Shown: in pieces, positions 1 to 64,000 of the stretch
Numbering within the stretch: position 1 is the stretch's first letter
Layout of the letters: each line of letters opens with the position of its first letter
DNA from: an uncultured Ruficoccus sp.
Lineage (GTDB): Bacteria > Verrucomicrobiota > Verrucomicrobiia > Opitutales > Cerasicoccaceae
Length of the DNA stretch: 64,000 nucleotides
NCBI GenBank assembly: GCA_965140785.1
Contig: OZ223519.1
Span: 64,001-128,000 of the forward strand
Direction of reading: 5' to 3'
Notes under the pieces: model-generated
The model's database searches: none
Told to the model about the DNA's origin: nothing
The model's input: only the letters and a program-made list of their open reading frames with translations
Translations under genes and position numbers: made by a program

Positions 1-817
1 TGCTCTGGAAATCGGTGAGGGGAAACTGGTTCAGGGTGGCGTGGTGAATCCAAGTGTAGGAGCTAACACTATCGAAGCCAAGCTCTTGAACAAGGGTATA
101 AGGGTCTGCTGCGGTCTGCTCACCGGGAAGAATCGGGTTATTCCAGACGATGGCGTTCAAATGCAAATCCGGGAATCCGGCTGCGCGGACCGCGTCACGA
201 AAGCGTTGGAGGCAGCGGCGCGTGTTTTCCTTAGACCCGAAACTGGCCATCAGCTTGGTCAGCTCATAGACGGAGAAGTAGGGGCGTCCATCACGGCACC
301 AGTACGAGGGGTGGCGAAAGTAGACATTGACGCACTGCTCGATAATGCGGTCGAAGGTCTGCTCCGTAACCGTGCCAGGATAGAGCAACTGAGCAGACTC
401 TTCAGGGCTTTTAATGGACGTCTTGGCCGGGTGAATATCGATCCAGCTATGATTGGCCCACATAAGGGCAAAACGCATACGGTCATTGTTTGGCGCTTTC
501 ATGAATCCGTCTTCGAGCGCTCGCTGAAGGAAGGGGCCATCGTCGTAGTAGTACCAATCGAAAATAAAGGCGTCGATGCCGTGATCGGCTGCGGCGTCTA
601 TGCGCAGGGCCATGCGCTCGGGATCGGACTCGTCGTCGTAACCCCAGGCTGGCACTTTGGGTTGTTCATGCCCGGGAAACCTGACCTCCGCGCGCTTCAT
701 CAGATCCCACTCATTCCATCCTGCTCCGTGGAGTTCCTCGTTACGGCTGTCGGCGTGGTAATTGGGGAAATAGTAGGCTGCAACTTCGATGGCCTGACCT
801 TGTGAGTTAGTTGACAT
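1..817 (-). CDS. GH99-like / WbsX-like glycoside hydrolase domain protein (3' end runs off the window)
   Basis: Not in the ORF track; translated by hand from ATG at 817: MSTNSQGQAIEVAAYYFPNYHADSRNEELHGAGWNEWDLMKRAEVRFPGHEQPKVPAWGY...AADHGIDAFIFDWY...FALMWANHSW. These motifs match the WbsX/GH99-like family. Confidence 0.8.
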   Translation of the reverse strand, partial: MSTNSQGQAIEVAAYYFPNYHADSRNEELHGAGWNEWDLMKRAEVRFPGHEQPKVPAWGYDDESDPERMALRIDAAADHGIDAFIFDWYYYDDGPFLQRALEDGFMKAPNNDRMRFALMWANHSWIDIHPAKTSIKSPEESAQLLYPGTVTEQTFDRIIEQCVNVYFRHPSYWCRDGRPYFSVYELTKLMASFGSKENTRRCLQRFRDAVRAAGFPDLHLNAIVWNNPILPGEQTAADPYTLVQELGFDSVSSYTWIHHATLNQFPLTDFQS

Positions 818-989
818 ATGCTGACCGAGGGTAGCAGACCCGATTTTTAGCAGCCTTGATTTCGGTGACAATACACCGTCTCAAGATGCCATGCTTTCAT
901 GGCAAGGCTGTCGGAGCTCCCTACGATGTCAGCTCGCCGAGGCAGTTGGCTCGGCAGGGATGCGCATTTCGTGCCTACCCCGTGTTGCT

Positions 990-3900
990 TTATTCCGGGT
1001 GGTCGCCCGTGGAGACAGGTTGCTGGTAGAGAAGATGATAGACGCCGCTGCTCAGTGTGACTCTCGACTTTCCTAGCGTATCTGGCGTTTGCTTGGGAAA
1101 CTGGATATCGCTGCGCACAGGGCCTCCCATACTTACTCCTGCGGCATTAGGTAAGGGGAGTCCGCCTTCGGTCCAATCAGAAGCCTGTCCCACAGGGAGA
1201 GAAACAACCGTTTCAGAGTTTGGGGGGACTGTTATCGCCCATTCGATCCGATCGTCTTCCCGGCTATAGCGACTTGCAATCAGACCGCGTGGGGAGTTGT
1301 AGGCAAAGTCGTAGTCGGGGCTGCTGGCAGAGACCACCGGATCGAGATAAAAGCGCTGGAAGCCCGGGTGTTCCATGTCTGGTTGGATGCCGACGAGTTC
1401 ATTGTAAAACCAGTTCCCTACGCCGGCGACACCTTCGGCCTGGATGAAGCTGTTGTCCGCAGGAAATCCGGGAAATCCCCAGCCCTCGGCTACGCTCCAG
1501 CCGGTAACCGTGAGCATCCCTCCGATGCTGGGGTAGGTGTCGCGGTGTAGCAGACGGAGTGCCTCTTCATGGTACCCGAAACGACTCAACAGCTGGAGGT
1601 ACCAGTACGGCGATTTTACACTGACGACTTGATGCCCAAGGGTTTGTTCGTGCATGTTTATAACGATGTCGTCGACGAGCGCTTGGCTTACATCTTCATC
1701 AACCAGACCAGACTTGATCGTGAAAATATCCGTCTCCTGAGTGATTTCGCGCGGTCGGTCAAAGCGCTCGCTCTCGAAGTCGTAAAAGCGATCAAAGGCT
1801 TCGTCTTTGTAGTCCTCCACCATATGTTCATAGTCTTCCCAGACTTCGTCGTACCCGATGAGTCGGCATAGGGTTTGAAATTCGTCTGCTTGGTAGAGCA
1901 AGTTCCCGACACGCCCGAAGGCCTCACTTGAAGGTTGTTTGTTGTCACCCCAGGGCGGGCCCCACGGGCCGCCTGGCACATCCCGCGCACTGGTCCAGTC
2001 TAAATGTGTTGAGGTGCCGCGCGGAAAGAGTTCCCCCCAGCGTATGTCTACGTCTGTGCGAAAGAAGTAATCGAAGTATAGTTGCGCCACCTCCATGTTC
2101 TCCTCGGCGATTTGGCTATCTCCGTAGTAAATGTATTGGCGCAGCGGAACGCCGACATGGTGTGCGTTATTGTTCACCTTGAGAAAACCCCGGCTGATTC
2201 GCTCCTGCAGATCGACTATACCTCTTCGGGTCAACGTAACCGGGTTGGGCATGCCTGTTTCTAATGCGAGTATCCGGTTGTCCTCAATGCTCTTCTCCAA
2301 CTGGCGGGCATGGTTAGCAGTGTATTGAGCAACATCGTAAAAACACAGTGGAGTAATCGCGTTGCCGCCGAGTTTCTCCGCCCCGGGATTGTCCTGATAG
2401 AGCCCGAGCATGTTCATAATAATCGAGTTCACACATGCATCGTGGATTCGCTGGAGAAAGGGGTCTTCGATCATGAGTTCCCCCACGGGCTCCAGTGAAG
2501 AGTAGATGCCCACGGCCTCAACATCGTCCAGGGAAGGACCATCGGGTAGTGTAGATATCTCGATGTATCGAAAGCCGTTGTAGCAGAAACTGGCCATGTA
2601 GGTGCAAGGCTCGCCGTTCGATTTGAACGCATCCGCTGCGCCGATGACGAGGCGTTCGGCTTCTTGTCCGTTTGCCAGTTCCAGTTCTTCAAAAAGCGCC
2701 GCGGTTCCTCGGTGCCGGGCAAGGGGTAGCTTCTGGCAGTTGCTGAAGAGAACTTCCGTATCGTAATCTTGAAACAGAATACCCCCTGCTTCGGGGTTTT
2801 CGCAGAGTGTATCGGCATAGCGGATACGTACTTGTGTGCCCGCGGGAAGGTCAAATCTCACACTCGCTCGCCCTGTGACCATCTTCCCAAAGTCATACAC
2901 CCAAACGCCGGGTATCGGGTTGTAGCGAGCCACTGGCTTGAGTACGAAGTTTGCTTGAATAGGTTCAGCCTGGTCGGCTTGCAAAAGAGGGGGAGGGGAA
3001 TTTACAGGCTGTGCCGTTTCCCAGTCCTGCTCGAAGTCAACGGTGTCCCAGCCGGTTGGCTCCTTGGTCGCGTCAAATGCTTCGCCGATCCAGAATGACG
3101 TCCGGCGGTAGCCACCGCTGCCAACCTCCCAGTCCAAGTCGGTTGTTACCACTTCGACCGATCCGTCCGGCATTTCCGCTTCCAGGCGCACAATGAGGAT
3201 CGGCGTCTGCCCATAGCAAATTGCCGGCCACATCAGGCCTCCGGGAGCTTCATAGTAGCGGCCAGGCGCGACGATGACACCGATGCAGTTTTCCCCGTCG
3301 GTGAGGTCGGCCGTGACGTCGTAGGTATTATACAAGGCGCGAAGGTCGTAGTGGACAAAGTTTGGTCCCAGTTGCGTTTCGCCAATGAGCACGCCATTGA
3401 GGAAGGCGATATTGAAGCCGAGCCCGCTGATATACAACCGCGCCCGCGTCGGCTTTTGAGAAAGGTTAAATGTTTTCCGGAAGTAGACCGGAGCTTTAAC
3501 CTGCTGAAATTTGCTGCCGGCTTTTTCCCAGGCCCTGTCGGGATCGGCATAGCTTCCGAAGGCGGGAGGGGGCGCATCTGGAGAAGGTTTCCCGCGTGGG
3601 TACTCCAGGGCGAGTAGCGCGGAGTCTTCCCAGAAGGTGATGAAATCGTCTGCTTCGGGCAATACATTGGATGTGATCCATTCGGCCTTTTGGCCTTGCT
3701 GCCAGTCGTCCTGATGGAGCAGTCCGGTTTCGAAATACGAGGCGGATGACCAATCTGAGGCGACCCCATCCTGATCCCAGATACGGACTCTCCAGAAGTA
3801 CTCGGTGCGCGACTTTAGGTCTGCCTGCAGGGGGATCAATAGCTGGTTGCTCGATACGACTTTTCCGGAGTCCCAGATGTTCTGGTGTACGCCATTGTAC

Positions 3901-4250
3901 AACGTATAAACCTGAATCTGGTAGGCGCTTTGAGAGACTCCACGTTTTATCTCACCATTCCCTGCTTGCACAAACGGAAGCTTCCAGGACAAACGCAGGT
4001 AATCCCGTCCGGCAAGGTCGATGCCGAGTGGGTTTTTCTGGTGATTCACGCGCAGGCCGAACGGTGTGGGAGAAGGTGCCGACTGGCGAAGCTTCTCAGC
4101 ATCGAAGCGCTGTCGGTAGGGAGCACGTGTGTCGCTTGGAGAAACCACCGGTAATTCTGGAAGGGGTGTGATGGCCGGGGGCGTTCCCTGTAGCGCGAGG
4201 ACGGTGAGTAGATAGAAAAGGTAGGGGGAGGAGGTGGGGAGGGGGCGCAT
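990..4250 (-). CDS. GH78 alpha-L-rhamnosidase-family protein (secreted, divergent active-site loop)
   Basis: 1086 aa. Signal-like N-terminus, PLGID...YFWRVRIWD Fn3-like domain, ARLYISGLG, VYDFG, GFRYIE and C-terminal SPRGLI: the typical GH78 architecture. Confidence 0.85.
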   Translation of the reverse strand: MRPLPTSSPYLFYLLTVLALQGTPPAITPLPELPVVSPSDTRAPYRQRFDAEKLRQSAPSPTPFGLRVNHQKNPLGIDLAGRDYLRLSWKLPFVQAGNGEIKRGVSQSAYQIQVYTLYNGVHQNIWDSGKVVSSNQLLIPLQADLKSRTEYFWRVRIWDQDGVASDWSSASYFETGLLHQDDWQQGQKAEWITSNVLPEADDFITFWEDSALLALEYPRGKPSPDAPPPAFGSYADPDRAWEKAGSKFQQVKAPVYFRKTFNLSQKPTRARLYISGLGFNIAFLNGVLIGETQLGPNFVHYDLRALYNTYDVTADLTDGENCIGVIVAPGRYYEAPGGLMWPAICYGQTPILIVRLEAEMPDGSVEVVTTDLDWEVGSGGYRRTSFWIGEAFDATKEPTGWDTVDFEQDWETAQPVNSPPPLLQADQAEPIQANFVLKPVARYNPIPGVWVYDFGKMVTGRASVRFDLPAGTQVRIRYADTLCENPEAGGILFQDYDTEVLFSNCQKLPLARHRGTAALFEELELANGQEAERLVIGAADAFKSNGEPCTYMASFCYNGFRYIEISTLPDGPSLDDVEAVGIYSSLEPVGELMIEDPFLQRIHDACVNSIIMNMLGLYQDNPGAEKLGGNAITPLCFYDVAQYTANHARQLEKSIEDNRILALETGMPNPVTLTRRGIVDLQERISRGFLKVNNNAHHVGVPLRQYIYYGDSQIAEENMEVAQLYFDYFFRTDVDIRWGELFPRGTSTHLDWTSARDVPGGPWGPPWGDNKQPSSEAFGRVGNLLYQADEFQTLCRLIGYDEVWEDYEHMVEDYKDEAFDRFYDFESERFDRPREITQETDIFTIKSGLVDEDVSQALVDDIVINMHEQTLGHQVVSVKSPYWYLQLLSRFGYHEEALRLLHRDTYPSIGGMLTVTGWSVAEGWGFPGFPADNSFIQAEGVAGVGNWFYNELVGIQPDMEHPGFQRFYLDPVVSASSPDYDFAYNSPRGLIASRYSREDDRIEWAITVPPNSETVVSLPVGQASDWTEGGLPLPNAAGVSMGGPVRSDIQFPKQTPDTLGKSRVTLSSGVYHLLYQQPVSTGDHPE

Positions 4251-4549
4251 TGTCGACTTATGTGGAGCGATTAAATGGTCATACGATGAGCGAGAAAACT
4301 CAATGATTAGATTACAGTATAGGCCTCGGTGAAGGTTTGCACCTTACTGCGCGCGTCATGCTTCCGCACTGCGGGGACATATTTGCGCGCCAAAGGGTAT
4401 CGGTAAGCTCAACCGACTTAGAATGACATTCGGATGCGAGGTATTGTCACTGCGATGATGGTTGAGAGCGAAGCGATCTGGTAGCCTGAGTCTTTCAATT
4501 GGCAGCCTGTGTATACCATCATCCTTGTACCTTTTTCCCAATCCCCTTT

Positions 4550-5590
4550 GTGAAACATCTGTCCATGCTGCTGCTTATTCCAAGCCTGCTATTCTTGGTT
4601 TTATCAGGTTGTGGAGATCAGGGCGATGTACGAGTGCTCAGGCTGGGGCATACTCTCGACGCCAAGCACTCGGTCCACGTGGCGATCGAGTACATGGCGC
4701 AGCGGCTGGAAGAGATATCTGGCGGCAGGATGCGTGTGGAGATTTACCCCGGGGGCGTCCTTGGCTCCGAGCGTGAAAGCCTCGAACTGCTACAACTCGG
4801 GACGCTCGATATCACCAAAGTGTCGACGGCTGCGCTGGAGGGCTTTGTCGAGGAGTACCGTGTATTTGGTTTACCTTACATTTTCAGGGACAAGGAGCAT
4901 GCCTTTGCCGTGCTGGATGGTCCGATCGGTCAGGAATTACTCGGAAAAGGCGAGTCTTGCTGGCTGAAAGGCCTGTGCTTTTATGACTCCGGCGCGCGCA
5001 GCTTTTACTCTTCGATACCGATTGAATCGCCGAGTGATCTGGCGGGACTCAAGATTCGTGTCACCCAGAGCATCACGTCCTTTGACATGGTGCGGGCGAT
5101 GGGGGCTGCGCCTACTCCGATCTCATGGGGCGAACTTTACACTGCTTTGCAGGGCGGCGTTGTGGATGGGGCGGAGAATAATCCTCCGAGCTTTTACCTG
5201 TCTCACCACTACGAAGTCTGCCCATTTTACAGTCTTGATGAGCACACAAGGATTCCGGACATCCTTATTATCAGCACGCACACGATGGATGATTTAAGTG
5301 CCGAGGAAAAGGATTGGCTTATGCAGGCCGTGGGTGAGTCAGTCCAGGTACAGCGCGAAGAGTGGGAGCGCTCGGAGCAGGAAGCGCTGGAGTCGATTGT
5401 GCGCCGTGGTGTGACGGTTTCTACGCCCGAGAGAGAGGCTTTTGTCGAAGCGTCTAAGAGCGTCTACCAAAGCTACGAGAGCAACCCTGAGCTAGCTCGC
5501 CTAATCGGAGAAATTCAGGCGACGAGTCCTGAATCACCTGCGGAGAAACGCCCCTTGGAGGCCGAAATTTCTTCCTTTGATACCCCTTGA
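4550..5590 (+). CDS. dctP: TRAP transporter substrate-binding protein, DctP family (probable lipoprotein)
   Basis: LRLGH, YPGGVLGSERE, DLAGLKIRV and ELYTALQGGVVDGAENN motifs. LSGC lipobox. Start taken as GTG 4550 (uncertain). Confidence 0.92.
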   Translation: MKHLSMLLLIPSLLFLVLSGCGDQGDVRVLRLGHTLDAKHSVHVAIEYMAQRLEEISGGRMRVEIYPGGVLGSERESLELLQLGTLDITKVSTAALEGFVEEYRVFGLPYIFRDKEHAFAVLDGPIGQELLGKGESCWLKGLCFYDSGARSFYSSIPIESPSDLAGLKIRVTQSITSFDMVRAMGAAPTPISWGELYTALQGGVVDGAENNPPSFYLSHHYEVCPFYSLDEHTRIPDILIISTHTMDDLSAEEKDWLMQAVGESVQVQREEWERSEQEALESIVRRGVTVSTPEREAFVEASKSVYQSYESNPELARLIGEIQATSPESPAEKRPLEAEISSFDTP

Positions 5591-5594
5591 TCCC

Positions 5595-6071
5595 ATGCGT
5601 ATAAGACAGGCCATAGATCGTTTTCTGGAGGTGTTTCTCGTTGTGCTGATGTCTGCGTTGGTGCTCGATGTTGTCTGGCAAGTCGCGAGTCGCTACCTCC
5701 TAAGCAGTCCGAGTTTTTTCACAGACGAGTTGGCAGTATTCCTCTTGATCTGGGTGGGCCTGGCAGGAGCTGCCTATGCCAAAGGCAAGAACGAGCATCT
5801 ATGCATCGACATCCTGTCGGAAAAGCTATCGGCCAGTCCGCGAAAGTGGCTTCAGGTGTTTATCCAATGCGCGATCATCGTGTTCTGCCTGAGTGTGCTT
5901 GTGATCGGGGGCGTGTGGCTGGTGTACACGCGATTTAAGCTCGGGCAGGAGTCTTCTGCTCTCCAACTGCCTATCGGATATGTTTATCTCATCGTGCCCA
6001 TTAGCGGCCTGTTTATGATCTACTACAGTGCGGCTGACCTGCTCCTTCTCATCCGTAGTCAGCAAACCTAG
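5595..6071 (+). CDS. dctQ: TRAP transporter small permease
   Basis: Four TM segments, QVASRY...TDELAVFLLIW...EHLCID; lies between dctP and dctM. Confidence 0.9.
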   Translation: MRIRQAIDRFLEVFLVVLMSALVLDVVWQVASRYLLSSPSFFTDELAVFLLIWVGLAGAAYAKGKNEHLCIDILSEKLSASPRKWLQVFIQCAIIVFCLSVLVIGGVWLVYTRFKLGQESSALQLPIGYVYLIVPISGLFMIYYSAADLLLLIRSQQT

Positions 6072-6073
6072 CC

Positions 6074-7387
6074 ATGTTTAGCCTCTCTCCAGATATTCTC
6101 GGGCTCGTTGTCCTGGTAACATCCTTCTGCCTATTTCTCGCGATTGGGACACCGGTGGCATTCAGCATTGGCCTTTCGACCCTGTCGGCAATGTTGGTAA
6201 ACTTTGACGCGCTGCCTGCCTTTTCCACCATGGCCCAGCGGATGGCCACAGGGCTGGAAAGCTTTTCGTTGTTGGCAATACCGTTCTTTATCCTGGCTGG
6301 GCAGTTGATGAACTTCGGTGGCATTGCGATGCGCCTGATCGAATTCGCGAAGGTGATTGTCGGTCGGCTTCCTGGTGGGCTGGCCATGGTCAACGTCACG
6401 GCAAATATGCTTTTTGGGGCAGTCTCGGGGTCGGCGGTGGCCTCGGCCTCGGCCATCGGTACGATTATGGCTCCTAGGATGGAGCGGGAAGGATATGACC
6501 GTGGCTTTTCGGCAGCCATTAATGTCACGTCCGCGACGACAGGCCTGGCAATTCCACCGAGTAATATTCTTATCGTTTACTCGCTGGCCAGTGGAGGTGT
6601 CTCAATTGGTGCACTTTTTCTGGCCGGTTATGTGCCGGGTATCCTGACTGGTGTTGCCATTATGCTGGTCGGTGCCCTCTACGCCCGACGCAAAGGCTAT
6701 CCTGTCGCGGATAAGGTAAGTTTAGCTGAATCGCGGCGTATCACACTGAGGGCGATACCCAGTCTGCTGATGCTGGTGGTAGTCATCGGGGGCATTATCG
6801 CCGGAGTTTTTACTGCGACTGAGGCGGCAGCGATTGCTGTGGTCTACAGCCTGATGCTGGCCCTGATTTACCGTGAGTTGAGTCCCAAGCATCTCCCACG
6901 GATTATCCTCAATGCCGTGAGGACGACGGGGGTAGTTATGCTCCTGATTGCCGTATCAATCTGCTTGTCTTGGGTCATGTCGCTGGAGCGAATTCCGGAG
7001 ATTACCAGTAGCGCGCTGCTGTCTCTGTCATCGGACCCTATCGTGATCCTCCTGATCATCAATCTGATCCTCTTGCTGGTTGGCGTTTTCATGGACATGA
7101 CGCCTGCCGTGCTCATATTCACTCCGATCTTCCTGCCCATCGTGACACAGCAGCTGGGGTTGAACCCGATTCACTTCGGTTTGATGATGATTCTGAATCT
7201 GAACGTAGGTCTGTGTACCCCACCCGTGGGATCTGTATTGTTTGTCGGATGTAGTGTTGCTGGCCTGAAAATACAGAGTCTTGTTAAGCCATTGATTCCC
7301 TTTTACTTAGCAATGGTTCTTGTGCTGGTGCTGGTGACATTTATCCCCGAGCTGACCTTGTTCTTACCGCGTTTTTTCCTCGGCTGA
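6074..7387 (+). CDS. dctM: TRAP transporter large permease
   Basis: LLAIPFFILAG, GAVSGSAVA, IPPS and TPPVG motifs; 437 aa, hydrophobic. Confidence 0.95.
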   Translation: MFSLSPDILGLVVLVTSFCLFLAIGTPVAFSIGLSTLSAMLVNFDALPAFSTMAQRMATGLESFSLLAIPFFILAGQLMNFGGIAMRLIEFAKVIVGRLPGGLAMVNVTANMLFGAVSGSAVASASAIGTIMAPRMEREGYDRGFSAAINVTSATTGLAIPPSNILIVYSLASGGVSIGALFLAGYVPGILTGVAIMLVGALYARRKGYPVADKVSLAESRRITLRAIPSLLMLVVVIGGIIAGVFTATEAAAIAVVYSLMLALIYRELSPKHLPRIILNAVRTTGVVMLLIAVSICLSWVMSLERIPEITSSALLSLSSDPIVILLIINLILLLVGVFMDMTPAVLIFTPIFLPIVTQQLGLNPIHFGLMMILNLNVGLCTPPVGSVLFVGCSVAGLKIQSLVKPLIPFYLAMVLVLVLVTFIPELTLFLPRFFLG

Positions 7388-7553
7388 TAGGCGGTGTATG
7401 GGACGGGGCTTGTGTTCCGCGATGCATGGAGCGGTGTGCCGGAGTGACGCGACAGCACTTCAAGGCGGAAAAATGACCCTCTAAGCAAGGCCATCGAGAG
7501 AGCTTTCTAGTAAAATCCTCAGGCCACTAAAGATCTACAACCCAAATACGAAA

Positions 7554-8303
7554 ATGAAAAAATCTCTAATTCTTGGTTCCCTTCTCACGTTAAGTACCCT
7601 CACCCTGCACGGTGTGGATACCTATACCGATAACTTCGACTCGATAGGGGACGGTATTGCGATTCAAACCACCCCTGACTGGTCACTCTTACAGGGGAAT
7701 TCCTTTGTAGGTACCGGTGCCGGAACCGTAGAGTGCCCGGGTGGCCCGGATAACTACACACTGCTGAACAGCAGTGCGATTAGCTGGGGCGGTGAGGATT
7801 TTTCGTTTAACACCGTAATCGACACCAACGGCAACAGCTCTGGCCAAATATCGGGCGTGCTTTTTGGCTACTCGAGTCTCACTAACTTTTACCGGATTCA
7901 GATATCTACAGGCGCCGGTGCTCTGGCAGTGATTCAAAATATATCGGGAAGCTCGTCTACGCCGTACTATGCACCAGGCACGTTCAACAACAGCAGTGAG
8001 ACCCAGGTGGAGTTACTCTCTATCGAGGTAAATTACACTGCGAGCACAAATGAAGCTAGCGTTGTTTTTACGGCAGTTTCAGGAACACTGGCTGGAACGA
8101 CACTGGGCTCATATACGATTGGAGACGTCGGTCTCTTGTCAGGTCAATTTGGTCTGTATTCTCATTATGCTACTGCGCATGACATCAACAGCTTCGATGT
8201 AGCGCTTATCCCCGAGGTAAGCAGCAGTTCGGCCGCACTCGTGGGGATGTTTACCCTGATGCTGGTAGTTGTTGGTCGTCGTATGAAGCACAGCAAAAAA
8301 TAG
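7554..8303 (+). CDS. PEP-CTERM sorting-domain surface protein (beta-sandwich/lectin-like)
   Basis: Signal peptide MKKSLILG..., Ser/Thr/Gly-rich body, C-terminal IPEVSS + TM helix + RRMKHSKK. Confidence 0.8.
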   Translation: MKKSLILGSLLTLSTLTLHGVDTYTDNFDSIGDGIAIQTTPDWSLLQGNSFVGTGAGTVECPGGPDNYTLLNSSAISWGGEDFSFNTVIDTNGNSSGQISGVLFGYSSLTNFYRIQISTGAGALAVIQNISGSSSTPYYAPGTFNNSSETQVELLSIEVNYTASTNEASVVFTAVSGTLAGTTLGSYTIGDVGLLSGQFGLYSHYATAHDINSFDVALIPEVSSSSAALVGMFTLMLVVVGRRMKHSKK

Positions 8304-8556
8304 GCGCTGGCTGTAGACGATACCGAGTTTACAGACTGTTTATATGAAGATTGCTACAGCGAAGCGGGCTGCTTGTCCGTGGAGCTGGTAGTGTTGAGTT
8401 ATTTGACAGGGAGGGGGCGACGTGGGCACTCTTCTCTGTTTCAATGTACGTTGTGTCCACCCACTTTACCATCGCTGTTCTACCTCCATTGGCTGTAGAT
8501 ACTGTATCCGTGTTGGCACATTCCCTTAGGCGCAACAGACCTCGTTATTCCAACCC

Positions 8557-11500
8557 ATGTATTGCAATACCCCCCGTTTGTCTGGCTGGAGCCCTACAAG
8601 TCGCTATCTGGCTCGTTCACTCGTGCTGTTTGTCGGCGCATCCGCTGCCATCTGTCTTCTGCGAGCAGAAACGTTGACGAGAGAACAGACGCCCACGGCG
8701 AGCGATTCGCTTCCACTGGTGTTGCCGGATGATGCCGTCATCCCCGAATACGCTTCGTATGACCCGGAGACGATTGCTCAGCCGCGGAATACCAGCCAGC
8801 CCTTTGACCTGCAACTGGAGTATAAGACCGATCCGCTCGGGGTTGATCTGGGCGAATATGCGCACTTGAGGGTTTCGTGGCAATGCCCCCTTGTTATGTC
8901 CGCAGACGGGATTGTGACGCGTGGGCAAGGTCAGCAGGCTTACCAGATTGAAGTTTACAAGATTTCGACCAAGGGTGAGCCAAGTCTAGCCTGGGATTCA
9001 CAGAGAGTTAATGCTGATCGTCGGCATCTTGTGCCGCTAAGGTTTGAGCCAGACTCACGTACTCAATACCGGTGGCGGGTACGCATTTGGGATAGCCAAG
9101 GGCAACTTTCCCCATGGTCTGAATGGGCAAGTTTCGAAACCGGTCTGCTGATGCCGGACGACTGGAGCGAGGCTATCGAAGCGAAGTGGATCACCTCGGA
9201 CCTTGTCCCAGCGGAGGATGACTTTGTGAAATTTTGGATCGAATCAGCACTGCTGGATTTGGATTTTGCGCACGGCCGGAAATCAATGGATGAGACGTCT
9301 AAGTACTCCGTTGATGAGCAGGCATCGCGCAGAACAGTTCAGCTTAAGCAAATCGAGAAAGTCAAAGCGCCGATATACTTTCGCAAGGATTTTGAGCTAA
9401 AGGGCGAGCCTGTGCGGGCGCGGCTGTACGTTTCCGGCCTTGGCTATCATCTGCCTTTTATCAATGGTACCCGACTGGGAGATGATCACATGGCTCCTAG
9501 CTTTGTCAGCTACGTGTTGCGGGCTTACTACCAGGTGTTCGACTGTACGGACCAACTGAAACAAGGCGGCAACTGCGTAGGTGCCATCGTCGCGCCGGGC
9601 CGATACAATGAGTATCCCGGCCCATACTACTACAGCGAGCGCATGATTTATGGGGAGCACCCGATCTTGCTGGCGCGGCTGGAAGTCGAGTACGCTGATG
9701 GCAGCTCGGAAGTCATTGCTACCGATACCAGTTGGCAGGCTGGGCTTGGTGGCTATAGGCGTACGGGCTTTTGGTTGGGGGAAGCCTACGACGCCACGGC
9801 TGAGCCCAAGGGCTGGAGCAAGCCGGGCTTTACTCAGGACTGGAAGTCGGCTGAAGCTTCAGAAGTAATCCCGCCAGTTCTGCAGGCGCAGCCTGTTAAG
9901 CCGGTTCGTGAAAACTTTGCGATCAAGCCCATCTCACGCACGAATCCTATGCCCGGAGTGTGGGTCTATGATTTTGGCAAGGTCGTCGTTGGCAAGGCAC
10001 AGGTACAGTTCGACTTACCCGAGGGAGAAATGGTACGCATCCGGTATTCGGATGTCACACTTGGTAGTTGGGGGAACAGCGCAGTCATTAAGCAATGGGC
10101 GTTCTTCAGAGATTATCCGGAGCCCTTTATTCGTGAGGATGCAAAGGATATGCTGGTCTGTCGCGCACGTGGGACCTCCCCCGTCATGCATGCCAAGGAA
10201 ATTGGGGACTACGCGGTTTTATATGGGACGACGGATGCTTTCCGATCAGATGGTGAGCCTTGCGAATATCTCTCCTCGTTTGACTATACTCCCTTCCGCT
10301 ACATCGAAATCTCAACGCTAGAAGAACCGCCCACGCTCGACGAAGTCGAGGCGGTTGCGTTGTATTCCCCGCTTGAGCCTATTGGAAAAATGGTTATCGA
10401 CGACCCGCAACTGCAGCGCATTCACGATGCCTGTCTGAATTCCGTCAGCATGCTGACGCACGGGCATTACCTCGATAATCCTGGCGGCGAGAAGATGGGG
10501 AGTAATGCGCCTATCCCGATTTGGAACTATGACCTCATGGTGTACACCTTTGATCATGCGAATCATTTCGCCAAAAATGCCGATGACAGTCGCCATCTCT
10601 CGGAATACACGGGGGTGCCGCACGCGATCACCTTGACTCGCCGCATGGAGCAGGCTGCGATGGGCGGTGGGAGCCCATTTGTAAACGTGAACAATAACAT
10701 TCATCAGGTGGGTGGCCCCTTGCGTGATCATGCTTATTTTGGTGACACGGAAAGTATGGAGTTGAACCTTGAGCAGGCCCGTTTGTTCTGGGATTACCTC
10801 ATTGAAAATGACCTGCTCGAAAATGGAATCAGTAGCTCTGCGACTCACCTCGATTACACTGGTGCGGTCGATGTGCCGAGTGGGCCTTGGGGGCAGGGGG
10901 AGAACGCTCGTCACTTGACCGACCGTAAATTCGCCCGTTGCTGCTTCGTGCTTATGCTGGCGCGCGAGTATGAACTGCTCTGTGAGATAGCCGGAAGACT
11001 CGATCTATGGGACGACATTGCGCCTCGCATCGAGGAGTTCAGGCTTTGGGTCGAAGACACCTACCGTGATCCTGTGACAAACCGCTATAGCAGAATCGAT
11101 AACACCGATTCACCACGTCCGGTGATCCAGGGGACGAATGTCGTTACCCTCAAAGCGGAACTGGTGGAAGAGGACGAGTACGCAGCTCTGCTCGATGAGA
11201 TTGTGCAGAATATGGAGGATGTTACGAAAGGCCATCAAGTCATTGGTGTGAAATCGGCTTACTGGTTTTTCGAATTACTGAGCCACTACGGCTATAACGA
11301 GACCGCGTTGCGCCTGCTGCGTTCGAACGACTACCCCAGTATTGGAAGAATGTTGAACGATACCGGTTGGGTGGTAGCTGAAGACTGGGGCTGGGGAGAG
11401 CGATCTGCATTTGTCAACAGTGCGGTACAATTGGAAGGGCTGACTGGAATCTCCAACTGGTTTTACCGCGAGATGGTGGGCATCCGTCCCGACGTGCTTG

Positions 11501-11859
11501 AGGGCGGTTTTAAGAAGTTCTATCTGGCACCAATTGTTACCGAGACCAGTCCAAGCTATCACTTTTATTTCGATTCACCACAAGGCATGATTGTCAGTGA
11601 ACTTTTGCGTCGCAGCGATTCGCTGGACTGGGAGATAACTGTGCCCCCGAACTCAACTGCAGTCGTCACGATGCCAGTGGGAAAGCTCTCCAACTGGACG
11701 GAGTCGGGACAGCCTCTCGGCAACGTTCAGGGGATTTCCATAGGTGGCTCTGACGGGCTGCGCATGCAGGCACCTGATATTTCGCCGGCTTATGCCGGGC
11801 GACCTCTGGTGACGTTGATGTCCGGACAATACCGTTTTCACTATGCAGGTGGGCAGTAA
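8557..11859 (+). CDS. GH78 alpha-L-rhamnosidase-family protein (paralogue of 990-4250)
   Basis: 1100 aa with the same domain order. Shared blocks such as FETGLL..DDW, KAP.YFRK.F and PGVWVYDFGK. Confidence 0.85.
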   Translation: MYCNTPRLSGWSPTSRYLARSLVLFVGASAAICLLRAETLTREQTPTASDSLPLVLPDDAVIPEYASYDPETIAQPRNTSQPFDLQLEYKTDPLGVDLGEYAHLRVSWQCPLVMSADGIVTRGQGQQAYQIEVYKISTKGEPSLAWDSQRVNADRRHLVPLRFEPDSRTQYRWRVRIWDSQGQLSPWSEWASFETGLLMPDDWSEAIEAKWITSDLVPAEDDFVKFWIESALLDLDFAHGRKSMDETSKYSVDEQASRRTVQLKQIEKVKAPIYFRKDFELKGEPVRARLYVSGLGYHLPFINGTRLGDDHMAPSFVSYVLRAYYQVFDCTDQLKQGGNCVGAIVAPGRYNEYPGPYYYSERMIYGEHPILLARLEVEYADGSSEVIATDTSWQAGLGGYRRTGFWLGEAYDATAEPKGWSKPGFTQDWKSAEASEVIPPVLQAQPVKPVRENFAIKPISRTNPMPGVWVYDFGKVVVGKAQVQFDLPEGEMVRIRYSDVTLGSWGNSAVIKQWAFFRDYPEPFIREDAKDMLVCRARGTSPVMHAKEIGDYAVLYGTTDAFRSDGEPCEYLSSFDYTPFRYIEISTLEEPPTLDEVEAVALYSPLEPIGKMVIDDPQLQRIHDACLNSVSMLTHGHYLDNPGGEKMGSNAPIPIWNYDLMVYTFDHANHFAKNADDSRHLSEYTGVPHAITLTRRMEQAAMGGGSPFVNVNNNIHQVGGPLRDHAYFGDTESMELNLEQARLFWDYLIENDLLENGISSSATHLDYTGAVDVPSGPWGQGENARHLTDRKFARCCFVLMLAREYELLCEIAGRLDLWDDIAPRIEEFRLWVEDTYRDPVTNRYSRIDNTDSPRPVIQGTNVVTLKAELVEEDEYAALLDEIVQNMEDVTKGHQVIGVKSAYWFFELLSHYGYNETALRLLRSNDYPSIGRMLNDTGWVVAEDWGWGERSAFVNSAVQLEGLTGISNWFYREMVGIRPDVLEGGFKKFYLAPIVTETSPSYHFYFDSPQGMIVSELLRRSDSLDWEITVPPNSTAVVTMPVGKLSNWTESGQPLGNVQGISIGGSDGLRMQAPDISPAYAGRPLVTLMSGQYRFHYAGGQ

Positions 11860-12032
11860 GTGTCTCTCCATACAGCACGAACCAGGCGCACCTGATGACG
11901 CTGGAATGGCACAGATGTAAAGGCTGGGGCGATGCGTATTTGTTACGATATCCACATATCTGCGAGCATAGATCGTTGCCAACAAAAGCATGCCTATGCT
12001 ACTGAGCTTACAAGCGTTGAATATAATATTCT

Positions 12033-13718
12033 ATGACCCCAATCGTTTCGCGTGCCTTCTTTTCCTGTTTGAGCCTGTGGAAGAAACCCCTGGTGCTCAT
12101 CATGACTTCGCTTCTATTGACATCTTTGCTGCTTGGGGCCTCCAGTGACTCGGTCAAAGTGCTGACACTTGAGCAGTTCGGTGGTTCACCGCAATCCGTC
12201 GACAATACGGCAGCCTTTGAGGCAGCGATCGCGGCCGCCAAAGCTACCGATGGACCAGTGGTAATTCAACTTCAGCCGAGCGCATCCTACCGGGTGCAGG
12301 GGAGTGGCCGGCAGGCGTGTGCGATCATGATCAAAGGCGTGGACGATTTAACCTTCGACGGGCAGGGGGCGACGCTCATCATAACTGATCCCACTCGTGG
12401 CGGCCTGCGTACTGAAGACTGTGAGAGCATAGTGCTTAAAAATTTCGCCATAGACTATGATCCGTTGCCCTACACGGTTTCTACAGTGACCGACATCAAT
12501 GTCTCGGATAACTGGTTCGAAATCGCAATCGAAGAGGGCTACCCGAGCCCGGGCCTTCCCTTTTTTGAGGAGGCCAAAAGTCAGTCAGGCCTGATGATTC
12601 TTCCGCTGCCTGACGGTGGAACGCGGTTCGGGCCGGATGTGATTTCGCCTGAGCGAAAAGAAGACATGGGTAATGGGATTTGGCGCATCTATCCCAAAAT
12701 GCAATTTGGGGGGTACTCGGATCCGCTTGGCAGTAACCGGGTGACAGTGGGGGAGCGCTTTGTCTTGTGTGCGCGTACCTACGAACAGGCACTTTCCTCG
12801 ATCGATTGCACGGATCTGCTTTGGGAGAATATCACCGTGTATGCTTCCCCGGGGCTTGCCAGTTACCCGCGTGGCAACGAGCAGCATACGATTCGTGGAT
12901 TTCATGTCGCGATAAAAGAGGGACGTATCTTTTCCAGTAATGCGGATGGCATTCATATGCGCGGTTCACGTGGGGATGTGCTTATCGAGGGGTGCACGTT
13001 TGAGGGGATGGGGGACGACGGCATCAATGTTCACAGCTCGGCCATGGCCGTTACCGATCAGCCCGCCGCCAACCAGGCTGAAGTTCGTAAGCACACCTAC
13101 AGCGTGCGTGTTGGCGACCGCGTTGTCGCCGTAAATTCCTCGACGGCACAAATTATCGGAGAGGCTGAGGTAGTTGCCATTGAGGACAGTCAACGGACAT
13201 GGTTGCTGACGTTTGACCGCGATCTGATTTTGCCAACTACGGATGCCGAGGGGGAAGAGACGAATGCACATGGTGCGCCGATTGCGACGGCTAACCTGTA
13301 TAATTTAGACGAGAGTGCCTCTCCATTTGTTGTTCGCGATTGCGTGTTCAATGATTTCCGCGGGCGAGGGCTTTTGATAAGCGCACGCGACGGGGTCGTC
13401 GAAGATAACGTCTTTCGCGATCGAGAGGGCTGGGGGATCGTCATGCACTACGAGTCGAGTCGCTGGGCTGAGGGTCCGATTAGCAGCGACATTCTGATTC
13501 GCAACAATACGTTTATCAAACCCTACGGTGCCATACAGCCGGCGATTGTAACCGGGATTTCTGCGCGCAGTGGAGACGCGAAGGTCCCTGCATTCTTCGA
13601 GGACATCCGCATCGAGAATAATACCTTTTATGGGTGGGAAGAGCCGTTGCGTCTGAAAAACATGGATGGCCTTGTCCTGGTCGGAAACGAGATATTTCCA
13701 GATAGCGTGCCCGAGTAG
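12033..13718 (+). CDS. Right-handed parallel beta-helix glycosidase, GH110 (alpha-galactosidase)-like
   Basis: IDYDPLPYT, SSNADGIH...IEGCTFEGMGDDGINVH, RGRGLLI and WAEGP motifs resemble GH110. Confidence 0.7.
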   Translation: MTPIVSRAFFSCLSLWKKPLVLIMTSLLLTSLLLGASSDSVKVLTLEQFGGSPQSVDNTAAFEAAIAAAKATDGPVVIQLQPSASYRVQGSGRQACAIMIKGVDDLTFDGQGATLIITDPTRGGLRTEDCESIVLKNFAIDYDPLPYTVSTVTDINVSDNWFEIAIEEGYPSPGLPFFEEAKSQSGLMILPLPDGGTRFGPDVISPERKEDMGNGIWRIYPKMQFGGYSDPLGSNRVTVGERFVLCARTYEQALSSIDCTDLLWENITVYASPGLASYPRGNEQHTIRGFHVAIKEGRIFSSNADGIHMRGSRGDVLIEGCTFEGMGDDGINVHSSAMAVTDQPAANQAEVRKHTYSVRVGDRVVAVNSSTAQIIGEAEVVAIEDSQRTWLLTFDRDLILPTTDAEGEETNAHGAPIATANLYNLDESASPFVVRDCVFNDFRGRGLLISARDGVVEDNVFRDREGWGIVMHYESSRWAEGPISSDILIRNNTFIKPYGAIQPAIVTGISARSGDAKVPAFFEDIRIENNTFYGWEEPLRLKNMDGLVLVGNEIFPDSVPE

Positions 13719-13791
13719 CGGCATGTCTCCTCGCTGGATCAAGTAAATGAAAAACCCGTACAGTGCAGCCCTAGGAAAACCACTTTTTTAT

Positions 13792-13873
13792 TGACCGTGT
13801 CCACTTAAACTGTGCCACTTGCAAAGTTAGTCTGAGTGCTTAGAAAGGACTCAGAGTATGAAAGGCGAGCCAT
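13792..13873 (+). mobile_element. Isolated left end of the IS3-family element found at 35752
   Basis: TGACCGTGTCCACTTAAACTGTGCCACTTGCAAAGTTAGTCTGAGTGCTTAGAAAGGACTCAGA is identical to 35752-35815 and is followed by ATGAAAGGC; the match then breaks down. Confidence 0.9.
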
Positions 13874-14360
13874 TGATGAGCGCGCTCACACGTGAGTTCG
13901 CTGCTTTGTTGGCCTGACGGAGGTGACTCAAGCCGGGTGACCAGTTAACTTTTTCTGAAGGAACTGCACGGCAACAGTAAGCGGCATGCGTCGTGCCGTT
14001 TGGTTGTGCTTGTATACGATTTTAGGTCATTAGTGTCGAGGCTGCGAGGTGATGCTGGGCATTGTGGCCAGTGGTGGGAGCCCGGAGGCTTTGAGTCCGA
14101 TACAGGATGTAGGTGTCGGGTTCGAGCCCGTGACGCTTGGTGGCCTAGATTATGGGGTGGGTGGTCTCGCATTCAGTTGAGGTCGAGAGTTCTTTTCGGG
14201 AGTTTAGTGAGGCAGCACCCCTCAGACGACAACCATGGTTGACATTTTGATCTTAGCGGGAGGCGATTGTCGGTTTTTAGGATGTTTTTTCATGGGCCAT
14301 GGGAAATAACCGCATAGAGATAAGTGTGTTGTTCGCATGTTTTGTTAGCCCCTGACAGCG

Positions 14361-14552
14361 ATGAGTAGCCTCCACAGCTTGGATATTCCCGAGACGACCC
14401 ACACGACGGTCGATATCCTGCTTGGTCCGGATAATGCCCGGCGTCAGGCCCGTGTCGCTGAGATAGCTGCGATCTACCAGCCGGTATTGAAAGGGGTGGC
14501 TGCCGCCTTTATGCTCAAGCATGCGGATAATGGCGAGGGCCTGTCGGAGGTG
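14361..14552 (+). pseudogene. 5' gene fragment cut by an IS3 relic (possibly an ECF sigma-factor N-terminus)
   Basis: MSSLHSLDIPETTHTTVDILLG...AAIYQPVLKGVAAAFMLKHADNGEGLSEV ends at the IS junction. The sigma-factor resemblance is weak. Confidence 0.3.
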
Positions 14553-14833
14553 ATCGGCCAGCAGCTTCTTTAGCTCCGCGTTTTCCTTCTCCAGGTTACG
14601 TAAACGCTGCGCCTCCTTAAGGTCCATACCGCCGTATTTGTCGCGCCAGCGGTAGAAGGTCTGCGTGCTGATGTTATGCTTGCGGCACAGTTCTTCGGCA
14701 CTTAAGCCCGTGTCGGCCTCGCGCAAAATGCGCATCATCTGTTCGGTCGTTCGTCTTGTCTTCTTCAACGTGATTTTCCTTTCATTAAGGAAAATCACTC
14801 CAGCGGCAATGGGTTACGTTTCGGGGGTTTTCA
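14553..14833 (-). mobile_element. Truncated IS3-family element (left IR + orfA), distinct from the 35752 element
   Basis: Left end TGAAAACCCCCGAAACGTAACCCA at 14833. OrfA KKTRRTTEQMMRILREAD...ELCRKHNISTQTFYRWRDKYGG...ENAELKKLLAD. No orfB. Confidence 0.85.
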
Positions 14834-14895
14834 GCCCTTTTCAAGCCGAAGATAGCAAGAAGGTCATATTGGTCCCGGCTTGGAGGAAACGGGGT

Positions 14896-16080
14896 TCAAG
14901 TGACTTGCTGAAAACTGTGTTTCTTCCGGTATTCTAGCGGAGACTGATCAAGAATGCGCCGGAAGATGCGCCCCATTCGGTCTTCGCTGGAAAATCCACT
15001 GGCTTCGGCGACGTCTCGGGCTCGCATGCCGGTTTGGGTAAGAAGCTTTTGCGCATGTTCAAGGCGCTTTAACGTGATTTCCTCCGCGATGGTGCGCCCG
15101 ATTTCCTGCTGGAATAGTTGATAAAGGTGACGGTAGGAAAGCGGAATCGTGGCCGAGACGGTCTTGGCATTAATGGGGCGGGTATAATTCTGCCAGATAT
15201 TGTGCAGGACGGCTGCGACCTGTGGGTGTTTCACGGCGAGGATGTCGGTGCTTAGACGGGTTGTAATTCCTGCCGGTGGAATCTTAAGCTCAGAGGATAC
15301 GACGCGTCCACCTTGCAGTAAGCGATCGAGGATAGCTGCTGCGCGGTAGCCTTCGGTTTCTTGATTGTTGTTGATGCTCGACAGAGGGACTGGAGCGAAT
15401 TCGCAACGTAGCGGGTCATCGTCCACACCGAGTACAGCGACTTGCTCTGGGACCGGGATGTTGTGGAGACGGCAGGCGTACAGTGCCTCAATGGAGACAT
15501 CGTCGTGCTCGGAAAAAACTGCTAAGGGACGGGGTAGGCCGCGTAACTGTTTGCCGAGCCACTCAATTCGCTTGGCTTCGTTGGTGTGGTTTTGCGGATG
15601 CGTTGCCAGCCAGTCGATGTCATAAAAGTTGGCTCCGGCCCTCTTAATATATTGCCTGAAGGTCCGGTGGCGGCGGATTGCCGAAGCAGTGTCTGATATG
15701 CGGTAAAACGCGGCATGGCGGAATCCCCGGTGAAGAAAGTAGTCGGCAGCCAAGCGGCCAATAGCCGCATCGTCGCAACGGACTGTAGGAATGCCGCGTA
15801 GGGTCACGTCTCCTATGTTGACGACTGGTTTTGCGCACTGGCGGACAAAGTCATGCAGTTCAGTGTCTTGGTGGAGCAGGCATATGATGCCGTCACTCTG
15901 CCATGACCTGGGAATACGGCCGTCGCGAGCCATGCGGGAATCTAGAATCCAATTCGCCTGCTTGGCGTAGCGGGCGATGCCTCGGTGGATAGCTGGTGAG
16001 TACCATCCCGGCGCAAGCATGATGTTGGGGCGATAAGCGCTATCTTGGTCTGACGATTTTTGGGGATGATTGGTTGGCAT
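14896..16080 (-). CDS. XylR-type transcriptional regulator (periplasmic-binding-like domain + AraC HTH)
   Basis: RGIARYA, VPEQVAVLGVDDD, PLSSI and C-terminal RLEHAQKLL...VAEASGF...F...SPLEYR. Confidence 0.9.
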   Translation of the reverse strand: MPTNHPQKSSDQDSAYRPNIMLAPGWYSPAIHRGIARYAKQANWILDSRMARDGRIPRSWQSDGIICLLHQDTELHDFVRQCAKPVVNIGDVTLRGIPTVRCDDAAIGRLAADYFLHRGFRHAAFYRISDTASAIRRHRTFRQYIKRAGANFYDIDWLATHPQNHTNEAKRIEWLGKQLRGLPRPLAVFSEHDDVSIEALYACRLHNIPVPEQVAVLGVDDDPLRCEFAPVPLSSINNNQETEGYRAAAILDRLLQGGRVVSSELKIPPAGITTRLSTDILAVKHPQVAAVLHNIWQNYTRPINAKTVSATIPLSYRHLYQLFQQEIGRTIAEEITLKRLEHAQKLLTQTGMRARDVAEASGFSSEDRMGRIFRRILDQSPLEYRKKHSFQQVT

Positions 16081-16229
16081 TGAAAACAAAAATCTCCATT
16101 TTCGACGAAAACTAAACCTATTTTATGTCTTTATGCGAGATATTTGAGAGGATATGTAGGAAAGCGATGACATAAATAGATTTCGGTGCGGTTTCCGAAG
16201 CGCCTGTTTCTGCGTACTACCCAAAACCC

Positions 16230-17441
16230 ATGATGACATCATCAGAAAAACTCCGTGAACTTGTCTCCTCCCATGAGCGACTGCTTTCCCGCCCGAACGA
16301 GGTGGATGAGTCTTTTGACAACGGGATTTATCGGCGCTACAGACATTGCGTGCTGACCCGTGAGCATACGCCTGTTTATTGGAGGTATGACATCAATCCA
16401 GAGACGAATCCGCGCCTCTTGGAGCGTCTGGGGGTGAACGCCGTGATGAATGCCGGTGCGATCTATCACGCCGGAAAGTTTTATCTGATGGTGCGTGTGG
16501 AAGGAAACGACCGCAAAAGCTTTTTTGCGATCGCTGAAAGTCTGAATGGCATCGACAACTTCCGTTTCTGGGATAAGCCGTTGGTCGTGCCAGAGTTGCC
16601 GCGTGACGGTACGAATCTGTATGACATGCGCCTGGTCAAGCATGAGGATGGGTGGATTTACGGCGTGTTTTGCGTCGAGCGACGTCCTGACGATGCGCCT
16701 GCTTCAGACCAGTCCGTGGCCGAGGCACAATGCGGCATTGTCCGCACCCGTGATCTGATCAGCTGGGAACGCCTGCCGGATTTTCAGAGTCCCTCGCCGC
16801 AGCAGCGCAATGTCGTGCTTCATCCCGAGTTCGTGGATGGCAAATACGCTTGGTACACTCGGCCGCAAGACGGATTTATTGATGCGGGTTCCGGGGGGTG
16901 GTATCGGTTTCGCCCTGTCTGACTCGGTGAATCCTGCCATTTGCGGGGAAGAAAAAATCATTGATATGCGCGTTTACCACACGATCAAGGAGGTGAAGAA
17001 CGGCGCGGGTGCACCCCCGATCAAGACGGACCGAGGCTGGCTGCACATTGCCCACGGCGTGCGTGCTTGTGCGGCGGGCTTGCGTTACGTGCTCTACGTT
17101 TTTGTCACCGCGCTGGACGATCCGGCAAAAGTGATTGCCAAACCCGGGGCGGTTACTTCATCGCACCGCTGGGTGACGAACGCGTCGGCGACGTTTCAAA
17201 CGTGGTTTTCAGCAACGGGATCGCCGTTAAGGACGAGGATGTGTTCATCTACTATGCTTCGTGCGACACTCGGCTTCATGTTGCCACCAGTGACATTCCG
17301 ACCTTGCTTGATTATGCCTTTAACACGCCGCAGGATGCCGAGCGTACCCAAGCGTGCGTTAGCCAGCGTATCGATCTAATCGAGCGTAACCTCGGCTATG
17401 CCCGCGCGCATGGTTTGTCTGTCGGCCAGTGGGCGAATTAA
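16230..17441 (+). pseudogene. GH130 4-O-beta-D-mannosyl-D-glucose phosphorylase-like gene with two frameshifts
   Basis: Three consecutive ORF pieces join into one protein ([61 protein letters not shown]). Breaks fall in G-runs at ~16893 and ~17146. Confidence 0.8.
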
Positions 17442-17689
17442 TCGACGACCACATTTTTGCCGCGGCACCCGGACGTGTTAAAATATCCTCGGTGAAGAAG
17501 AGGGGAGATGCGCCTGCCAAAAAAGGAAAATGTATTCTTGAGATGACCCTGGTCGGCCCCCTGTTTTCGTACCAGCGCGATGAGACACTGGTTGGGTAGG
17601 ATTATGTTGGTTGTGTTGTGGGTTGAGAGAGTGCTTGGTGCAGTGAGCCCGTAGGGCGAACGGAGCCAAGCACTGCCTTAGTTTGTTGC

Positions 17690-17882
17690 CAGATTTTGGC
17701 AAAAGGCGTCGGGTCTGTGGGAAGCGGCGATTCTGACGGGTGAAACGCAGAATGCGGCTTCTCGCGGCGAGGATGCGTAAACTTTTGCCAGCAGCGAGTT
17801 ACAAAAAATCCCGCTCGGTGTGCGAAGCGGGATTTTTTGTGGCGGGGTGGGTCGGTGCGCCCGCGACAGGGGAAAATGGGGT
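17690..17882. repeat. Non-coding repeat homologous to 38596-38790 (downstream flank of the rve transposase element)
   Basis: Shared blocks GGCGATTCTG, CGTAA.CTTTTGC..GCAGC, ACAAAAAATCCCGCTCGGTGTGCGA.GCGGGATTTTTTGTGGC and GCCCGCGACAGG. Confidence 0.85.
17801..17840. terminator. Bidirectional rho-independent terminator-like hairpin
   Basis: ACAAAAAATCCCGC...GCGGGATTTTTTGT, located between the convergent GH130 and pfkB-family genes. Second copy at 38706-38745. Confidence 0.7.
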
Positions 17883-17969
17883 CCGTTAGGCAACCCTAAT
17901 CGTCACGATTCTGAGTTTTAGGAGGTTTTCGAGAGAACAGGAGATATCTGTTGAGTTACATTAGGCGCA

Positions 17970-18896
17970 TTATGCAAAAATGGAATGCTGAGGCCTTGCT
18001 TCTCTGACTTGACAGGCCCGGGCACCACATTGCGTTGCGGTCTTCAGGGCAATTTTCAGGGGATGGCCCGTGCCCAGTGCCCAGACTAATCCACCATGGA
18101 AGGCATCACCGGCCCCGACCGTATCGACGACTTCGACGGGGATAGCCGGCTGATGAAGGAGCGCTCTTTCGCTCTCTATGGCCCAGGCGCCCTCGCTACC
18201 AGCGGTAACGACGACAGGGACTTGGTAATCGCGAAACATGGTTGAGGTTAATGCTTCCGCTGAAATCTCTCCGTAGATCGAGACGAGGGCATTTCTGTTT
18301 GGGATGAGGAGGTGCGCCAGCCCGAACAGGGCCCGAACCTCATCAAGAGATGCGCCGCATTGTTTTAAGGGATCGAGGTCAACATCAACGGCCACTCTAA
18401 CGCCATTTCTAGTTAAGCGCTGCACGGCTTCATGCAGGATCGGTAAAGGAATTTCCCCAATCTCTACAATCAACCAGTTCTCGGGCTGTACGAGGGACTC
18501 CCAGTGGGAGATGTCGTCGTCTCTGATGGTGGATAAACTGTTGGGAAGCAGCCATCCACCCACGCGCCGCCGTGCCTCCCCGGCGTAGGCGGCTAAGTTA
18601 AAAGGAGAGCAAGCACCTGAATCGTATCGCACACCCTCGGTACTGATGCCGGAGTCGGTGAGTTGCTGGATGATTTTTTGACCAATCCAATCTCGCCCCA
18701 GTTTTCCTAGCCAGCCGGCTCGGGCACCTAAGGCACTTATTTGAGCGAGGCAGTTGGCCACGGAGCCGCCCGGGCAGACGTTGACCTCCTGTGCCAGTAG
18801 CTTTTCCGTGTGGCCCACGCCCATCTCCGCCGTACGGATACGGAAGTCAATGGAGGCACTGCCCAGTCCCCAAAAACGGACATTGGATTTTTTCAT
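17970..18896 (-). CDS. PfkB/ribokinase-family carbohydrate kinase
   Basis: PGGSVAN...LG...GKLGRD and VVDTVGAGDAFHGG signatures. Confidence 0.92.
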   Translation of the reverse strand: MKKSNVRFWGLGSASIDFRIRTAEMGVGHTEKLLAQEVNVCPGGSVANCLAQISALGARAGWLGKLGRDWIGQKIIQQLTDSGISTEGVRYDSGACSPFNLAAYAGEARRRVGGWLLPNSLSTIRDDDISHWESLVQPENWLIVEIGEIPLPILHEAVQRLTRNGVRVAVDVDLDPLKQCGASLDEVRALFGLAHLLIPNRNALVSIYGEISAEALTSTMFRDYQVPVVVTAGSEGAWAIESERALLHQPAIPVEVVDTVGAGDAFHGGLVWALGTGHPLKIALKTATQCGARACQVREARPQHSIFA

Positions 18897-18899
18897 GAA

Positions 18900-19598
18900 C
18901 TATTCGGCGATGCCTTCCATCTGTATGGCGTGGGAGAGGTAGCTGACATCCTCGTCTTTGACGTTCTTCCAGTTGCGGGCGAAGAGCATCTCGGCGCGGT
19001 CGCTCAGCGTATGGGTCATCATATCGCGCACCATCGGGTAACGCATGCCGACGGCATCGACACCGGCCCGCAGGGCGAGGTCCACGTCCGCGACGGATTT
19101 CATGCTTACGGCGATGATTTCAGGCGCTTTATCCAATTGGCTGTAGCCTTGCTTGATGGAGCGGAGTGTCTCAAAGGCATCCATCCCAATCGCCTGTGCG
19201 CGTGAGACAAACGGGCAGATTCCGAACGCGCCGACACTGGCCGCCACGCAGGCCTGGGACAGGCTGAACAGCGTTGTCGCGATGCAGTCGATACCTTCCT
19301 GCTGGAGAATGGCGATGGCCTTGAAGCCTTTTTCGTTGGCGATGATTTTAAAGCCAACCGTCGGGGCGACCTTGCGCAAATCGCGGGCGCGGCGGACGAT
19401 TTCTTCCTCGTCTTTACCGTGAATCTGGATAAAGACCGGCAAGTCGGTCAGTTCGACAATGGCCTCTGTGATTTCGTACAGGGTGAGTTCGCCCTTGTAG
19501 TACTGATCGAATCCCTGGGGATTGGTCAGGATACCCGCGACTCCGAGTTCGAGGCATTGGCGTATGTCTTCAAGCGATCCAGCTCCGTAGATTTTCAT
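18900..19598 (-). CDS. Transaldolase / fructose-6-phosphate aldolase family protein
   Basis: Start MKIYGAG at 19598 overlaps the upstream stop. GILTNP, Schiff-base Lys in VGFKII, TTLFSLSQA and PFVSR. Confidence 0.85.
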   Translation of the reverse strand: MKIYGAGSLEDIRQCLELGVAGILTNPQGFDQYYKGELTLYEITEAIVELTDLPVFIQIHGKDEEEIVRRARDLRKVAPTVGFKIIANEKGFKAIAILQQEGIDCIATTLFSLSQACVAASVGAFGICPFVSRAQAIGMDAFETLRSIKQGYSQLDKAPEIIAVSMKSVADVDLALRAGVDAVGMRYPMVRDMMTHTLSDRAEMLFARNWKNVKDEDVSYLSHAIQMEGIAE

Positions 19599-20680
19599 GC
19601 GTATGTACTCCAGGATTGAGTGATAAGGGTTCTGAGGTCTTCCAAAGTGATTTCGACGTTGGCGTTGTGGCGTCCATAGGAAGCGTAGCCGAGGGCGGCC
19701 CATTCCTCGATCTTGGCCTCGTCGATGGCTGGAAGAGTGGGGATGGGCACATGTTCGCGTATGTAGTCGCTCATGCGGTCTTCAAAGGCGGCGCTGATAT
19801 GTTTTGCCCTCGGGCAACCTTTGGCCGCCAGCACCTCGACCAATGCGGCGAGAAAAATAGCGTTGGCGAGGCCGTGGGCGTAGCCGTATTCGCGCGTCAG
19901 CGCGTAGCCTAGCGCGTGCGCCATGACGGTCCCGCAATGCGCCAGAACAATGCCTCCGCCGAGGGCGGTTTCCATCATTTGGCTACGGGCTTCGATGCTG
20001 TTGGACTCCGCGAGCACATCGGGTAAGGCGGCAATGCCCTTGTCGAGCGATGTCCGGGCGATGTCAGCAAGGATGCTGACGCAGGAGCGCGTCAGGTAGC
20101 CCTCTATCAGGTGGGACAGCGCATCGATTCCGCTGTGAGCAGTCACGTGTGCTGGAAGTGAGAGCGTGAGTTCCGGATCGCAGAGCGCGACGCTGGGGAC
20201 CAGCCGGTCGTGCTTGAGGATGCGCTTGAAATTTCCCTCGTCGGTGATGATGGAGTAGGGCGAGACTTCGCTGCCAGCTCCCGAGGTGGTCGGTACGGCT
20301 ACGATAGCGATGTCGGGAGCTACTCCCGGAGCATTTTCCCCCGTCAGTTTCCAGGCAGGATTTTTGGCGAACCAGGCGGCGGCTTTTGCGAGGTCGATAG
20401 CGCTGCCGCCTCCGACCGCGATGATGGTTTCGATCTCGTTGTCGGCTGCCATTATTCCGAGTTGTCGAGCCATCTTTTCTCCGGGATTTTCTTCGTAAAG
20501 ATTGGGAACGAGCAGGGTTGCGCAGTGCTCTTGCAACTGCTGTTGGACGGCGTCCATCTGGCAGCGGCGAAAGCGCAGGAGCATGCAACGCTTGCCATTG
20601 GTTTCTGGAAGGCTGGCGAGCTTATTAAAATTACCAGGTCCGAAAAGAATGCGTGTAGTCAGTTGGAATTCAAAATTCAT
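19595..20680 (-). CDS. Iron-containing alcohol dehydrogenase
   Basis: TRILFGPG, AVGGGSAIDLAK, VPTTSGAGSE, GIDALSHLIE and HALGY...HG metal-binding motifs. Start MNFEF at 20680. Confidence 0.92.
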   Translation of the reverse strand: MNFEFQLTTRILFGPGNFNKLASLPETNGKRCMLLRFRRCQMDAVQQQLQEHCATLLVPNLYEENPGEKMARQLGIMAADNEIETIIAVGGGSAIDLAKAAAWFAKNPAWKLTGENAPGVAPDIAIVAVPTTSGAGSEVSPYSIITDEGNFKRILKHDRLVPSVALCDPELTLSLPAHVTAHSGIDALSHLIEGYLTRSCVSILADIARTSLDKGIAALPDVLAESNSIEARSQMMETALGGGIVLAHCGTVMAHALGYALTREYGYAHGLANAIFLAALVEVLAAKGCPRAKHISAAFEDRMSDYIREHVPIPTLPAIDEAKIEEWAALGYASYGRHNANVEITLEDLRTLITQSWSTYA

Positions 20681-20766
20681 AGTTGGAAGGCAAACTTGGT
20701 AAAAGGTGATGGCGTAACTGATGCTGAACAGCATCTTGATCTTGCATTTCTTCGCAATGCTCCCAT

Positions 20767-20783
20767 AGCTTTCCCTATCAAGT
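20767..20783. promoter_or_regulatory. Candidate operator CTTTCCCTATCAAG (copy 1)
   Basis: Lies in the divergent ADH/LacI intergenic region; the same motif recurs at 22926-22956 (twice) and 23991-24007. Confidence 0.6.
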
Positions 20784-20804
20784 GTTCACGCCTTTAAATT
20801 ACCA

Positions 20805-21869
20805 ATGGAGAGAAAGCCCCGCATTACGATTAAGCAGATGGCAGCCCAGTTGGGGGTGTCGCATACAACGGTTTCGCTGGCGCTACGTGAGCACCCATCC
20901 ATTCCTCCGACGACGCGAGACCGGATCAAAGAGCATGCCCAGAAAGTCGGTTATCGTCCCGACCCTATGCTGGCTTCGCTCGTGGCCTACCGGCAGCGTA
21001 ATCGCTCTGAGCAGTCGTTTAAAGGGGCACTGGCCTGGCTGACGAATTATCCGACGCACGATGGCTGGCGCAAAGTTGGGCCGGTTGGATACTTTACTGG
21101 CGCAATGCGCCGTGCCGACGAACTTGGCTATCGTCTCGACGAAATATGGCTTAACGAGCCAGGGATGGATGCCAAGCGGATGCGTCAGGTCTTGATCGCG
21201 CGTAATATTCGTGGATTGCTATTTCCACCGCAACCGGTGCCGGGTACGAAAATTGCGCTGAACATCGACGGATTTGCGGCTGTGAAATTCGGCTACACGC
21301 TGGCCAGCTATCAGTTGCCCGTGGTGATGAATCATCAGTTCCGTAACATGATGTTCCTGATCGAGCAACTGACGAGGATCGGCTATAGCCGTATCGGATT
21401 GGCGATGCCAGTGATCAACGACGAGCGTGTCCACCACAACTATGCGGGTGGTTTCTGGGCAGGTACACATTTCTCGGGACTGGTAGAACGCTCATCGCGA
21501 TTCCTGCCCAAGAGCATGGACAACACGGCCTTCTGGCGCTGGTTCGACAAGCATCGTCCCGATGTTATTATCGGAGAGGCAGGTTATGCAGGGACCATGC
21601 TTGAATACCTGCGTGAAGGTGGGGTGGACGTTCCCCGCGAGGTCGGAGTCGCGGTTGTCAACATTCCGTACGGCAATACCTACTTTGGGGGCATTGATGA
21701 AAACCACGAGTTGATCGGTGCCTCCGCAGTCAATCTAGTGGCGGGAATGCTTCACAATAATGAGACTGGAGAAAGCACCAATCCCCGTCATGTGCTCATC
21801 GACGGGAGTTGGCGCTTGGGAAAGAGTCTGCGGGAAGTAAAACCGGCTCAGGCCAGCGCGGGCTCCTGA
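20805..21869 (+). CDS. LacI-family transcriptional regulator (Verrucomicrobia type)
   Basis: ITIKQMAAQLGVSHTTVSLALR HTH, GYRPDPMLASL, and C-terminal LIDGSW. Confidence 0.92.
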   Translation: MERKPRITIKQMAAQLGVSHTTVSLALREHPSIPPTTRDRIKEHAQKVGYRPDPMLASLVAYRQRNRSEQSFKGALAWLTNYPTHDGWRKVGPVGYFTGAMRRADELGYRLDEIWLNEPGMDAKRMRQVLIARNIRGLLFPPQPVPGTKIALNIDGFAAVKFGYTLASYQLPVVMNHQFRNMMFLIEQLTRIGYSRIGLAMPVINDERVHHNYAGGFWAGTHFSGLVERSSRFLPKSMDNTAFWRWFDKHRPDVIIGEAGYAGTMLEYLREGGVDVPREVGVAVVNIPYGNTYFGGIDENHELIGASAVNLVAGMLHNNETGESTNPRHVLIDGSWRLGKSLREVKPAQASAGS

Positions 21870-22876
21870 ACCGCCTGCCACAGTGGCTGATGGTTGGTAC
21901 TGCGTTCGGCACAATATCCGGTGGGTGGAATCAGTTCCGGATAGTGTTCCTCCGCATAATCACGAATACGCTGGATAAGGTTCGTCGGGACGGGAATCGC
22001 TGGATTGCGAACGGGGCCGACCTTCAGGAATCCGAGCGCATCGATAACGGCTTTGTGGCGGGCCAGCGGGCTATATTGAGTGATTGCTTCGAGTTCTGGA
22101 GGGAAGATATGAGGTTGCCCTTGGCCGAGTTTGAGTCGCGAGGGAAATTCCGTAAAGCTGCACTGAGCCTGCTCTGCTTCGACGTATTTACCCTGAGCGC
22201 ACAGGTCGAGGATTTCACGCATCTTATGAGGCATCCATGGCATGTGTACGCTGCCGACTCCGATGGCCCCGTTACGATGGAGTTCGGTTAGCCAGCCAAT
22301 GTCGGTAGAGCTCATATGGAGCAAAGGACTTTTTTCGTGCAGGCTCTTCCATTTCTTGAAATCCCAGTGTGCTTCCTTGCTGCCGATGACATTGGGCAGT
22401 TCGGCCAGGCGCTTGAACATCTCCAGCGAGTAGGGCTGACGTACCCATCCGTAATGATAAATCAGCAAGCTGATATCTGGGCAGGCTTCGGAAACTCGCT
22501 TCCAGAACTGAAAAAGCTCATCATCAGTCAAGGGAGTGTGGTAGGGAGCGATTACCAAAATAGCATCCACACCTGCGGCCATGGCCAGCCGTCCACGAGC
22601 GATGATTTCAGTTTCGGAAAGTGAAACTGCCCCCATCAAACTGATGGCTCCAGCTTGCTGCGTCTCTTCGCTCATAATCTCGGCGATGCGGCGTAGTTCC
22701 GCTTCGCTCATTGTGTAGAATTCTCCAGATGTACCAGCCATAGAGATACCTTCAGCTCCTGCGTTGAGGAGCTTACGGATGTTCCATCGGACGGCTTCTT
22801 CGTCAAGCTCAAGGCTCGGGGTAAACGGAGTTGGCGGATAGGCGATGACGCCACGGTAATTCTTTTTGCTCAGCAT
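21848..22876 (-). CDS. DHDPS / N-acetylneuraminate-lyase family aldolase
   Basis: TPF, AGTSGEF, LIY and Schiff-base Lys in NVIGSKEA. Start likely MLSKKNY at 22876. Confidence 0.88.
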   Translation of the reverse strand: MLSKKNYRGVIAYPPTPFTPSLELDEEAVRWNIRKLLNAGAEGISMAGTSGEFYTMSEAELRRIAEIMSEETQQAGAISLMGAVSLSETEIIARGRLAMAAGVDAILVIAPYHTPLTDDELFQFWKRVSEACPDISLLIYHYGWVRQPYSLEMFKRLAELPNVIGSKEAHWDFKKWKSLHEKSPLLHMSSTDIGWLTELHRNGAIGVGSVHMPWMPHKMREILDLCAQGKYVEAEQAQCSFTEFPSRLKLGQGQPHIFPPELEAITQYSPLARHKAVIDALGFLKVGPVRNPAIPVPTNLIQRIRDYAEEHYPELIPPTGYCAERSTNHQPLWQAVQEPALA

Positions 22877-22925
22877 GATTGGGTGGTTTTCATCGCCGGG
22901 AGCGGCAATCGCAAGTTTGGCGGAG

Positions 22926-22956
22926 CTTTCCCTATCAAACAACTTGATAGGGAAAG
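22926..22956. promoter_or_regulatory. Perfect 13-bp inverted repeat made of two candidate operator copies
   Basis: CTTTCCCTATCAA-acaac-TTGATAGGGAAAG between the divergent aldolase and EamA genes. Confidence 0.65.
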
Positions 22957-23068
22957 TGTATGCTCAGTCGCCTGCAGAGTCTATGTGGGGCACCCTTCAG
23001 GCATTTTGCCTCGGAAGCGTTCTGCTCGGTGAACACGGCGTAGCCAAGGCACATGGAAACCCATTCAG

Positions 23069-23971
23069 ATGAAATACGATGCTCATGCTGTTCGCGTTGC
23101 GATCGCGCTCTCCATTACCTGTTTTTTCTGCGGAACAGATTTTATTGTGACGAAACTGCTCATGGCTACATTGCCGCCGTTTTTGTATGCGGGTATGCGA
23201 TGGATGATCTGTGGGCTACTGGTGTTTGTTTACCTGTATAGGCGCGGGGTGCCGTTACCAACTGCCCGTCAGGCCCGTAATGCGCTGCTGGTTGCAGTTT
23301 TCCTGATTGTCGGGGGCAACGGTATACGCGTGCTGGGGCAGACGATGGCGGCGGCGGGTATCACCTCGGTCGTTATGGCGACTGGGCCCATTTTGCTGAT
23401 GCTGTTGGCTATTTTGTGTAAGATGGAGCGGCTTCCGCATTGGCGGATTTGGTTGTACATGATCGGCGGTGTCGCGGGCATTATTCTGATTATTCTTCCA
23501 CGCGCCGAGCAGGGAAGTTCGAATACCTCACTGGCGGGTGTGCTGGTTGTGCTCGCTGCCTGCCTTTGTTGGGCGGTTGGGGCACTGCTATCGCGCCATG
23601 CCTCTTCGCACCCCAACCGTATGATGGCAGCATCCCTGCACATGCTGTTAGCTTCGCCGGTACTTTTGCTGATATCATGGCTGTCGGGTGAATGGAAGGC
23701 GTTTGATTTCTACCTGCTGCCATGGACGACCTATGCCTGGTTTGCCTACATGGTGATTTCTTTATCCAGCTACACAAGCCTCGTGTGGCTGCTAGGGCAT
23801 ACGAGTGCGGAGGTGGCGACCTCCTATGCCTATGTCAGTCCGGTGATTGCACTGGCCTTGTCGTGTTTATTTCTGGGCGAACGCCTGACGCTGCCGGGAT
23901 TCGCCGGTTGTATTCTCGTACTGACCATGGTGAGTTTGCTCATGCGCAGCAAATTTCGCAGGCAGGCTTAA
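23069..23971 (+). CDS. EamA/DMT-family transporter
   Basis: About 10 TM helices; LPPFLYAGMR, ATSYAYVSPVIA and LGERL motifs. Confidence 0.9.
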   Translation: MKYDAHAVRVAIALSITCFFCGTDFIVTKLLMATLPPFLYAGMRWMICGLLVFVYLYRRGVPLPTARQARNALLVAVFLIVGGNGIRVLGQTMAAAGITSVVMATGPILLMLLAILCKMERLPHWRIWLYMIGGVAGIILIILPRAEQGSSNTSLAGVLVVLAACLCWAVGALLSRHASSHPNRMMAASLHMLLASPVLLLISWLSGEWKAFDFYLLPWTTYAWFAYMVISLSSYTSLVWLLGHTSAEVATSYAYVSPVIALALSCLFLGERLTLPGFAGCILVLTMVSLLMRSKFRRQA

Positions 23972-23990
23972 GTTAGTCTGTCCTGATGCG

Positions 23991-24007
23991 ACTTGATAGT
24001 GAAAGTG
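23991..24007. promoter_or_regulatory. Candidate operator (copy 4)
   Basis: ACTTGATAGTGAAAGTG, one mismatch to 22942-22958; upstream of the sialidase-like gene. Confidence 0.55.
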
Positions 24008-24089
24008 CGAAGGGAGTTGTCCTGGTAAGAGAATCGTTTATCTTAGGTATCGTTTATAACCCCTTTGTCGCCTTTTTACCCGTATTCAA

Positions 24090-25364
24090 ATGCCCCCGGA
24101 ACTTGCCCCAGATTACACCATCGTTGTCGAATCTCCAGATCCGAAAGACATTTACTGCTACAGTCCAGGTCTGTGCCGGTGCCCGGATGGAACATTGATC
24201 GCGACGATGGATTTTGGGGGAGCAGGGGCGATCCGGCTCGACGGTCCGAAATCGAGCCGGGGCGACGCCCAATCCGTCGGTAACCAGGGCCGTGTTTACC
24301 GGTCGGAGGACGCCGGCGCGACTTGGCATCTGAAAATTAAATTCCCCTTCTATCACTCGAGGCCGTTTTATGCGGGGAAAACGCTTTACGCGCTTGGCCA
24401 TTCGGGAGACTTGATGATTATCCGGTCGGATGACGATGGCCGCACATGGTCTGAGCCCGTTAAACTGACCAAGGACGAAATCTGGGGGCAGGCTCCGTGC
24501 AATGTCCACACCGCCAATGGATGCGTTTACCTGACGATGGAGAAGCAACTGCGCTCTGACGCAGGTTCCTGGCGCAGTAATGGGTACGGGCCGATTCTTA
24601 TGCGAGCCTGCATCGGTGATGACTTGACGAATCCTGATGCCTGGACTTACGCAAAGAGTTTTTCTGCCCGGGACATTTGCCCGGATCAGGAAGTGCCTTG
24701 GATGGGGATTCCCTTTTTCAGGTTTATAGAAGGGCTGGAGGGAGAGTTGACGCCCGGACGGCGTCCCTGGCCGCTTGGCTGGATCGAGAGTCATGTCGTC
24801 CAGATTGTCGATCCAGACCACTATTGGTATGACTCGAAGGGGAAGACTTTTCATTTGTTGGCACGCGCCACGACTTCGACAACGGGGTTGGCAGGGCTGC
24901 TGAAGGTAATCGAGCATGACGACGGTTCGATGACGACGCATCTGGAGCAGGCTCCTTCCGGGGTGGATATGCTCTACCTGCCCTTACCAGGAGGCCAGAT
25001 GAAGTTTCACATTCTTTACGATGAAGTTTCACGTTTGTATTGGCTTTTAAGTACACAGGCGACCGACAGTATGACCCGTGCCGATCGTTTGCCGGATGAG
25101 CGCTTCAATACGCCCAACGACGAGCGCCAACGCCTGCAACTGCACTATTCAAAAAACTGCGTGGATTGGTGTTTTGCCGGAATTGTTACCAGTGGTGCTT
25201 CTCCGAAACAGGCCAGGCATTATGCTAGCATGGCCATCGACGGCGAGGATCTGCTCGTGCTGAGCCGTTCCGGGGACGCGCAGGCCAAATCCGCCCATAA
25301 TGGGAACCTAATTACTTTTCACCGAGTACGTAATTTTCGCAGCCTTGCCGATCTTGCAGGCTGA
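24090..25364 (+). CDS. Asp-box/BNR beta-propeller protein (sialidase-like)
   Basis: SPGL...PDGTLIA, RSEDAGATW and RSDDDGRTWS Asp-boxes. No obvious signal peptide. Confidence 0.75.
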   Translation: MPPELAPDYTIVVESPDPKDIYCYSPGLCRCPDGTLIATMDFGGAGAIRLDGPKSSRGDAQSVGNQGRVYRSEDAGATWHLKIKFPFYHSRPFYAGKTLYALGHSGDLMIIRSDDDGRTWSEPVKLTKDEIWGQAPCNVHTANGCVYLTMEKQLRSDAGSWRSNGYGPILMRACIGDDLTNPDAWTYAKSFSARDICPDQEVPWMGIPFFRFIEGLEGELTPGRRPWPLGWIESHVVQIVDPDHYWYDSKGKTFHLLARATTSTTGLAGLLKVIEHDDGSMTTHLEQAPSGVDMLYLPLPGGQMKFHILYDEVSRLYWLLSTQATDSMTRADRLPDERFNTPNDERQRLQLHYSKNCVDWCFAGIVTSGASPKQARHYASMAIDGEDLLVLSRSGDAQAKSAHNGNLITFHRVRNFRSLADLAG

Positions 25365-25442
25365 CGATCATGCATTCTATCTACGGCGATTGATTCAAAT
25401 TTTTCTCAATAGTACCACCCCCAACAACATGACATACCACCT

Positions 25443-26357
25443 ATGAAAACGAATGTATCCATACTCACGAATCTCATCGGCAAGCGTTCCTTCGCTCCTG
25501 CATGTTTGCTGATCGCAGCAGTTACGCCCGCTCTAGCGGACAGTTATTCCGACGCAATCATGGCAGATAATCCTCTGATTTATTACCGCTATCAGGATAC
25601 CGGTAGCACTGTGACCGACCTTGGCTCTGGAGATGTGGACGGTACGGTGTTCTCTGGTGCTACACAGGGGGTCTCCGCTGGGCCTGTCGCTCCCTTGTAT
25701 CCAGGATTTCAGAGTGACAACAAAGGCATCACCTTTAACGGGAGCAGCAGTAGTTACGTTTCTGTCGATACTGTTTCGCTAGGTAACGCCGGGCTTGAAG
25801 GGGCTTCGGCAGTCACGGTTGAATTCTGGCTCAATCCTACCAGCTACAGTACTGGAGTAATTCTCGATATTCCATTAGGGAAGGCGGGGTTCGGTGATGT
25901 TACTGGTATTGGAGTGAATATCTCAACTGATGGAAATGTTCGGTTGAGTGGACGTAGCAATGGCAATGATAGTTTCCAGCAGTATACTTTTTCCGACACA
26001 GGGATTGGGCTTAATGAGTGGAGTCAGGTTACTGCTATTTTTGACTACACTAACGATACGGTCTCGCTCTATGTCAACGGGCTTTCTATCGGAGTTTCGG
26101 GTACATTGGCATGGGGATCGTCAACACTTGATGGAGTGGATATTGCCACTACGGATACACGACAGGGAATATCCCGGGCGGGTATTAATCCTTTTGAAGG
26201 TGCTCTGGATGAATTATCCATTTATAACTATGGACTAAGCTCCACGGAAATTGCCGATCACTATGCAGCCGCCATCCCTGAGTCATCTTCGATGAGCCTC
26301 TTGATGGGAAGCGTAGTACTATTGGCGCTTCTGTTTCATCGAGTCCGCCGCGTTTGA
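25443..26357 (+). CDS. PEP-CTERM surface protein with LamG/concanavalin-like domain
   Basis: Signal peptide; PLIYYR, TVEFWLNP, LYVNG and FEGALDELSIYNYGLS LamG motifs; IPESSS + TM + HRVRRV. Confidence 0.88.
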   Translation: MKTNVSILTNLIGKRSFAPACLLIAAVTPALADSYSDAIMADNPLIYYRYQDTGSTVTDLGSGDVDGTVFSGATQGVSAGPVAPLYPGFQSDNKGITFNGSSSSYVSVDTVSLGNAGLEGASAVTVEFWLNPTSYSTGVILDIPLGKAGFGDVTGIGVNISTDGNVRLSGRSNGNDSFQQYTFSDTGIGLNEWSQVTAIFDYTNDTVSLYVNGLSIGVSGTLAWGSSTLDGVDIATTDTRQGISRAGINPFEGALDELSIYNYGLSSTEIADHYAAAIPESSSMSLLMGSVVLLALLFHRVRRV

Positions 26358-26475
26358 CGATATTTTTTAAAATAGCACTACATATATATTCGCCTCTTAA
26401 GCGACCTTGCCGCGGGAACAATTCGCGCTGGGGTATACTTACGCATACATACCATTCATAACCCAATATTAAGAC

Positions 26476-27252
26476 ATGGACTATACATACAAAAAGATGC
26501 ATAGGACAAATCTCCATTATCAGAGGCGAGTTGGGTTTAAGGGGTGTTCGGCGACCGGAGCGGTTGTCCCCGCGTTCAGTCTGATAGAGTTGTTGGTGGT
26601 TCTGGCGATTATTGCCGTATTAGCTGTGATCCTAATACCTGTCATCGGCCAGGTGAGAGGGGCTGCGGCGCAGACGGTTTGCCTTGGGAACCTGAGACAG
26701 ATAGGACAGGGAATTATGGTCTACAGTGTGGATCATAACGGATACGCTCCGGTCGCTCGCATCCCGGCGCAGACCGCGGAGACCAGTAACTGGTTGGACT
26801 GGGTTGCACAATTGAGCGAAGGTGATATCAACGGTGAGCACTCGGTTTTCTCATGCCCGGCTGACGCCTGCGAGAGACAATATCTCGTCCGTGGTAACAG
26901 CGTACAGATTAGTTATGGGATCAATGAAGCTGTCTCCAACCCAAACTTTACGGGTGTTTACAGCAAAATCACTGATATCGAAGGCCATCGCGCAGCGATT
27001 ATGCCATTGGTGGCCGACAGTTGTTTTCCCGTCATTGTGGGGTATTCCTCTACCTTCCGGGCGCGGGTAGCGAACGCAAACAATCCCACTTCTGCGTCCC
27101 CTCCTTCTGGACTGAACGATGCTCTCCAGCGGCACCCGGGCGGTTCGGGTGTGTGTTTTGTAGACGGTCACACTGAACTCGTTGACTACGATAGGGCCAT
27201 GAATGGATACCGTGACGATAAATTCAACTACTCTCCCAAGGCGTTCTGGTAA
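26476..27252 (+). CDS. Prepilin-type N-terminal methylation protein with H-X9-DG motif (DUF1559-like)
   Basis: AFSLIELLVVLAIIAVL...CLGNLRQIG and RHPGGSGVCFVDGH. Confidence 0.9.
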   Translation: MDYTYKKMHRTNLHYQRRVGFKGCSATGAVVPAFSLIELLVVLAIIAVLAVILIPVIGQVRGAAAQTVCLGNLRQIGQGIMVYSVDHNGYAPVARIPAQTAETSNWLDWVAQLSEGDINGEHSVFSCPADACERQYLVRGNSVQISYGINEAVSNPNFTGVYSKITDIEGHRAAIMPLVADSCFPVIVGYSSTFRARVANANNPTSASPPSGLNDALQRHPGGSGVCFVDGHTELVDYDRAMNGYRDDKFNYSPKAFW

Positions 27253-27329
27253 ATCAGACCCAATCGCTCTTATCACGATTCGGGATATCGTCAACTATGT
27301 CTATGATTTCTATGACCTCTTCTTTCCAT

Positions 27330-28730
27330 ATGAAAATTACCCGTACAATCCTTCTTGGCCTAATGTGGGGTATTGCCGTACAGATGCATGCCCAAAATGA
27401 CAACAACTCGAAGACTCAGATTACTCCTGATATTGATACCTTGGTTGCCCCTTTACCAGATAACGGAGGCCGTAAGGTTATCATCCATGTGGTGCCATGG
27501 TATCCACCGTCGAAGGAACGGGCTACAGCTGGGAGTACACTAGCGGCGGGGATTGAGCCTCGTCAGGCGAGAGTTGATCAACACGTGCTGAAAATGAAAG
27601 AATATGGTATCGACGTGATCGCTCTGGATGTCCAAGTGAGGGATAGTTGGAGGCCCGGCGGCAATCCCGCAAAGGCTATTTGGCAAGATGGCATTGCTAT
27701 GGAGTGGATGGACGCAATAGAGCGGCTTGCTCCTGAGATGAGGTTCGTCCTACAGCTTGACCGAAAACCTTACCCGGATAGTGATGAGTATTGGCCTGCC
27801 ATTATCGACGCACTCTATGAGGCTTTTACGGATAACCCCGTTTATCTGCGTGAAAACGGACGCCCTGTGCTGCTCACTTTCTTCATCAACGAGCGTGTAC
27901 CATTGTCCAAATGGGAAACTCTCTTACTGGAATGCGAGAGCGATTTTTTCCTCGTAGCAAACCCGGTTGAGAATCCGCGTAAACTCAACCATTCGTTTAC
28001 ACGGCAGTATATTGATCAGCAAGAGATGGATGGTATGGCGTTTCTTTTTGATGCCATTGAGATATCTCCATTGGGGGCACATCTGTCATGGCTTCAGGCC
28101 AGCAATGAAGCTATTGGTAAGTATACTGCCGAAGAAGGGAAGCCTGTCATCCATGGGGTCAGTACTGGTTATTACCGAAAACGCGTTGCCTTTATTGAAC
28201 CACGCTACGATTACTTAGACGGAACATGGCGTATGGCAATCGATAGTGATGATCGCTATGCAATTATCTATACGTGGAACGATGTGGCAGAGGACCATGA
28301 TGTTTACCCATCGATAATGAAGGATGAGGCTATGCTAGAGCTTAATAAGATTTATATTGATTGGTTTAAAAGCGGTCATGTGCCTCGGGATGATGAAGAT
28401 AAAATTTTCATAAATTACCCGGTTAGTAACAGCGGGCGGCGTATAACTACAGGGGGTGAGGATCCGACTTATCCCAATATGAATTACTGGGCTTTTGTTA
28501 AGTCTCCCTGCACCTTAAACATCGACGGGGTTGGATCAGTTTCGCTTAAAGCGGGAATGAATCTCGGCCAAATAGGTCCAGTCAGTCCAGGTGAGCCGGG
28601 TTCTTTTCAGCTCGTACGAGATGGCCAGGCTATTATGCAGGGAACGGTTGATGAGCCTATGATTGATTTGCCTGAAGGAGAAGATCTCCGTTACCGGTGG
28701 GTAGCGCTGCATCGTGTGGAGGATGACTAG
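27330..28730 (+). CDS. Secreted GH71/GH99-like glycoside hydrolase
   Basis: Signal peptide MKITRTIL...; HVVPWY, EYGIDVIALD, YLRENGRPVL, STGY and IYTWND.AE.H...PS motifs. Confidence 0.7.
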   Translation: MKITRTILLGLMWGIAVQMHAQNDNNSKTQITPDIDTLVAPLPDNGGRKVIIHVVPWYPPSKERATAGSTLAAGIEPRQARVDQHVLKMKEYGIDVIALDVQVRDSWRPGGNPAKAIWQDGIAMEWMDAIERLAPEMRFVLQLDRKPYPDSDEYWPAIIDALYEAFTDNPVYLRENGRPVLLTFFINERVPLSKWETLLLECESDFFLVANPVENPRKLNHSFTRQYIDQQEMDGMAFLFDAIEISPLGAHLSWLQASNEAIGKYTAEEGKPVIHGVSTGYYRKRVAFIEPRYDYLDGTWRMAIDSDDRYAIIYTWNDVAEDHDVYPSIMKDEAMLELNKIYIDWFKSGHVPRDDEDKIFINYPVSNSGRRITTGGEDPTYPNMNYWAFVKSPCTLNIDGVGSVSLKAGMNLGQIGPVSPGEPGSFQLVRDGQAIMQGTVDEPMIDLPEGEDLRYRWVALHRVEDD

Positions 28731-28805
28731 ACGGGTTCATTACGACATTTGATCCATTGTTCTTCTAAGTATCTAAAGCGGTTATGTCCAAAGGCAGGGT
28801 TTTGG

Positions 28806-30073
28806 TGTGGGGTTCCAAGCGCGACCGTCTTCGGAAGAATTCACGCAGTTTGACGACCCTTTCCGAACTCTCTTCAGACGTTTTTCCGTTTCAGGGCTAC
28901 AACAGCGTGTCGTTTTGACTCAATTTCGAGTTTTGTCAGGCAGCTATAGGCTCCTCCTTTCCGTTTTCGGGTTGGGCCTCTCGATAATAGTAGTTCAGCA
29001 AGCCTCCCAGCCGTTCACTTTTACGAATAGCTGAGTATTTATCGGGTTTGGTGGGCGAGTAGGGGAAAGGGATCAGATTGTCCAAGCCCTGGTGATTGCG
29101 TTCGTGGTGATAGTGCTCGACGTAGTTTTCGACGGCCTTTCGCAGTGATTTTTCACCGAGAAAAATGAAGTGGTCGAGACATTCGGTTTGCATGGATTTG
29201 ACGAAACGCTCGGCGTAACCATTTTGCTGAGGCGTGCCGATGCGGGTCTGGATGACCTCCGTGCCTGAGTCTTTGAGTGTCTTGCGGAATGCCTGGGTGT
29301 AGAGCGGGTCATGATCGCAGATAAAATATTTCATGCCATTGAGAAAGCCGTCCTCGGCGTCGGTGAGATTGCGGGCGACCTGTTCCATCACGCGACCATC
29401 GGTTTGGCAGCCAATGTGGGCGATGTGAACCTGGCGTTTGGCCAGCGACATGGCGAAAAACACGTGAAAGCGAACCAGTCTGCGCAGGGTCCAGACCTCG
29501 ACATTGAGAAAATCGGCAACGGCTATCACATCCATGTGGGAGCGCACGAAGGTTTTCCAGTTGGATTGCTTTGCGCGTTCAGGAGCGGGGAGGATGCCTG
29601 CGGAGCGAAGGATGTTGCCCACCGTTGTATCGCTGACGATATGTCCAAGGTTTTCCAATGTTCCTTGGATTCTGCCGTAACCCCAGTCGGGGTTCTCTTC
29701 GGCAAGCTTGACACAGGGTTCTCGAATGATCGCCATTTCCTTTTGACGCTCAGTTTGAGCATGCCGCTTCGCCGTGTATTTGGCGGCAATGAACCTGCGG
29801 TGCCAAGCCCATCAGCGTGCTTGGAGTTACGAGGTTTGCATACTCCTGAAGCGTCGCCCAGCCCAGCTTCTTACCTTTCTTCGCCAAGCTTCGTCGTTGA
29901 GCGTTAGTCAGGTCCAGCTTCTTGCCAGTGGCGTCGAACTGCTGCTTGAGGATGCGGTTCTCCTCAAGCAGATAATCAATGACTTGCTGCTGTTTTCGGT
30001 TCATCCAGCCTGCGATGGCCGAGAGCAAAATGATGGTCTGCGTCTTCAAAGAAAGATTTTTACAAACCTGCAA
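28806..30073 (-). mobile_element. Integrase-core (rve) transposase element with one frameshift, plus 3' non-coding flank
   Basis: AGWMNRKQQQVIDYLLEENRILK (29750-30073) joins, via a frameshift near 29808, ENPDWGYGRIQG...ADFL...DHDPLY...NGYAERFV...HYHHERNHQG...RLGGLLNYY (28936-29736). Confidence 0.88.
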
Positions 30074-30212
30074 GTTGCTGTCAATCAGGATGTTTTTTCT
30101 GCTAATTCAAAAAGTGAAGGGTACAGGAATTAGACAGCGAGAGATTAAAAGTAAATGTTACAAGTAATAAGTAATTTTTAACCTGTCTAGCAACTATCAG
30201 TTGTTGCCGTGA

Positions 30213-31493
30213 CTACTCCAGATCAGATAGCAGTTCCTGCCGCGTGGGAAGTGTATCGAGATCGGAACGCTTCAGGCGAATGTGTAGAATTTGGCGCATT
30301 TGATGGTCAACAAATAACTCCAATTGATCGCCGTTCACCAGAAGGTCCGCATAGGAAAACATGGGTGTGGTTCCGCCCCAGCCATTCATCACCGCAGGCT
30401 CGCAGGCATTAATCGCTACAAGGCGTGGTTCGCTCCAAGAGAGGGAACCGTCCATTGAGAGAGCACACCACAGCTCCATCCGAGACTCATGGGCGAAGGG
30501 GTGTGTGATCGGCCCTTGCGGACGACTCTTATTATGAAAGAAGGCCACCAGCGTCTTATTGTCAGCTAAAGTAAAAATCATCGGTGGGGAATCTAGGTGC
30601 GAAAGCGGCGTTGGTTCGAACTCGCTCCAGTTCAGCCCCTCGTCGTCACTACGCGCCTGCCACAGTCGCCCCTCAGGTGTGCGGGCTATGAGCAGTACCT
30701 GTCCGCCCGGCAATAGGATCGGGCGGGCCTCGTCCATGCGATAGGTACCGGGACATTGCCAGCCATGGGGCCGGGCCTTTGGAAGCACCCGCCAGGAACG
30801 TCCTCGGTCCATGCTGCGCAGCAAATACTGAAGTGTAACCACATGATCGCCAGCTTCTGAGTGTGTCCAGCACGCGCAATGCGAGCCGACCAACCATGCT
30901 CCCCCCAGTGTCTCGCACATGCGCATGGCGGACATGCCGCCAAACCCAGGATCGTTCTCTGGGCGGATTAGAACCACGTCACCCCAGGTTCGGCCATCAT
31001 CATTTGAAAGCCGATAGCCAATCGGGGCATTTTCGCCGCCATTATAAAACGGGGGAATCGGCTCGGTCCCGAAAGCATAAATAGTAGAACTGTCAGACGG
31101 GACAAAAAGGATTGCCGCATGCATACTGTAGGGAACATCCCAGGCGATTTGTGCCGACGTCCATGTTTCGCCACGATCCGAAGATCGGTATTGATACATA
31201 CGATTGCCGACATTTTCACTCCCAGCCCAAGCATAATGCATCGGACCTGCCGCGTGCATCAGCAAAAAATCGCCATCCGGCGTAATAATACTTCGGGGGT
31301 GGCACACAAAATCGTCCAAGCAGATCCGACGAACAGTGAGTCCAGCTACCAAGGCAATACCGAGTTCAGTTTCCAAGTGCAAACAATCTGGTAAAGCTCG
31401 TATGTTAAATGTTCTTCCGGCAAGTGTGAGCGAATCCAGGCAGTTTATCTTCCTGGCGGAAGCTCGTGAATATTTTAAAGGAGAGTCAGACAT
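30213..31493 (-). CDS. Sialidase (GH33-like) Asp-box beta-propeller protein
   Basis: Five Asp-boxes: SSDRGETW, SNDDGRTW, SMDRGRSW, SDDEGLNW, SMDGSLSW; also HPR, DEAR and FSY. Start likely MSDSP at 31493. Confidence 0.82.
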   Translation of the reverse strand: MSDSPLKYSRASARKINCLDSLTLAGRTFNIRALPDCLHLETELGIALVAGLTVRRICLDDFVCHPRSIITPDGDFLLMHAAGPMHYAWAGSENVGNRMYQYRSSDRGETWTSAQIAWDVPYSMHAAILFVPSDSSTIYAFGTEPIPPFYNGGENAPIGYRLSNDDGRTWGDVVLIRPENDPGFGGMSAMRMCETLGGAWLVGSHCACWTHSEAGDHVVTLQYLLRSMDRGRSWRVLPKARPHGWQCPGTYRMDEARPILLPGGQVLLIARTPEGRLWQARSDDEGLNWSEFEPTPLSHLDSPPMIFTLADNKTLVAFFHNKSRPQGPITHPFAHESRMELWCALSMDGSLSWSEPRLVAINACEPAVMNGWGGTTPMFSYADLLVNGDQLELFVDHQMRQILHIRLKRSDLDTLPTRQELLSDLE

Positions 31494-31803
31494 GACGAAA
31501 AATTGGAGACCGGAAGCGGTTAAGAATGAAAGTAGGTCTGTTCGCCATACACCAAATGCTGAGACCGATTTCGATGGAACAGTGAAGGGTGTTTGCGAGC
31601 AATTTGCAACAGTTGCAGCCGACTTGGGCACGCAGACGAGCATTTCCGCGATGGGTCATTTGTCGCGCGATCTCCCACCGGGTTGGGGTACTCCAGCATG
31701 GCCAATCGGGTCGGCGAGATTAATGAAGGAGCTAGACATGGGAGACTATTATCTTAATCTTCATGCGTCCTTACATGCTTATACGTTCAAGGAATTTCCG
31801 GCT

Positions 31804-33189
31804 TTAGGTCTCAACAACGGCCCCGGTGTCAACGATTGCTCCGCCATCCCGCAACTGCGCCCGCAACTGATTAATATTAACAGAGCCGAAAGAGCCTCCA
31901 CTTCCTACGCTCATCACGGCCGCTATTCCAGCAGCTTCCCCCATCGCGTAACAGGGTGCCATTACGCGCAAGGGTCCAAGCACGTCCCGCTCCACGCTAA
32001 CAGCCCGGCCAGGACAAATCACATTCTCCACTGGTTTCGGTACCATGATCCGGTAAGGGATAGGGATCAGGTAGGGGGCTCTGACCTTATCCTCGTGCAA
32101 CGGTTGATGGCTAGGTTTCTGCGGGTCTGGAAGATCGAAGCTGTAGCCACTGAAACCAATGGTGTCAGGAAACTCTCGCTGCGCCATCACGTCTCCGACA
32201 GTGTAATAGTAATCACCTCGAATACGGCGCGTTTCTCGGACGCCCAACGACGGTGATATCTCGATGATCCGGCTGCCCTCGAAGCCGGGAAAATGCTTTT
32301 TCATGATCGCAAACAGGCGGTTCACCTGTGAGCGACCCTCCATGATTCCTCTTGAAATGGAGCGTCCGTCAGTACCATCCACCCCGCATATTCTGGTAGT
32401 ATTAATCATGAAAGTCCCCGGTTCCATGCCCTGTTGACTGATAAAAATATCGAAGTCAAACGGCCATTGTCCTCGCTCTCGCAGGTCATGGATCATCTCT
32501 TTCAGACGGATGGACGCATGCTCACGCATGTAATTCTCAAGCCTCGCTTGCTTTACACGGTCCACCCGGAATACCAGTGTGGCTGGCGTCATCAGACCAT
32601 CCGACTCACGGCCCTTGATGAAATCGCAATCCGAGCGGGCGGCGACATCAGCATCCCCCGTAGCGTCAACTACAGTCGTAGCCTTCACTGCCTGCAGGCC
32701 ACCTTTATTAAAAAAGACCACGTGACTGACACGTTGTGTCTCAACAACTACGTCTACAAAGCTAGTAAAAAAAAGAACGTCCACACCGGCCTCAATCATC
32801 TTTTCATCGAGCAGACAAACCATAGACCGTGCTTCAAAGTAAAAGCCGACCGCTAGGTCACCGGAGGCCCAGCCGTAAGGCTGGTACATCTGGTTGGGGA
32901 TGGAAGAGGGATCTAGGCCGCCTCCCTGGGCGATCAGATCGTCGGTAATCTCTCGAAAAATGCCTCCAATGCAGGGGCAGCCACCTCGGCGCGTTCTTCC
33001 GCCCAGCAGGCTGGTCACCCCCGCGCTGGTGCCGACCCCACCGAGTTGCCCGGTGCTTTCCAGCAGCAATACCCGCGCCCCATAACGCGCAGCGGACAGA
33101 GCTGCTGGAATGCCCGATGGTCCTCCACCACAAACGACGACGTCATATTGTTCAATGATAGGGATGGGGCCAAGCTTTTCAATATTCAT
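31804..33189 (-). CDS. FAD-dependent oxidoreductase (FAD_oxidored family)
   Basis: YDVVVCGGGPSG, VDATGDADVA, GVRETRRI, IPYR.MVP and LRVMAPCYAMGEAAG. Confidence 0.9.
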   Translation of the reverse strand: MNIEKLGPIPIIEQYDVVVCGGGPSGIPAALSAARYGARVLLLESTGQLGGVGTSAGVTSLLGGRTRRGGCPCIGGIFREITDDLIAQGGGLDPSSIPNQMYQPYGWASGDLAVGFYFEARSMVCLLDEKMIEAGVDVLFFTSFVDVVVETQRVSHVVFFNKGGLQAVKATTVVDATGDADVAARSDCDFIKGRESDGLMTPATLVFRVDRVKQARLENYMREHASIRLKEMIHDLRERGQWPFDFDIFISQQGMEPGTFMINTTRICGVDGTDGRSISRGIMEGRSQVNRLFAIMKKHFPGFEGSRIIEISPSLGVRETRRIRGDYYYTVGDVMAQREFPDTIGFSGYSFDLPDPQKPSHQPLHEDKVRAPYLIPIPYRIMVPKPVENVICPGRAVSVERDVLGPLRVMAPCYAMGEAAGIAAVMSVGSGGSFGSVNINQLRAQLRDGGAIVDTGAVVET

Positions 33190-33241
33190 AATGATACTTC
33201 AGATGAATCTAGTTTACTTGCCATCATTAATTGAATGTTTC

Positions 33242-35751
33242 TTATTTATAAATGATTTCAAAAAACGGCGTGCAGTATTTCAGTTGGGAGGTGTTAATAT
33301 TAAGTTTCAACCCTTCCGGTAATTGCTCTGCGGGAACTTCTTGTGCACGAGTGCCATCGAGGTTCAACGCATAAACGGCTGGTGTATTGTTTCGGTTATT
33401 TGCGAGTGCCAAAGAAAACTCGCCAGTTTTCATCAACAATGGTGCTGTTCCTACTGTAAGCAGGCGATTACCATTTGAGTTGGTAGTCATTCCTGTGTTT
33501 ACGCAGTCGGTAGATATTACCAATAGCATATGATTTGTTTCTGTAAGGTCTTTTTCGGTATCAAGAGAGATAATGCTTATCGCGGCGGGCGTAGAGCAGT
33601 TTTTCACCAATAAACAGCCAATTTTAACAGGTCGGTTTTCTTTTATAACAGCGCCTTCGAGACGAGGGGTCTTTGCCTGCATGGTTCCTGTAGAAGTATT
33701 TAGGATAAGTTGTTCGGTTTCGCTCTCGAAAATATTCTTATCTAGATTCGTTTTATTATTTTCGGATAGTATGCCAAGCTTTCTTAGATCACGGACTATT
33801 TTGCGGGAAATTTCAGGAATTTGTGAATTCTCAATAGTAGTGACTGCTTCCACGCTCATTCCTGCTGCTCTGGCGAAATGGCGGGGAACAATTTCTAGAT
33901 CTGCTTGAATATTGGCAAAATTATTCCCATGGGAGCTTTGAGAATATCGCATGCCAACTTTTGTTAATAAAAAAGTTTTGGTGTATTCAATAGACAGGGC
34001 ATCTAGGCGGTTCGCGGATTCAAGAATTTTCGGTGTCACTAAAAATTCGACATTATGCTTAGCAGTTTCAACGTCGCCCCGCAAAAAACCAAACACATTA
34101 ACAACATCCGATGCGCGGTAAATGGGATCACGATAGTCTGAATAAAAATGAGGCTTTAATGGTGAGAAATGATCATTAACAATTAACATGCTTCCATGCG
34201 GCTGCAAGACGTCAATCCCGTTTAATGCAGAGTATGAGGCGACGAAAAGTCCAGCTTCATGGCGGTAAGGATTTGGTATAACGTCGGCATATTCCATGAT
34301 CATGCATGGAGCGTTAATATTTCGTTTAGACAGAATGCGGGCTAGATATTTTCCGTTGTCCGCGATGCTACTTTGAGTGCTTATAGCAATTTCACGGTTG
34401 CCGATAGTTTTGTATCCAGGAACAGAACTGCCCTTACGTGGTAAGCCGGGATGACCATGGTAAGAATGCAATGATATAACATCCATATCTGCCCATCCCG
34501 GGGCATCAATCATACGCATGTATAAATCCCAATTAGTGACAAGCCCTTTGTAGCCCACTTTGCGAATAGTATTGATGTAAAATTGGTTCATGTCCTCAAT
34601 TTTTTCGAGCATGAAATCGGCCGCTTCACAGCCATCTGCTGAGTCGCTCTTTAGCAGTTTTTCACTGAGCTTTGGTGCATTGGGGCCGTAGAACTGTTGC
34701 CAGTCAGGCTCGAACGCGCTCAAGTACGACGGCGTCACCCGAAAATCCTGCTCATTCATAAAGAGCATACAGGCAAAGACGGGGTCGTCTTTCCACTTTT
34801 TTCCATTAACGGTGTTAGTTCGATTGAGGAGATAAGTTATGCCCGCTTTCCAGTTTTGACGAAACTCCTCGTTGACATAAAGCTGAGCATTAAATTCCTT
34901 TCCTTGAAGATCTTTGCCTACCCAATGCCCTGGTTGTTGCGCATCCGTCCAGCCAGCAAAGGATGCCATGATATCAAAATAAACATAGATTCCACGTTTT
35001 CCTAATTCTTCCAATATGTAGTCGAATCTTTGCAATCTTTCTTCGTCGAAATATTCACGAAAATCTTCCTCGTTCTGAGGGATGAAAGATACATCTTCAA
35101 TGGTTACGCCATAACGATAGTATTTTGACTTTTTAAAAACCGGTCCATGGAAGCGAACCATATTATAACCTTGTAACATTAGATTATTGATGTAGTTGTC
35201 AATGAAGCCCTTGCCGATATTCGTTCTAAATGGAAAACTGCACGAACGGAAACGTACCGGTGTGCTAAGGTCATCTTCAAATGCCAGCTTTCCCTCTTTA
35301 TTGATGGTGAGTCGACCCTTCTCACCGGCTGGTACGCGCACCGGAATATTGCTGAAATCCAGTGCGCTTCCCTTTTTGATAGGAAGGAAATTACCATTAG
35401 AATTCCCCATATAGACTGGTCGCCAGTTTTTTCCGGGAAGGTATTGGACGACTTGATTTCCGTAAGGCAATATCCCGGTATCGTCCGCATACAGTTCTGG
35501 GGCTTCCAAGATTGTGTTAGGCGGAAGAGTTAGTGTGATCTCTGAAGAGTAACCCAATGAGGATGGCTCAATTACAAAGGGAAAAACTACTTTATTCCAT
35601 ACGCTACTAAGTAGAAAATCATGGCCAAATGGTTGAATGCTTGCTGGTTTGGTGTCGATTTTCACGACTGCAGGTGAAGCATTTTTGGCCCAGAAGCATA
35701 GCGAGTACACTTTACCGAGCTTAATTTTATTACCGGGTATTTTCAGCGAGA
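33242..35751 (-). pseudogene. 5'-truncated clan GH-A-like glycoside hydrolase with N-terminal CBM-like remnant
   Basis: GYNMVRFH, RFDYILEELGKRGIY, FMNEQD (acid/base-like) and IMEY (nucleophile-like). The apparent start GTG at 35764 lies inside the IS left IR, so the native 5' end is missing. Confidence 0.7.
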
Positions 35752-35817
35752 TGACCGTGTCCACTTAAACTGTGCCACTTGCAAAGTTAGTCTGAGTGCT
35801 TAGAAAGGACTCAGACG

Positions 35818-36084
35818 ATGAAAGGCAAGCGATACAGTACAGAGCAAAAAATCCGCATTTTACGCGCCGCTGATGCTGGCAGAGCGATCGTGGATGTCTG
35901 CCGCGAGGCAGGGATCAGCGAGCAGACGTTCCACCGCTGGAAGCGGGAGCTTGGGATGCTGGAAGTCGATCAGGCCAAGCAACTGAAGGAACTGCAAAAG
36001 GAGAACGCTCGGCTGAAGCGTATGCTGGCGGACGAGATACTTGGTAAGGAGCTGCTGAAGGAGGCGCTCGAAAAAAAATGGTAA
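35818..36084 (+). CDS. IS3 transposase OrfA
   Basis: MKGKRYSTEQKIRIL...VCREAGISEQTFHRWKR...ENARLKRMLAD: HTH plus leucine zipper. Confidence 0.93.
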   Translation: MKGKRYSTEQKIRILRAADAGRAIVDVCREAGISEQTFHRWKRELGMLEVDQAKQLKELQKENARLKRMLADEILGKELLKEALEKKW

Positions 36085-37019
36085 GCCCTGCACACAAGCG
36101 CGAGATGGCGCAAACTCTGGTGTCGCAGGGCAGATGTTCAGCGCGGGCGGCCTGCCGTCACTTTGGGTTGCATCGCAGTACCTTCGGCTATCAGGCGAAG
36201 GAGACTACGCCCTGGTTGGCAAAGTTACGTGGGGCTTTGCGTCGCAAGAGCGAAGCGCATCCCGAGCTGGGTTACCCGAAAATCACTCATCTACTCAAGC
36301 GCGATGGTTGGGACGTAGGTAAGCGGCTGGTGCAGCGCCTGCGCCAGGAGATGGGGCTGAAGTGTCCGACTAAGAAGCCTCGTCAGCGTCGGCGCGGCCC
36401 CTCGACGGGCTTACCGACAAAGGCTACTCATCGCAACCACGTGTGGACCTGCGACTTCGTGGCCGACCGTACGGCTAAGGGCGGATCAATCCGCATGCTC
36501 ACGGTACTCGATGAGTACACCCGTGAGTGCCTGTGCATCCACGTCGATCGCCACCTCAACGCCGCCAAGGTGCGAGCCGTCATGAGCGAGTTGATCAGTG
36601 CCTACGGCAGCCCCGAGCACATCCGTAGCGACAACGGCAGCGAGTTTATCGAGAAGAGCCTGCGTAAATGGTACGCGGACGAGGAGATCAAGACGCTCTA
36701 CATTGAGCCGGGCAGTCCCTGGCAGAACGGCTACATAGAATCCTTCAACGGCAGACTCCGCGATGAGTGCCTCAACCGCGAGTGGTTTTATACGCTCACC
36801 GAGGCACGCGTGGTCATTGAGGACTGGAGGTGGAAATACAACAACATCCGCCCGCACCGTTCACTCGGACTGCTCACGCCGCTCGAGTTTGCAGCCAAAG
36901 AAACCGCACCAACCCCCTTCGACATCAACTTCCAAGGCATGGGCTACACTCGGGCTACGCCCTCCTTCCGCCCAAGCCTTGACACCCTCTACAACCTAAC
37001 CCTAGAATCACATCATTAA
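36078..37019 (+). CDS. IS3 transposase OrfB (DDE), -1 frame relative to OrfA
   Basis: WTCDF...LDEYTRE...RSDNGSEF...PWQNGYIESFNGRLRDE...YNNIRPHRSLG. Confidence 0.93.
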   Translation: MVSPAHKREMAQTLVSQGRCSARAACRHFGLHRSTFGYQAKETTPWLAKLRGALRRKSEAHPELGYPKITHLLKRDGWDVGKRLVQRLRQEMGLKCPTKKPRQRRRGPSTGLPTKATHRNHVWTCDFVADRTAKGGSIRMLTVLDEYTRECLCIHVDRHLNAAKVRAVMSELISAYGSPEHIRSDNGSEFIEKSLRKWYADEEIKTLYIEPGSPWQNGYIESFNGRLRDECLNREWFYTLTEARVVIEDWRWKYNNIRPHRSLGLLTPLEFAAKETAPTPFDINFQGMGYTRATPSFRPSLDTLYNLTLESHH

Positions 37020-37067
37020 CCCGCTCAGACTAACTCTCAATGCGGTACAGTTTGCGTAGGCAGGTCA

Positions 37068-38240
37068 CGGGTAAACCGATCGTTGATGTCTGCCGCGAGG
37101 CAGGGATCAGTGAGCAGACGTTCCACCGCTGGAAGCGTGAGCTTGGGATGTTGGAAGTTGACCAGGCCAAGCAGTTGAAGGAACTGCTGAAGGAGGCTCT
37201 CGAAAAAAAAATGGTAAGCCCTGCACACAAGCGCGAGATGGCGCAAACTCTGGTGTCGCAGGGCAGATGTTCAGCGCGGGCGGCCTGCCGTCACTTTGGG
37301 TTGCATCGAAGCACGTTTGGCTATCAGGCGAAGGAAGCTGCCCCTTGGTTGGCAAGGTTACGTGGAGCTTTGCGTCGCAAGAGCGAAGCGCATCCCGAGC
37401 TGGGTTACCCGAAAATCACGCGCCTGCTGAAAAAGGACGGCTGGGATATCGGTAAACGGCTGGTGCAGCGCCTGCGTCAGGAGATGGGGCTGAAGTGTCC
37501 GACCAAGAAGCCACGTCAGCGTCGGCGTGGTCCCTCGACGGGCTTGCCGACAAAGGCCACGCACCAGGGCCACGTGTGGACCTGCGACTTTGTTGCGGAC
37601 CGCACGGCTAAGGGTGGCTCCATCCGCATGCTCACGGTGCTCGACGAGTTTACCCGCGTACCGAACTGAGGCGAAGCCTCGGTGACAAAGCGCAGCGCCC
37701 ATGCCTGTGCATCCATGTGGATCGCCACCTCAACGCCGCCAAGGTGCGGGCCGTCATGAGTGAGTTGATCAGTGCCTACGGCAGCCCCGAGCACATTCGC
37801 TCCGACAACGGTTCGGAGTTTATCGAGAAGAGTCTGCGGGGTTGGTATGCCGACGAGGGCATCAAGACACTCTACATCGAACCGGGCAGCCCCTGGCAAA
37901 ACGGCTACATCTAGTCCTTCAACGGACGACTACGCGACGAGTGTCTCAACCGCGAGTGGTTTTACACGCTCACCGAGGCACGCGTTGTCATCGAAGATTG
38001 GCGCTGGAAGTATAACAACATCCGCCCGCATCGTTCTCTCGGACTGCTCACGCCACTTGAGTTTGCAGCAAAAGAAACAGCACCAGAACTCTTCGAAACC
38101 AACCTCCAAGGCATGGGCTACACTCGGGCTACGCCCTCCTTCCGCCCATGCCTTGATACCCTCTACAACCGAACACTCAATCACATCATTAATCCGCTCA
38201 GACTAACTCTCAATGCGGTACAGTTTGCGTAGGCAGGTTA
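37068..38240 (+). mobile_element. Degenerate IS3 copy 2 (left end missing)
   Basis: Begins mid-orfA directly after the IRR of copy 1. Has a ~60-bp deletion in orfA, a 43-nt insertion at 37659-37701, a TAG stop at ~37912, and an IRR ending ...GCAGGTTA. Confidence 0.92.
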
Positions 38241-38404
38241 GGTGTTTTTTCTAAAACATATTGTTCGATTTCTTTGCCGAAATAATTCTGACACTTGTCA
38301 CAAACCTTTCCTTTGAGCACTAAATCATCGTTTCCGAGTGACTCAGGAATAATATGCTCAATCGTTGAGAAAGGGCCATCGGCTTTGCAAAAAACGCATT
38401 TCAT
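38241..38404 (-). pseudogene. HNH endonuclease N-terminal fragment truncated by IS3 copy 2
   Basis: MKCVFC...EHIIPESLGN...VCDKCQNYFG is HNH_5-like; the frame runs into the IS right end. Confidence 0.75.
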
Positions 38405-38595
38405 GCTTGGACCTAATCTTTAAGAGCGATTCCCATCCAGTGCTTCGCGTAGCATGTTCAGATGATGTATGGTGGTCAAGTTTGGTGTTGAATTGTTACC
38501 GTTTGTTTGAACAGCGGAGACTCTGCATACCCCATACCTCCAAGACTGTTGATTTAGCTGGGCCGATTCTGAGGTGGTTTTCAGAAAAAGGGCCG

Positions 38596-39043
38596 GGATT
38601 TTTGGCGGGGGCATTGGGGCTGTGGAAGGGGGCGATTCTGGCGGTTGAAACTCAGAATACGGCTTTTGGAAGCGGGGTTGCGTAAGCTTTTGCTGGCAGC
38701 CACTTACAAAAAATCCCGCTCGGTGTGCGAGGCGGGATTTTTTGTGGCAGGGGTGGTCGGTGTGCCCGCGACAGGAAAAAGATGGGGTGGCAAGCGGGAC
38801 CGTCTTCGGAGGAATTCACGCAGTTCGGCGCCCCTTTCCGAACTCTCTTCAGACCTTTTATCGTTTCAGGGCCATAAAAGCGTGTCGTATTGACTCAATT
38901 TTGGGTTTTGTCAGACAGCGACAAGCGTCTCCTTTCCATTTCTGGGTTGGGCCTCGCGATAATAGTAGTTCAGCAAGTCTCCCAGCTGTGCGTGCTGGCT
39001 GACGCACTGCCTGTCACTTTTACAAATAGCTGAGGATTTATCG
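38596..39043 (-). mobile_element. 3' remnant of a second rve transposase element with its long non-coding flank
   Basis: 38783-39043 aligns with 28806-29044 (...LG.LLNYY.REAQPE...). 38596-38790 aligns with 17690-17882. Carries a 24-nt insertion at 38986-39009. Confidence 0.85.
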
Positions 39044-39048
39044 ACCTT

Positions 39049-40040
39049 AGCGGGAGTGTAGCCCATGTCCTGGAAGTTGATTTCGAAGAAGTCTGGTGCG
39101 GTTTCTTTTGCTGCAAACTCGAGCGGCGTGAGCAGTCCGATGGAACGGTGCGGACGGATGTTGTTGTACTGGGCGCTTCGCTAGTGTCGTCGTTACGCTC
39201 CTCGGTAGTCGGAGCGGATGTGCTCGGGGCTGCCATAGGCACTGATCAGTTCGCTCATGACGGCTCTGACTTTGGCGGTGTTGAGGTAGCGATCAACATG
39301 GATGCACAGACATGGGCGCTGCGCTTTGTCACCGAGGCTTCGCCTCAGTTCGGTACGCGGGTGTACTCGTCGAGCACAGTGAGCATGCGGATAGATTCGC
39401 CTTTGGCCGTGTGATCGGCCACTACCGAGCGCGGAGCGCGACATGACCACAAGAAAACAAGTCGCAGGTCCACACGTGGTTGCGATGAGTAGCCTTCATC
39501 GGTAAGCCCGTCGAGGGACCGTGCCGACGCTGACGAGGCTTCTTGGTCGGACACTTCAGCCCCATCTTTTGGCGCAGAGGTTGCGCCATCTCGCGCTTGT
39601 GTGCAGGGCTTATCGAGTCCGCGAGGCAGGACTCGCCATTTTCTCCGAGCGCCTCCTTCAGAAGCTTCTTGCCCAGTATCTCGTCGGCTAGCATGCGCTT
39701 CAGCCGTGCGTGTCAGGCCTTCTCGCTACGCTCGTGAACTCCTTTTGCAGTTCCTTCAGTTGCTTGGCCTGATCGACTTCCAGCATCCCAAGTGTCTTCG
39801 CTTTCGCTCGAGTGTCGCCGTGCCAATCGGCACAGGCTTGGTACGCGTTTCCAGCGGTGGAACGTCTGCTCGCTGATCCCCCGCCTCTCGGCAGACATCA
39901 ACGATCGATTGGCCCGCATCAGCGGCCCGTAATAGGCGGATCTTTTGTTCGGTACTGTATCGCTTGCCTTTCATCGTCTGAGTCCTTTCTAAGCACTCAG
40001 ACTAACTTTGCAAGCGGACCAGTTTAAGTGGACACGGTCA
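39049..40040 (-). mobile_element. Heavily degenerate IS3 copy 3 with six short insertions and two internal deletions
   Basis: IRL TGACCGTGTCCACTTAAACT at 40040. Aligns piecewise to copy 1; right end missing. Confidence 0.92.
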
Positions 40041-40057
40041 ATAATCGTCTTGTTGTC

Positions 40058-41293
40058 CTAAGTGGAAGTAGCCTCAATGAGCGTCTCAACCGGCGTGAAA
40101 GCAACATCCACACGGCCTAGCACCGTTGTTGTGTAGCACAGGTAGCGGTCTGAGGCGCAGAACTGGGGGTGGGGATGGACGTGGTAATTGCGTTGCGATT
40201 TAGTCGGACGTGGCATCTGTGAGACGATGTTTACTTCGTGCCCAGTTTTGCGATTCAGAAATGCAACCCGACTTTCGGAAGGAAGCTGCGGCGGCTGGGA
40301 ATCGGCGACCAGATAACTCCCGGTGCGGTCGGAATGGGCATGGGAGGCATGCGTGAGCGGCCAGACCAATTCCGGAATCGGCGAAGACACACACGCCCGC
40401 TCCACGCCGGTGCCATAGTGGACATACCAGACTTTTCTGCCATCGGCGTCCCACCACTCATGCCCGTGCATGGCACGACAATCCGTAGGGTGCCTGCTGG
40501 AGACGCCGTGAAGATGCTCATTTGTCATGGTCGTCTCACCCTTGTAGGGGATCGGCTGCGCAAAGAGCGGAGTGGCCTTTTTTTCGCGCCGGATCAGCCA
40601 GATTCTGTTCTCATAACCTGTGACGTTTCCTGTAATGGGGTGGACGGCGTAATCCTGGGCAATCATTTGAACGTCTGGATCCGTCGGACTAAACTGTCCA
40701 TGGTTATAGCAGCGGTCGAATCGCTGCCATAGTTCGACCTGGCTGCCGTCAAGAGGGATGCTTCCCACCAGCCATTCGGCTCCGAATTCAGCGTCGAAAT
40801 TGAGCGAACGCTTGTCCGCCGAAAACGTAAGATGGGTGGCAACCCGCACTGGCTGACGGCTGCGCGCGAGCTCTTGCGGCAGTCGATTAACCAGGCGAGG
40901 CTTATCGTCTCGACCGGGGCCACGTTTCCAAACCTCAAGGTTACTGCACCAGTAGACCTCTGCAGAGTCGGTATCAACCAGCGGCGATGCGTCCAGAAAC
41001 TGTGTCTCGGGAAAGTGCTCGATGCGTCCCCTGGCAAAGTCGCAAACGCCCAGCATGCGTCCTTGGCGACTACTGCCGCCCGGAGGGCATGCGAAGTAGA
41101 ACCAGCAGAAGCGCCCGTCCGCGCTCATGCCCGGGTTGACGAAATAGAAGGACTGCTGCAACTCGGCGACACGGGAAGTGAGGATGTAGCTGACAATTCC
41201 TGACTTCGGATCTTGCCAGGGGCTAACCAATGAGGACTTGGAAATGGTTGGCCTGCTCCGTTGCTGAGTGTTCGACAAAATAGTGGTTGACAT
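40058..41293 (-). CDS. Oligogalacturonate-lyase (PL22)-like beta-propeller protein
   Basis: W.DP.SG, SFYFVNPGMSADG, YNHGQFSPTDP, HEWWDADG and HPHPQF metal-binding motifs. Start likely MSTTIL at 41293. Confidence 0.65.
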   Translation of the reverse strand: MSTTILSNTQQRSRPTISKSSLVSPWQDPKSGIVSYILTSRVAELQQSFYFVNPGMSADGRFCWFYFACPPGGSSRQGRMLGVCDFARGRIEHFPETQFLDASPLVDTDSAEVYWCSNLEVWKRGPGRDDKPRLVNRLPQELARSRQPVRVATHLTFSADKRSLNFDAEFGAEWLVGSIPLDGSQVELWQRFDRCYNHGQFSPTDPDVQMIAQDYAVHPITGNVTGYENRIWLIRREKKATPLFAQPIPYKGETTMTNEHLHGVSSRHPTDCRAMHGHEWWDADGRKVWYVHYGTGVERACVSSPIPELVWPLTHASHAHSDRTGSYLVADSQPPQLPSESRVAFLNRKTGHEVNIVSQMPRPTKSQRNYHVHPHPQFCASDRYLCYTTTVLGRVDVAFTPVETLIEATST

Positions 41294-41309
41294 ACCTGAT
41301 GAAAACAGA

Positions 41310-41327
41310 TGACTTATCGGTAAGTCA
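41310..41327. promoter_or_regulatory. LacI-type palindromic operator TGACTTA-TCGG-TAAGTCA
   Basis: Perfect 7-bp arms around a central CG, in the 35-bp gap between the divergent PL22-like and LacI genes. Confidence 0.7.
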
Positions 41328-41328
41328 A

Positions 41329-42390
41329 ATGGATAAATCACCGACAGCAACACCATCCTGGCGTGTCACGATCGCAGATCTGGCCGAGGCTTTGGGCCTT
41401 AGCCGGGCCTCGGTTGCGGCGGCTCTTTCCAATAGCAGTGGGAATACCCGGGTCAGTGATGAAACCCGCAAGCGCGTCAGCGAAATGGCTGAGCGGATGA
41501 ACTACCGGGTCAACACCAGCGCCCGCGCGTTGAATCAGCGTGTGTTTAAAAATATCGGATTCTTTGCGGTAAAGAAGAATTCGGACGACTATACCTTTGC
41601 TGAGATGATTCTGGATGGCATCGCAGCGGCGGCGTCACGCCACGGGCAGAATGTCGTGCTGGTACGCATTCCGGAATACGTCATGGGCTCGGACAATATC
41701 CCGAGCGCGTTGCGGGAGGCGTGCCTTGATGCGCTTATCGTCGAGAATGTCGCCAACATGGGAAAGACATTCCGGGATGCGGTAGAGGCCAGTTCGATCC
41801 CGGTTGTTTATCTCAATGACAAGCGCCCGCAAAACTCTGTTTACGTGCAGGATGATAAGGCCGGGGCCATGATGACGGGCCATCTGATCAAACAGGGATT
41901 TAGTAAGATCGCGATACTGGCCCCGAATCTGAACAACAACCACTACAGCTTCATGGATCGCATCTGCGGGTATAAATCCACGATGCGTAAGGCCGGACTG
42001 GAACCGGTTGTCTGGGATTTTCCGAGCGAGAACTGGAAAGAGGCGACGGCCCGGATGCTGAATCTCAAAGATCGCCCGGACGCGATTTTCTGCGCGGACG
42101 ATCAGATTGCCCTTTGTCTTCAACAGATACTCTACAGGCTGAACATTCGGTTCCCGGAACAGTTGGCCATCGCCGGATGTAACGGCGAAGCGTTTTCCGC
42201 GCATTCGATGGTCCCTCTGACGACGTTGAAAATCCCGTTTCGGGAGATGAGCGAGGCGGCGGTGGATATGGCCATGAGCCTTGTGCGCGACAGGGCTCGC
42301 GGCTCGCTTCCCTCACTGAAGTTTGTTCCCGAACTGATTGTCGAAGAATCCACCCGTTTCTTTTCTCCCATAGACTCATTAACCCAATAA
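41329..42390 (+). CDS. LacI-family transcriptional regulator
   Basis: VTIADLAEALGLSRASVAAAL...RVSDETRKRV...NYRVNTSARAL; PDAIFCADD; PLTT; LIVEEST. Start could be 41299 or 41329. Confidence 0.93.
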   Translation: MDKSPTATPSWRVTIADLAEALGLSRASVAAALSNSSGNTRVSDETRKRVSEMAERMNYRVNTSARALNQRVFKNIGFFAVKKNSDDYTFAEMILDGIAAAASRHGQNVVLVRIPEYVMGSDNIPSALREACLDALIVENVANMGKTFRDAVEASSIPVVYLNDKRPQNSVYVQDDKAGAMMTGHLIKQGFSKIAILAPNLNNNHYSFMDRICGYKSTMRKAGLEPVVWDFPSENWKEATARMLNLKDRPDAIFCADDQIALCLQQILYRLNIRFPEQLAIAGCNGEAFSAHSMVPLTTLKIPFREMSEAAVDMAMSLVRDRARGSLPSLKFVPELIVEESTRFFSPIDSLTQ

Positions 42391-42405
42391 CTAAAATCTC
42401 TTATC

Positions 42406-43149
42406 ATGCATCCGTACACCCCAAATCATAAGCGTGCACCACTGGCATATCCGATTTCCGCAGTCGCTGTGGCGCTGCTCGGTCTGACATGCGCTCCGCT
42501 TGCCTCCGCCCAGTACACGATCACCACTAGTGTTAGCGACTTGGCCCCGACAGAAAATATCGCACTGAGCAATACCGCGACTCCCGGGGGAGTTGATCAA
42601 GACGCCACCTATGCATGGAAAGGCAAATCACCGACTGACTATCGCGACGTGACCCAGACATTTACGGTCGGGGCGGACGGTTTCTACCTCGATGCCTTTG
42701 CGATCAAGATTGGTAATGTCTATAGCTCCAGTGACGCGGGCTTTACCATGACGCTGAGTTCCTATGACAGCGCGACTGAGGAGCCGCTAGGCGAAGTTGT
42801 TTGGACTAACAGCGGTGTGCTTCCGACCGCAATGGCCACGGATCAGTACCTGACCTTTGACCTCGATGAAACATTTCTGGATGCGAATACCACCTACGGC
42901 ATAGCGATTTCGTATTCCGACTATACTCCATATCGGCAAGTCGGCTTCTACATCACCTATGGGAGCTCTCTGGATGGCGGGGCGTTATGGGGCTCCGACA
43001 ACAGCCATGACAACTGGGCCATTACGAATAACGATCTGACGCAGTTTTATCTGCTGGCAGCCGTTCCCGAGCCGTCCACCTGGGCGCTGATCTTTGCCTC
43101 CGGCGCGTTTGCTGTTGCACTGGGCGTGCGCCGCTTCCGCCGCAACTAA
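42406..43149 (+). CDS. PEP-CTERM surface protein
   Basis: Signal peptide ...APLASA; C-terminal VPEPSTWALIFASGAFAVALGVRRFRRN. Confidence 0.92.
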   Translation: MHPYTPNHKRAPLAYPISAVAVALLGLTCAPLASAQYTITTSVSDLAPTENIALSNTATPGGVDQDATYAWKGKSPTDYRDVTQTFTVGADGFYLDAFAIKIGNVYSSSDAGFTMTLSSYDSATEEPLGEVVWTNSGVLPTAMATDQYLTFDLDETFLDANTTYGIAISYSDYTPYRQVGFYITYGSSLDGGALWGSDNSHDNWAITNNDLTQFYLLAAVPEPSTWALIFASGAFAVALGVRRFRRN

Positions 43150-43168
43150 CCGCCTTACCTCATCAGTC

Positions 43169-44191
43169 ATGAAGACATTTACCTGCCTCGTTATGATGGC
43201 GGCAGCGACAGCTGTCGCTGCAAATCCCCTGCTGCGCAACGCGGATTTCTCTGCGGGTAAGGACGGATGGTCGCTGGAATTGCATAATTCCGCCAAGGCG
43301 ACATGGGATGTCGCCGGGAATCGCGGCTCCGCCCCATCATCTGTGCCCGCGGACGGGAATGCGCTCTGTGTATCCATGAGTACCGTCGAGGCCAAACCGT
43401 GGGATTATCAACTGATCCAGAGCGGGATCGCGCTCAAGCCGGACACTAGCTACGTGCTTTCGTTCTGGGCGAACTCGACGAAGGGGCAGGACATCGGCCT
43501 TTCAATCGGAGAAGGACAGGCTCCCTGGAATACGGCTGGCCTCAAGCAGTCTGCCGGGTTGGCTCCGGGGTGGAACTATTACAGTTATACCTTCAAAACC
43601 AATGCTCTGGCCGCGAATAACCCCCGCCTGGTTGTCAATCTAGGCTATGACGTGGGCAAACTGTGGATCACTGATTTTAAGCTCAGCCCCGAATCGGAAC
43701 CGGGCGTCAATCTGCTCAGGGACGGCAAGTTCGTCCGTGAGCAGGAGGAGTGGTCGACGCGGGGAACGCATCATCCCGGTTTTTCTGTCTCCTATCAAAG
43801 CGTGAAGTCGTTGTTGTCGGGCAGTTCCACTCCCGCGGTGACGGCAGACCAGCCTATTGCGGCCATACGCATCACCACGCCGGGCAAGAGTACGCTGGAT
43901 GTGAGCCTGAAGCAGAAGGCTATCGCCCTGAAGCCCGGTAAGCGCTATCGGCTGACCTTTCGCGCCTGCTCTTCCCAGCCGCGTGAGTTGCGTGTGCTGG
44001 CCCAGCAGGATCACAGTCCCTGGTCTTGGGCCGGACTGCGTGGAAGCGCCGAGCTGGGCGAGTCCTGGGAGACCTATCGCTACGAGTTTGTCGCGACCGA
44101 GGCGGCAAATGAGCCGTTGCAATTAAAGCTGGCGATGGGCGTGCCGAACGGAAATATCTGGATATCGGACCTGTCGCTTGAGCAGATCTAA
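43169..44191 (+). CDS. Secreted tandem CBM4/9-like carbohydrate-binding protein
   Basis: Signal peptide MKTFTCLV...AVA; two repeats LL.N/DG.F...QL.Q.GIALKP...Y.L.F.A...PW...G.LWI.D..L. No catalytic domain visible. Confidence 0.8.
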   Translation: MKTFTCLVMMAAATAVAANPLLRNADFSAGKDGWSLELHNSAKATWDVAGNRGSAPSSVPADGNALCVSMSTVEAKPWDYQLIQSGIALKPDTSYVLSFWANSTKGQDIGLSIGEGQAPWNTAGLKQSAGLAPGWNYYSYTFKTNALAANNPRLVVNLGYDVGKLWITDFKLSPESEPGVNLLRDGKFVREQEEWSTRGTHHPGFSVSYQSVKSLLSGSSTPAVTADQPIAAIRITTPGKSTLDVSLKQKAIALKPGKRYRLTFRACSSQPRELRVLAQQDHSPWSWAGLRGSAELGESWETYRYEFVATEAANEPLQLKLAMGVPNGNIWISDLSLEQI

Positions 44192-44203
44192 ACATAAACG
44201 GCT

Positions 44204-44839
44204 ATGATACCATGTCGATCAAGAGGGTTTTCCTTGGTAGAGATTCTGGTCTCATTGGCTGTCGTGGGGATTCTGTGTCTGATTACGGTGCCGGTCGTAG
44301 GAAACATGCGCCAACGCGCCCGGGAAGTGGAGTGCGCCTCCAACCTGCGTCAACTGCATGTGTATTTGAACATATTCATGCAGGATGAAAACGGTAAAAT
44401 CCCCGTTGCCTGGGACGGTTCGTCCGCATGGCTTGACGCCTATGCGTGGTACTTGCGCTACGCCCCGGAGAATGGGCCGGATGGTAATCTCGATATCCTG
44501 TGTTGCCCCGAGCAGGCCATGGAAGCTCCGACTGCCAGCCGTACCTACTCGATGAATTCACGGATCACCAACAGCTATTGGAATGCTTCCCCGGTCACGC
44601 TCTTCACTCTCGTGTATCCGGAGCGCACGCTTTTCTTGTCCGACGGGGTGAGCTCCGGTTCGGGTTTCGGAGGGGCGATCAGCGATAGCTCGCTGTCACG
44701 TCTGGAGCCGCCTCACAACGGGCGGGCCAATGTCCTCTTCTTCGACGGTCACGTCGAGAGCCTGAGCAAGGACGGCTACCCGACGGAGAATATCAACGAG
44801 CTCGGCAGCGCCGCTTCGATATTCTGGAACGGCCGATAG
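44204..44839 (+). CDS. Prepilin-type N-terminal methylation protein with H-X9-DG motif
   Basis: RGFSLVEILVSLAVVGIL...CASNLRQL and PHNGRANVLFFDGHVE. Confidence 0.9.
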   Translation: MIPCRSRGFSLVEILVSLAVVGILCLITVPVVGNMRQRAREVECASNLRQLHVYLNIFMQDENGKIPVAWDGSSAWLDAYAWYLRYAPENGPDGNLDILCCPEQAMEAPTASRTYSMNSRITNSYWNASPVTLFTLVYPERTLFLSDGVSSGSGFGGAISDSSLSRLEPPHNGRANVLFFDGHVESLSKDGYPTENINELGSAASIFWNGR

Positions 44840-44857
44840 CTCTTAATATTCAGATTA

Positions 44858-46657
44858 ATGCTCAAAAGTATTTTTATTTTATCTGCGACGGTACTCCTGT
44901 CCCCACTCGGTATGCACGCCTCGGAAGTCCCTCGCGGAACAGATATCTTTCCGCATGCGATCGAGAAGCTGGAGGTTAACTCTGCGTCTCCGCAAGAAGA
45001 TTATCTGGAAGTCCAAATGGTTGCGGTCGAAGGGCAGCCGTTCAATCAGGCGATCGAAGCCAAAACGCTGCAACAGACCGACTGGCCTTGGCACACACAG
45101 TTTCAGGCTGATGTACCGACCGCAGTCGATCACGGGGATGTCGTTTTGCTGGAGTTCTGGATGAGGACCCCCACGACTCAGGCTGAGAGCGGCGAAGGCA
45201 AAACACAGTTTACCTTCGAGCAAAAGGGTGGGGAGTTCGTCAAGTCCGTCGCGTATGATGCCAGTGCGGGTTCGAAATGGATGCACTTTCAAGTGCCCTT
45301 CCGGGTGCGCGGCGTAAAGGGCAAGGGCTTCGCGCCGGGAGAGGCGCAAATCTGCTTCCGCCTGGGGTATCGCCCGCAGACAATTCAACTGGCGGACATC
45401 CGGCTGACCAATTATGGTTCGGAGACGGAAGTGGAAAGCCTCCCCCGAACCAGCCGCAGCTATGCCGGACGCGAGGCCGATGTGCTCTGGCGTGCCCAAG
45501 CCCAGTCCCGCATTGAGGAGCTGCGTATGGCACCTCTGGTCATTCGTGTCGTGGACGCGGAGGGCAACCCGGTCAAAGGTGCGAGCGTCGATGTGCAAAT
45601 GACGCGGCATGCGTTTTTCTTCGGCAGCGCGATCAACCTTCAGTACTTCATGCGCCAGACCGTCAACGGCGAGCGTTACCGTGAGTTTGTACTCAAGCAC
45701 TACAATCAGGTTGCTCCTGAAAACGACCTGAAGTGGAACCGCTGGGAACGCGATGCGGGGGTCCGCCAAAACGTCATTGATGCGCTTTACATCCTGCGTG
45801 AACACGATATTCATGTGCGCGGTCACTGTCTGATCTGGCCGGGCTTCCGCGTGATGCCGCCTGACATCCGGAATATCATCGCGAATCGCGTGGCTTTGGA
45901 TGAACGTATCGAGCATCACTTTGAAGAGATTCTCGACCTTACGGATGGATTGGTTGACGAGTGGGACGTGGTGAACGAGCCGTATGCGGAACGTGCGATT
46001 CTGGATCGTTACGGCGACGCGTTAATCGGCGACTGGTTTCGGATGGCGCACGACATCTCACCTGAGCCGACGCTCTATCTCAACGACTATGCGGGGTTCA
46101 TCAACGGGGGCGATAACACCGCGCATAAAGACTATCTGGAGCAGTTGATCGCGGACTTGCTGGCGCAGGGCGTGCCCGTGCAGGGCTTGGGGATTCAGGG
46201 GCATTTTGGCAGCTTCGTCTGTCCGCCAGAGGCGATCCTGAAGGAGCTGGACCGGTTTGGGAAATTCGGGCTTCCCATCCAGATTACCGAGTTCGACATC
46301 GACTCAATGGACGAGAAACTGAAGGCCGATTACACCCGTGATTTTCTGACGGCCTGTTTCAGCCACCCCGGTGTCGTCGGTGTCAACACCTGGGGCTTTT
46401 GGGAGGGCGATCACTGGAAGCCGTCTGCGGCTCTGGTACGCAAGGACTGGACGCTCACTCCCTGGGGAGCCGTCTGGTTTGATTTGATTGAACGCGAGTG
46501 GTGGACGCATGAAACCGGAACGACGGACCGGGACGGACGCTTCAGCTTATCCGGCTTCTTAGGTGACTATGAGATCACGGTCGAGGGGGCAGGCAAGAAG
46601 GTATCTATTCCGGATTCGCTGGCCAAGGACCAGCCTGAACTTGTCATCGAGCTATAG
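44858..46657 (+). CDS. GH10 endo-1,4-beta-xylanase-like protein with N-terminal CBM-like domain
   Basis: PENDLKW, VRGHCLIW, WDVVNE, LYLNDY, GLGIQGH and IQITEFD GH10 motifs. Confidence 0.92.
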   Translation: MLKSIFILSATVLLSPLGMHASEVPRGTDIFPHAIEKLEVNSASPQEDYLEVQMVAVEGQPFNQAIEAKTLQQTDWPWHTQFQADVPTAVDHGDVVLLEFWMRTPTTQAESGEGKTQFTFEQKGGEFVKSVAYDASAGSKWMHFQVPFRVRGVKGKGFAPGEAQICFRLGYRPQTIQLADIRLTNYGSETEVESLPRTSRSYAGREADVLWRAQAQSRIEELRMAPLVIRVVDAEGNPVKGASVDVQMTRHAFFFGSAINLQYFMRQTVNGERYREFVLKHYNQVAPENDLKWNRWERDAGVRQNVIDALYILREHDIHVRGHCLIWPGFRVMPPDIRNIIANRVALDERIEHHFEEILDLTDGLVDEWDVVNEPYAERAILDRYGDALIGDWFRMAHDISPEPTLYLNDYAGFINGGDNTAHKDYLEQLIADLLAQGVPVQGLGIQGHFGSFVCPPEAILKELDRFGKFGLPIQITEFDIDSMDEKLKADYTRDFLTACFSHPGVVGVNTWGFWEGDHWKPSAALVRKDWTLTPWGAVWFDLIEREWWTHETGTTDRDGRFSLSGFLGDYEITVEGAGKKVSIPDSLAKDQPELVIEL

Positions 46658-46745
46658 ATAGGGGGTTGAATCCTCTCTCCTTGAATGTGATGATTTAAGT
46701 TTTATTATTAATAGTAATGTTCTTATGATTTCGTCGAAATTTGCT

Positions 46746-47054
46746 TTGAGGCCGCCAGCTTTCCTTTTGTTGGGCATGTTGGCGGGGTGGGGGAAGCTGC
46801 GAAGCGCTGACCTATGAACCGTCAGCAGCAAGTCATCGAGTATTTGGTTGAGGAGAACCGTACTCTCCGTGAGCAACTGAATATCCACGCCAAGGGCAAA
46901 CGCATTCGCTTCAACGCGAACCAGCGCAGGCGTTTGGCCGGGAAAGACCGTTGCCTGGGACGCAAGATGCTGATGAAGATCGCGACGCTGGTGACACCGG
47001 AGACGATCTACCGCTGGCATCGTCAACTCGTCGCTATGGCCTATACTCCGAAAG
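46746..47054 (+). mobile_element. 5' fragment of an rve transposase, with a 23-nt insertion
   Basis: LRPPAFLLLGMLAGW[insert 46791-46813]MNRQQQVIEYLVEENRTLREQL...LVTPETIYRWHRQL is homologous to 29750-30073. Confidence 0.85.
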
Positions 47055-47186
47055 GTCGGGATTATTCTGCTGCCCATGCGAGGCGGTCCGCATTCCTTCA
47101 ACCTGACGCCCGCCGGCCAGGATCTGCGGCCAGCGCTGCTGGATTTCCTGAAGGAGAACCTTGGCGAGCCACATCAAAAATCCTAG
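47055..47186 (+). pseudogene. 3' remnant of a probable alpha/beta-hydrolase (esterase)
   Basis: Hand translation VGIILLPMRGGPHSFNLTPAGQDLRPALLDFLKENLGEPHQKS* resembles the catalytic-His C-terminus of alpha/beta hydrolases. Confidence 0.4.
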
Positions 47187-47231
47187 TCAAAAAAACGCTC
47201 ATTCTCGTATCAATCCCTATACTGACGCCCC

Positions 47232-48179
47232 ATGAAAAGCCGATTCCTGCCTCCCTGTTTTATCGCTATCATTAGCTTGTCGTTTTGTTCTGTCTTTGCC
47301 ACCCCTGGATGGGCGCAGGACATTTCAACGGGCTTTGAAGACGGCAGCCTGTCTCCGTTCGGACTGGAGAGCCTTCCGGGAAACGTTTCCGAAGTTGTCA
47401 CGCCGACGGGTTTCTCCGCGCGCGCCGGTAATAAGGTCAACCGCATCGTCTGGTACGCGGACAATTACGAGGGCGCACGCACGGGGCGGAGCGTCGAGGG
47501 CCAATCCTACAAACTCGACCGCATCACGAGCGAAGGTTGGTACGGCTTCAGCTTTTACGCCCCAGAATCCTTTCCCGTTCCGGACAAACGGATGGTGCTG
47601 GCGCAGATTATTGCCTGGGATCCCAGCTTACCCAATACGAACATTACCATCACGGTCGGCGTGAATGCGCTCGGTGCCCTCATCCTTGAAGGGGCGTATG
47701 GCGTGGGCGACGGTGCCAAAGATGTCAGCGTGTACACCCCGATTGCGCCCGTGTTGACCAAAAACACTTGGCACGACGTGATCCTGTACTGCAACTTTTC
47801 GCGTGACAACACCGGTATCCTGCAAGCCTGGTATGACGGCGCTCCCGAGTCGTCCCCGACCATTTCGGCCACGGGTATCAACCTTGGCAATGGCGCGTGG
47901 ACGGACGACAACACACTGACGACCGGGGGCTACATCAAATGGGGCCCCTACTGCTATGACAGTGCCAACTATGTGCCGGGCGAAAGCCGCGAGATTTACT
48001 ACGATGAAATTTCGTACCTCGTGGGTAATCCCGAAGGGGCGTTCGACCTGGTCAAGGCAGAGGGCTACGGCACGATCCCGGAGGGAAGCTCGACGCCTTT
48101 GATTCTTGCGCTCGCGGCTTTGTTGGTGGCTGTTTTGCCTCGGAGGGGTAAAATAGCTCTGCGAGCGATTGTTGAATGA
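47232..48179 (+). CDS. PEP-CTERM-anchored polysaccharide-lyase-like (jelly-roll) protein
   Basis: Signal peptide; GFEDG, R..E, WYGFSFYAP, LAQ, WHDVI, YIKWGPY and REIYYDEI resemble the Polysacc_lyase fold; IPEGSS + TM + RRGK. Confidence 0.7.
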   Translation: MKSRFLPPCFIAIISLSFCSVFATPGWAQDISTGFEDGSLSPFGLESLPGNVSEVVTPTGFSARAGNKVNRIVWYADNYEGARTGRSVEGQSYKLDRITSEGWYGFSFYAPESFPVPDKRMVLAQIIAWDPSLPNTNITITVGVNALGALILEGAYGVGDGAKDVSVYTPIAPVLTKNTWHDVILYCNFSRDNTGILQAWYDGAPESSPTISATGINLGNGAWTDDNTLTTGGYIKWGPYCYDSANYVPGESREIYYDEISYLVGNPEGAFDLVKAEGYGTIPEGSSTPLILALAALLVAVLPRRGKIALRAIVE

Positions 48180-48182
48180 TGC

Positions 48183-48260
48183 TGGGGTGGTAGACCGGAT
48201 TTGAACCGGCGACCCTCGGTACCACAAACCGATGCTCTAACCAACTGAGCTACTACCACC
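48183..48260 (-). tRNA. tRNA-His (GTG)
   Basis: Reverse complement G-GTGGTAG-TA-GCTC AGTTGGTTA GAGC-A-TCGGT TTGTGGT ACCGA-GGGTC-GCCGG TTCAAAT CCGGT-CTACCAC-C-CCA: full cloverleaf with G-1 and encoded CCA. Confidence 0.98.
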
Positions 48261-48449
48261 GTAACCAGAAGTCAGAAAGCAAATGAGTGAGCGTAGGCCT
48301 TGTCAATCCTTTCGAACGTTTAAATTATTTTTCTGCATTTGATGGGGTGGGGGCTGCTGCGGTCGGCTTGGAGCCCTCATCAGCCCTCCAGTTCATTCAT
48401 GCTGGGTGCTCTTGGCTACTCTGCTCCGTTGCGAAGTTTGCGTCCGGGC

Positions 48450-49133
48450 CTAGCGTATATAGGTTTCGATCCATTCGCCGGCGCGACTGCGGCAGGCCTG
48501 CATGAACTCGGGGCTGGGCGGAGCGGTTTCGCGCAGGGCGGGGGAGAGGGCGTTTTTCGGCTCGAAGCTTTGCAAGTAATAGACTTGGCCGCCGCTCAAC
48601 TCACGGGCGATTGAGACGATATCGTCCGCCGTGTGGATGGCAGGGACCACGGTGGTACGAAACTCGCAGGGCAGGCCACAGTGCTTGAGCAGGTCGATCG
48701 ACTCGCGCAGCAGGCGCATGGGGACGGGCTTGCCGGCGGCTTCGTCGTAGCGGTCGAGGGGCGACTTCACATCGAGGGCGATGTGGTCGATGAGGTTTTC
48801 GCGCAGGAGCTTGCGCAGGACGCCGGGGCGGGTGCCGTTGGTGTCGAGTTTGACGAGGAAGCCGAGCGACTTGATGGTGGCCAGGAACTCGGGCAAGTCG
48901 GTGTGCTGGGTCGGCTCGCCGCCGGTGACGGTGACCGCCGCGACTTTGCCCTTGCGGCGCAGCAGCAAGTCCCAGCACTCGGCCTCATCGACGGGGTTAC
49001 GGCAGTGGGAGCTGATCAGTTCGCCGTTGTGGCAGTAGGGGCAGCACAGGTTGCAGCCCTGGGTAAAGATGGTGCAGCAGGTTTGTCCCGGAAAATCTAC
49101 CAGGGAACAGCGCTGAAGGCCGGCGAGTAGCAT
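48450..49133 (-). CDS. nrdG: Anaerobic ribonucleoside-triphosphate reductase activating enzyme (radical SAM)
   Basis: SLVDFPG...FTQGCNLCCPYCHN, TGGEPT, KLDTNG and EFRTT; downstream of nrdD. Start MLLAG at 49133. Confidence 0.93.
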   Translation of the reverse strand: MLLAGLQRCSLVDFPGQTCCTIFTQGCNLCCPYCHNGELISSHCRNPVDEAECWDLLLRRKGKVAAVTVTGGEPTQHTDLPEFLATIKSLGFLVKLDTNGTRPGVLRKLLRENLIDHIALDVKSPLDRYDEAAGKPVPMRLLRESIDLLKHCGLPCEFRTTVVPAIHTADDIVSIARELSGGQVYYLQSFEPKNALSPALRETAPPSPEFMQACRSRAGEWIETYIR

Positions 49134-49383
49134 GGGGTGACCTTTCTCAATGGGGGAATTGGTGCGAATGGAAAAAGCAGTTGGCGATGGCTTTGCTTTT
49201 TGTGGATTATCACTTTGTGTTATGCTGTTGTCCATCCCAAAGGAGACGAGGCCGGACGATGACGATAGCCAGCTCGGCCCCACCGCCCGGAAAAATCCGA
49301 CGCGGGGTACACAATTTCCTTTGTTCCGTTCGGGCTGGATTTGCGCAAGCCCTTTTTTGGGAGAGCGGACGCACGCGTATAAC

Positions 49384-51624
49384 CTAGTCGCTCACGGGCA
49401 GGACGCATTGCTCGCTTCTTTGCGGTCGGGGGCGTTTTTTGCCGTTGGCATTGAGGCGTAGGTTCTTGCGCTTGGTGAACTCGGACTGCTTACCGTCGTT
49501 CCACTGGGAGACGGGGCGCAGGTAGCCGACGATGCGCGAGTAGATCTCGGTCTCCTCGCCGCAGTCGGGACAGTGGTGGTGCTCGCCGGAGAGGTAGCCG
49601 TGGACGGGGCAGACGGAAAAGGTCGGCGTGAGCGAGAAGTACGGGATGGTGTAGTTCTCCGCCACGCGGCGGACGAAGTCGCGCACGGTGCGGTGGTCGC
49701 TGACGCGCTCGCCTAGGAAGAGGTGGATGACGGTCCCGCCGGTGTACTTGGCCTGCGTTTCCTCTTGCAGATCGAGCACTTCGAAGGGGTCGTCGGTGTA
49801 GTTGACCGGGAGCTGGGTGCTGTTGGTGTAGTAGGGCTGGGCCCCGAGCTTGACCTCCTGCTGGTTGGCCACCACGCAGTTCGGGAACTGGGCGCGGTCC
49901 TTGAGGGCGAGGCGCATGGAGGTGCCCTCGGCGGGCGAGGCTTCGAGGTTGTAGTTGTTGCCGGTTTTTTTCTGGTACTGGACCAGGCGCTCGCGCATGA
50001 AGTCGAGCACCTCGGCGGCGAAGGCCCGCCCGTTGTCCGAGCCGACGTCTTTGCCGAAGAGGTTGATGCAGGCCTCGTTCATGCCGTTGAGCCCGATGGT
50101 GCTGAAGTGGTTTTTCCAGAAAACGCCGAAGCGTTCCTTCATGTCGCGCAGGTAGTGCTTGGTGTAGGGGTAGAGGCCGGCCGCGGTCAGCTCCTCCAGC
50201 AGCTTGCGCTTGGTCTCGAGGGAGTCGCGGGCCAGGTCCATGAGCTTGCCCAGGCGGCGCAGGAAGTCCTTCCGGGTCTTGGAAACGATGCCCAGGCGGG
50301 GCATGTTGATTGTGACCACGCCGACACTGCCGGTGAGCGGGTGCGCACCGAAGAGCCCGCCGCCGCGCTTCTCGAGCTGGGTGTTGTCGATGCGCAGGCG
50401 GCAGCACATCGAGCGGGCGTCGTCGGGGCTCATGTCCGAGTTGATGAAGTTGGAGAAGTAGGGGATGCCGTACTTGCCGGTCATTTCCCAGAGCCCGTCG
50501 AGGTTCGGGTTGGTCCAGTCGAAGTCGCGGGTCAGGTTGATGGTGGGGATGGGGAAGGTGAAGATGCGCCCGTTGGCGTCGCCGGCGCTCATGACGTCGA
50601 AGAAGGCGCGGTTGAACAGGTCCATCTCGGCCTGGAAATCGCCGTACTTCTCGTCCATGAACCCGCCGCCGCGCACGACCGGCTGGTCCCGGTAGTGAGT
50701 GGGGCAGTTGAGGTCCAGGGTGATGTTGGTAAAGGGCGACTGGAAGCCGACGCGGGTGGGGACGTTGACGTTGAAGACAAACTCCTGCACGATCTGGCGC
50801 ACCTCGGTATAGTTGAGCCCGTCGTAGCGGATGAAGGGGGCCAGCAGGGTATCGAAGTTACTGAAGGCCTGCGCCCCGGCGGCCTCGCCCTGGAGGGTGT
50901 AGAAAAAGTTGACCACCTGGCCGAGGGCGCTGCGCAGGTGCCGGGCGGGGGAGGACTCGACCTTGCCGGGGACGCCGCGGAAGCCCTCGCGCAGGAGTTG
51001 GTACAGGTCCCAGCCCACGCAATAGACGCTGATCAGGTTGGTGTCGTGGATGTGGAAGTCGCCCGTCTCGTGCGCCTGCTCGATCTGGGGCGTGTAGACC
51101 TCCTTCATCCAGAAGCTCTTGCTCACGCCGGAGGAGATGTAGTTGTTCAGTCCCTGGAGGGAGTAGGCCATGTTGCTGTTTTCGCGCACTTCCCAGTCGA
51201 GCTTGTTCAAGTACTGGCTGACGATCTCGGTGCGGGCCTTGTGCTGGATCTCGCGGCGTTTGGCCTGCTGGTCGCGGTAGATGATGAAGGCCTTGGCCGT
51301 CTGGCGGTAGGGAGAGCGCAGGAGCACGTCCTCGCACACGTCCTGAATGGCCTCGACCGAGGGGCAATCGCAGTCCACGGCCTCCTGGCACTGCTCGACG
51401 ACCTGGAGTGCGAGCTTGAGCGCCGCCTCTTCGTCGTATTCGCCGGTGGCCGTCCCGGCCTTGGTCAGAGCCGCGAGGATGCGGCCGGTGTGGAAGCCGA
51501 CCACGCGACCGTCGCGCTTGCGGACTTTCTTGATGACGGGGGTGTGCGCGCTTAGATACGCCCGGATGGAGCCGCGCTCATCCGCGTGTTCCAGGGGCAG
51601 TTCACCATTCAATGCCTTAACCAT
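49384..51624 (-). CDS. nrdD: Class III anaerobic ribonucleoside-triphosphate reductase with ATP cone
   Basis: VRKRDGR ATP cone, SMCCRL, PAEG, YYTNS, C-terminal CPVHG...CPDCG and YSRIVGYLRP glycyl-radical loop. Confidence 0.96.
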   Translation of the reverse strand: MVKALNGELPLEHADERGSIRAYLSAHTPVIKKVRKRDGRVVGFHTGRILAALTKAGTATGEYDEEAALKLALQVVEQCQEAVDCDCPSVEAIQDVCEDVLLRSPYRQTAKAFIIYRDQQAKRREIQHKARTEIVSQYLNKLDWEVRENSNMAYSLQGLNNYISSGVSKSFWMKEVYTPQIEQAHETGDFHIHDTNLISVYCVGWDLYQLLREGFRGVPGKVESSPARHLRSALGQVVNFFYTLQGEAAGAQAFSNFDTLLAPFIRYDGLNYTEVRQIVQEFVFNVNVPTRVGFQSPFTNITLDLNCPTHYRDQPVVRGGGFMDEKYGDFQAEMDLFNRAFFDVMSAGDANGRIFTFPIPTINLTRDFDWTNPNLDGLWEMTGKYGIPYFSNFINSDMSPDDARSMCCRLRIDNTQLEKRGGGLFGAHPLTGSVGVVTINMPRLGIVSKTRKDFLRRLGKLMDLARDSLETKRKLLEELTAAGLYPYTKHYLRDMKERFGVFWKNHFSTIGLNGMNEACINLFGKDVGSDNGRAFAAEVLDFMRERLVQYQKKTGNNYNLEASPAEGTSMRLALKDRAQFPNCVVANQQEVKLGAQPYYTNSTQLPVNYTDDPFEVLDLQEETQAKYTGGTVIHLFLGERVSDHRTVRDFVRRVAENYTIPYFSLTPTFSVCPVHGYLSGEHHHCPDCGEETEIYSRIVGYLRPVSQWNDGKQSEFTKRKNLRLNANGKKRPRPQRSEQCVLPVSD

Positions 51625-51693
51625 AGGACTTCTAAAGAGTTGAGAGTTGACGGGGGGTGGGGAAGGGAAGATCGGAGCGATCTTGACTGTGTG

Positions 51694-51740
51694 GCCCTAT
51701 AATTAGGGGTATTTTTTTTAAAATCCACTAGATATAGTGA
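51694..51740. promoter_or_regulatory. Tandem NrdR boxes
   Basis: GCCCTATAATTAGGGG (51694-51709) and CCACTAGATATAGTGA (51725-51740): palindromic 16-mers 31 bp apart upstream of nrdD. Confidence 0.8.
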
Positions 51741-51859
51741 TTTTGGGCATCTAGAAGCTCTGCTGAGTGGAGTGAGAACGAATGCTTTTAGTGGGCGGAA
51801 AGGGCGCTTGACACTGAACACATTTTCAATATACATATGTGCATCTTCCGTTCCCTGCC

Positions 51860-52492
51860 ATGAAAGACCTGACCACCCGGCAACACGAAATCCTGGGGTT
51901 CATCCAGCTGCACTTCCGGCAGGAGAACTTCTGGCCGAGCATCCGCGAAATCCAGACCCATTTCGGCTTCCGCAGCACGAACGCGGTCATGGGGCACCTG
52001 CGCGCCCTCGAGCGCAAGGGCTACATCAGCCGCGTGGCCGGACAGGCGCGGGCCTTCCGCGTCACCTATGACGATGGGGAGACGCGCCCGGAGAATTCGA
52101 CCGATGTGATCGACATTCCGATCTTTGGTCACATCGCCGCCGGGTATCCGGACGGCGTGGAGACGGGCGGCGAGATTGGCCGCCTCCAGATCGATGTGGA
52201 GACCGCCGGGGTCCGGCGCAACCGCCGCGCCTTCGCCTTAAAAGTGCGGGGCGAGAGCATGATCGGGGCGGGGATTTTTGATGGCGATATCGTTATCGTC
52301 GAGCCCGGCCTGCCCAAGCACGGTGACATCGTGGCCGCCCTCATCGACGGCGAGACGACCTTGAAACGCTTTATGCAGAAGCCCGGCCACCCGCCCTATC
52401 TGAAGGCGGAAAATCCGGACTATCCGCAACTGCATCCGGTGGCCGAACTGATCATCCAGGGCCTGGCCAAGGCGGTCGTGCGCAGCCTTTGA
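51860..52492 (+). CDS. lexA: SOS repressor LexA
   Basis: LTTRQHEIL...PSIREI...HLRALERKGYI; IAAG cleavage site; VRGESM (Ser) and TLKR (Lys). Confidence 0.96.
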   Translation: MKDLTTRQHEILGFIQLHFRQENFWPSIREIQTHFGFRSTNAVMGHLRALERKGYISRVAGQARAFRVTYDDGETRPENSTDVIDIPIFGHIAAGYPDGVETGGEIGRLQIDVETAGVRRNRRAFALKVRGESMIGAGIFDGDIVIVEPGLPKHGDIVAALIDGETTLKRFMQKPGHPPYLKAENPDYPQLHPVAELIIQGLAKAVVRSL

Positions 52493-52625
52493 TTTCCTCA
52501 CGATGCCGATGAACTAATCGTTATCGGCGAAAGCACGTGAGTTCATCGGAACGGATTTTTTTGAGGGGTCCTTTCGTCTGGCTGCCGGGGCGACTCTCTT
52601 ACCCGGTTTAGGGGGAAGGCGTACT

Positions 52626-53009
52626 TTACTGCCTTTCCAGTTCGGCCAAACGTTTGCGCAGGGCGGCCTTTTCTTCTTCGACGGACAGCGGATGCGGAGG
52701 CAGGGGCCCGGCAGGCGGGTGAGGGCCGTCGATGATGCGGTCACGCGTCAGGTAGACCCCGCTGAACATGGAGGTTTTGACGTGGGCGCGGTGGACCATC
52801 CCGGCCCGGTCCCGATAGACGATTTCGTAGATGCGGTCATTCTTTTCGCCGAACCAGCCCGGGCCGAACGGGTCCCAACTCTTGTCCAGCAGCTCCCCGC
52901 CGCGGTCGCGCACGTATTGCTCCACGCGGTCGCCGTCGAATGAACCGGCCATCAGCCGGATGACGATGGCGAGAAGGATAAATCCGATGAAAAGAAGGCC
53001 GATGCCCAT
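52626..53009 (-). CDS. Hypothetical membrane-anchored protein
   Basis: N-terminal TM helix, W.PFGPGWFGEK..RIY block; core-like codon usage. Confidence 0.7.
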   Translation of the reverse strand: MGIGLLFIGFILLAIVIRLMAGSFDGDRVEQYVRDRGGELLDKSWDPFGPGWFGEKNDRIYEIVYRDRAGMVHRAHVKTSMFSGVYLTRDRIIDGPHPPAGPLPPHPLSVEEEKAALRKRLAELERQ

Positions 53010-53133
53010 CGCAGGTTATTTTTCAGCGAGGCGGGGTTGCCGAGGCTGACTCTACGTTGAAATGAGGAAAATAGGTTGCAGGCTAAGCCTTTTTGACTGT
53101 CAGACCGTGCGGATCAATCGGGGGCAGGGCACC

Positions 53134-53553
53134 CTACTCGCGGGCGAGGGACCCGGCGACGGCAGCGGCGCTGAGGCGGGCGGTGGCGACAGGGGTGGGC
53201 TGGCGCTGGATGGCCGCTGAGCGCTCACGCAGTTCCTGAAAGGAGTTGAAGGTGCTGGCGAAGTACTGGCTCAGGCATTCGCGGGCGAGACGGTCGTGGA
53301 TGCGGACCATTTCGCACAGGAGCTGCCGGGGGAGGATGTCGAGCTTGTCGGGGTCGAACTCCATGATGACCTGAAGCAGGACCTTGGTGGTGATGTCTTC
53401 GCCGGTCTTGGAGTCCTCGACCTGGATGGTGTAGCCTTCGGCCACCATGTCGCGGATTTCTTCGAGGGTGACGTGTCCGCTTCGCGAGGTATCATAGAAG
53501 CGGCGGTTGGGGTAGCGGCGGATGAGGATGGTGTCGATGTCGGTAACTGGCAT
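53134..53553 (-). CDS. PhaR-like (PHA accumulation regulator DNA-binding domain) protein
   Basis: IRRYPNRRFYDT..S.HVTLEEI...G..IQV.D.KTGEDIT..VLLQVI.E. Start MPVTD at 53553. Confidence 0.85.
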   Translation of the reverse strand: MPVTDIDTILIRRYPNRRFYDTSRSGHVTLEEIRDMVAEGYTIQVEDSKTGEDITTKVLLQVIMEFDPDKLDILPRQLLCEMVRIHDRLARECLSQYFASTFNSFQELRERSAAIQRQPTPVATARLSAAAVAGSLARE

Positions 53554-53609
53554 AAGCGGCGTATCAGTGGGGTTGTCTGGGGGTATTGGATGGTCCGTCC
53601 TATTCAATG

Positions 53610-54656
53610 TCAAGGGATGAGTCCCATGTCGCTGGCGACGGAGAGGCAGTATTCGATATTGGTAAATACTACTTCGCCCATGGTTTCGCAGCGCAGAAAT
53701 TCTTTGTTGTCGTGATATTCGGCCAGTTCTTTGCGCAACTGGTGGATTTTTTCCTCTTCGGAGAGGTTGTCCTCGCACATGCAGACCTTGAGGTTGTTGA
53801 GCCGGTAGGGGGCAGTATTGGCACGCCGGGCGATGAGGGCGCGCTCCTCGTTCTGGTACTGGACCATGGTCTCGTAGTTGAGCAGGCCGGTGCACAGCTC
53901 GACCACGGCGAGGTTGTCCTTGAAGAACTGCGGCAGGTAGATGGTGCGGCGGCCCTCGTAGCTTTGCTGGTCGAAGTCGATGGGCCGCACGCGGTACTGC
54001 TCGTCCTCGAAGTCCGGGGTCACGCGCACCACGTAGTTGTAGGCGCGCATGTCCCCGAGCAGTCGCACGAAGCAGCGCTCGTTGAAGCGGATGAACTCCT
54101 TGGCCACACGGACTTTGTTGAGCTCGGGGCGCTTGAAGTAGTCGCGGATAAAAATGTCGCCGGGGATGCCGATGATGTGCTGCTCGATCAGCGTGTCGTG
54201 GTGGACGATAAAGTTGATCGAGTTGGGGGAGAGCAACTCCTCCAGCTCCAGGCCGTAGATGCGGGATGCGTCGGCCTTTTTAACGTAAAAGTAGTCGGCG
54301 TTGTCGTTGTACTGGTTGACAATGCGGATGCGGAAGGGGCAGGAGTTGCCAAAGACGCAGTAGTCGATCCGGTCGATGAGCAGGTGCTCCATCACGCCGG
54401 TGTTCCCGGCGGCCTTGAGCATGGCGTAGATGCGGATCAGGCCCTCGTTGATCCGGCGGAAGGTCAGCGGCTCGTAGAAGACCGTTTCCCAGAGGGTGTC
54501 CTTGCCGTTGCGGTCGGTCAGGGGGACGCCTTGGCAGAACTGCATCAGGTCGCGGTACTCGACGGGTAGCTCACTGTCGCGGTTGTACTGGCGCAAATAG
54601 GAGCGAAAATCCCGGCTAATGGGATAAGAGGGCTTTTTTCTGGAAATGACCTTCAT
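53610..54656 (-). CDS. Conserved hypothetical protein with atypical kinase-like motifs
   Basis: Strong coding bias; FYVKK...GLELE...LLGDMRAYNY...RPIDFDQ. Start MKVISRKK at 54656. Confidence 0.7.
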   Translation of the reverse strand: MKVISRKKPSYPISRDFRSYLRQYNRDSELPVEYRDLMQFCQGVPLTDRNGKDTLWETVFYEPLTFRRINEGLIRIYAMLKAAGNTGVMEHLLIDRIDYCVFGNSCPFRIRIVNQYNDNADYFYVKKADASRIYGLELEELLSPNSINFIVHHDTLIEQHIIGIPGDIFIRDYFKRPELNKVRVAKEFIRFNERCFVRLLGDMRAYNYVVRVTPDFEDEQYRVRPIDFDQQSYEGRRTIYLPQFFKDNLAVVELCTGLLNYETMVQYQNEERALIARRANTAPYRLNNLKVCMCEDNLSEEEKIHQLRKELAEYHDNKEFLRCETMGEVVFTNIEYCLSVASDMGLIP

Positions 54657-54939
54657 CAACGATCGCGACTTCCTGCTGTTCTCAATAGAGTACGAAGGCC
54701 CGCCCGGTGAGTCAAGGCAGGGTGAATTCAAATCGTTTGTATTCGGTACTCGCACTAATAGGGGCCATGCGGGAAGCTGCTTATTGCTCGATCAGTAGCA
54801 GGGGGAGCGGAGTTGGCGTCCTATTTGCTTTGCTAATGGTCCGATTTTGCCAAAGAATTTTGGGAAAATTACAGATGCATGTTGCATTATTTTTACTGAT
54901 TCAGTAAAACCGTTGAAATAGATTTAATAATCAAGTCAC

Positions 54940-56472
54940 ATGGAGGCAACCCTCGACAAATCCAAGTCCCATCTGCCCTTTCCCGTGCTCAGCGCGGAGG
55001 AAGCGGCGGAAATGGTAAACCATAACCAGACCATCGGTTTCAGCGGCTTCACCCCCGCCGGTGCCGCCAAGGCCGTACCGCGCGCCATCGCCGCCAAGGC
55101 CCGTACCGAGCACGAGGCCGGACGTCCCTTTCAGATCGGTGTGTTGACCGGGGCTTCGACCGGTGCCTCGCTCGACGGAGAGCTCGCCCGCGCCAACGCC
55201 ATCTCCTGGCGCACGCCGTACCAGTCGGACTCGAACCTGCGCGCACTCATCAACAAGAATGAGACCAACTACTTCGACATGCACCTCTCGGTCGTGCCGC
55301 AGTACGTGCGCTACGGCTTTTTCGGGAAGGTGGACTTCGCCATTGTCGAAGCCTGCGACGTGACCGCCGACGGCGAGATCATCCTCACCACTTCGGTGGG
55401 TGTCTCCCCGACCTACTGCCGCTACGCCGACAAGATCATCATCGAGCTCAACAGCGCGCATCCGGCAGCCCTGCGCGGCATGCACGACATTTACGAGCCG
55501 CTTGATCCGCCCGCGCGCCGGGAGATCCCGGTTTATGCGGTCAGCGACCGCATCGGCTCAGAGGCCGTCAAGGTGGACCCGAAGAAGATCGTCGGCATCG
55601 TCCACACGAACATCCCCGACGAGGCCCGGCCCTTCAAAGACCCGGACCCGACCACGATGAAGATTGGCGAGAACGTGGCCGAGTTTCTGGCCCGTGAAAT
55701 GCACGAGGGGCGCATTCCGAAGAGCTTCCTGCCGATCCAGTCCGGAGTCGGCAACATCGCCAACGCCGTTCTCGGCGCCCTGGGCGATCATCCGGGCATC
55801 CCGGCCTTCGACATGTACACCGAGGTCATTCAGGATTCGGTCATCGACCTGATGCTGCAGGACAAGATCAAGACCGTCAGCGGCACCTCCCTGAGCGTGA
55901 GCAATGAAAAGCTCCAGCAGATTTACGACAACCTCGACGAGTTCCGCAAGCGCATCATCCTGCGCCCGCAGGAGATATCCAACAACCCCGAGGTGGCCCG
56001 CCGTATCGGTGTGATCTCAATCAACACCGCGATCGAGGTCGATATCTTCGGCAATATCAACAGCACCCACATTCTCGGCAAGAGCATGATGAACGGGATC
56101 GGCGGCTCCGGGGACTTCACCCGCAGCGCCTACCTGTCGATCTTCACCTGCCCGTCCGAGGCCAAGGGGGGCAAGATCAGCGCCATCGTCCCGCAATGCT
56201 CGCACATCGACCACTCGGAGCACTCCGTGCAGGCCGTCATCACCGAGCAGGGCTTCGCCAACCTGCGCTGTAAGAACCCGAAGCTGCGCGCCGAGGCCAT
56301 TATCGAGCAGTGCGCCAGCCCCTCCTACCGGGAGATCCTCAAGGGCTACTGCGAACTGGCCAAGGACGGCTACACGCCGCAGACCTTCGGTCTGGCCTTC
56401 GGCATGCACCAGCAGTTCCTCAAGAGCGGCGACATGCATGACGTGGACTGGAAAGCCCTGATGGGCGAATAA
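54940..56472 (+). CDS. Acetyl-CoA hydrolase/transferase family succinate CoA-transferase (ScpC/AarC-like)
   Basis: SGFTPAG.AKAVP, TGASTG, PIQSGVGNIANAV, YTEVIQD, MNGIGGSGDF and VITEQG. Confidence 0.93.
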   Translation: MEATLDKSKSHLPFPVLSAEEAAEMVNHNQTIGFSGFTPAGAAKAVPRAIAAKARTEHEAGRPFQIGVLTGASTGASLDGELARANAISWRTPYQSDSNLRALINKNETNYFDMHLSVVPQYVRYGFFGKVDFAIVEACDVTADGEIILTTSVGVSPTYCRYADKIIIELNSAHPAALRGMHDIYEPLDPPARREIPVYAVSDRIGSEAVKVDPKKIVGIVHTNIPDEARPFKDPDPTTMKIGENVAEFLAREMHEGRIPKSFLPIQSGVGNIANAVLGALGDHPGIPAFDMYTEVIQDSVIDLMLQDKIKTVSGTSLSVSNEKLQQIYDNLDEFRKRIILRPQEISNNPEVARRIGVISINTAIEVDIFGNINSTHILGKSMMNGIGGSGDFTRSAYLSIFTCPSEAKGGKISAIVPQCSHIDHSEHSVQAVITEQGFANLRCKNPKLRAEAIIEQCASPSYREILKGYCELAKDGYTPQTFGLAFGMHQQFLKSGDMHDVDWKALMGE

Positions 56473-56497
56473 GCCTTTTTCATAGGTAGATAATTAG

Positions 56498-56540
56498 GGC
56501 GGGGTGTGGGCTTTTCGGAGCTGGCACCCCGTTTGTTTTT
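56498..56540 (+). terminator. Probable rho-independent terminator
   Basis: GCGGGGTG...CACCCCGT stem followed by TTGTTTTT just after the CoA-transferase stop. Confidence 0.55.
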
Positions 56541-56649
56541 ACAGGGGAGGCTGCATTTATGGGCCAAGGATGTGATCTGTCGGGGAAAAGCGTGTCCGCA
56601 CGGAGTTCCCGCTTGATTTAAGGGTGGGATATTTTCATAAAAAACGGCA

Positions 56650-57165
56650 ATGGATGACAGGGACTGGAGCGGGCCACTCGGACACTCGAACTGGCATTCC
56701 CGCCTCCGGCCCCAGCCGCGCTCGGGCTGGAAGCTGGCCTTGGGAATCTTGACCGTCATCGGGATACTGGCTTCGGTGGCACACGAGCTTTTCGCCGTTG
56801 GGTTTGAGCCTTTCGGGGTGGCCTCGGTCGCTCGCCCACTGCACGCGCTGCTGGGGTTGGCTGCGCTGCTGTGGGTCCTGTTCGGCTTTCGGCTCGGCCT
56901 GGTCGCGCTGGTGCTGTGGATCGTGCTGGCGATCCCGATTCTGGGGTTCGACCCGAGCGGAGAGTGGGTGAAGCCGTACTTCTCGCTTCACCTGAGCAAA
57001 TCCCAGATGCACTGGTCGCTGGTCAATGGCGAGAAGGTGCTGACGGCGTACCGGATCGTGGGCGTGAACTTCGCCCCTTTGTTGGCCGCGCTGTGGTTTG
57101 GGATACTTGCGCGCAAGGGCGTGTTTCCGGTGGTGCGCCGCCGGGAGCTGGATGCCTGGAACTGA
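56650..57165 (+). CDS. Hypothetical membrane protein
   Basis: About four hydrophobic segments; core-like codon usage. Confidence 0.7.
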   Translation: MDDRDWSGPLGHSNWHSRLRPQPRSGWKLALGILTVIGILASVAHELFAVGFEPFGVASVARPLHALLGLAALLWVLFGFRLGLVALVLWIVLAIPILGFDPSGEWVKPYFSLHLSKSQMHWSLVNGEKVLTAYRIVGVNFAPLLAALWFGILARKGVFPVVRRRELDAWN

Positions 57166-57230
57166 GGGGGCGTTCGCGGTTGCCGGAATGGGTGCGAGGT
57201 ATCCTGAAGGATGCTGGCTGCTCGAGCCGG

Positions 57231-57268
57231 GAGATTCTTCGATTCGCTGCGCTCGCTCAGGATGACAG
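57231..57268 (-). repeat. REP-like palindromic element (TGTCATCCTGAGC... type)
   Basis: Reverse complement CTGTCATCCTGAGCGAGCGCAGCGAATCGAAGAATCTC between convergent genes resembles the widespread YGTC-tagged REP class. Only one copy seen here. Confidence 0.55.
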
Positions 57269-57332
57269 CTTATCGACAACAAGGGCCGATCGCGTGAAAG
57301 ACGTCCCGATGGTTTATGCGTGCAAGGGATCC

Positions 57333-57608
57333 TTATGAGTCCGGACGGCCGGGCTGGAAAAGGAAGAGCGCATGGGCGCTTTCCCATAAAAACCAGCCGA
57401 CGGCGGCGACGAGAGCGAGGATGAGGATCGTACGCAGCCAGTGCTTGCGCAGTTCGCCGGGGGTGTACTTGCCGGAGCCCTCGTGGGTGAAGGCCGTGTA
57501 GTTGAAGCGGCGGAAGCGCGAGGGGGGACGCCGACGGCCCGACAGGCGTTGCCGGGAGGAGCGCTGCTGCCGGTAATGATAAAGCCAGCGATAAAATCTG
57601 CGGATCAC
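57333..57608 (-). CDS. Small hypothetical protein, Arg-rich N-terminus plus C-terminal TM helix
   Basis: ...LRTILILALVAAVGWFLWESAHALFLFQ. Confidence 0.55.
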   Translation of the reverse strand: MIRRFYRWLYHYRQQRSSRQRLSGRRRPPSRFRRFNYTAFTHEGSGKYTPGELRKHWLRTILILALVAAVGWFLWESAHALFLFQPGRPDS

Positions 57609-57742
57609 GAAGAGCGATTATCCGGTTCGCCTGTCCGGATGCAACCACTGGTTTACCTCAGCCGCTGGGCTGCCTTGTTCCGACCGGTGGGCTGCCCGAA
57701 TCCGCTTGCCAGCCACGCGCGCAATGATTGCGATAGCGGCGT

Positions 57743-58522
57743 ATGGGAAAAGTAAGCACCCGTGACATCCGTCAGCTCAAGGGCAAGCGCCCGGTCGTGA
57801 GTGTGACCGCCTACGATTGCGTGACCGCCGGGCTGGCCAGCGAAGCCGGCATCGATCTCATCCTGGTTGGCGACACCCTCGGGGTGATGCAACTGGGCTT
57901 CGAAACCACCGTGCCGGTGACGGTGCCTATGATGCTTCAGGCGACGGCGGCGGTCGTCCACGCCAAGCCCGACTCGCTGGTCGTGGCGGACATTCCCTTC
58001 GCCATCGTGCGGCGCAGCACGGACTTCGTGCTGGAGACCTGCGCGCGCTTCATGCAGGAGGCCGGAGCCGACGCGGTCAAGATCGAGGGCGGCGAGGACA
58101 TCGCCCCGACCATCACGACCCTGACGGCTTCGGGCATCCCCGTGCTGGGGCACATCGGGCTGCTGCCGCAGCAGTTTTACCAGCTCGGCGGCTACCGCAA
58201 GTTCGGCAAGACCGAGGCTGAAAAAGAGCAACTTTTACGCGACGCGAAGGCCTTGCAGGAGGCGGGTGTTTTCGCGATGGTGGGCGAAATGATCGCCGCC
58301 GATACCGCCGCCGCCATCAGCCAGGCCATTGACGTGCCCCTGATCGGGATCGGCAGCGGGGTGGACTGCGACGGGCAGGTGCTCGTCTCGACCGACCTGC
58401 TCGGACTGACCCCCGGGCGCGTGCCGTCTTTCGTCAAGCAGTACGCGAACCTGCGCGAGAGCGTGAAAGGCGCGTTCTCGGCCTATGCGGACGAGGTGCG
58501 GGAAAGGAAGTTCCCCTCATGA
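57743..58522 (+). CDS. panB: 3-methyl-2-oxobutanoate hydroxymethyltransferase
   Basis: TAYD, ILVGDTLG, VADIPF, AVKIEGG, GHIGLLPQ and IGIGSG..CDGQVLV. Confidence 0.97.
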   Translation: MGKVSTRDIRQLKGKRPVVSVTAYDCVTAGLASEAGIDLILVGDTLGVMQLGFETTVPVTVPMMLQATAAVVHAKPDSLVVADIPFAIVRRSTDFVLETCARFMQEAGADAVKIEGGEDIAPTITTLTASGIPVLGHIGLLPQQFYQLGGYRKFGKTEAEKEQLLRDAKALQEAGVFAMVGEMIAADTAAAISQAIDVPLIGIGSGVDCDGQVLVSTDLLGLTPGRVPSFVKQYANLRESVKGAFSAYADEVRERKFPS

Positions 58523-59523
58523 ACATCGCCGTGCTCGGAGCCGGGGCCTGGGGAACGGCCATGGCGCTGCATCTTTCGCGTCTGAACCACCGCGTCACCC
58601 TGTGCCCGCGGCGGATGGACCACGCCCTGGAGCTGGCCAGCGCCCGCGAGAACCGCGATTACCTGCCGGGCTTTTCATGGGGGCCGGACTTGCAGATCGG
58701 GTGCGAGTTCAAGCCTGCGGTGATGGAGGCTGAGTTGGTTATTTTAGCCTGCCCGATTCGGGGGCTGCGGGAGTTTTGCCAGCGCCTGGCCGAGGCGCGC
58801 GAATCCGCCTGGCAGGCGGCCATGCTCGTGACCCTGTGCAAGGGCGTGGAAAAGGAATCTCTGCACGCCCCGAGCGAGATCGTGGCCGAACTGGTGCCGG
58901 ACATCGCGGTGGGCGCGCTCTCGGGCCCCTCCAATGCTGCCGAGGTCGCCGGGGGGAGCCCCACGGCGGTTACGCTGGCCAGCGAGGCCGAGGAGCCCCT
59001 GACCGCCCGGATGCAGGAGGCGTTCAACGGCAACGCCCTGCGCGTGTACCGGTCGGCAGACCTGCGTGGGGTCGAGTTGGGCGGGGCCTTGAAAAATATT
59101 TACGCCATCGGCGCTGGGCTGTGCGACGGGCTCAAGCTGGGCGACAACGCCAAGGCGGCCCTCCTCACGCGTTCGCTGCACGAGATGGTACGGCTTGGGA
59201 TCTCCCTCGGTGGTCAGGCCGAGACTTTCTACGGGCTCAGCGGAGTGGGGGACCTGATGGCGACCAGTTTCGGTGCCTGGAGCCGCAATCGGGGATTCGG
59301 TGAAGCTATCGGCAAGGGCCAGCGGGTGGCCGAGCTGCTCGATCATCGCAAGACCGTGGTCGAAGGATACGGTGCGACGGACGGCTACTGGCGGATTGTA
59401 AAAAAGTGCGGCGCGCGCACACCTATTCTTGATCAACTCCACGACATCCTCTATAAGGAGGTCGAACCCAGAGAGGCGCTGGGTGCCTTACTCGCCCGGA
59501 GCCTCAAACCCGAACACCTCTGA
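58519..59523 (+). CDS. gpsA: NAD(P)H-dependent glycerol-3-phosphate dehydrogenase
   Basis: GAGAWGTA, LSGPS.A.EV, GVELGGALKN and GLSGVGDL..T....SRNR. Confidence 0.97.
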   Translation: MNIAVLGAGAWGTAMALHLSRLNHRVTLCPRRMDHALELASARENRDYLPGFSWGPDLQIGCEFKPAVMEAELVILACPIRGLREFCQRLAEARESAWQAAMLVTLCKGVEKESLHAPSEIVAELVPDIAVGALSGPSNAAEVAGGSPTAVTLASEAEEPLTARMQEAFNGNALRVYRSADLRGVELGGALKNIYAIGAGLCDGLKLGDNAKAALLTRSLHEMVRLGISLGGQAETFYGLSGVGDLMATSFGAWSRNRGFGEAIGKGQRVAELLDHRKTVVEGYGATDGYWRIVKKCGARTPILDQLHDILYKEVEPREALGALLARSLKPEHL

Positions 59524-59804
59524 TGGATAACCCGGCCTCTTCCCGCTTCCTCATGGTCGAGCACCGGGATGGTCAGCGGGTGAAGGTTCTGATCCACCAC
59601 TTGGACAAACCCAGGCTCATGGTGGAGTTTGAGCCGCGCTTGGACGGCGAGGGCAAGATAACCGGTGGCGTGCTCAAGCGCGTGTGCGCGGAAAACTCCT
59701 GGAGCGGCAACTACGGCAGCTACACCCGTCTGGTCGGTCAGGCCGAGAAGTTCTTCCGCCGCTCGGTGGAGTCGGGCGTCCCCGTCAACCGCCTGTCGCT
59801 TTAG
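59523..59804 (+). CDS. Hypothetical protein
   Basis: Start overlaps the gpsA stop (TGATG); core-like codon usage. Confidence 0.7.
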   Translation: MDNPASSRFLMVEHRDGQRVKVLIHHLDKPRLMVEFEPRLDGEGKITGGVLKRVCAENSWSGNYGSYTRLVGQAEKFFRRSVESGVPVNRLSL

Positions 59805-59887
59805 CCGGGGATGTTTTTTATTTCTTGGGCTTACGCAGCCCAAACCCGCAGCAGCCGCAGGCTGCACTTTCGATGCTGCGCATCGCG

Positions 59888-59933
59888 TCAGCGTTTGTGG
59901 AAAAGAGTCACGACTCTTTTCCACAAACGCTGA
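59888..59933. repeat. Perfect 22-bp inverted repeat
   Basis: TCAGCGTTTGTGGAAAAGAGTC-ac-GACTCTTTTCCACAAACGCTGA. Confidence 0.85.
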
Positions 59934-60259
59934 GGGAGCATCAAAAACTGAGTCGCCACCAGAACACATACCGGCATCGAATGGTAGTGAGGGAAGAGCC
60001 GGAGCCCGTTAAGATTCGGAGTACCCAGCATGAAGAGGAAGCCCGAAGGGGCCAGGTCCATAACTTAAACGTTGGACGTTTTCGTTTGGCTGTTTCGATG
60101 AGATGTTTTTCCAGCTGGCAAGATGAGAAACCAGTAGGCAAATTGCCATTGACTGCAAGTTCCCCGACGCGGCCAGAAAGGCGCTGTCCCTGATAGCTGG
60201 TCCAGCCGGACCTTTGGGGCTTGCGCTGGCGGGCGGGGCGGACAACGTAGATGACCTTT

Positions 60260-60922
60260 ATGGCTAAGAAGACCGAAGGGCAGCTGTGGGAACTGCGCAA
60301 ATCCAGCATCCACAATCAGGGCATGTTCGCCGCCAGCGATATCGAAGCGGGCGACCGGATCATCCAGTACGTGGGCGAGAAGATTTCCAAAAAGGAATCG
60401 ACCCGCCGTGCCCTCGAGTGGGAGGAGAAGGCCCGTAAGAAGGGTGAGGGCCTGGTCTATATCTTCGACCTCAACAAGCGCTACGACCTCGACGGAAACA
60501 AGCCCAACAACCCGGCCAAGTACGTCAATCACTCCTGCGATCCGAACTGCGAGGCGGTCAACTACGACGGGGAGATCTGGATCGTCGCCCTGCGCGACAT
60601 CAAGGCCGGGGAGGAACTGGGCTTCGACTACGGCTACGACATCCAGCACTTCATGGATCACCCCTGCCGCTGCGGGTCGAAGAACTGCATCGGCTACATC
60701 GTCGCCCGCGAATACTGGCCCAAGCTGAAGAAGCTTCTGAAAAACAAGAAAAAAGCGGAGAAGGTCGGCAAAAAGGCCGCCAAGCCCGCCGACGAGGAGA
60801 AGCCCAAGCGGAAGAAAAAGGCCGTCAAGAAAACGTCCAAAAAGGCGACGTCCAAAAAGGCGACGAAGAAAGAGAGCGCTAAGAAAAAGAAAGCGGCCTC
60901 CAAAAAGGGTGCGAAGAAGTAA
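60260..60922 (+). CDS. SET-domain protein-lysine methyltransferase with post-SET Zn motif and Lys/Ala-rich tail
   Basis: [31 protein letters not shown] and CRCGSKNC, then about 65 aa of K/A-rich sequence. Start 60251 or 60260. Confidence 0.92.
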
Positions 60923-60962
60923 GGCTGCTTTGGCCTGTGTCCGGCCGCGATAGGGCGGGGGA

Positions 60963-61709
60963 TTACCAGACAAATGGGATCAGGCGCTTGGTCTTTTGCC
61001 GGTAGGTCCTGAATTCATCGCCGTAGCGCTGCTCCAGATACGCGTCCAGCGTGGGGACGTGGTACGCGGCAAAGCTCCAGAGCATGCCCGCGGGCACGAG
61101 CAGCGTCCAGGCGTTGCGGGTCAGCAGGGCCAGCCCGGTAAACAGGAGTACGTCACCAAAATAGTTGATGTGCATGGCGTAGCGGAAAAGTCCGCCCGTG
61201 TAGCAGTGGCCGTGGTGGGCGGGGTTGCGTTTCCAGAGCTTGCGTTGCAGCTCCGAGCCGGTGTTGAGGAAGGAGCCGAGGGCGAAGAGGGTGAGCGCGG
61301 CGGTGTCGAGCAGGCCAAAGGCGAGCGGTGTTGCGCGCCAGGCGCCGCCACCGGCCAGCACGAAGCCGATCTCGATCAGGCCGATAAACGCCGCCAGCCC
61401 GAGCGCTTCGCCCCAGCTCAGCCGACGTTGCATGAGGTAAAACAGCGTGAAAGCGTGGCGCAGGAAGTAAACCGCCCCGCAGGCCAGGATCCATCGGGCG
61501 CGCTGCGGGTCGCTCAAGCTCCAGTTCTCCTGACCCAACCAACTGCCGAGCGTGTGCACGCCCTGTCCGAAGGCGAACCAGCCGCCCAGTGCCAAAGCCA
61601 GTCCGTGCAGCAGCCAGAAGGTCCACTTCTGGGGCCAGGAGCGGGCGTGCCTGCGGTCGATGCTGGGAGCTTTTTCCATCGGTCGTGTTGGTTTTGCTTT
61701 TTTGCGCAT
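60963..61709 (-). CDS. DUF1295 / steroid 5-alpha-reductase-like membrane protein
   Basis: SELQR..WK, YTGGLFRYAMHINYFGD and L..RYG.EF..Y...TKRLIPFVW. Start uncertain. Confidence 0.85.
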   Translation of the reverse strand: MRKKAKPTRPMEKAPSIDRRHARSWPQKWTFWLLHGLALALGGWFAFGQGVHTLGSWLGQENWSLSDPQRARWILACGAVYFLRHAFTLFYLMQRRLSWGEALGLAAFIGLIEIGFVLAGGGAWRATPLAFGLLDTAALTLFALGSFLNTGSELQRKLWKRNPAHHGHCYTGGLFRYAMHINYFGDVLLFTGLALLTRNAWTLLVPAGMLWSFAAYHVPTLDAYLEQRYGDEFRTYRQKTKRLIPFVW

Positions 61710-61860
61710 TGATAATTTAAGCCCGCGTAGGCGAGTTGGCACGGATATTCGGCGTGCGGAGGCGTTGTCGGGGCGCGAAAACAGAGGGGGTGTTCGAAAG
61801 CTTTTGCTTTGGGGAAGCAAAGTATTGTCAGCAGTAAGATTAATGCTCTATAAACATACT

Positions 61861-63423
61861 ATGAGCGAGATTGTGCCCGTTACTTTTAACAACAATGTCC
61901 TGCGCGACGGCCACCAGTCGCTGGCCGCGACTCGCATGAAGACCGAGCAGATGCTGCCGGTTTGCGAAGACCTCGACAACATCGGCTTTGGAGCCCTCGA
62001 AACCTGGGGTGGGGCGACGATCGACTCTGGCCTGCGCTTCCTCGACGAATTTCCTTTCGACCGGCTCGACGCGCTCAAGAAGGCCTGCCCGAAGACCCCG
62101 CACATGATGCTCCTGCGCGGCCAGAACATCGTGCAGTACGCGCACTTCCCCGACGATGTGGTCGAGAGCTTCATCAAGTGCTCGGCCAAGCACGGGATGA
62201 ACATCTTCCGCATCTTCGACGCCCTCAACGACCCGCGCAACATGGAGACGGCCATCCGTGCCGCCCGCGCCGCCGGAGCCGAGGCGCACGGCACGATTTG
62301 CTACACCACCAGCCCCGTCCACACGGTGGAGAAGTTCATCGAGCTGGGCTGCCGACTGGAGACGATGGGTGCGAGCGGCATTGTCATCAAGGACATGGCC
62401 GGGCTGATCCCGCCAATGCGCGCTGCCGCCATCGTTCAGGGCCTGAAGGCCAAGGTCAAGGTGCCGGTCTGGATTCACACCCACGACACCGCCGGGCTGG
62501 GCGCCTCCACTTATATGTCGGCGATTGATGCCGGGGTGGACGCCATCGACCTAGGCGTGATTCCCTTCGCCAACGGCACGGGGCAGCCCGACACCTCGCG
62601 CATGCTCGCCCTGCTCGCCGAACACCCCCGCTGTCCGGTCTGGTCGCAGGAAAACGACGAGCGCCTGGCTCGCGTGCGCGCGCATCTGATCCAAGTTTAC
62701 GCCGAGCTGAGCGACTTCACCAGCCACAAGAACGAGGTGGTCGATACCGACACGCTGTTGTACCAGGTACCCGGCGGTATGCTCAGCAACTTCCGCAACC
62801 AGCTCAAGGAGCAGAAGATGGAGGATAAGTTCGAGGCGGTCTTCGCCGAGATCCCCGTCGTGCGCGAGGCTCTGGGATGGATTCCGCTGGTGACGCCGAC
62901 TTCACAGATCGTCGGGATGCAGGCCTTCCTCAACGTCAAATTTGGCCGCTGGAAGCAGATTTCCCCGCAGGCGGCGGATATCGCACTAGGGTATTATGGT
63001 ACTACCCCGGCTCCAGTGAATCAGGAGATTCAGGCCCTGGCGGCGAAGCAATTTCAGAAGGATCCGATCACGGTTCGCCCGGTTGAGGCGCCCGGTTCCA
63101 ACCATGTCCACATGGATGAGTTGCGCAAGAAACTCCAGGAAAAAGGTCTGCCCGACGACGATGAGCACTGCGTTATCCACGCCATGTTTCCGGCTCAGTT
63201 GGAGAAGCATTACGCGGCTAAAAACGCCCCGAATCCCGCACCTGAAAAGGGCCCGGCTCCTGAGGGCACGCCTGCCAAGCCGGTCGTTCACCTGAGCCCC
63301 GCTGGTCAGCTGCCCGCGCATACGGCACCTGCCGCCTACTTGTCAGCTCCAGGAAAGGTGACGCGCCTGAACCTGAAAATTGAGGGCGAGGATCACGCGG
63401 TGACGGTTGAGGAATTGGCCTAG
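61861..63423 (+). CDS. Biotin-dependent carboxyltransferase subunit (OadA / pyruvate carboxylase B / transcarboxylase 5S-like), no biotinyl domain
   Basis: LRDGHQSLAATRM, ETWGGAT, MLLRGQN, FRIFDALND, IKDMAG, HTH, QVPGGMLSN and LVTPTSQIVG. No EAMKM motif. Confidence 0.92.
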   Translation: MSEIVPVTFNNNVLRDGHQSLAATRMKTEQMLPVCEDLDNIGFGALETWGGATIDSGLRFLDEFPFDRLDALKKACPKTPHMMLLRGQNIVQYAHFPDDVVESFIKCSAKHGMNIFRIFDALNDPRNMETAIRAARAAGAEAHGTICYTTSPVHTVEKFIELGCRLETMGASGIVIKDMAGLIPPMRAAAIVQGLKAKVKVPVWIHTHDTAGLGASTYMSAIDAGVDAIDLGVIPFANGTGQPDTSRMLALLAEHPRCPVWSQENDERLARVRAHLIQVYAELSDFTSHKNEVVDTDTLLYQVPGGMLSNFRNQLKEQKMEDKFEAVFAEIPVVREALGWIPLVTPTSQIVGMQAFLNVKFGRWKQISPQAADIALGYYGTTPAPVNQEIQALAAKQFQKDPITVRPVEAPGSNHVHMDELRKKLQEKGLPDDDEHCVIHAMFPAQLEKHYAAKNAPNPAPEKGPAPEGTPAKPVVHLSPAGQLPAHTAPAAYLSAPGKVTRLNLKIEGEDHAVTVEELA

Positions 63424-63488
63424 GTCATATTTCTAGGGTGAGCAGTCTATACTTGCCTTAGGCTGGCTCACATGGTTAGCCTAACGCA

Positions 63489-64000
63489 ATGACCCTTGGG
63501 TTCTTGATTGTCTCCCGCCGTATTATCGGCATCCAAGCCCGGTGGCCAGCTGTTGCCGGGTGTGTGTGGCTGGCCTCGATAGCCGGGGTCGGTGCGCAAT
63601 CCGGTTCCCCGTCCATCCCGGAGGAGACCGGGCAGCCCTCGGCTCAAGCAGAGGCTAATACTCTGCCGACGGCAGACGCAGACGATTCGAAAGCGATCTC
63701 TACAACGCGGGCCCATGAGGTCTATGAGCAGTTGCAGAGCGCGTCGGAGAAGCCGCAGGAGGAGCCCGCGTCAACGACCGCAGCTCAACGAACTCCTGAC
63801 AAGCCCCTCCATTCTAATTTGGCGAGTGGCGCCACGCACATCTGGTGGACGTTGTGGACAGCCGGCGTGATTGCCGGAACCGCCTTGATCATTTATCTGG
63901 CTTTTCTGTGGCGCAGCATCGTGAAAGGGAAGAAGCGCACCCCCAATACGGTTGAGCGCGAACCTCTTCTCGTGAGATTACAATCACCCGCGTCGCTTAC
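63489..64000 (+). CDS. Hypothetical membrane protein (runs off the window)
   Basis: Hand translation from ATG 63489 stays open to the end: signal-like N-terminus, S/A/E/P-rich linker, TM segment WWTLWTAGVIAGTALIIYLAFLW followed by RSIVKGKKR. Confidence 0.6.
   Translation, partial: MTLGFLIVSRRIIGIQARWPAVAGCVWLASIAGVGAQSGSPSIPEETGQPSAQAEANTLPTADADDSKAISTTRAHEVYEQLQSASEKPQEEPASTTAAQRTPDKPLHSNLASGATHIWWTLWTAGVIAGTALIIYLAFLWRSIVKGKKRTPNTVEREPLLVRLQSPASL

Follow-up and report, generated by a model that had tools for sequence, protein, structure and literature searches.

Two insertion sequence (IS) copies in the window (the whole stretch of 64,000 nucleotides analyzed here, from an uncultured Ruficoccus sp.) carry the same 43-nt insert. 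Rather than a chance duplication, it appears to be a miniature parasite living on other parasites. The 43-mer represents subfamily A1 within a family, here termed family A, whose members are 38-51 nt long. We see the chances as evenly balanced that family A consists of non-coding, hairpin-bearing elements that behave as target-specific mobile DNA.

IS3 copies and inserts in the window

The host elements in the window are assigned by sequence similarity to the IS3 family, with an orfA (HTH), an orfB (rve DDE), and an A-rich frameshift window. The orfB product scores 229 bits against NF033516 (cut-off 160) and contains rve, rve_3, and HTH_21 domains; orfA matches HTH_Tnp_1, and an A-run lies at the orfA/orfB overlap. 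The features are as follows.

35752..37067, + strand: IS3-family copy 1, intact (orfA 35818-36084, orfB 36078-37019)
37068..38238, + strand: IS3-family copy 2, a pseudogene with the first ~130 nt missing, 88% identity to copy 1
37659..37701, + strand: A1 mini-element, 43 nt, in copy 2, in place of AG/AA of the Glu codon in D-E-F-T-R-E-C-L
39048..40042, - strand: IS3-family copy 3, heavily decayed, with several internal deletions, 81% identity to copy 1
39170..39207, - strand: A4 mini-element, 38 nt, in copy 3, with the usual A4 site W-K-Y-N-N as right flank
39313..39355, - strand: A1 mini-element, 43 nt, in copy 3, at the equivalent codon of D-E-Y-T-R-E-C-L, 43/43 against the copy 2 element
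39422..39459, - strand: D-type insert, 38 nt, unrelated in sequence to family A, directly past the first catalytic Asp codon of copy 3
39793..39843, - strand: A3 mini-element, 51 nt, in orfA of copy 3, in place of AG of the Glu codon in W-K-R-E-L-G

Copy 1, one of 11 genome copies with at least 98% identity, has no mini-element (its site reads cgt gAG tgc ctg) and adjoins the 5'-truncated copy 2. In addition to its A1 insert, copy 2 has a TAG at 37912-37914 that replaces the catalytic Glu of N-G-Y-I-E-S-F-N. Copy 3 holds four mini-inserts (A3, D, A1, and A4). To the left of its A4 element stands S-D from the second catalytic Asp region, which places this element at an internal-deletion junction. 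The D-type insert is common to four far more diverged IS3-like copies elsewhere.

The identical pair and its flanks

The two 43-mers are identical and sit in the same codon (the E of D-E-F/Y-T-R-E), as an earlier note on this DNA had described. There is no further match to the 43-mer in the window at up to 3 mismatches, and none of 100 shuffles had any match. Outside the insert, copies 2 and 3 are 75.7% identical over 767 aligned columns. The MAFFT alignment gives 10/58 differences upstream, in agreement with an earlier hand count of about 10, and 8/58 downstream. With 0/43 differences in the insert against 18/116 in the flanks, the view that the insert is younger than its host IS copies, or evolves independently of them, holds. 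A far more diverged IS3 copy outside the window (copy 4, C48:54934) also carries the insert at this codon; it differs from copy 2 at 3/43 insert positions and 41/116 flank positions.

The in-frame TGA that the note reported is present, and the reading frame runs g|TA CCG AAC TGA after the G of the Glu codon. The 43 nt are likewise real, but they are not the plain insertion that had been supposed: the AG of the Glu codon, intact in copy 1, is replaced, which makes the net change +41 nt.

We regard an assembly error, or a coincidental duplication between neighboring inverted IS copies, as a negligible explanation. The two window copies are 1.6 kb apart and inverted, and the genome is a 50-contig draft, which would suit an artefact. 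However, the shuffles gave no match, the family has 23 members on 6 contigs, and the insert recurs both in Logan contigs, assembled independently from two runs of this organism, and in another species of its genus. In one run (X2) there is also a low-depth (3) "AG" empty joint with 30 letters on one side, which may stem from another copy or organism.

Architecture of the element family

Family A elements begin with 5' TACCGAR, followed by a variable perfect hairpin, YGACA, a GCGNAGC mini-hairpin, and CA-3'. A strict pattern finds 14 copies in the genome and a loose regular expression 23, which fall into four subfamilies (A1, 43 nt; A2, 38 nt; A3, 49-51 nt; A4, 38 nt). A still looser expression adds one possible fifth variant and two chance matches. 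The predicted A1 fold has two hairpins, one with an 8-bp stem and a GNA loop and a mini-hairpin of 3 bp, with energies of -13.5 kcal/mol for RNA and -7.8 for DNA; the predicted fold of A3 has -14.4 kcal/mol. Among A1 variants, most differences affect the central base of the two GNA loops; among A3 variants, most fall within the 3-4-nt loop. The stems of different subfamilies are unlike, yet still complementary. A2 is the only in-frame form (+36 nt, without stops); the T/T variant of A1, as read from the sequences, has stops in all three reading frames.

Target sites and junctions

All 23 copies (23/23) lie in DNA with homology to IS3 orfA/orfB or to the transposase of a second family, F2; such DNA amounts to 41,682 bp, or 0.96% of the genome. 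F2 scores 89.6 bits against IS3 (cut-off 160) and 87.3 bits against IS481 (cut-off 224) and passes for rve_3; being under both family cut-offs, it is filed only as an rve-type DDE transposase. The host genes are exclusively rve-type transposases (IS3 and IS3/IS481-like), and the elements are in sense orientation in every case, none of them paired. The genome contains 249 GARTGYCTS motifs, 214 of them outside IS DNA, and no element occurs at any of these 214.

We compared filled and empty sites in six non-homologous classes (IS3 T-R-E-C-L, F2 V-E-E-N-R, F2 K-R-E-C-L, IS3 orfA K-R-E-L-G, IS3-like R/Q-D-E-C-L-N/K, and IS3 W-K-Y-N-N). In all six, the element follows a retained G and stands in place of the two bases after it (AG or AA), with no target duplication. 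The replaced bases usually belong to the Glu codon of the E-C-L motif, and the DNA for this conserved motif (G|AR|TGYCT) is the favored target. Some elements lie at internal-deletion junctions. A by-eye check of the subfamily-specific parts against the flanks for guide-like complementarity gave nothing convincing.

These results modify the earlier proposal of a sequence-specific insertion that happened twice. The site specificity stands, given the G|AR rule at six site classes, but the two events do not, as there are at least 23 elements. A genome-wide search for the 43-mer, which the note had recommended, recovers it in copy 4 and in a different transposase family; the F2 copies have it with 2-3 changes in an unrelated transposase, an unrelated target context of the kind that the note had named as speaking against its own reading. 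The suggestion that copy 1, with CGT before the site where copies 2 and 3 have CGC, is an escape variant fails because CGT sites are filled elsewhere: the F2 K-R-E-C-L site is filled despite CGT G|... Empty sites also occur with other codons (CGG G-AG at C10:628668), and empty Logan contigs with a CGCG-AG-TGCC junction were seen.

The restriction to transposase genes could suggest a function for the host or the IS, with the inserts as deliberate plugs that silence transposase genes (defense-like, or IS self-restraint). We consider this improbable. The inserts are exclusive to transposase genes and sit at catalytic-core motifs, at least three unrelated types occupy three conserved motifs (A at E-C-L, B at N-G-Y-x-E, D at the first catalytic Asp), and the A1 T/T variant blocks all frames. 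However, no gene or system tied to the inserts was identified, 11 active IS3 copies have been spared, as have two intact F2 copies, and simple survivorship of a selfish element gives the same outcome.

Insert presence among IS relatives

Judged by pairwise alignments, insert presence does not track the IS phylogeny and the insert-bearing copies are not one clade. Copy 4 (A1 present, B absent) differs at 50/647 positions from C25a, C25b, and C49 (A1 absent, B present), and it is filled in the company of four ~92%-identical relatives without the insert. At C10:628668 the left flank matches that of copy 4, but the site is empty. Copies 4 and 2 are only 57% identical.

Four F2 copies share an identical A1 despite a gene divergence of dS 0.43-0.54 (dN/dS 0.08-0.16), which adds to the evidence that the inserts are younger than their hosts. 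The F2 copies are mosaic, with near-identical tracts beside diverged ones, which indicates that gene conversion operates among these IS copies. All four insert-bearing F2 copies examined have a further lesion:

C26:132667: a B insert of 25 nt that shifts the frame
C26:163978: a frame shifted by +1, and ATT as start codon
C4:167503: a stop codon, with the last ~55 codons no longer alignable to the family
C4:236765: truncated

A recoding cassette at F2 V-E-E-N-R, with the 43-mer skipped by ribosomes in the manner of the T4 gene 60 gap or the mitochondrial "byp" elements and the genes still functional, is in our estimate highly improbable. Bypass elements of this type have matched take-off and landing codons, a stop after the take-off codon, a hairpin, and an otherwise intact host ORF. 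The insert at V-E-E-N-R has AAC and then UGA in the 5' arm of the 8-bp hairpin, with a native Asn AAC/AAU directly after it in the correct frame; insert-bearing F2 copies have a dN/dS of 0.08 over a dS of 0.43, and A2 keeps the frame open. The likeness to the known cases (take-off codon and stop in a hairpin, matching landing codon, small mobile insert) is confined to this one site. The matched landing codon is absent at the IS3 sites, the F2 hosts are otherwise broken (4/4, above), and A3 occurs at 49, 50, and 51 nt with stops in several variants, which shows no selection for frame. Late acquisition of the insert in mosaic copies accounts for the low dN/dS of F2.

Recombination among IS copies is the main rival to mobility. 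It holds that each insert type goes back to one or a few illegitimate events and spread by gene conversion or template switching via motif-coding flanks, plus IS transposition, with no dedicated machinery; we rate it as unlikely, although a serious candidate. It fits the presence of all copies in IS DNA with none at the 214 look-alike motifs elsewhere, the location of most sites in the best conserved motif DNA (E-C-L), which is common to diverged IS lineages, and the clear mosaics of F2. A donor segment copied between two flanking homologies would also naturally give a two-base replacement. Against it, one G|AR rule applies at six sites without flank homology (for example V-E-E-N-R, orfA K-R-E-L-G, and W-K-Y-N-N). 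The first flank differences between copies 2 and 3 lie 8-9 nt left and 3 nt right of the insert, so a conversion tract would be at most ~55 nt, almost without perfect homology. The loop-confined variation and the complementary stems across subfamilies point to selection on the element itself. Gene conversion, the second route that the earlier note had offered, is still a live contributor; the second IS family is visibly mosaic.

Searches for a donor, a mobilizer, and relatives

In the genome, blastn-short with the 43-mer and separate searches with the ends detected only IS-borne copies and no donor locus or autonomous parent; a longer element with the same ends was not found. The same searches returned three chance matches inside ordinary genes and one 5'-truncated A4. 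A PF01797 search of this genome detected only two Y1 (HUH), RAYT-like genes, which are two identical 1006-bp units flanked by GGGGTCAG..AATAATTTAAAT repeats unrelated to family A; no PF01797 genes were found in three further genomes (G003, G001, and G252). We rejected a RAYT as the mobilizer of family A, as both Y1 genes bear other repeats. Rfam (E up to 1) and ARAGORN gave nothing on the element at the 10 loci checked, in sets of 4 and 6 out of roughly 160. An orthologous empty locus was not found in the sister species (G003), where matches end at the IS borders. The source genome has 22-23 copies with young variants, whereas G003 and G001 have one or two copies in a decayed state, and searches of G002 and G004 gave none.

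A strict-pattern scan of 185,579 species genomes gave 6 stretches with unrelated sequence between and around the motifs, one of them inside a 785-aa ORF; we read these as chance and do not count them as family members. A metagenome scan gave 23 stretches in ~8 sequence groups, with the family architecture only in L030 and L043. A family-A-like module is found in two metagenome contigs, downstream of tRNA-Ser. A sample of 401 genomes from the phylum had 22 matches in the source genome and one each in 15 others, of which only that in G252 is real; a reversed-pattern control gave similarly scattered single matches. In another Verrucomicrobiota genus, a look-alike module (5' TACCGAG, an exchangeable perfect hairpin, and AGCGAAGCG) forms a low-copy intergenic composite repeat in 13/16 genomes, where the reversed-pattern control had 0 matches. 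Homology of the look-alikes (g151 and metagenome) to family A may be suggested by two short motifs, which are themselves the search pattern. Literature searches outside subscription journals gave no report of hairpin mini-inserts specialized on transposase genes.

Comparison with known hairpin repeats

Family A resembles known hairpin repeats in several respects; for its specialization on transposase genes and its G|AR replacement, the same searches gave no matching report.

GC clusters of yeast mtDNA share several features with family A. Both are short GC-rich palindromic elements and optional inserts inside a coding region (var1 for GC clusters) that spread unidirectionally, both have an AG dinucleotide at the target and substitutions concentrated in loops, and both are recombination hot spots that delete intervening DNA (PMC8811140). 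In one yeast, GC clusters are bypassed in translation (PMC8811140). Unlike family A, they are organellar, mostly intergenic, and not known to be specialized on transposase genes, and they duplicate AG/TAG at both ends where family A loses AG/AA (PMC8811140). We claim a likeness here and no sequence relationship.

REP, REPIN, and BIME elements are, like family A, 20-65-nt hairpin repeats with a short conserved 5' motif by the stem and exchangeable complementary stems (PMC3733652, PMC3479197, PMC6006769), and neither leaves a target duplication. REPs can be intragenic, and Opitutus terrae, a verrucomicrobium, tops a survey for intragenic GTAG REPs (PMC3733652, PMC3479197, PMC6006769). A further likeness is that the related-looking modules in another genus are BIME-like intergenic mosaics. 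The REP tag GTAG/CGTC is absent: read together with the flanking G, the starts of all 23 elements (TACC[G/A]A) give GTAC, and the stem is first reached 6-8 nt inward. REPs are expected in many copies, mostly extragenic and often in inverted pairs, whereas family A has 23 copies, none extragenic or paired. A REPtron consists of a RAYT (TnpA-REP, HUH-Y1) gene flanked by its own repeats, and the RAYT-like pair here is flanked by a different repeat. In contrast to family A, neither replacement of target bases nor specialization on IS genes is reported for REPs in the parts of the sources consulted (PMC3733652, PMC3479197, PMC6006769).

Class 3 TnpA-Y1 genes have beside them hairpins with a CnGA tetranucleotide foot (Quentin et al. 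2018, PMC6006769) and occur mainly in Planctomycetes, Acidobacteria, and Proteobacteria (PMC6006769). The family A elements have CCGA in 21/23 cases (with CCAA or another deviation in the remaining two), and it lies 1-2 nt away from the stem. Planctomycetes are related to Verrucomicrobiota. In contrast to family A, class 3 repeats are described as high-copy, flanking their own transposase gene, with the foot directly at the stem (PMC6006769).

The elements do not have the structure of MITEs: their ends (TACCGA.. and ..GCGCCCA) are not inverted repeats, and two target bases are lost, not duplicated. IS200/IS605 PATE-like elements have subterminal hairpins at both ends and insert 3' of a fixed tetra- or pentanucleotide, with neither duplication nor loss of target bases. 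In comparison, family A has two hairpins and no duplication, a loose left-flank consensus, and the loss of two bases; in antisense reading, 7/10 distinct flanks end in RCA before the element. ISPpu9 and other IS elements target REPs. The case of ISPpu9 resembles family A as a specific association of a hairpin repeat with an IS, but there the IS lies inside the hairpin repeat, and family A is the reverse, a hairpin element inside an IS (PMC12288879). Rickettsia palindromic elements (RPE) are likewise palindromic repeats inside ORFs; they are longer and in frame, in functional proteins encoded by many unrelated genes, whereas the hosts of family A are pseudogenized transposase genes (PMC3733652).

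Proposed mechanism and significance

Our best reading, to which we give roughly even chances, is that the elements belong with REPs or GC clusters as small, non-autonomous mobile DNA with target specificity. An enzyme that recognizes folded hairpins in single-stranded DNA may insert the elements in trans. The logic is comparable to that of REPs and IS200/IS605 ends, whose HUH enzymes likewise leave no target duplication. After rare primary insertions, the elements would become more numerous as passengers in transposing IS copies and through recombination among those copies. Their survival in IS copies alone would follow from the stops and the shifted frame that they bring: in an ordinary gene such an insert would be lethal, whereas in a transposase gene it would leave the host unaffected or even benefit it. 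On this view, IS3 copies 2 and 3 had diverged, and were probably dying, before the same A/C loop variant entered each of them.

Several points weigh against the mobile-DNA reading. No mobilizing enzyme was identified in this genome, and neither a new insertion nor an excision has been directly observed. The absence of elements outside IS DNA is equally compatible with IS-to-IS recombination and with purifying selection, and gene conversion is active among the mosaic F2 copies. We know of no HUH, DDE, or serine/tyrosine recombinase insertion that results in the replacement of two target bases, nor do the consulted parts of PMC6006769 and PMC3479197 give one.

More tentatively, and with doubt prevailing, family A (perhaps the unrelated B and D types as well) could be hyperparasites on DDE (rve) transposase genes. 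Such elements would home to the DNA of the most conserved transposase motifs by an undescribed G|AR swap chemistry, knock out the IS, and promote internal deletions that yield short non-autonomous derivatives, a natural IS brake carried by 40-nt DNA.

Small hairpin repeats such as REPs and GC clusters are common, and the mechanism of their movement is largely obscure. The value of this family lies in its unusually clean filled and empty sites, its precise junction rule, and its residence in transposase genes alone. If autonomous insertion is true, the elements would be among the smallest known mobile DNAs and a second layer of parasitism or control on IS, and they would point to an insertion reaction without described precedent. 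If recombination alone is true, short inserts in conserved motif DNA would sweep through diverged IS families and drive their decay to deletion derivatives.

Inserts in the IS3 copies of the window

The window contains three IS3-family copies, two of which are interrupted by the same 43-nt sequence. As the earlier note had described, 37659-37701 (+) matches 39313-39355 (-) exactly; 100 shuffles gave no match, even allowing three mismatches. Both hosts are assigned to the IS3 family on an orfB score of 229 bits (NCBIfam IS3, cut-off 160). Copy 3 has suffered heavy deletion and carries three members of one hairpin family, family A (A3, A1 and A4), plus an unrelated 38-nt insert, D.

IS3-family copies and inserts in the window
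35752-37067: copy 1, intact; the genome has 11 near-identical copies including this one
37068-38238: copy 2, 5'-truncated where it abuts copy 1; TAG replaces the catalytic Glu
37659-37701, +: first A1 43-mer, in copy 2
39313-39355, -: second A1 43-mer, in copy 3
39793-39843, -: A3 element, in copy 3
39170-39207, -: A4 element, in copy 3
39422-39459, -: D insert, in copy 3

Alignment bears out the divergence that had been counted by hand upstream of the insert: copies 2 and 3 differ at 10/58 positions upstream, 8/58 downstream and 0/43 within the insert, with 75.7% identity overall. The in-frame TGA was also correctly read (g/TA CCG AAC TGA). With CGT GAG TGC CTG at this site in the intact copy, AG of the Glu codon has been swapped for the insert; the 43-nt insert is real, but it is not a plain addition and the net gain is 41 nt.

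Copy 1 abuts copy 2 near position 133 of the latter, and an arrangement of intact copy beside insert-bearing relic recurs at C48:53047-55341, on the contig whose positions 64001-128000 form the window. An orphan 82-nt IS left end (13792-13873) is 95% identical and lies 24 kb away. In a second sequencing run of the organism, an insert-bearing contig covers 37658/37702 at depth 3.6, and another, at depth 3, has copy-2-like flanks joined via AG without the insert; the site could be polymorphic in that culture, or the empty form could come from another copy.

A family of hairpin elements

The insert had been described from two IS copies only. A genome-wide search instead finds the 43-mer, with two to three changes, in the same codon of copy 4 (C48:54934, very diverged and IS3-like) and in another IS, F2, at least six of whose copies or derivatives have it. 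F2 codes for one 357-aa transposase of rve type, which falls below both the IS3 and IS481 cut-offs, and the 43-mer lies near its N-terminus. Alignments of F2 and IS3 copies and a loose regular expression give 23 elements in this genome, in four subfamilies.

Subfamilies of family A
A1, 43 nt: TACCGAAC-TGAGGCGNAGCCTCGG-TGACAAAGCGNAGCGCCCA
A2, 38 nt: A1 ends with a shorter hairpin, CTGCGAAGCGG
A3, 49-51 nt: hairpin CCTGTGCC-loop-GGCACGG; 3' part CGACACTCAAGCGAAGCGAAGACA
A4, 38 nt: TACCGAGGAGCGTAGCGACGACACTAGCGTAGCGCCCA

Every element opens with TACC, closes with CA and has a GCGNAGC unit towards its 3' end; d(GCGNAGC) sequences form exceptionally stable DNA mini-hairpins. In predicted folds the first hairpin is equally placed in A1, A2 and A3, with stems that differ yet remain complementary; the predicted A4 fold is different and weaker. 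A possible fifth variant (TACCGAGCGAAGCGACACTCGCAAGCGCAGCG) adjoins an IS3 relic at C39:123442.

A1 varies chiefly at the middle base of both GNA loops (the window copies have A/C, four F2 copies T/T, and copy 4 and the sister species G003 C/A), with only five scattered changes elsewhere, and A3 varies chiefly in its 3-4-nt loop. Such a pattern is expected if an element can propagate only while its stems and end motifs are intact. One IS3 copy here and one F2 copy of G003 share the C/A variant with the same C-to-T change, so variant lineages do not track host lineages.

Junctions and location

Filled and empty sites were compared in six site classes with non-homologous flanks.

Site classes (residue at the junction in parentheses)
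i, IS3 T-R-(E)-C-L/H: filled in copies 2, 3, 4; empty in copy 1, C25a, C25b, C49 and C10:628668
ii, F2 V-E-(E)-N-R: filled in F2 copies with the 43-mer; empty in two intact F2 copies
iii, F2 K-R-(E)-C-L: filled in A2 copies; empty in two intact F2 copies
iv, IS3 orfA K-R-(E)-L-G: filled in A3 copies; empty in copy 1
v, IS3-like R/Q-D-(E)-C-L-N/K: filled in A3 copies; empty in copy 1
vi, IS3 W-(K)-Y-N-N: filled in A4 copies; empty in copy 1

All six classes retain a G but lack the AG that follows it (AA in class vi), and none shows target duplication. The two intact F2 copies read GAG GAG AAC at V-E-E-N-R, so AG is replaced there too. TGYCT, the DNA of the E-C-L motif, forms 7 of 10 distinct right flanks. 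The proposal that copy 1 escaped through a CGT codon fails: a filled class iii site reads CGT G/, one empty site is CGG G-AG, and CGCG-AG-TGCC contigs exist.

All 23 elements lie in sense orientation within IS3- or F2-homologous DNA, which makes up 41,682 bp (0.96% of the genome). None was found elsewhere in this genome, despite 214 of its 249 GARTGYCTS motifs being outside IS DNA.

At the F2 V-E-E-N-R site only, a gene-60-like translational bypass is possible: AAC-UGA lies within a hairpin arm and AAC directly follows the insert. Against this, insert-bearing F2 genes have other lesions, and family A differs from bypass elements in that its host gene is not intact. Insert-bearing F2 pairs have dN/dS of 0.08-0.25, as low as the intact pair (0.07); we rejected this as a sign of working interrupted genes because 4/4 interrupted copies have another lesion and the copies are mosaics of diverged tracts.

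Gain and loss among relatives

Copy 4, filled with A1, differs at 50/647 positions from C25a, C25b and C49, which are mutually identical and empty; C10:628668 shares its left flank and is also empty. A 25-nt insert, B, is present in the C25/C49 copies (N/G-Y-V-E) and missing from copy 4. Inserts thus come and go among close relatives. Copies 4 and 2 are 57% identical, and their inserts differ at 3/43 positions. A1 is identical in four F2 copies whose genes differ at dS 0.43-0.54; F2 divergence is mostly older than the inserts. Among 16 genomes of the family, no relative of copy 2 above 86% identity was found, and none of the homologues there has the insert.

Other inserts in the same IS copies
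D, 38 nt, immediately 3' of the first catalytic Asp codon: window 39422-39459 (-), C48:54830, C25:52063, C25:73939, C49:1533
B in F2, N/G-Y-x-E, just before the catalytic Glu: C26:133456, C26:164767, C4:146381
B in IS3-like copies, same motif and position: C25:52370, C25:74246, C49:1263
23-nt insert with GCGAAGC, just 5' of the F2 ATG: C26:163906, C4:236693, C4:167431, C26:99228, C26:178699, C48:110785

D has at most 2/38 differences across five IS3-like copies that are mutually ~55-80% identical, and its removal restores the reading frame of the C25 copies. B is a 24-25-nt palindrome (GGCGGRCG..CCAGCCCGCCC) in two different IS families, in frame as 24 nt and out of frame as 25 nt, with a possible flanking GGC repeat. 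The 23-nt insert occurs in one upstream-sequence type of F2, of which the intact copy lacks it.

Distribution beyond the genome

Among 60 relatives the strict pattern matched only G003; decayed A3 copies are present in G003 and in G001. A scan of all species genomes gave six matches, all chance-like. Of 23 metagenome matches, an A-like module (TACCGAGC, a perfect 6-7-bp hairpin and CGACAAAGCGNAGCGCC) was present in only two contigs (L030:273-310; L043:1501-1538), ~190 nt downstream of tRNA-Ser. It is directly followed by a repeat of ~17 final tRNA bases and resembles a miniature integration scar.

A phylum sample singled out G252, from another Verrucomicrobiota genus (g151), in which 13/16 genomes carry TACCGAGG-hairpin-CCCC-AGCGAAGCG in 1-6 copies. 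Its complementary stems come in at least five versions, and it is built into composite intergenic repeats; a reversed-pattern control in g151 gave no matches. These repeats (L116, L143-L145, L149-L160) combine TTCGCGCCTCGCGGT, GAGCGCAAGCGAGCT, the A-like module and GGACGCGAAAGCGTCC, some in short arrays spaced 50-170 nt apart, and Rfam returned nothing on them. The metagenome and g151 modules are probably related to family A, which would place it among REP-like hairpin modules; the shared motifs, having been the search pattern itself, do not establish homology.

Mechanism

Family A has its nearest counterparts in yeast mitochondrial GC clusters and bacterial REPs/RPEs. It differs from REPs in having no REP tag, extragenic location or REPtron, and from MITEs in having neither inverted ends nor duplication. 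The literature searched holds no report of exclusive residence of such elements in transposase genes, of the G/AR replacement rule, or of two further insert types accompanying them at other catalytic motifs.

Family A elements are also found at internal-deletion junctions.

Deletion junctions
C26:178767, C26:99297 (F2 derivatives): class ii left flank joined to class iii right flank
C10:469905, C39:139356 (IS3 derivatives): orfA site joined to R-D-E-C-L-N site
Copy 3 A4: S-D region joined to the usual A4 right flank

Either element-element recombination or element-adjacent deletion would suffice for these, and PMC8811140 reports recombination between two GC clusters of yeast. The main rival explanation, that family A spread by recombination alone, seems to us rather unlikely.

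We found no gene encoding a mobiliser for family A. The HUH-Y1 genes of this genome lie in two 1006-bp units, 99% identical (L147:1407-2412 and L148:1407-2412; contigs C10 and C43), each with a 309-aa RAYT-like protein and flanked by inverted GGGGTCAG..AATAATTTAAAT repeats unrelated to family A. A gene-less pair of these repeats lies 500 nt downstream of the L148 unit. PMC6006769 and PMC3479197 describe HUH enzymes as acting on hairpins in ssDNA with a short stem-side motif and no duplication. This would fit the anatomy of family A, down to a CCGA ('CnGA-like') motif that stands 1-2 nt ahead of the stem, but HUH action does not explain the two-base loss.

Our preferred reading, held with about even confidence, is that family A is a mini-element that would be mobilised in trans, hairpin-dependently and at a specific target. 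IS transposition, together with recombination, would then multiply its copies, and it would survive only in IS genes.

Follow-up and report, generated by a model that had tools for sequence, protein, structure and literature searches.

Short inserts in transposase genes of an uncultured Ruficoccus: one apparent relative of a tiny-repeat family and two apparently lone hairpins

The small dispersed repeats (SDRs) of heterocystous cyanobacteria, which Elhai and colleagues are said to have described in 2008, are reportedly 21 to 27 nt long, insert into genes and insertion sequences (ISs), and form families with a conserved sequence and many dispersed copies. Among known elements, SDRs and REP elements come closest to the short transposase inserts described here. 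REP elements of the GTAG- and CGTC-tagged superfamilies are stem-loop repeats of 20 to 40 bp, some of which lie inside genes (Di Nocera et al. 2013, PMC3733652). REPINs are nonautonomous hairpin DNAs whose mobility is attributed to an IS200-like Y1 enzyme, RAYT, acting in trans (Bertels and Rainey 2011, PMC3116915). In the literature searched, apart from the GTAG REPs of O. terrae (PMC3733652, whose supplementary tables may list intragenic units), no such inserts were described in Verrucomicrobia, and no Rfam family matched the inserts.

Three segments of 23 or 24 nt interrupt transposase sequences in the window, the 64,000-nt stretch of uncultured Ruficoccus sp. DNA analyzed here: site (i) at 39613 to 39635 (minus strand), site (ii) at 46791 to 46813 (plus strand), and site (iii) at 38986 to 39009 (minus strand). 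A sequence-only reading had joined them into one family defined by structure. The observation of inserted segments holds, since all three were found at the positions given and are absent from paralogous copies; they are derived, clean insertions relative to empty references, with no deletion or duplication, as had been claimed. The family claim is chiefly of corrective value, in that shape alone defines no family here. Instead, one of the segments appears to belong to a known-looking tiny-repeat family, which we call class 1 (defined in this analysis as TACCGA...GCGNAGCGCC, with the layout TACCGA - hairpin - GACA.. - GCGNAGCGCC(CA)), and the other two appear to be lone hairpins.

The inserts resemble REPs in being small stem-loops, some REPs being likewise intragenic, and class 1 inserts end in a short CCA tail (...GCGCCCA), as CGTC units do (PMC3733652). 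They differ from the tagged REPs (PMC3733652) in that sites (i), (ii), and (iii) have no terminal unpaired GTAG or CGTC (TGTC/CCTC) tag beside their stems, in their copy numbers (2, 9, and 1, respectively, versus tens to thousands for REPs), and in their location, all insert copies lying in transposase genes at one fixed site whereas REPs are mainly downstream of genes or extragenic; in class 1, moreover, GTAG is only one variant of the GCG-N-AGC loop. The CGTC in site (iii) straddles stem and loop. The presence of two IS200-like Y1_Tnp (HUH) genes in the genome recalls the REPIN/RAYT system, but the inserts are single hairpins rather than inverted REP doublets, they show no genome-wide dispersal, and a RAYT gene is flanked by the REP itself (PMC3116915) whereas the Y1 genes here are flanked by a sequence different from the inserts, a GGGGTCA-type inverted repeat. 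The two Y1 genes were considered as a mobilizer and set aside because their flanking repeat is unrelated to the inserts, and the genome (90.85% complete) showed no TnpB-type partner (PF07282). The parallel with SDRs, drawn already in the sequence-only reading, fits in size and in the genic and IS targets; it does not extend to lineage, the taxon spread being of Opitutales type rather than cyanobacterial and thus in another phylum, nor to abundance, since sites (i) and (iii) are near-unique whereas SDRs are said to be multicopy and dispersed.

The wider phenomenon of short inserts in DDE transposase genes is real. At least 10 kinds of 23- to 49-nt inserts break such genes at conserved motifs, and ten insert types, 323 nt in all, contain GCGNAGC 10 times, versus 0.35 expected. 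Degenerate IS3 copy 3 (39048 to 40060, minus strand) carries site (i), five further short inserts, and several deletions. Among its inserts are the class 1 A type (TACCGAACTGAGGCGAAGCCTCGGTGACAAAGCGCAGCGCCCA; 39313 to 39355, minus strand), the class 1 C type (39170 to 39207, minus strand) at the junction of an ∼200-nt deletion, the class 1 D type (39423 to 39459, plus strand), which is antisense to the transposase and lies just past the first catalytic Asp codon (TCD/F), and, in orfA, a 26-nt insert with a GCGTAGC core (39713 to 39738, minus strand) and the 49-nt E type (39797 to 39845, minus strand). The same A-type element, 43 nt long, occupies 37659 to 37701 (plus strand) in degenerate IS3 copy 2 (37070 to 38245, plus strand), and the corresponding site of another IS3 family (C25, C49, and C10) holds a 26/26 identical copy of the 26-nt insert. 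This pairing of one insert with one site across diverged IS families was also seen for 35-nt, 43-nt, and 24- to 25-nt inserts. The proposal that an insertion process is at work in the lineage is thus borne out by the same inserts at homologous sites of diverged IS families. Within the rve transposase family that we call family R, the 43-nt A type is identical in four copies, two of which, compared over the full open reading frame (ORF), have a dS of 0.44, and the 34 nt upstream of it are identical in three filled copies. Since recombination between family-R copies that are 85 to 90% identical could spread one insert, only the cross-family cases securely show independent insertion. On the tree, filled copies are mixed with empty ones, which, like the unchanged A type and the low dN/dS of the freshest filled copies, speaks for a recent process.

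Site (ii) lies in a family-R N-terminal fragment (46700 to 47090, plus strand; family-R homology ends near 47090), between codon 5 (W) and the MNR codons, in the plus-strand context GGGTGG[23 nt]ATGAAC. As had been noted, it splits an AGW-MNR motif that is contiguous near 30000, in a nearly intact family-R copy with one frameshift (28780 to 30100, minus strand) that is empty at sites (ii), (iii), A, G, and B. The motif is contiguous and the insert absent in 4/12 paralogs, both intact family-R copies among them; the site is filled in 8/12 and in a diverged ninth copy (C4:20390), and the insert is also present in one same-genus genome. Its predicted fold is no better than chance: 5/7 arm positions pair, at −2.9 kcal/mol (z = −0.56), and 54 of 200 shuffles did equally well. 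Of 300 shuffles, none equaled its local similarity score against type B or against type D, and its core is one GCGAAGC, a motif (GCGNAGC) absent from sites (i) and (iii). By these sequence likenesses, site (ii) appears to group with the class 1 inserts. The TACCGA head and the GCGCC(CA) tail are absent from all three sites, and replacement of an AG dinucleotide (G/AG/T) was seen at none of the three, all being clean with no base replaced.

Site (i) abuts the slippery A-run/ATGG of IS3 copy 3 and reads, on the minus strand, AAAATGG[CGAGTCC-TGCCTCGC-GGACTCG-A]TAAGCC. Relative to intact IS3 copy 1 (35752 to 37072, plus strand; orfA HTH_Tnp_1, orfB rve), our empty-site reference with 11 near-identical genome copies, it is a 23-nt insertion between reference positions 330/331 with 0 bases lost or duplicated. 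It is predicted to fold into a perfect 7-bp stem with an 8-nt loop (−7.8 kcal/mol, z = −3.17; 3 of 200 shuffles equal). The insert lies 3 to 4 nt past the slippery A-run and before the native frameshift hairpin, and it splits a codon and breaks the orfB frame in copy 3. It is absent from all 11 intact IS3 copies and from IS3 copy 2. One other copy exists in the genome (C39:123038), 1 substitution and 1 indel apart; this copy is 24 nt long, is in frame with orfB, and reads MASPAPADSVSPGHKRE. Both copies sit at one position after the slippery A-run, their host OrfAs are 48% identical, and divergence is far greater in their flanks than in the insert itself. That two IS3 lineages so far apart carry one sequence at one site argues that site (i) was inserted or copied laterally rather than inherited, and in this pattern it behaves like the class 1 inserts.

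Searches beyond the genome gave no further copy of site (i). From 400 genomes of the phylum we drew 29 IS3 loci, of which 2 stopped short of the frameshift window; the remaining 27 informative loci lack the segment, as do the foreign elements closest to the C39 element (57 to 59% identity) and, by pattern search, all 40 relatives screened. The 16 matches from a metagenome scan all fell in unrelated coding contexts, 0 of them in IS3. A 12-nt core of site (i) is the reverse complement of an intact IS3 orfA stretch ∼190 nt upstream, a match whose chance we put, by a rough and uncomputed estimate, at ∼0.002 to 0.005. Site (i) also matches the head of the B-type insert in 13 of 17 columns by eye, a likeness that was not significant in a shuffle test.

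Site (iii) is carried by a family-R C-terminal remnant (38783 to 39047, minus strand), between ER and LGG. The claim that it is missing from the homolog at about 29014 was upheld: relative to that homolog it is a 24-nt insertion of 8 in-frame codons (residues SDR[QCVSQHAQ]LGD versus SER-LGG), and 0/25 homologs carry it. Together with the 0/27 foreign frameshift windows for site (i), this supports the view that the segments are derived insertions and not natural parts of the transposases. Site (iii) is predicted to form a 6-bp contiguous stem (7/8 pairs; −5.7 kcal/mol, z = −3.14; 1 of 200 shuffles equal). Its genome copy number is 1, and as a single event it is indistinguishable from an ordinary indel. 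Neither site (i) nor site (iii) showed significant similarity to the other or to any insert type, the best comparison being G with site (iii) at 0.07.

Set against these results, the architecture that was to unite the segments (7- to 8-nt arms around an 8-nt loop) describes site (i), with its 7-bp stem, and to a lesser extent site (iii), with 6 contiguous pairs, but not site (ii). Their placement after GG holds for sites (i) and (ii); for site (iii) it holds under codon-based placement of the gap and fails under MAFFT placement, which puts the gap 4 nt further upstream. That the sequences differ is true of sites (i) and (iii), which lack mutual similarity, but site (i) has its near-identical second copy, and site (ii) recurs in 8/12 paralogs plus the ninth copy. 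Across the genome, the pattern of a 7-nt stem, an 8-nt loop ending in GC, and a 7-nt stem occurred 47 times, versus 34.7 ± 5.0 in dinucleotide shuffles, and looser versions reached 1.10 to 1.25 times the shuffle mean. At only 1.1 to 1.4 times the shuffle level overall, such hits come close to being no commoner than in shuffled sequence, the outcome that the sequence-only reading itself had named as refuting it. A family defined by structure was not recovered: site (ii), which lacks a significant stem-loop, groups with class 1, and sites (i) and (iii) are orphans.

The explanation that we put forward, to which we give about an even chance, is that the three segments are products of one small-insert process in an Opitutales-type lineage without being one family. 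Such a process, active in the lineage, would place tiny DNA fragments, often able to form hairpins, in DDE (rve) transposase genes, with each insert type usually keeping to a single fixed site. Site (ii) would be related to the GCGNAGC mini-hairpin micro-repeats of class 1, as an old and decaying insert passed down vertically within one IS family; sites (i) and (iii) are sequence orphans with real 6- to 7-bp stems. We infer that the inserts may arrive as short single strands that form hairpins, going in at G-rich sites (after GG), and may be moved by an enzyme acting in trans, for which the only candidates noticed are the two IS200-like Y1 (HUH) genes, with nothing linking them to the inserts. 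A bolder version, which we regard as unlikely, would make the inserts active, Opitutales-wide hyperparasitic micro-elements that seek out the best-conserved codons of DDE transposases and form a natural IS-disabling system, with no described enzyme for the chemistry. Their targets would be the slippery site, TCD/F, DNGx/E/F, NG/Y, and R/E/CL, plus a group II intron; class 1 elements would each replace an AG dinucleotide of the target, and the hairpin-only inserts (sites [i] and [iii] and the G type) would enter cleanly after GG. If short hairpin DNA is indeed written site specifically into transposase genes, the inserts would rank with the smallest known inserts of a mobile or templated kind and would be a route by which insertion sequences get switched off. 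As they leave clean filled and empty sites, the insertion chemistry would be directly studiable.

A more mundane explanation, which we consider rather unlikely, is that the segments are mutational debris: independent replication errors (quasi-palindrome or template-switch events) in neutrally decaying pseudogenes, spread by descent, IS duplication, and paralog recombination, with no mobile micro-element behind sites (i) and (iii). The orphan status of both sites, the uniqueness of site (iii), the restriction of site (i) to two copies with none in another context among the 40 relatives and the metagenome scan, the near-background frequency of the hairpin pattern, and the heavy decay of the host copies, with their many other indels, all agree with it. 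So do the 12-nt match to the orfA reverse complement and, in family R, copies similar enough to recombine and the identical flank beside an insert. Against it, the same 23 to 24 nt occupy exactly the same junction in two IS3 lineages whose flanks are far more diverged, and at least five other insert types tie one insert to one site across families too diverged for homologous recombination. Nor does any of the three segments have a local template in its own flanks: within ±700 nt the longest exact matches were 7 to 8 nt, a length that 231, 245, and 468 of 500 shuffles also gave. The inserted segments at sites (i) and (iii) also fold far better than shuffles.

It is extremely unlikely that the segments are native IS parts, that is, a frameshift hairpin of an IS3 subgroup (i), a leader or translation-start element (ii), and a lineage-specific transposase loop (iii). 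Site (i) does follow the slippery A-run by 3 to 4 nt, its C39 copy and site (iii) keep the frame, and site (ii) directly precedes an ATG. However, site (i) was rejected as a native frameshift-stimulating hairpin by its absence from 27/27 informative foreign loci and from intact, presumably active copies of its own family (11/11), whose own stimulator is a longer hairpin starting in TAAGCCCTGCACAC (pairing read by eye); both intact family-R copies lack site (ii), and 0/25 homologs have site (iii). Very unlikely, too, is the idea that the inserts are tolerated, being removed from RNA as mini-introns or skipped by the ribosome, so that interrupted genes remain functional. Bacteria are not known to have machinery that splices 23- to 49-nt inserts. 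In favor of the idea, reading frames between inserts stay open for 200 to 360 codons in several filled copies, three copies of one filled IS3 are 99.7 to 99.9% identical, the inserts are more conserved than their hosts' synonymous sites, and the freshest filled copies have a dN/dS of 0.06 to 0.09, as low as that of the intact pair (0.07). In phage T4, a mobile element is known to carry a 50-nt insert that is bypassed (10.1101/2022.08.31.505936). Yet the low dN/dS of filled copies can simply predate insertion, since intact empty copies coexist, and the older filled copies have extra frameshifts, stops, and a dN/dS of 0.18 to 0.21, as expected for insertion-killed genes. Inspection by eye showed no matched take-off and landing codons beside the inserts, several of which interrupt a codon; bypass of the T4 gene 60 type was rejected for sites (i), (ii), and (iii) on these grounds, site (i) being one that splits a codon.

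Neither further genomes nor reads gave a filled-versus-empty contrast: a search of four same-genus genomes for orthologous empty sites returned IS-copy fragments only and no syntenic locus, and contigs of four sequencing runs held mostly paralogous IS copies, with no such contrast at the three sites. Other Opitutales genomes do contain class 1 relatives, in an IS3 gene, downstream of tRNA genes, and in a group II intron of another genus, where one sits in a 49-nt extra loop, the sole link to an Rfam family. The inserts make transposase genes appear frameshifted in annotation, and recombination between two inserts in one gene has given rise to short MITE-like deletion derivatives.

The genome spans 4.36 Mb in 50 contigs at ~59% G+C, and the window is its segment G000:C48:64001-128000. 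Three short segments that a sequence-only reading had taken for insertions in transposase copies were confirmed at the positions it gave by aligning each host with its relatives. Site (i), on the minus strand of IS3 copy 3 at 39613-39635, reads AAAATGG[CGAGTCCTGCCTCGCGGACTCGA]TAAGCC with an insert of 23 nt. Gapped alignment of copy 3 (39048-40060, minus) with the intact copy 1 (35752-37072) placed it between reference positions 330 and 331 with contiguous flanking blocks, so that no base was lost and none duplicated. Site (ii), at 46791-46813, reads GGGTGG[GGGAAGCTGCGAAGCGCTGACCT]ATGAAC, also with 23 nt inserted; in a transposase N-terminus alignment of its host family, family R (a second rve family), the 23-mer was present in 8 of 12 genomic copies and missing from 4, the copy at ~30000 among them. 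Site (iii), in the family R copy at 38783-39047 (minus), has 24 nt that the homolog at ~29014 lacks; in codons, KSDR[QCVSQHAQ]LGDLLNYYYREA stands against KSER-LGGLLNYYYREA. By Pfam, the IS3 hosts encode HTH_Tnp_1 in orfA and rve/rve_3 in orfB, and family R encodes an rve_3 integrase core. Site (i) parts the slippery run from the stimulator and shifts the orfB frame of copy 3, site (ii) severs the first five codons of its host, and site (iii) adds eight residues within the conserved ERLGGLL motif. About where family R homology stops (~47090) begins a stretch (47085-48161) 99.7% identical to C4:228711-229786, and an open reading frame with a Polysacc_lyase domain lies at 47232-48179.

The three segments are derived, clean, site-linked insertions. 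An OrfA search of 400 genomes of the phylum yielded 29 foreign IS3 loci, 27 of which extend to the frameshift window; in none of the 27 does a hairpin separate the A-run from the conserved T(A/G)AGCCC...CACAAGCG segment. A longer hairpin starting in this segment is apparently the stimulator native to the family, its pairing being judged by eye. The exact site (i) hairpin pattern was found in none of 40 relatives, and its 16 matches in a metagenome scan all lay in unrelated coding contexts, none in IS3. Likewise, none of 25 aligned homologs of the site (iii) host (23 foreign and 2 from this genome) has a gap across ER-LGG, and site (ii) is missing from both full-length intact family R copies (C26:80634-82079 and C4:131355-132764). 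The segments are not native to the transposases.

Self-comparison of the genome returned 91 loci with paralog-specific insertions of 12-90 nt, most of them a handful of types that interrupt IS3 and family R genes: A (43 nt, TACCGAACTGAGGCGNAGCCTCGGTGACAAAGCGNAGCGCCCA), B and C (36-38 nt each), D (35-37 nt, in antisense orientation to the transposase), E (49 nt), a 26-mer, and G (24-25 nt; its stem-loop has 7 bp in the stem and 9-10 nt in the loop). Ten distinct types together span 323 nt, in which GCGNAGC appears 10 times where 0.35 would be expected from its genome frequency (Poisson P ~5e-12); it is found in 7 of the 10, E carries a GCGAAAGC variant, and the motif is absent from sites (i) and (iii). 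A TACCGA head and a GCGNAGCGCC(CA) tail are common to types A, B, and C. The name class 1 is used here for the modular micro-repeat TACCGA - hairpin - GACA.. - GCGNAGCGCC(CA), 35-49 nt in length, in DDE transposase genes. Class-1 inserts lie in the window at 37659-37701 (+), 39313-39355 (-), 39170-39207 (-), and 39423-39459 (+), and elsewhere at C26:132667, C26:133519, C10:470021, and other positions. The class-1 pattern has 19 matches in the genome, of which those checked, some only, lie in IS3 or family R copies; the match at C25:112883 is apparently due to chance.

In contexts for which an empty site is available, A, B, and C take the place of AG in a G|AG|T/A target that is mostly a Glu codon (YTR|E|CLC in IS3, VE|E|NR and IKR|E|CLD in family R, and DNGP|E|F in IS3 of another genus). 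We know of no element that makes a junction of this kind. Insert sites concentrate at conserved transposase motifs, with D directly past TCD|F and G within NG|Y, motifs that we take to correspond to catalytic residues of DDE enzymes. The interest of the inserts lies mainly in this site specificity and in the AG-replacing junction of the related class 1. Deletions with a single class-1 insert at the junction were also seen at C26:99178-99530, C26:178634-179042, C4:241400-241950, and 39170-39207 of the window. These MITE-like short deletion derivatives appear to result from recombination between two inserts at different sites in one transposase gene.

The three segments had been proposed to form a second class of inserts, defined by a common stem-loop architecture. 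Sites (i) and (iii) do have hairpin potential beyond that of shuffled sequence, with DNA folds of -7.8 kcal/mol (z -3.17; 3 of 200 shuffles as good) and -5.7 kcal/mol (z -3.14; 1 of 200), but site (ii) does not (-2.9 kcal/mol, z -0.56; 54 of 200): 5 of 7 positions of its arms are paired, and a GCGAAGC mini-hairpin is its sole stable feature. Genome-wide counts, compared with 10 dinucleotide-preserving shuffles, were 47 versus 34.7 +/- 5.0 for a perfect 7-bp stem with an 8-nt loop ending in GC, 245 versus 222 for an 8-bp stem with at most one mismatch, and 7251 versus 6502 for a 7-bp stem with at most two, loops again ending in GC. Hits are thus nearly as frequent after shuffling, and the pattern is too weak to define a family. 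Twelve insert sequences were aligned locally pair by pair, with 300 shuffles as the control for each; no shuffle (0/300) matched the score of the pairs A-B, A-C, B-C, A-G, C-G, C-26-mer, B-(ii), D-(ii), and the two copies of site (i). Site (ii) is therefore a headless relative of class 1. Sites (i) and (iii) showed no link to other inserts in this test (best, G versus (iii), 0.07) and are sequence orphans; they share with each other and with G only a generic hairpin and the 23-24-nt size. The proposed family accordingly does not hold together. Placement after GG, a further part of the proposal, is possible for all three sites and for G, where it is one among five equivalent placements, and with four sites a GG preference of clean hairpin inserts is no more than suggestive. 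A template for any of the three segments was not found within +/-700 nt.

Diverged hosts share the same insert at the same site. Copy 3 and a different IS3 family have an identical 26-mer (26/26), in an alignment of ~84% identity with the insert included; D is 33/35 identical between copy 3's and a second IS3 family; G sits at NG|Y in family R and likewise in the second IS3 family; and A is present in both IS3 and family R. Recombination within family R may have spread inserts, as 34 nt 5' of A are identical in three filled copies, but it cannot account for these cross-family cases. A second copy of site (i), at C39:123038, lies in a degenerate IS3 with 48% OrfA identity to copy 1; it reads AAAAATGG[CGAGTCCTGCCCCTGCGGACTCG]GTAAGTCC, at the same junction as in copy 3, and is 24 nt long and in frame with orfB. 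The insert was not found in the nearest foreign relatives of this element (57-59% identity), and its nearest paralog in the genome, C4:241400, has a class-1 TACCGAGCC... element at that junction instead. Since ancestral presence would need many precise losses, we think it likely that one host of site (i), or both, gained it laterally. Three copies of the second IS3 family (C25:51300-52750, C25:73206, and C49:932) are 99.7-99.9% identical. A 35-nt and a 25-nt insert alone divide their orfB into three frame-shifted pieces, each of them open; the filled element was thus duplicated after interruption.

In the family R tree, filled and empty copies are interleaved, and one intact empty copy and a filled one are sisters (support 0.97-1.0). 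Copies at C26:132530-134100, C26:163780-165400, and C4:167300-168900 carry A, G, and B inserts in otherwise open frames. dN/dS is 0.07 between the two intact copies, 0.06-0.09 for pairs with the freshest filled copies, and 0.18-0.21 for pairs with an older filled copy, which has additional frameshifts and stops. Four copies carry the 43-nt A insert without any difference; the two of them compared over the full open reading frame have a dS of 0.44, and most variation among the nine A copies lies within or beside the two GNA triloops. It follows that the inserts are much younger than their host lineages, or homogenised, or constrained. Site (ii) appears to be older, with copies that differ at 0-4 of 23 positions, a ninth copy (C4:20390) that differs at 7 of 23 by eye, and a copy with 1 mismatch in one same-genus genome.

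We infer that small hairpin-forming DNA would enter G-rich targets through an activity acting in trans. Two near-identical IS200-like Y1_Tnp genes with 309-residue open frames (C10:480168-480497 and C43:224747-225076) are present, and no TnpB-type gene was found in the genome. Bordering the Y1 genes are AAGGGGTCA / TGACCCCTT inverted repeats, of which the genome holds further copies elsewhere; as these borders are a different repeat, a link between Y1 and the inserts is a candidate only. REPs are the closest known elements to the inserts, and REPINs with RAYTs and cyanobacterial SDRs are further comparators. Many dispersed copies, a defining feature of REPs and SDRs, are lacking for sites (i), (ii), and (iii). 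The REPs described by Di Nocera et al. (PMC3733652) include GTAG-tagged REPs in Opitutus terrae, where intragenic units are most numerous, and CGTC REPs that terminate in a CCA tail; the end tags that define such REPs are absent from the three sites. Doublets and RAYT linkage, which define the REPIN/RAYT system (PMC3116915), do not hold for them either. We found no literature description of such inserts in Verrucomicrobia transposase genes. The earlier observation stands in its essentials, and its interpretation is partly supported: transposase genes here do receive short inserts through a real process, but the second class is not a coherent family defined by structure.

Beyond this genome, a one-genome-per-species scan with the class-1 pattern led to 80 fetched loci, assigned to taxa by title. 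Twelve had Opitutales-type names. Nine of the twelve, representing eight taxa, contain the modular element, and all remaining loci, Opitutales-type or not, look like chance matches. One class-1 context is an IS3 orfB in another genus. A C-type relative, in another genus of the same family, occupies 1520-1559 of locus G014:C14:25200-28300 (L050), inside an extra loop of 49 nt that a group II intron (Rfam RF02001, 84 bits) carries in its domain I. Class-1 contexts adjacent to tRNA genes number seven loci, two of them with two tandem copies. In L047, L048, L058, L076, L105, and L109, all from other Opitutales, the same TACCGAGG...GACGACAAAGCGNAGCGCC module lies 50-200 nt from tRNA genes, and in L047 and L058 it occurs as two tandem copies of ~110-115 nt. 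Three tRNA-linked loci have a conserved GA(C/T)GAGAACC(T/A)(T/A)GGTTCG segment ahead of the module.

Follow-up and report, generated by a model that had tools for sequence, protein, structure and literature searches.

Heterocystous cyanobacteria carry small dispersed repeats, SDR1-8, reportedly described by Elhai et al. in 2008 (Genome Res 18:1484). Cyanobacterial SDRs are units of 21-27 nt that nest in one another and insert into IS copies and spacers. IS200/IS605 elements and their miniature derivatives carry two different subterminal hairpins that are recognised in single-stranded DNA; insertion takes place on the 3' side of a motif of four or five nucleotides, costs the target no bases and shows a lagging-strand bias. 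Hairpin inserts of 27-55 nt are also found inside coding sequences in yeast mitochondria, as mobile GC clusters or 'byps', the latter being skipped by the ribosome between matched codons.

REPs and REPINs are hairpin repeats thought to be mobile as single strands, with the enzyme acting in trans (Bertels and Rainey, 2011; PMC3116915). Opitutales are rich in REPs, including intragenic ones, and GTAG REPs are known from Opitutus terrae, according to a survey (PMC3733652). The same survey describes CGTC- or TGTC-tagged REPs from five other phyla. These are short stem-loops with the tag beside the stem (8-9 bp, starting with A/T pairs), loops of 4-5 nt and an unpaired 3-nt CCA tail; most are head-to-head dimers, and no target rule is given there (PMC3733652).

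Here, we analysed a stretch of 64,000 nucleotides from an uncultured Ruficoccus sp. (the window; its genome is labelled G000, and other G numbers denote genomes of the same order). It contains three copies of an IS3-family element (Table 1), assigned to this family by HTH_Tnp_1 in OrfA, rve in OrfB and TGACC...GGTCA ends; the presumed frameshift window is an A-run ahead of the orfA stop. Copy 1, which has about 11 copies in the genome at 98-100% identity, served as the "empty" reference for every insertion site. Copy 2 lacks its first ~133 nt and has a 60-nt deletion in orfA.

Table 1. IS3-family copies and short inserts in the window. Element structures are given on the element strand.
Feature	Position	Strand	Description
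IS3-family copy 1, intact	35752..37072	+	Pfam HTH_Tnp_1 and rve/rve_3 matches
orfA of copy 1	35818..36084	+	
orfB of copy 1	36078..37019	+	
IS3 copy 2, decayed	37073..38245	+	adjoins copy 1
F2 element, 43 nt, in copy 2	37659..37701	+	sixth insert
IS3 copy 3, decayed	38990..40040	-	two larger deletions; host of five inserts
F1 element, 38 nt	39170..39207	-	TACCGA-GGAGCGTAACGAC-GACA-CTAGCGAAGCGCCCA
F2 element, 43 nt	39313..39355	-	TACCGA + 8-bp hairpin, GAA loop + GACA + AAGCGCAGCGCCCA
F5 element, 37 nt	39423..39459	+	TACCGA-GCGCGGAGCGC-GACA-TGACCACAAGAAAACA
F6 element, 28 nt, in orfA	39711..39738	-	TTCACGAGCGTAGCGAGAAGGCCTGACA
F3 element, 51 nt	39793..39843	-	TACCAA + bulged 8-bp hairpin + GACA + CTCGAGCGAAAGCGAAGACA

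Aligning copy 3 with copy 1 reveals five inserts. A first-pass annotation, made from the letters of the window alone, had reported these five, and their positions and sequences read exactly as quoted there; it overlooked the sixth, in copy 2. It had also noted that, where both flanks survive, each insert replaces exactly 2 nt without target duplication, and the comparison of copies 1 and 3 agrees. F2 replaces the AG of CCCGTG/AG/TGCC, F3 the AG of GCGGG/AG/CTTGG, F6 the AA of AAGGAG/AA/CGC, and F5, which is antisense to the transposase gene, the GA of GGCCAC/GA/AGTCG (slashes enclose the replaced dinucleotide). The corresponding empty sites in copy 1 read GTG/AG/TGCC, GGG/AG/CTTGG, GGAG/AA/CGC and, on the other strand, CAC/GA/AGTC. 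The CA end of F1 lies at GGTGG/AA/RTACAAC, while its 5' end borders a deletion of ~200 nt, whose edge (GAC/AA/CGG) could itself plausibly be a target.

The target is short and asymmetric, in most cases G/RR; the elements enter it in a single orientation, and the dinucleotide is lost. A purine dinucleotide was replaced in all 16 empty/filled comparisons (AG in 8, AA in 6 and GA in 2), target duplication was absent in 16/16, and the dinucleotide was preceded by G in 11 cases, by C in 4 and by A in 1. The same spots are used in different IS families, in gene spacers and in other copies of the elements. Minis of 23-25 nt, for example, are nested in the tail (CAG/AA/TAACA) and in the GAA loop of other copies, and one mini, which replaces AA, is present in some copies of a Y1 gene unit in G052 and absent from others. 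Target dinucleotides were not enriched in predicted ssDNA loops (0.48 vs 0.60 for 170 control sites).

The inserts recur at the same sites in IS copies that have otherwise diverged. The two F2 elements in the window occupy the same site and are identical (43/43), while their flanks (50 nt on each side) match at 83 of 100 positions, with mismatches beginning 3-10 nt from the insert. A third F2 belongs to a different IS3 family; it matches at 40/43 positions in the insert and 127/200 in the flanks. All 28 nt of F6 recur unchanged (28/28) in four elements of a second IS3 family, and G073 has a 29-nt relative at the homologous site; F1 has three further copies at its site in other decayed IS3 copies. 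Homologous IS copies with identical inserts are only 64-83% alike. Judging from these alignments, F2 and F6 are independent insertions at the same site in diverged IS copies. Two copies in direct orientation can also recombine later, deleting the DNA between them; two decayed copies have F3 joining site 196 with site 1009, and each of these sites occurs singly elsewhere.

Read on the element strand, the elements (23-51 nt) begin with 5'-T(A/T)YCGA, followed by a short hairpin, GACA(C) and a tail that always ends in CA-3' and often contains a second GCGNAGCG. F6 is without the TCGGTA end, its element strand starting with TTCACGAG. Stems are 3-8 bp long, loops are mostly GNA (3 nt), often as the d(GCGNAGC) mini-hairpin, and the far end is TCGGTA. 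In each of the six subfamilies, TGTC or CGTC (GACA or GACG when read along the element strand) lies right next to the hairpin. The variable hairpin cores described in the first-pass annotation are present in three inserts, but F1 and F6 hold only mini-hairpins of the GCGNAGC type. We folded either strand of each window insert, using RNA as well as DNA parameters, and none folded significantly better than its shuffles (z +1.3 to -2.1). GCGNAGC and ACGNAGT interchange as compensatory forms, which we take as a hint of folding in ssDNA; the mini-hairpin is reported to be stable (PMC13037366). Comparing G-T with A-C pairs as an indicator of the folding strand gave 151 vs 145 with a regular expression that was too loose (721 cores, mostly chance matches), and sense-strand wobble was clear in F2 only. 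An Rfam search of seven loci in E-value mode returned only tRNAs.

How do these elements compare with the systems above? They resemble SDRs in size class, hairpin cores, lack of coding capacity and lack of a known enzyme, as well as in inserting into IS copies, into spacers and into one another; the 23-25-nt minis, the nesting and the combination of IS and spacer sites are what one would expect of SDR-type repeats. They differ in phylum and sequence; the ends here are fixed (T(A/T)YCGA ... CA), the loop is GNA and a purine dinucleotide is replaced. By phylum and motif, they are very probably a family separate from SDR1-8. Like IS200/IS605, they are orientation-specific, use a very short target motif and leave no duplication, but unlike IS200/IS605 they lose two target bases in every comparison. 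Along the single contig of G052, read without reference to an origin or terminus, plus and minus copies are interspersed and no strand bias is evident. With GC clusters and byps they share the habit of landing in coding sequence as short hairpin inserts; unlike those organellar inserts, they are bacterial, and no matched codon pairs of the byp type flank the two G073 inserts.

Among REPs, the likeness to REP/REPIN-RAYT systems lies in the dispersed hairpin repeats and a putative trans-acting enzyme. However, the elements have no GTAG tag (CTAC arises only where the preceding target base is C), are not doublets and do not flank the Y1 genes examined. The TGTC/CGTC beside the stem, the unpaired tail, the intragenic copies and the lack of an associated transposase gene all recall the CGTC/TGTC REPs of PMC3733652. 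Unlike those, they have stems of 3-8 bp, GNA loops, a TCGGTA far end and a second tail module, and occur as single copies; the 8-9-bp stem, 4-5-nt loop and CCA tail given there are not found. In the supplements of that paper, TACCGAG is absent, and the REP-encoded peptides GTGVPPV and VGPALAAG of O. terrae come from different sequences.

To see how widespread the elements are, we searched for their pattern. TGTC-N8-24-TCGGTA occurs 4 times in the window (1.03 expected), and a fuller pattern gave 23 matches in the genome against 0 for the reversed control, which is above chance. In total, G000 holds 34 copies in six subfamilies, and every one of them lies within three IS families, which together account for 0.87% of its sequence. 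A target of low information is insufficient on its own to explain this, and the concentration in IS needs either joint arrival with the IS or some extra target recognition. The copies are confined to decayed IS, with none in 11 young IS3 copies in which target sites are present. The elements look old in G000; given their restriction to decayed copies, their arrival probably coincided with, or preceded, that of those IS lineages.

The long-form pattern is present in 32 of 401 genomes of the order, with the highest counts in G035 (51), G073 (50), G095 (40) and G052 (33), against 0-1 per genome for reversed patterns. Among named records, 68 of the 80 matches listed (of 121) are Opitutales or other Verrucomicrobiota (Opitutales, Opitutaceae, Pelagicoccus, Puniceicoccaceae and others, namely Opitutia and Verrucomicrobiae including DG1235); the cultured strains among the matches listed include Pelagicoccus mobilis KCTC 13126 and strain DG1235. 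In genomes other than G000, most copies are intergenic, and those examined in G035, G052 and G137 sit between housekeeping genes.

The elements are recently active in marine Opitutales. In the marine genome G073, an IS3 with two in-frame inserts of 29 and 44 nt (net gains of +27 and +42 nt) is found at at least 29 distinct loci, at least 7 of them with 4-bp duplications. Otherwise identical IS copies are plus/plus in 29/29 loci parsed, other haplotypes are plus/minus (L231, L232) and minus/plus (L068, L070), and none of the IS copies detected in this genome lacked both inserts. Contigs from public runs likewise carry filled and empty alleles.

Recurrent identical inserts, nesting, polymorphism and order-wide spread together point to mobile elements, and we consider it likely that the inserts represent a family of Opitutales mobile DNA elements that are very small and non-autonomous. 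The first-pass annotation had proposed tiny mobile elements and compared them to SDRs; the proposal is supported, and the comparison was apt. It also called them an undescribed class, which overstates the case: our literature searches found no description of this family, and it is a new family or variant, but its kind is known (REP/SDR, with the TGTC tag as in Di Nocera, 2013).

The first-pass annotation had itself raised the possibility that the segments are native parts of another IS variant. Several decayed copies do have the same insert in the same place, and G000 has inserts only in diverged copies, as might be expected if an older IS3 variant had simply been inherited without any insertion process. 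However, the chance of this is close to nil: the empty state in intact copies encodes conserved residues (RECL, DECL, SEF and QNG motifs), the inserts are identical despite 17-36% flank divergence, one and the same subfamily turns up in three unrelated IS families, between genes and within other copies, and presence is polymorphic between otherwise identical IS copies. The annotation's further suggestion, a defence that would disable transposase genes by writing short hairpin cassettes into them, would fit the exclusive occurrence in IS in G000, the repeated hits on conserved motifs of rve transposases and the sense orientation of 10 of the 11 distinct sites. Yet it does not hold up well against intergenic copies elsewhere, self-insertion, young IS3 copies left untouched and a two-insert IS3 that has spread through G073, and no guide, array or enzyme was found; we regard such a defence as very improbable.

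Homing seems a somewhat better alternative, though still an unlikely one. A site-specific endonuclease would cut the empty site, a 2-nt overhang would be lost and repair would copy a filled paralogue, with new sites arising by rare end-joining of free element. Trimming a 2-nt overhang gives a loss of exactly 2 nt, compatible with what we see, and occupancy in G073 is near-fixed even though three of four haplotypes exist among otherwise identical copies. Against this, no conversion tract is visible around the identical F2 inserts, nested and intergenic insertions lack a homologous donor context, and no endonuclease candidate was found. It is less probable still that the inserts are tolerated interruptions (intron-like, bypassed or read through) that leave the IS3 active. 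The G073 inserts are in frame, each blocked only by a single in-frame TGA, no copy there lacks both, and there is the bias towards sense orientation. However, no single deletion can turn the filled allele into the empty one (GATG/AA/TATACG), the reading frame across the two G073 inserts offers no take-off codon with a matching landing codon, as bypassing would need, most of the remaining inserts cause frameshifts (+26, +31, +35, +41, +49), and contigs from an RNA library hold inserts unspliced (the two G073 inserts are without cover there). Mobilisation in trans or loss of a master copy is a simpler account of the copy number. Finally, a small structured RNA might be reverse-transcribed into nicked targets. 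R2 elements cause a small target deletion on insertion, resembling the 2-bp loss here, and the 3' ends are precisely defined, with CA or often CCA following a terminal mini-helix. But the 5' ends are just as precise, and the reverse transcriptase that the first-pass annotation suggested looking for was not matched (RVT_1) in G073 (94% complete), where polymorphism is most recent, whereas G004, which is free of the elements, has a match. This favours a DNA rather than an RNA route, and makes retro-insertion highly improbable.

As for the enzyme, the first-pass annotation saw no candidate in the window, and a scan of 20 ORFs around the locus bears this out. The co-occurring HUH/RAYT gene that it suggested looking for is present but does not discriminate, as Y1_Tnp is found in 10/10 element-rich genomes and also in 14/18 element-poor ones. 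The Y1 genes of G000 belong to a 1006-bp unit with unrelated inverted repeats. Hairpins flanking the RAYT-type Y1 genes of G073, G052 and G035 share only the GCGNAGCG apex with the elements, which we take as a further hint of ssDNA, a REP family of low copy number next to a G073 RAYT gene has only the AGCGAAGCG apex in common with them, and in none of G000, G073, G052 and G035 do copies flank a cognate RAYT as in a REPtron. Two candidate arrangements in G052 were rejected: the mini beside the Y1 genes is an ordinary polymorphic insertion rather than a linked flank, and element pairs bracketing a gene are nested repeat arrays.

We propose that these mobile micro-elements would be moved in trans by a DNA enzyme, encoded by the host or by a mobile element, that recognises a folded single strand. 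Our best guess, which is a tentative one, is an HUH/Y1 (RAYT/IS200-like) nuclease-ligase cutting on both sides of the dinucleotide; to our knowledge, HUH transposition does not remove target bases, and we know of no well-studied transposition mechanism that yields the dinucleotide-replacement signature. Points against this view are also that target dinucleotides are not enriched in predicted ssDNA loops, that single inserts fold no better than shuffles and that no replichore bias is evident in G052. Within a repeat family, the elements may also spread through the IS's own transposition and gene conversion. Perhaps Opitutales possess a novel chemistry that excises RR and ligates a hairpin of 23-51 nt at sequence-selected sites, leaving the IS3 with in-frame inserts transposition-competent through TGA read-through or cassette removal. 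We think this doubtful, but if it were true, the cassettes would be transposase attenuators and not debris.

These micro-elements are mobile and selective for both orientation and site; they are selfish DNA akin to REPs and SDRs, and few mobile elements seen in bacteria with specificity for site and orientation are as small. Their practical effects are genes broken or lengthened, deletions seeded and IS annotation confused. What moves transposase-less repeats of the REP/SDR type is a long-standing question, and the recent activity of these elements, together with their presence in cultured strains, makes their mover testable at the bench.

One IS3-family element is present in the window as three adjacent copies. 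The first is intact and is one of about 11 copies in this genome with 98-100% identity. Alignment of the three copies confirms the five short insertions that the first-pass annotation had described in copy 3. A sixth had been overlooked: the 43-nt element of copy 3 also occupies the same site in copy 2. Copy 2, without its first ~133 nt, directly abuts the end of the intact copy (37070-37090), indicating that a young IS landed in or beside an older one. The stretch just outside copy 3 (38597-38989) is an IS graveyard made up of two other dispersed repeats, which match 17692-17875 (82%) and 28808-29014 (86%), the latter adjoining an rve_3 ORF at 28939-29736.

IS3 copies in the window and the short inserts they carry
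Feature	Position	Strand	Remarks
IS3 copy 1	35752-37072		intact; OrfA with HTH_Tnp_1, OrfB with rve/rve_3
IS3 copy 2	37073-38245		decayed
Insert in copy 2	37659-37701		43 nt, subfamily F2
IS3 copy 3	38990-40040	minus	decayed; 70-90% identity to copy 1
Insert in copy 3	39170-39207
Insert in copy 3	39313-39355		43 nt, subfamily F2
Insert in copy 3	39423-39459
Insert in copy 3	39711-39738
Insert in copy 3	39793-39843

All elements share a common plan, which on the TACCGA strand runs from a 5'-T(A/T)YCGA start through a short hairpin and GACA or GACAC to a tail ending in CA-3'. The hairpin loop is mostly G-N-A, and the tail often holds a second GCGNAGCG. Elements in the genome of the window (G000) sort into six subfamilies, F1-F6, of 28-51 nt. 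The "hairpin core" attributed to the five inserts of copy 3 is clear in three of them, while the other two depend on the mini-hairpin motif. GCGNAGC is reportedly the sequence of a very stable DNA mini-hairpin (PMC13037366), and GCGNAGC and ACGNAGT occur as alternative forms that keep the base pairing. No insert in the window folds significantly more stably than its own shuffles (z +1.3 to -2.1) under standard folding, which gives GNA-type mini-hairpin loops no score.

We set occupied sites against their empty paralogues, using in G000 the IS3 of the window, a second IS3 family and one unrelated IS of the rve type, and in other Opitutales a Y1 gene unit of G052 and the IS3 of genomes G073 and G095. 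The element replaces a purine dinucleotide in all 16 comparisons (AG in eight, GA in two and AA in six, where the insert boundary is uncertain by one base), preceded by G (11), C (4) or A (1), and a target duplication is found in none. Many AG sites belong to the codon for Glu in conserved motifs of the transposase, for instance CGTG-AG-TGCCTG (RECL) and GATG-AG-TGYYTS (DECL). Because the empty state encodes the conserved protein, it is the ancestral one.

The inserts are tiny mobile elements, as had been proposed, and this is borne out by inserts younger than their flanks, by polymorphic presence and by nesting. Judged by sequence comparison, the insert is younger than the DNA around it. F2 is identical between copies 2 and 3 (43/43), vs 83/100 for the flanks (50 nt each side), in which mismatches lie 3-10 nt away from it. 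The homologous site of another IS3 family holds a third F2, with 40/43 identical positions vs 127/200 for its flanks. The 28-nt F6 is likewise identical (28/28) between the IS3 of the window and four copies of the second IS3 family, and in G073, a genome from another family, the homologous site of orfA holds a 29-nt relative. The shortest elements (23-25 nt) are nested within longer copies, both in the tail (CAG-AA-TAACA) and in a GAA loop. In two decayed copies elsewhere in G000, a single F3 has the left flank of site 196 on one side and the right flank of site 1009 on the other; each of these sites is also seen occupied on its own. Such a junction is the expected remnant of recombination between two direct copies, and the deletion adjoining 39170-39207 has the same look.

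Polymorphism is clearest in G073, where a 1345-bp IS3 carries a 29-nt element in orfA and a 44-nt element in orfB (at LID-E-YTRECL). Of the 45 matches that a DNA search gave for this IS3, 36 span the whole element at 100% identity. We took 30 loci, and all 29 that could be parsed contain both inserts, at 29 distinct places; at least seven have exact 4-bp flanking duplications, with boundaries set by the analyst. Two loci (L231, 680-2015, and L232) have the orfA insert and an empty orfB site (GATG-AA-TATACG), and two others (L068 and L070) have the orfB insert only. Three of the four possible haplotypes thus exist among copies otherwise at most a base or two apart, and none of these near-identical copies is free of both inserts. 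The coexistence of three haplotypes requires that insertion recurred, that gene conversion took place or that inserts were precisely lost, in each case recently. The same empty orfB allele appears in contigs of one public run of unknown kind, where a 43-base skip is accompanied by one extra A; its depth is 103, out of ~820 for the bin as a whole. Loose ends in another public run show the orfA site empty, and RNA-library contigs hold two further inserts, each in place of exactly two bases. As no single deletion of the filled allele yields the empty one, the latter is a DNA allele, and a splice product is ruled out as its source. The two inserts of the 1345-bp G073 IS3 preserve the reading frame (+27 and +42 nt), and each brings one in-frame TGA, the only orfB defect reported by protein search. 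Either this IS3 owes its mobility to action in trans or to a master copy since lost, or the transposase is not abolished by the in-frame inserts and their TGAs.

All 34 copies in G000 lie inside three IS families, which total 37,958 bases (0.87% of the genome). In orientation, 29 are sense to the transposase gene and five antisense, every one of the latter an F5; among distinct non-homologous sites in G000, G073 and G095, 10/11 are sense. The G-A-R motif is only 1.0-3 times commoner on the sense strand, so the sense bias is probably real, albeit in a small sample. The long-form pattern was found in 32 of 401 genomes of the order (51 matches in G035, 50 in G073, 40 in G095 and 33 in G052; 0-1 in the four other genomes of the window's genus), with 0-1 per genome for reversed-pattern controls. 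In a named-genome collection, at least 121 stretches matched. Among the 80 listed, 68 belong to Opitutales, Opitutaceae, Pelagicoccus (including P. mobilis KCTC 13126), Puniceicoccaceae or other Verrucomicrobiota (Opitutia, and Verrucomicrobiae including strain DG1235); the remaining 12, by a rough estimate about the chance expectation, are single matches in other phyla and include one unclassified "uncultured bacterium". The copies examined in G035, G052 and G137 stand between ordinary genes. Those of G035 are 38-nt elements embedded in a larger conserved repeat of ~170 nt (L072-L079), so the ~51 copies reflect spread of that repeat, and spacer regions of G052 are composed of nested copies.

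In three genomes (L009:1375-1665, L005 and L027), intact genes for tRNA-Pro, tRNA-Arg and tRNA-Ser are followed downstream by elements that lie between the GGTTCG and the AATCC of duplicated tRNA 3'-end fragments; L009 has two such units of ~115 nt in tandem. The arrangement resembles a miniature integrative unit or what is left of an attachment site.

An unbiased survey of G000 for indels of 15-90 nt between its paralogous repeats gave 68 rows: 22 are these elements, 11 one ordinary 60-nt deletion, 23 three other small hairpin-type insert classes and 12 miscellaneous. One such class is a 24-25-nt GC-rich hairpin (GGCGGGCG...CAGCCCGCC; L010:2289-2312 on contig C4), also present in the second IS3 family (C25:52370 and C49:1239); it occupies a homologous ...QN-GY... 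site in two unrelated IS families, is bordered by a GGC/CGG repeat and has no T...CA ends. Another, of 23 nt (GGGAAGCTGCGAAGCGCTG.CCT; L010:1435-1457, near the 5' end of the rve-type IS; 7/68 rows), contains the GCGAAGC mini-hairpin. In genome G215, CGATTTTGTGGACACGAACAGCGTAGCG, probably one terminus of a different repeat or IS, occurs in ~85 places; it shares a GACAC...AGCGNAGCG module with the elements. Some Opitutales have greatly expanded sets of Y1_Tnp genes (~300-340 aa), with 46 matches in G052 and 53 in G152. A classical 158-aa Y1 transposase gene of G073 (L233; 500-560, 1180-1300) lies between copies of a low-copy REP, CCAGAGGTGNAGCGAAGCGAAAYCTCTGG (seven copies in G073, five in G046, one in G095), with the mini-hairpin of the micro-elements at its apex.

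The elements have precise ends and a short asymmetric target, cost it two bases without duplication, recur at sites and nest. They are probably moved by a DNA-level process driven in trans. HUH/Y1 enzymes insert in a specific orientation, without duplication, beside a tiny motif, and such an enzyme, acting on a single strand and recognising the hairpin, is our leading if tentative candidate. Y1 genes are numerous in Opitutales, and the RAYT-type Y1 genes of G073, G052 and G035 are flanked by hairpins with apex GCGNAGCG, as in the elements. The evidence against it is nevertheless substantial: 14 of 18 element-poor genomes also have Y1 genes, the elements flank none of the Y1 genes examined, no replication-strand bias is evident, targets are not preferentially within predicted loops, and we know of no HUH transposase that removes target bases. 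That loss, and the high occupancy inside IS families, would be accounted for if an endonuclease cut with a 2-nt overhang and filled paralogues then served as the repair template, but the nested insertions, and diverged copies that show no conversion tract between them, speak against this as the only route. Reverse transcription is unlikely, since the RVT_1 profile has no match in G073 (94% complete); it has one in an element-free relative.

The small dispersed repeats of cyanobacteria, whose description PMC3116915 cites, are one of the closest precedents. Also among these are the CGTC/TGTC-tagged REPs (PMC3733652), which likewise lack a transposase gene and have the TGTC tag in common with the elements. 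However, stem, loop and tail lie outside the definitions in that paper, the GTAG tag it gives for Opitutus terrae REPs is absent from the elements, and TACCGAG is absent from its supplements. Our literature search found no description of the family. The initial observation is confirmed and its interpretation partly right; the suggested transposase-inactivating system was not borne out. Cultured hosts are available in which the elements can be tested.
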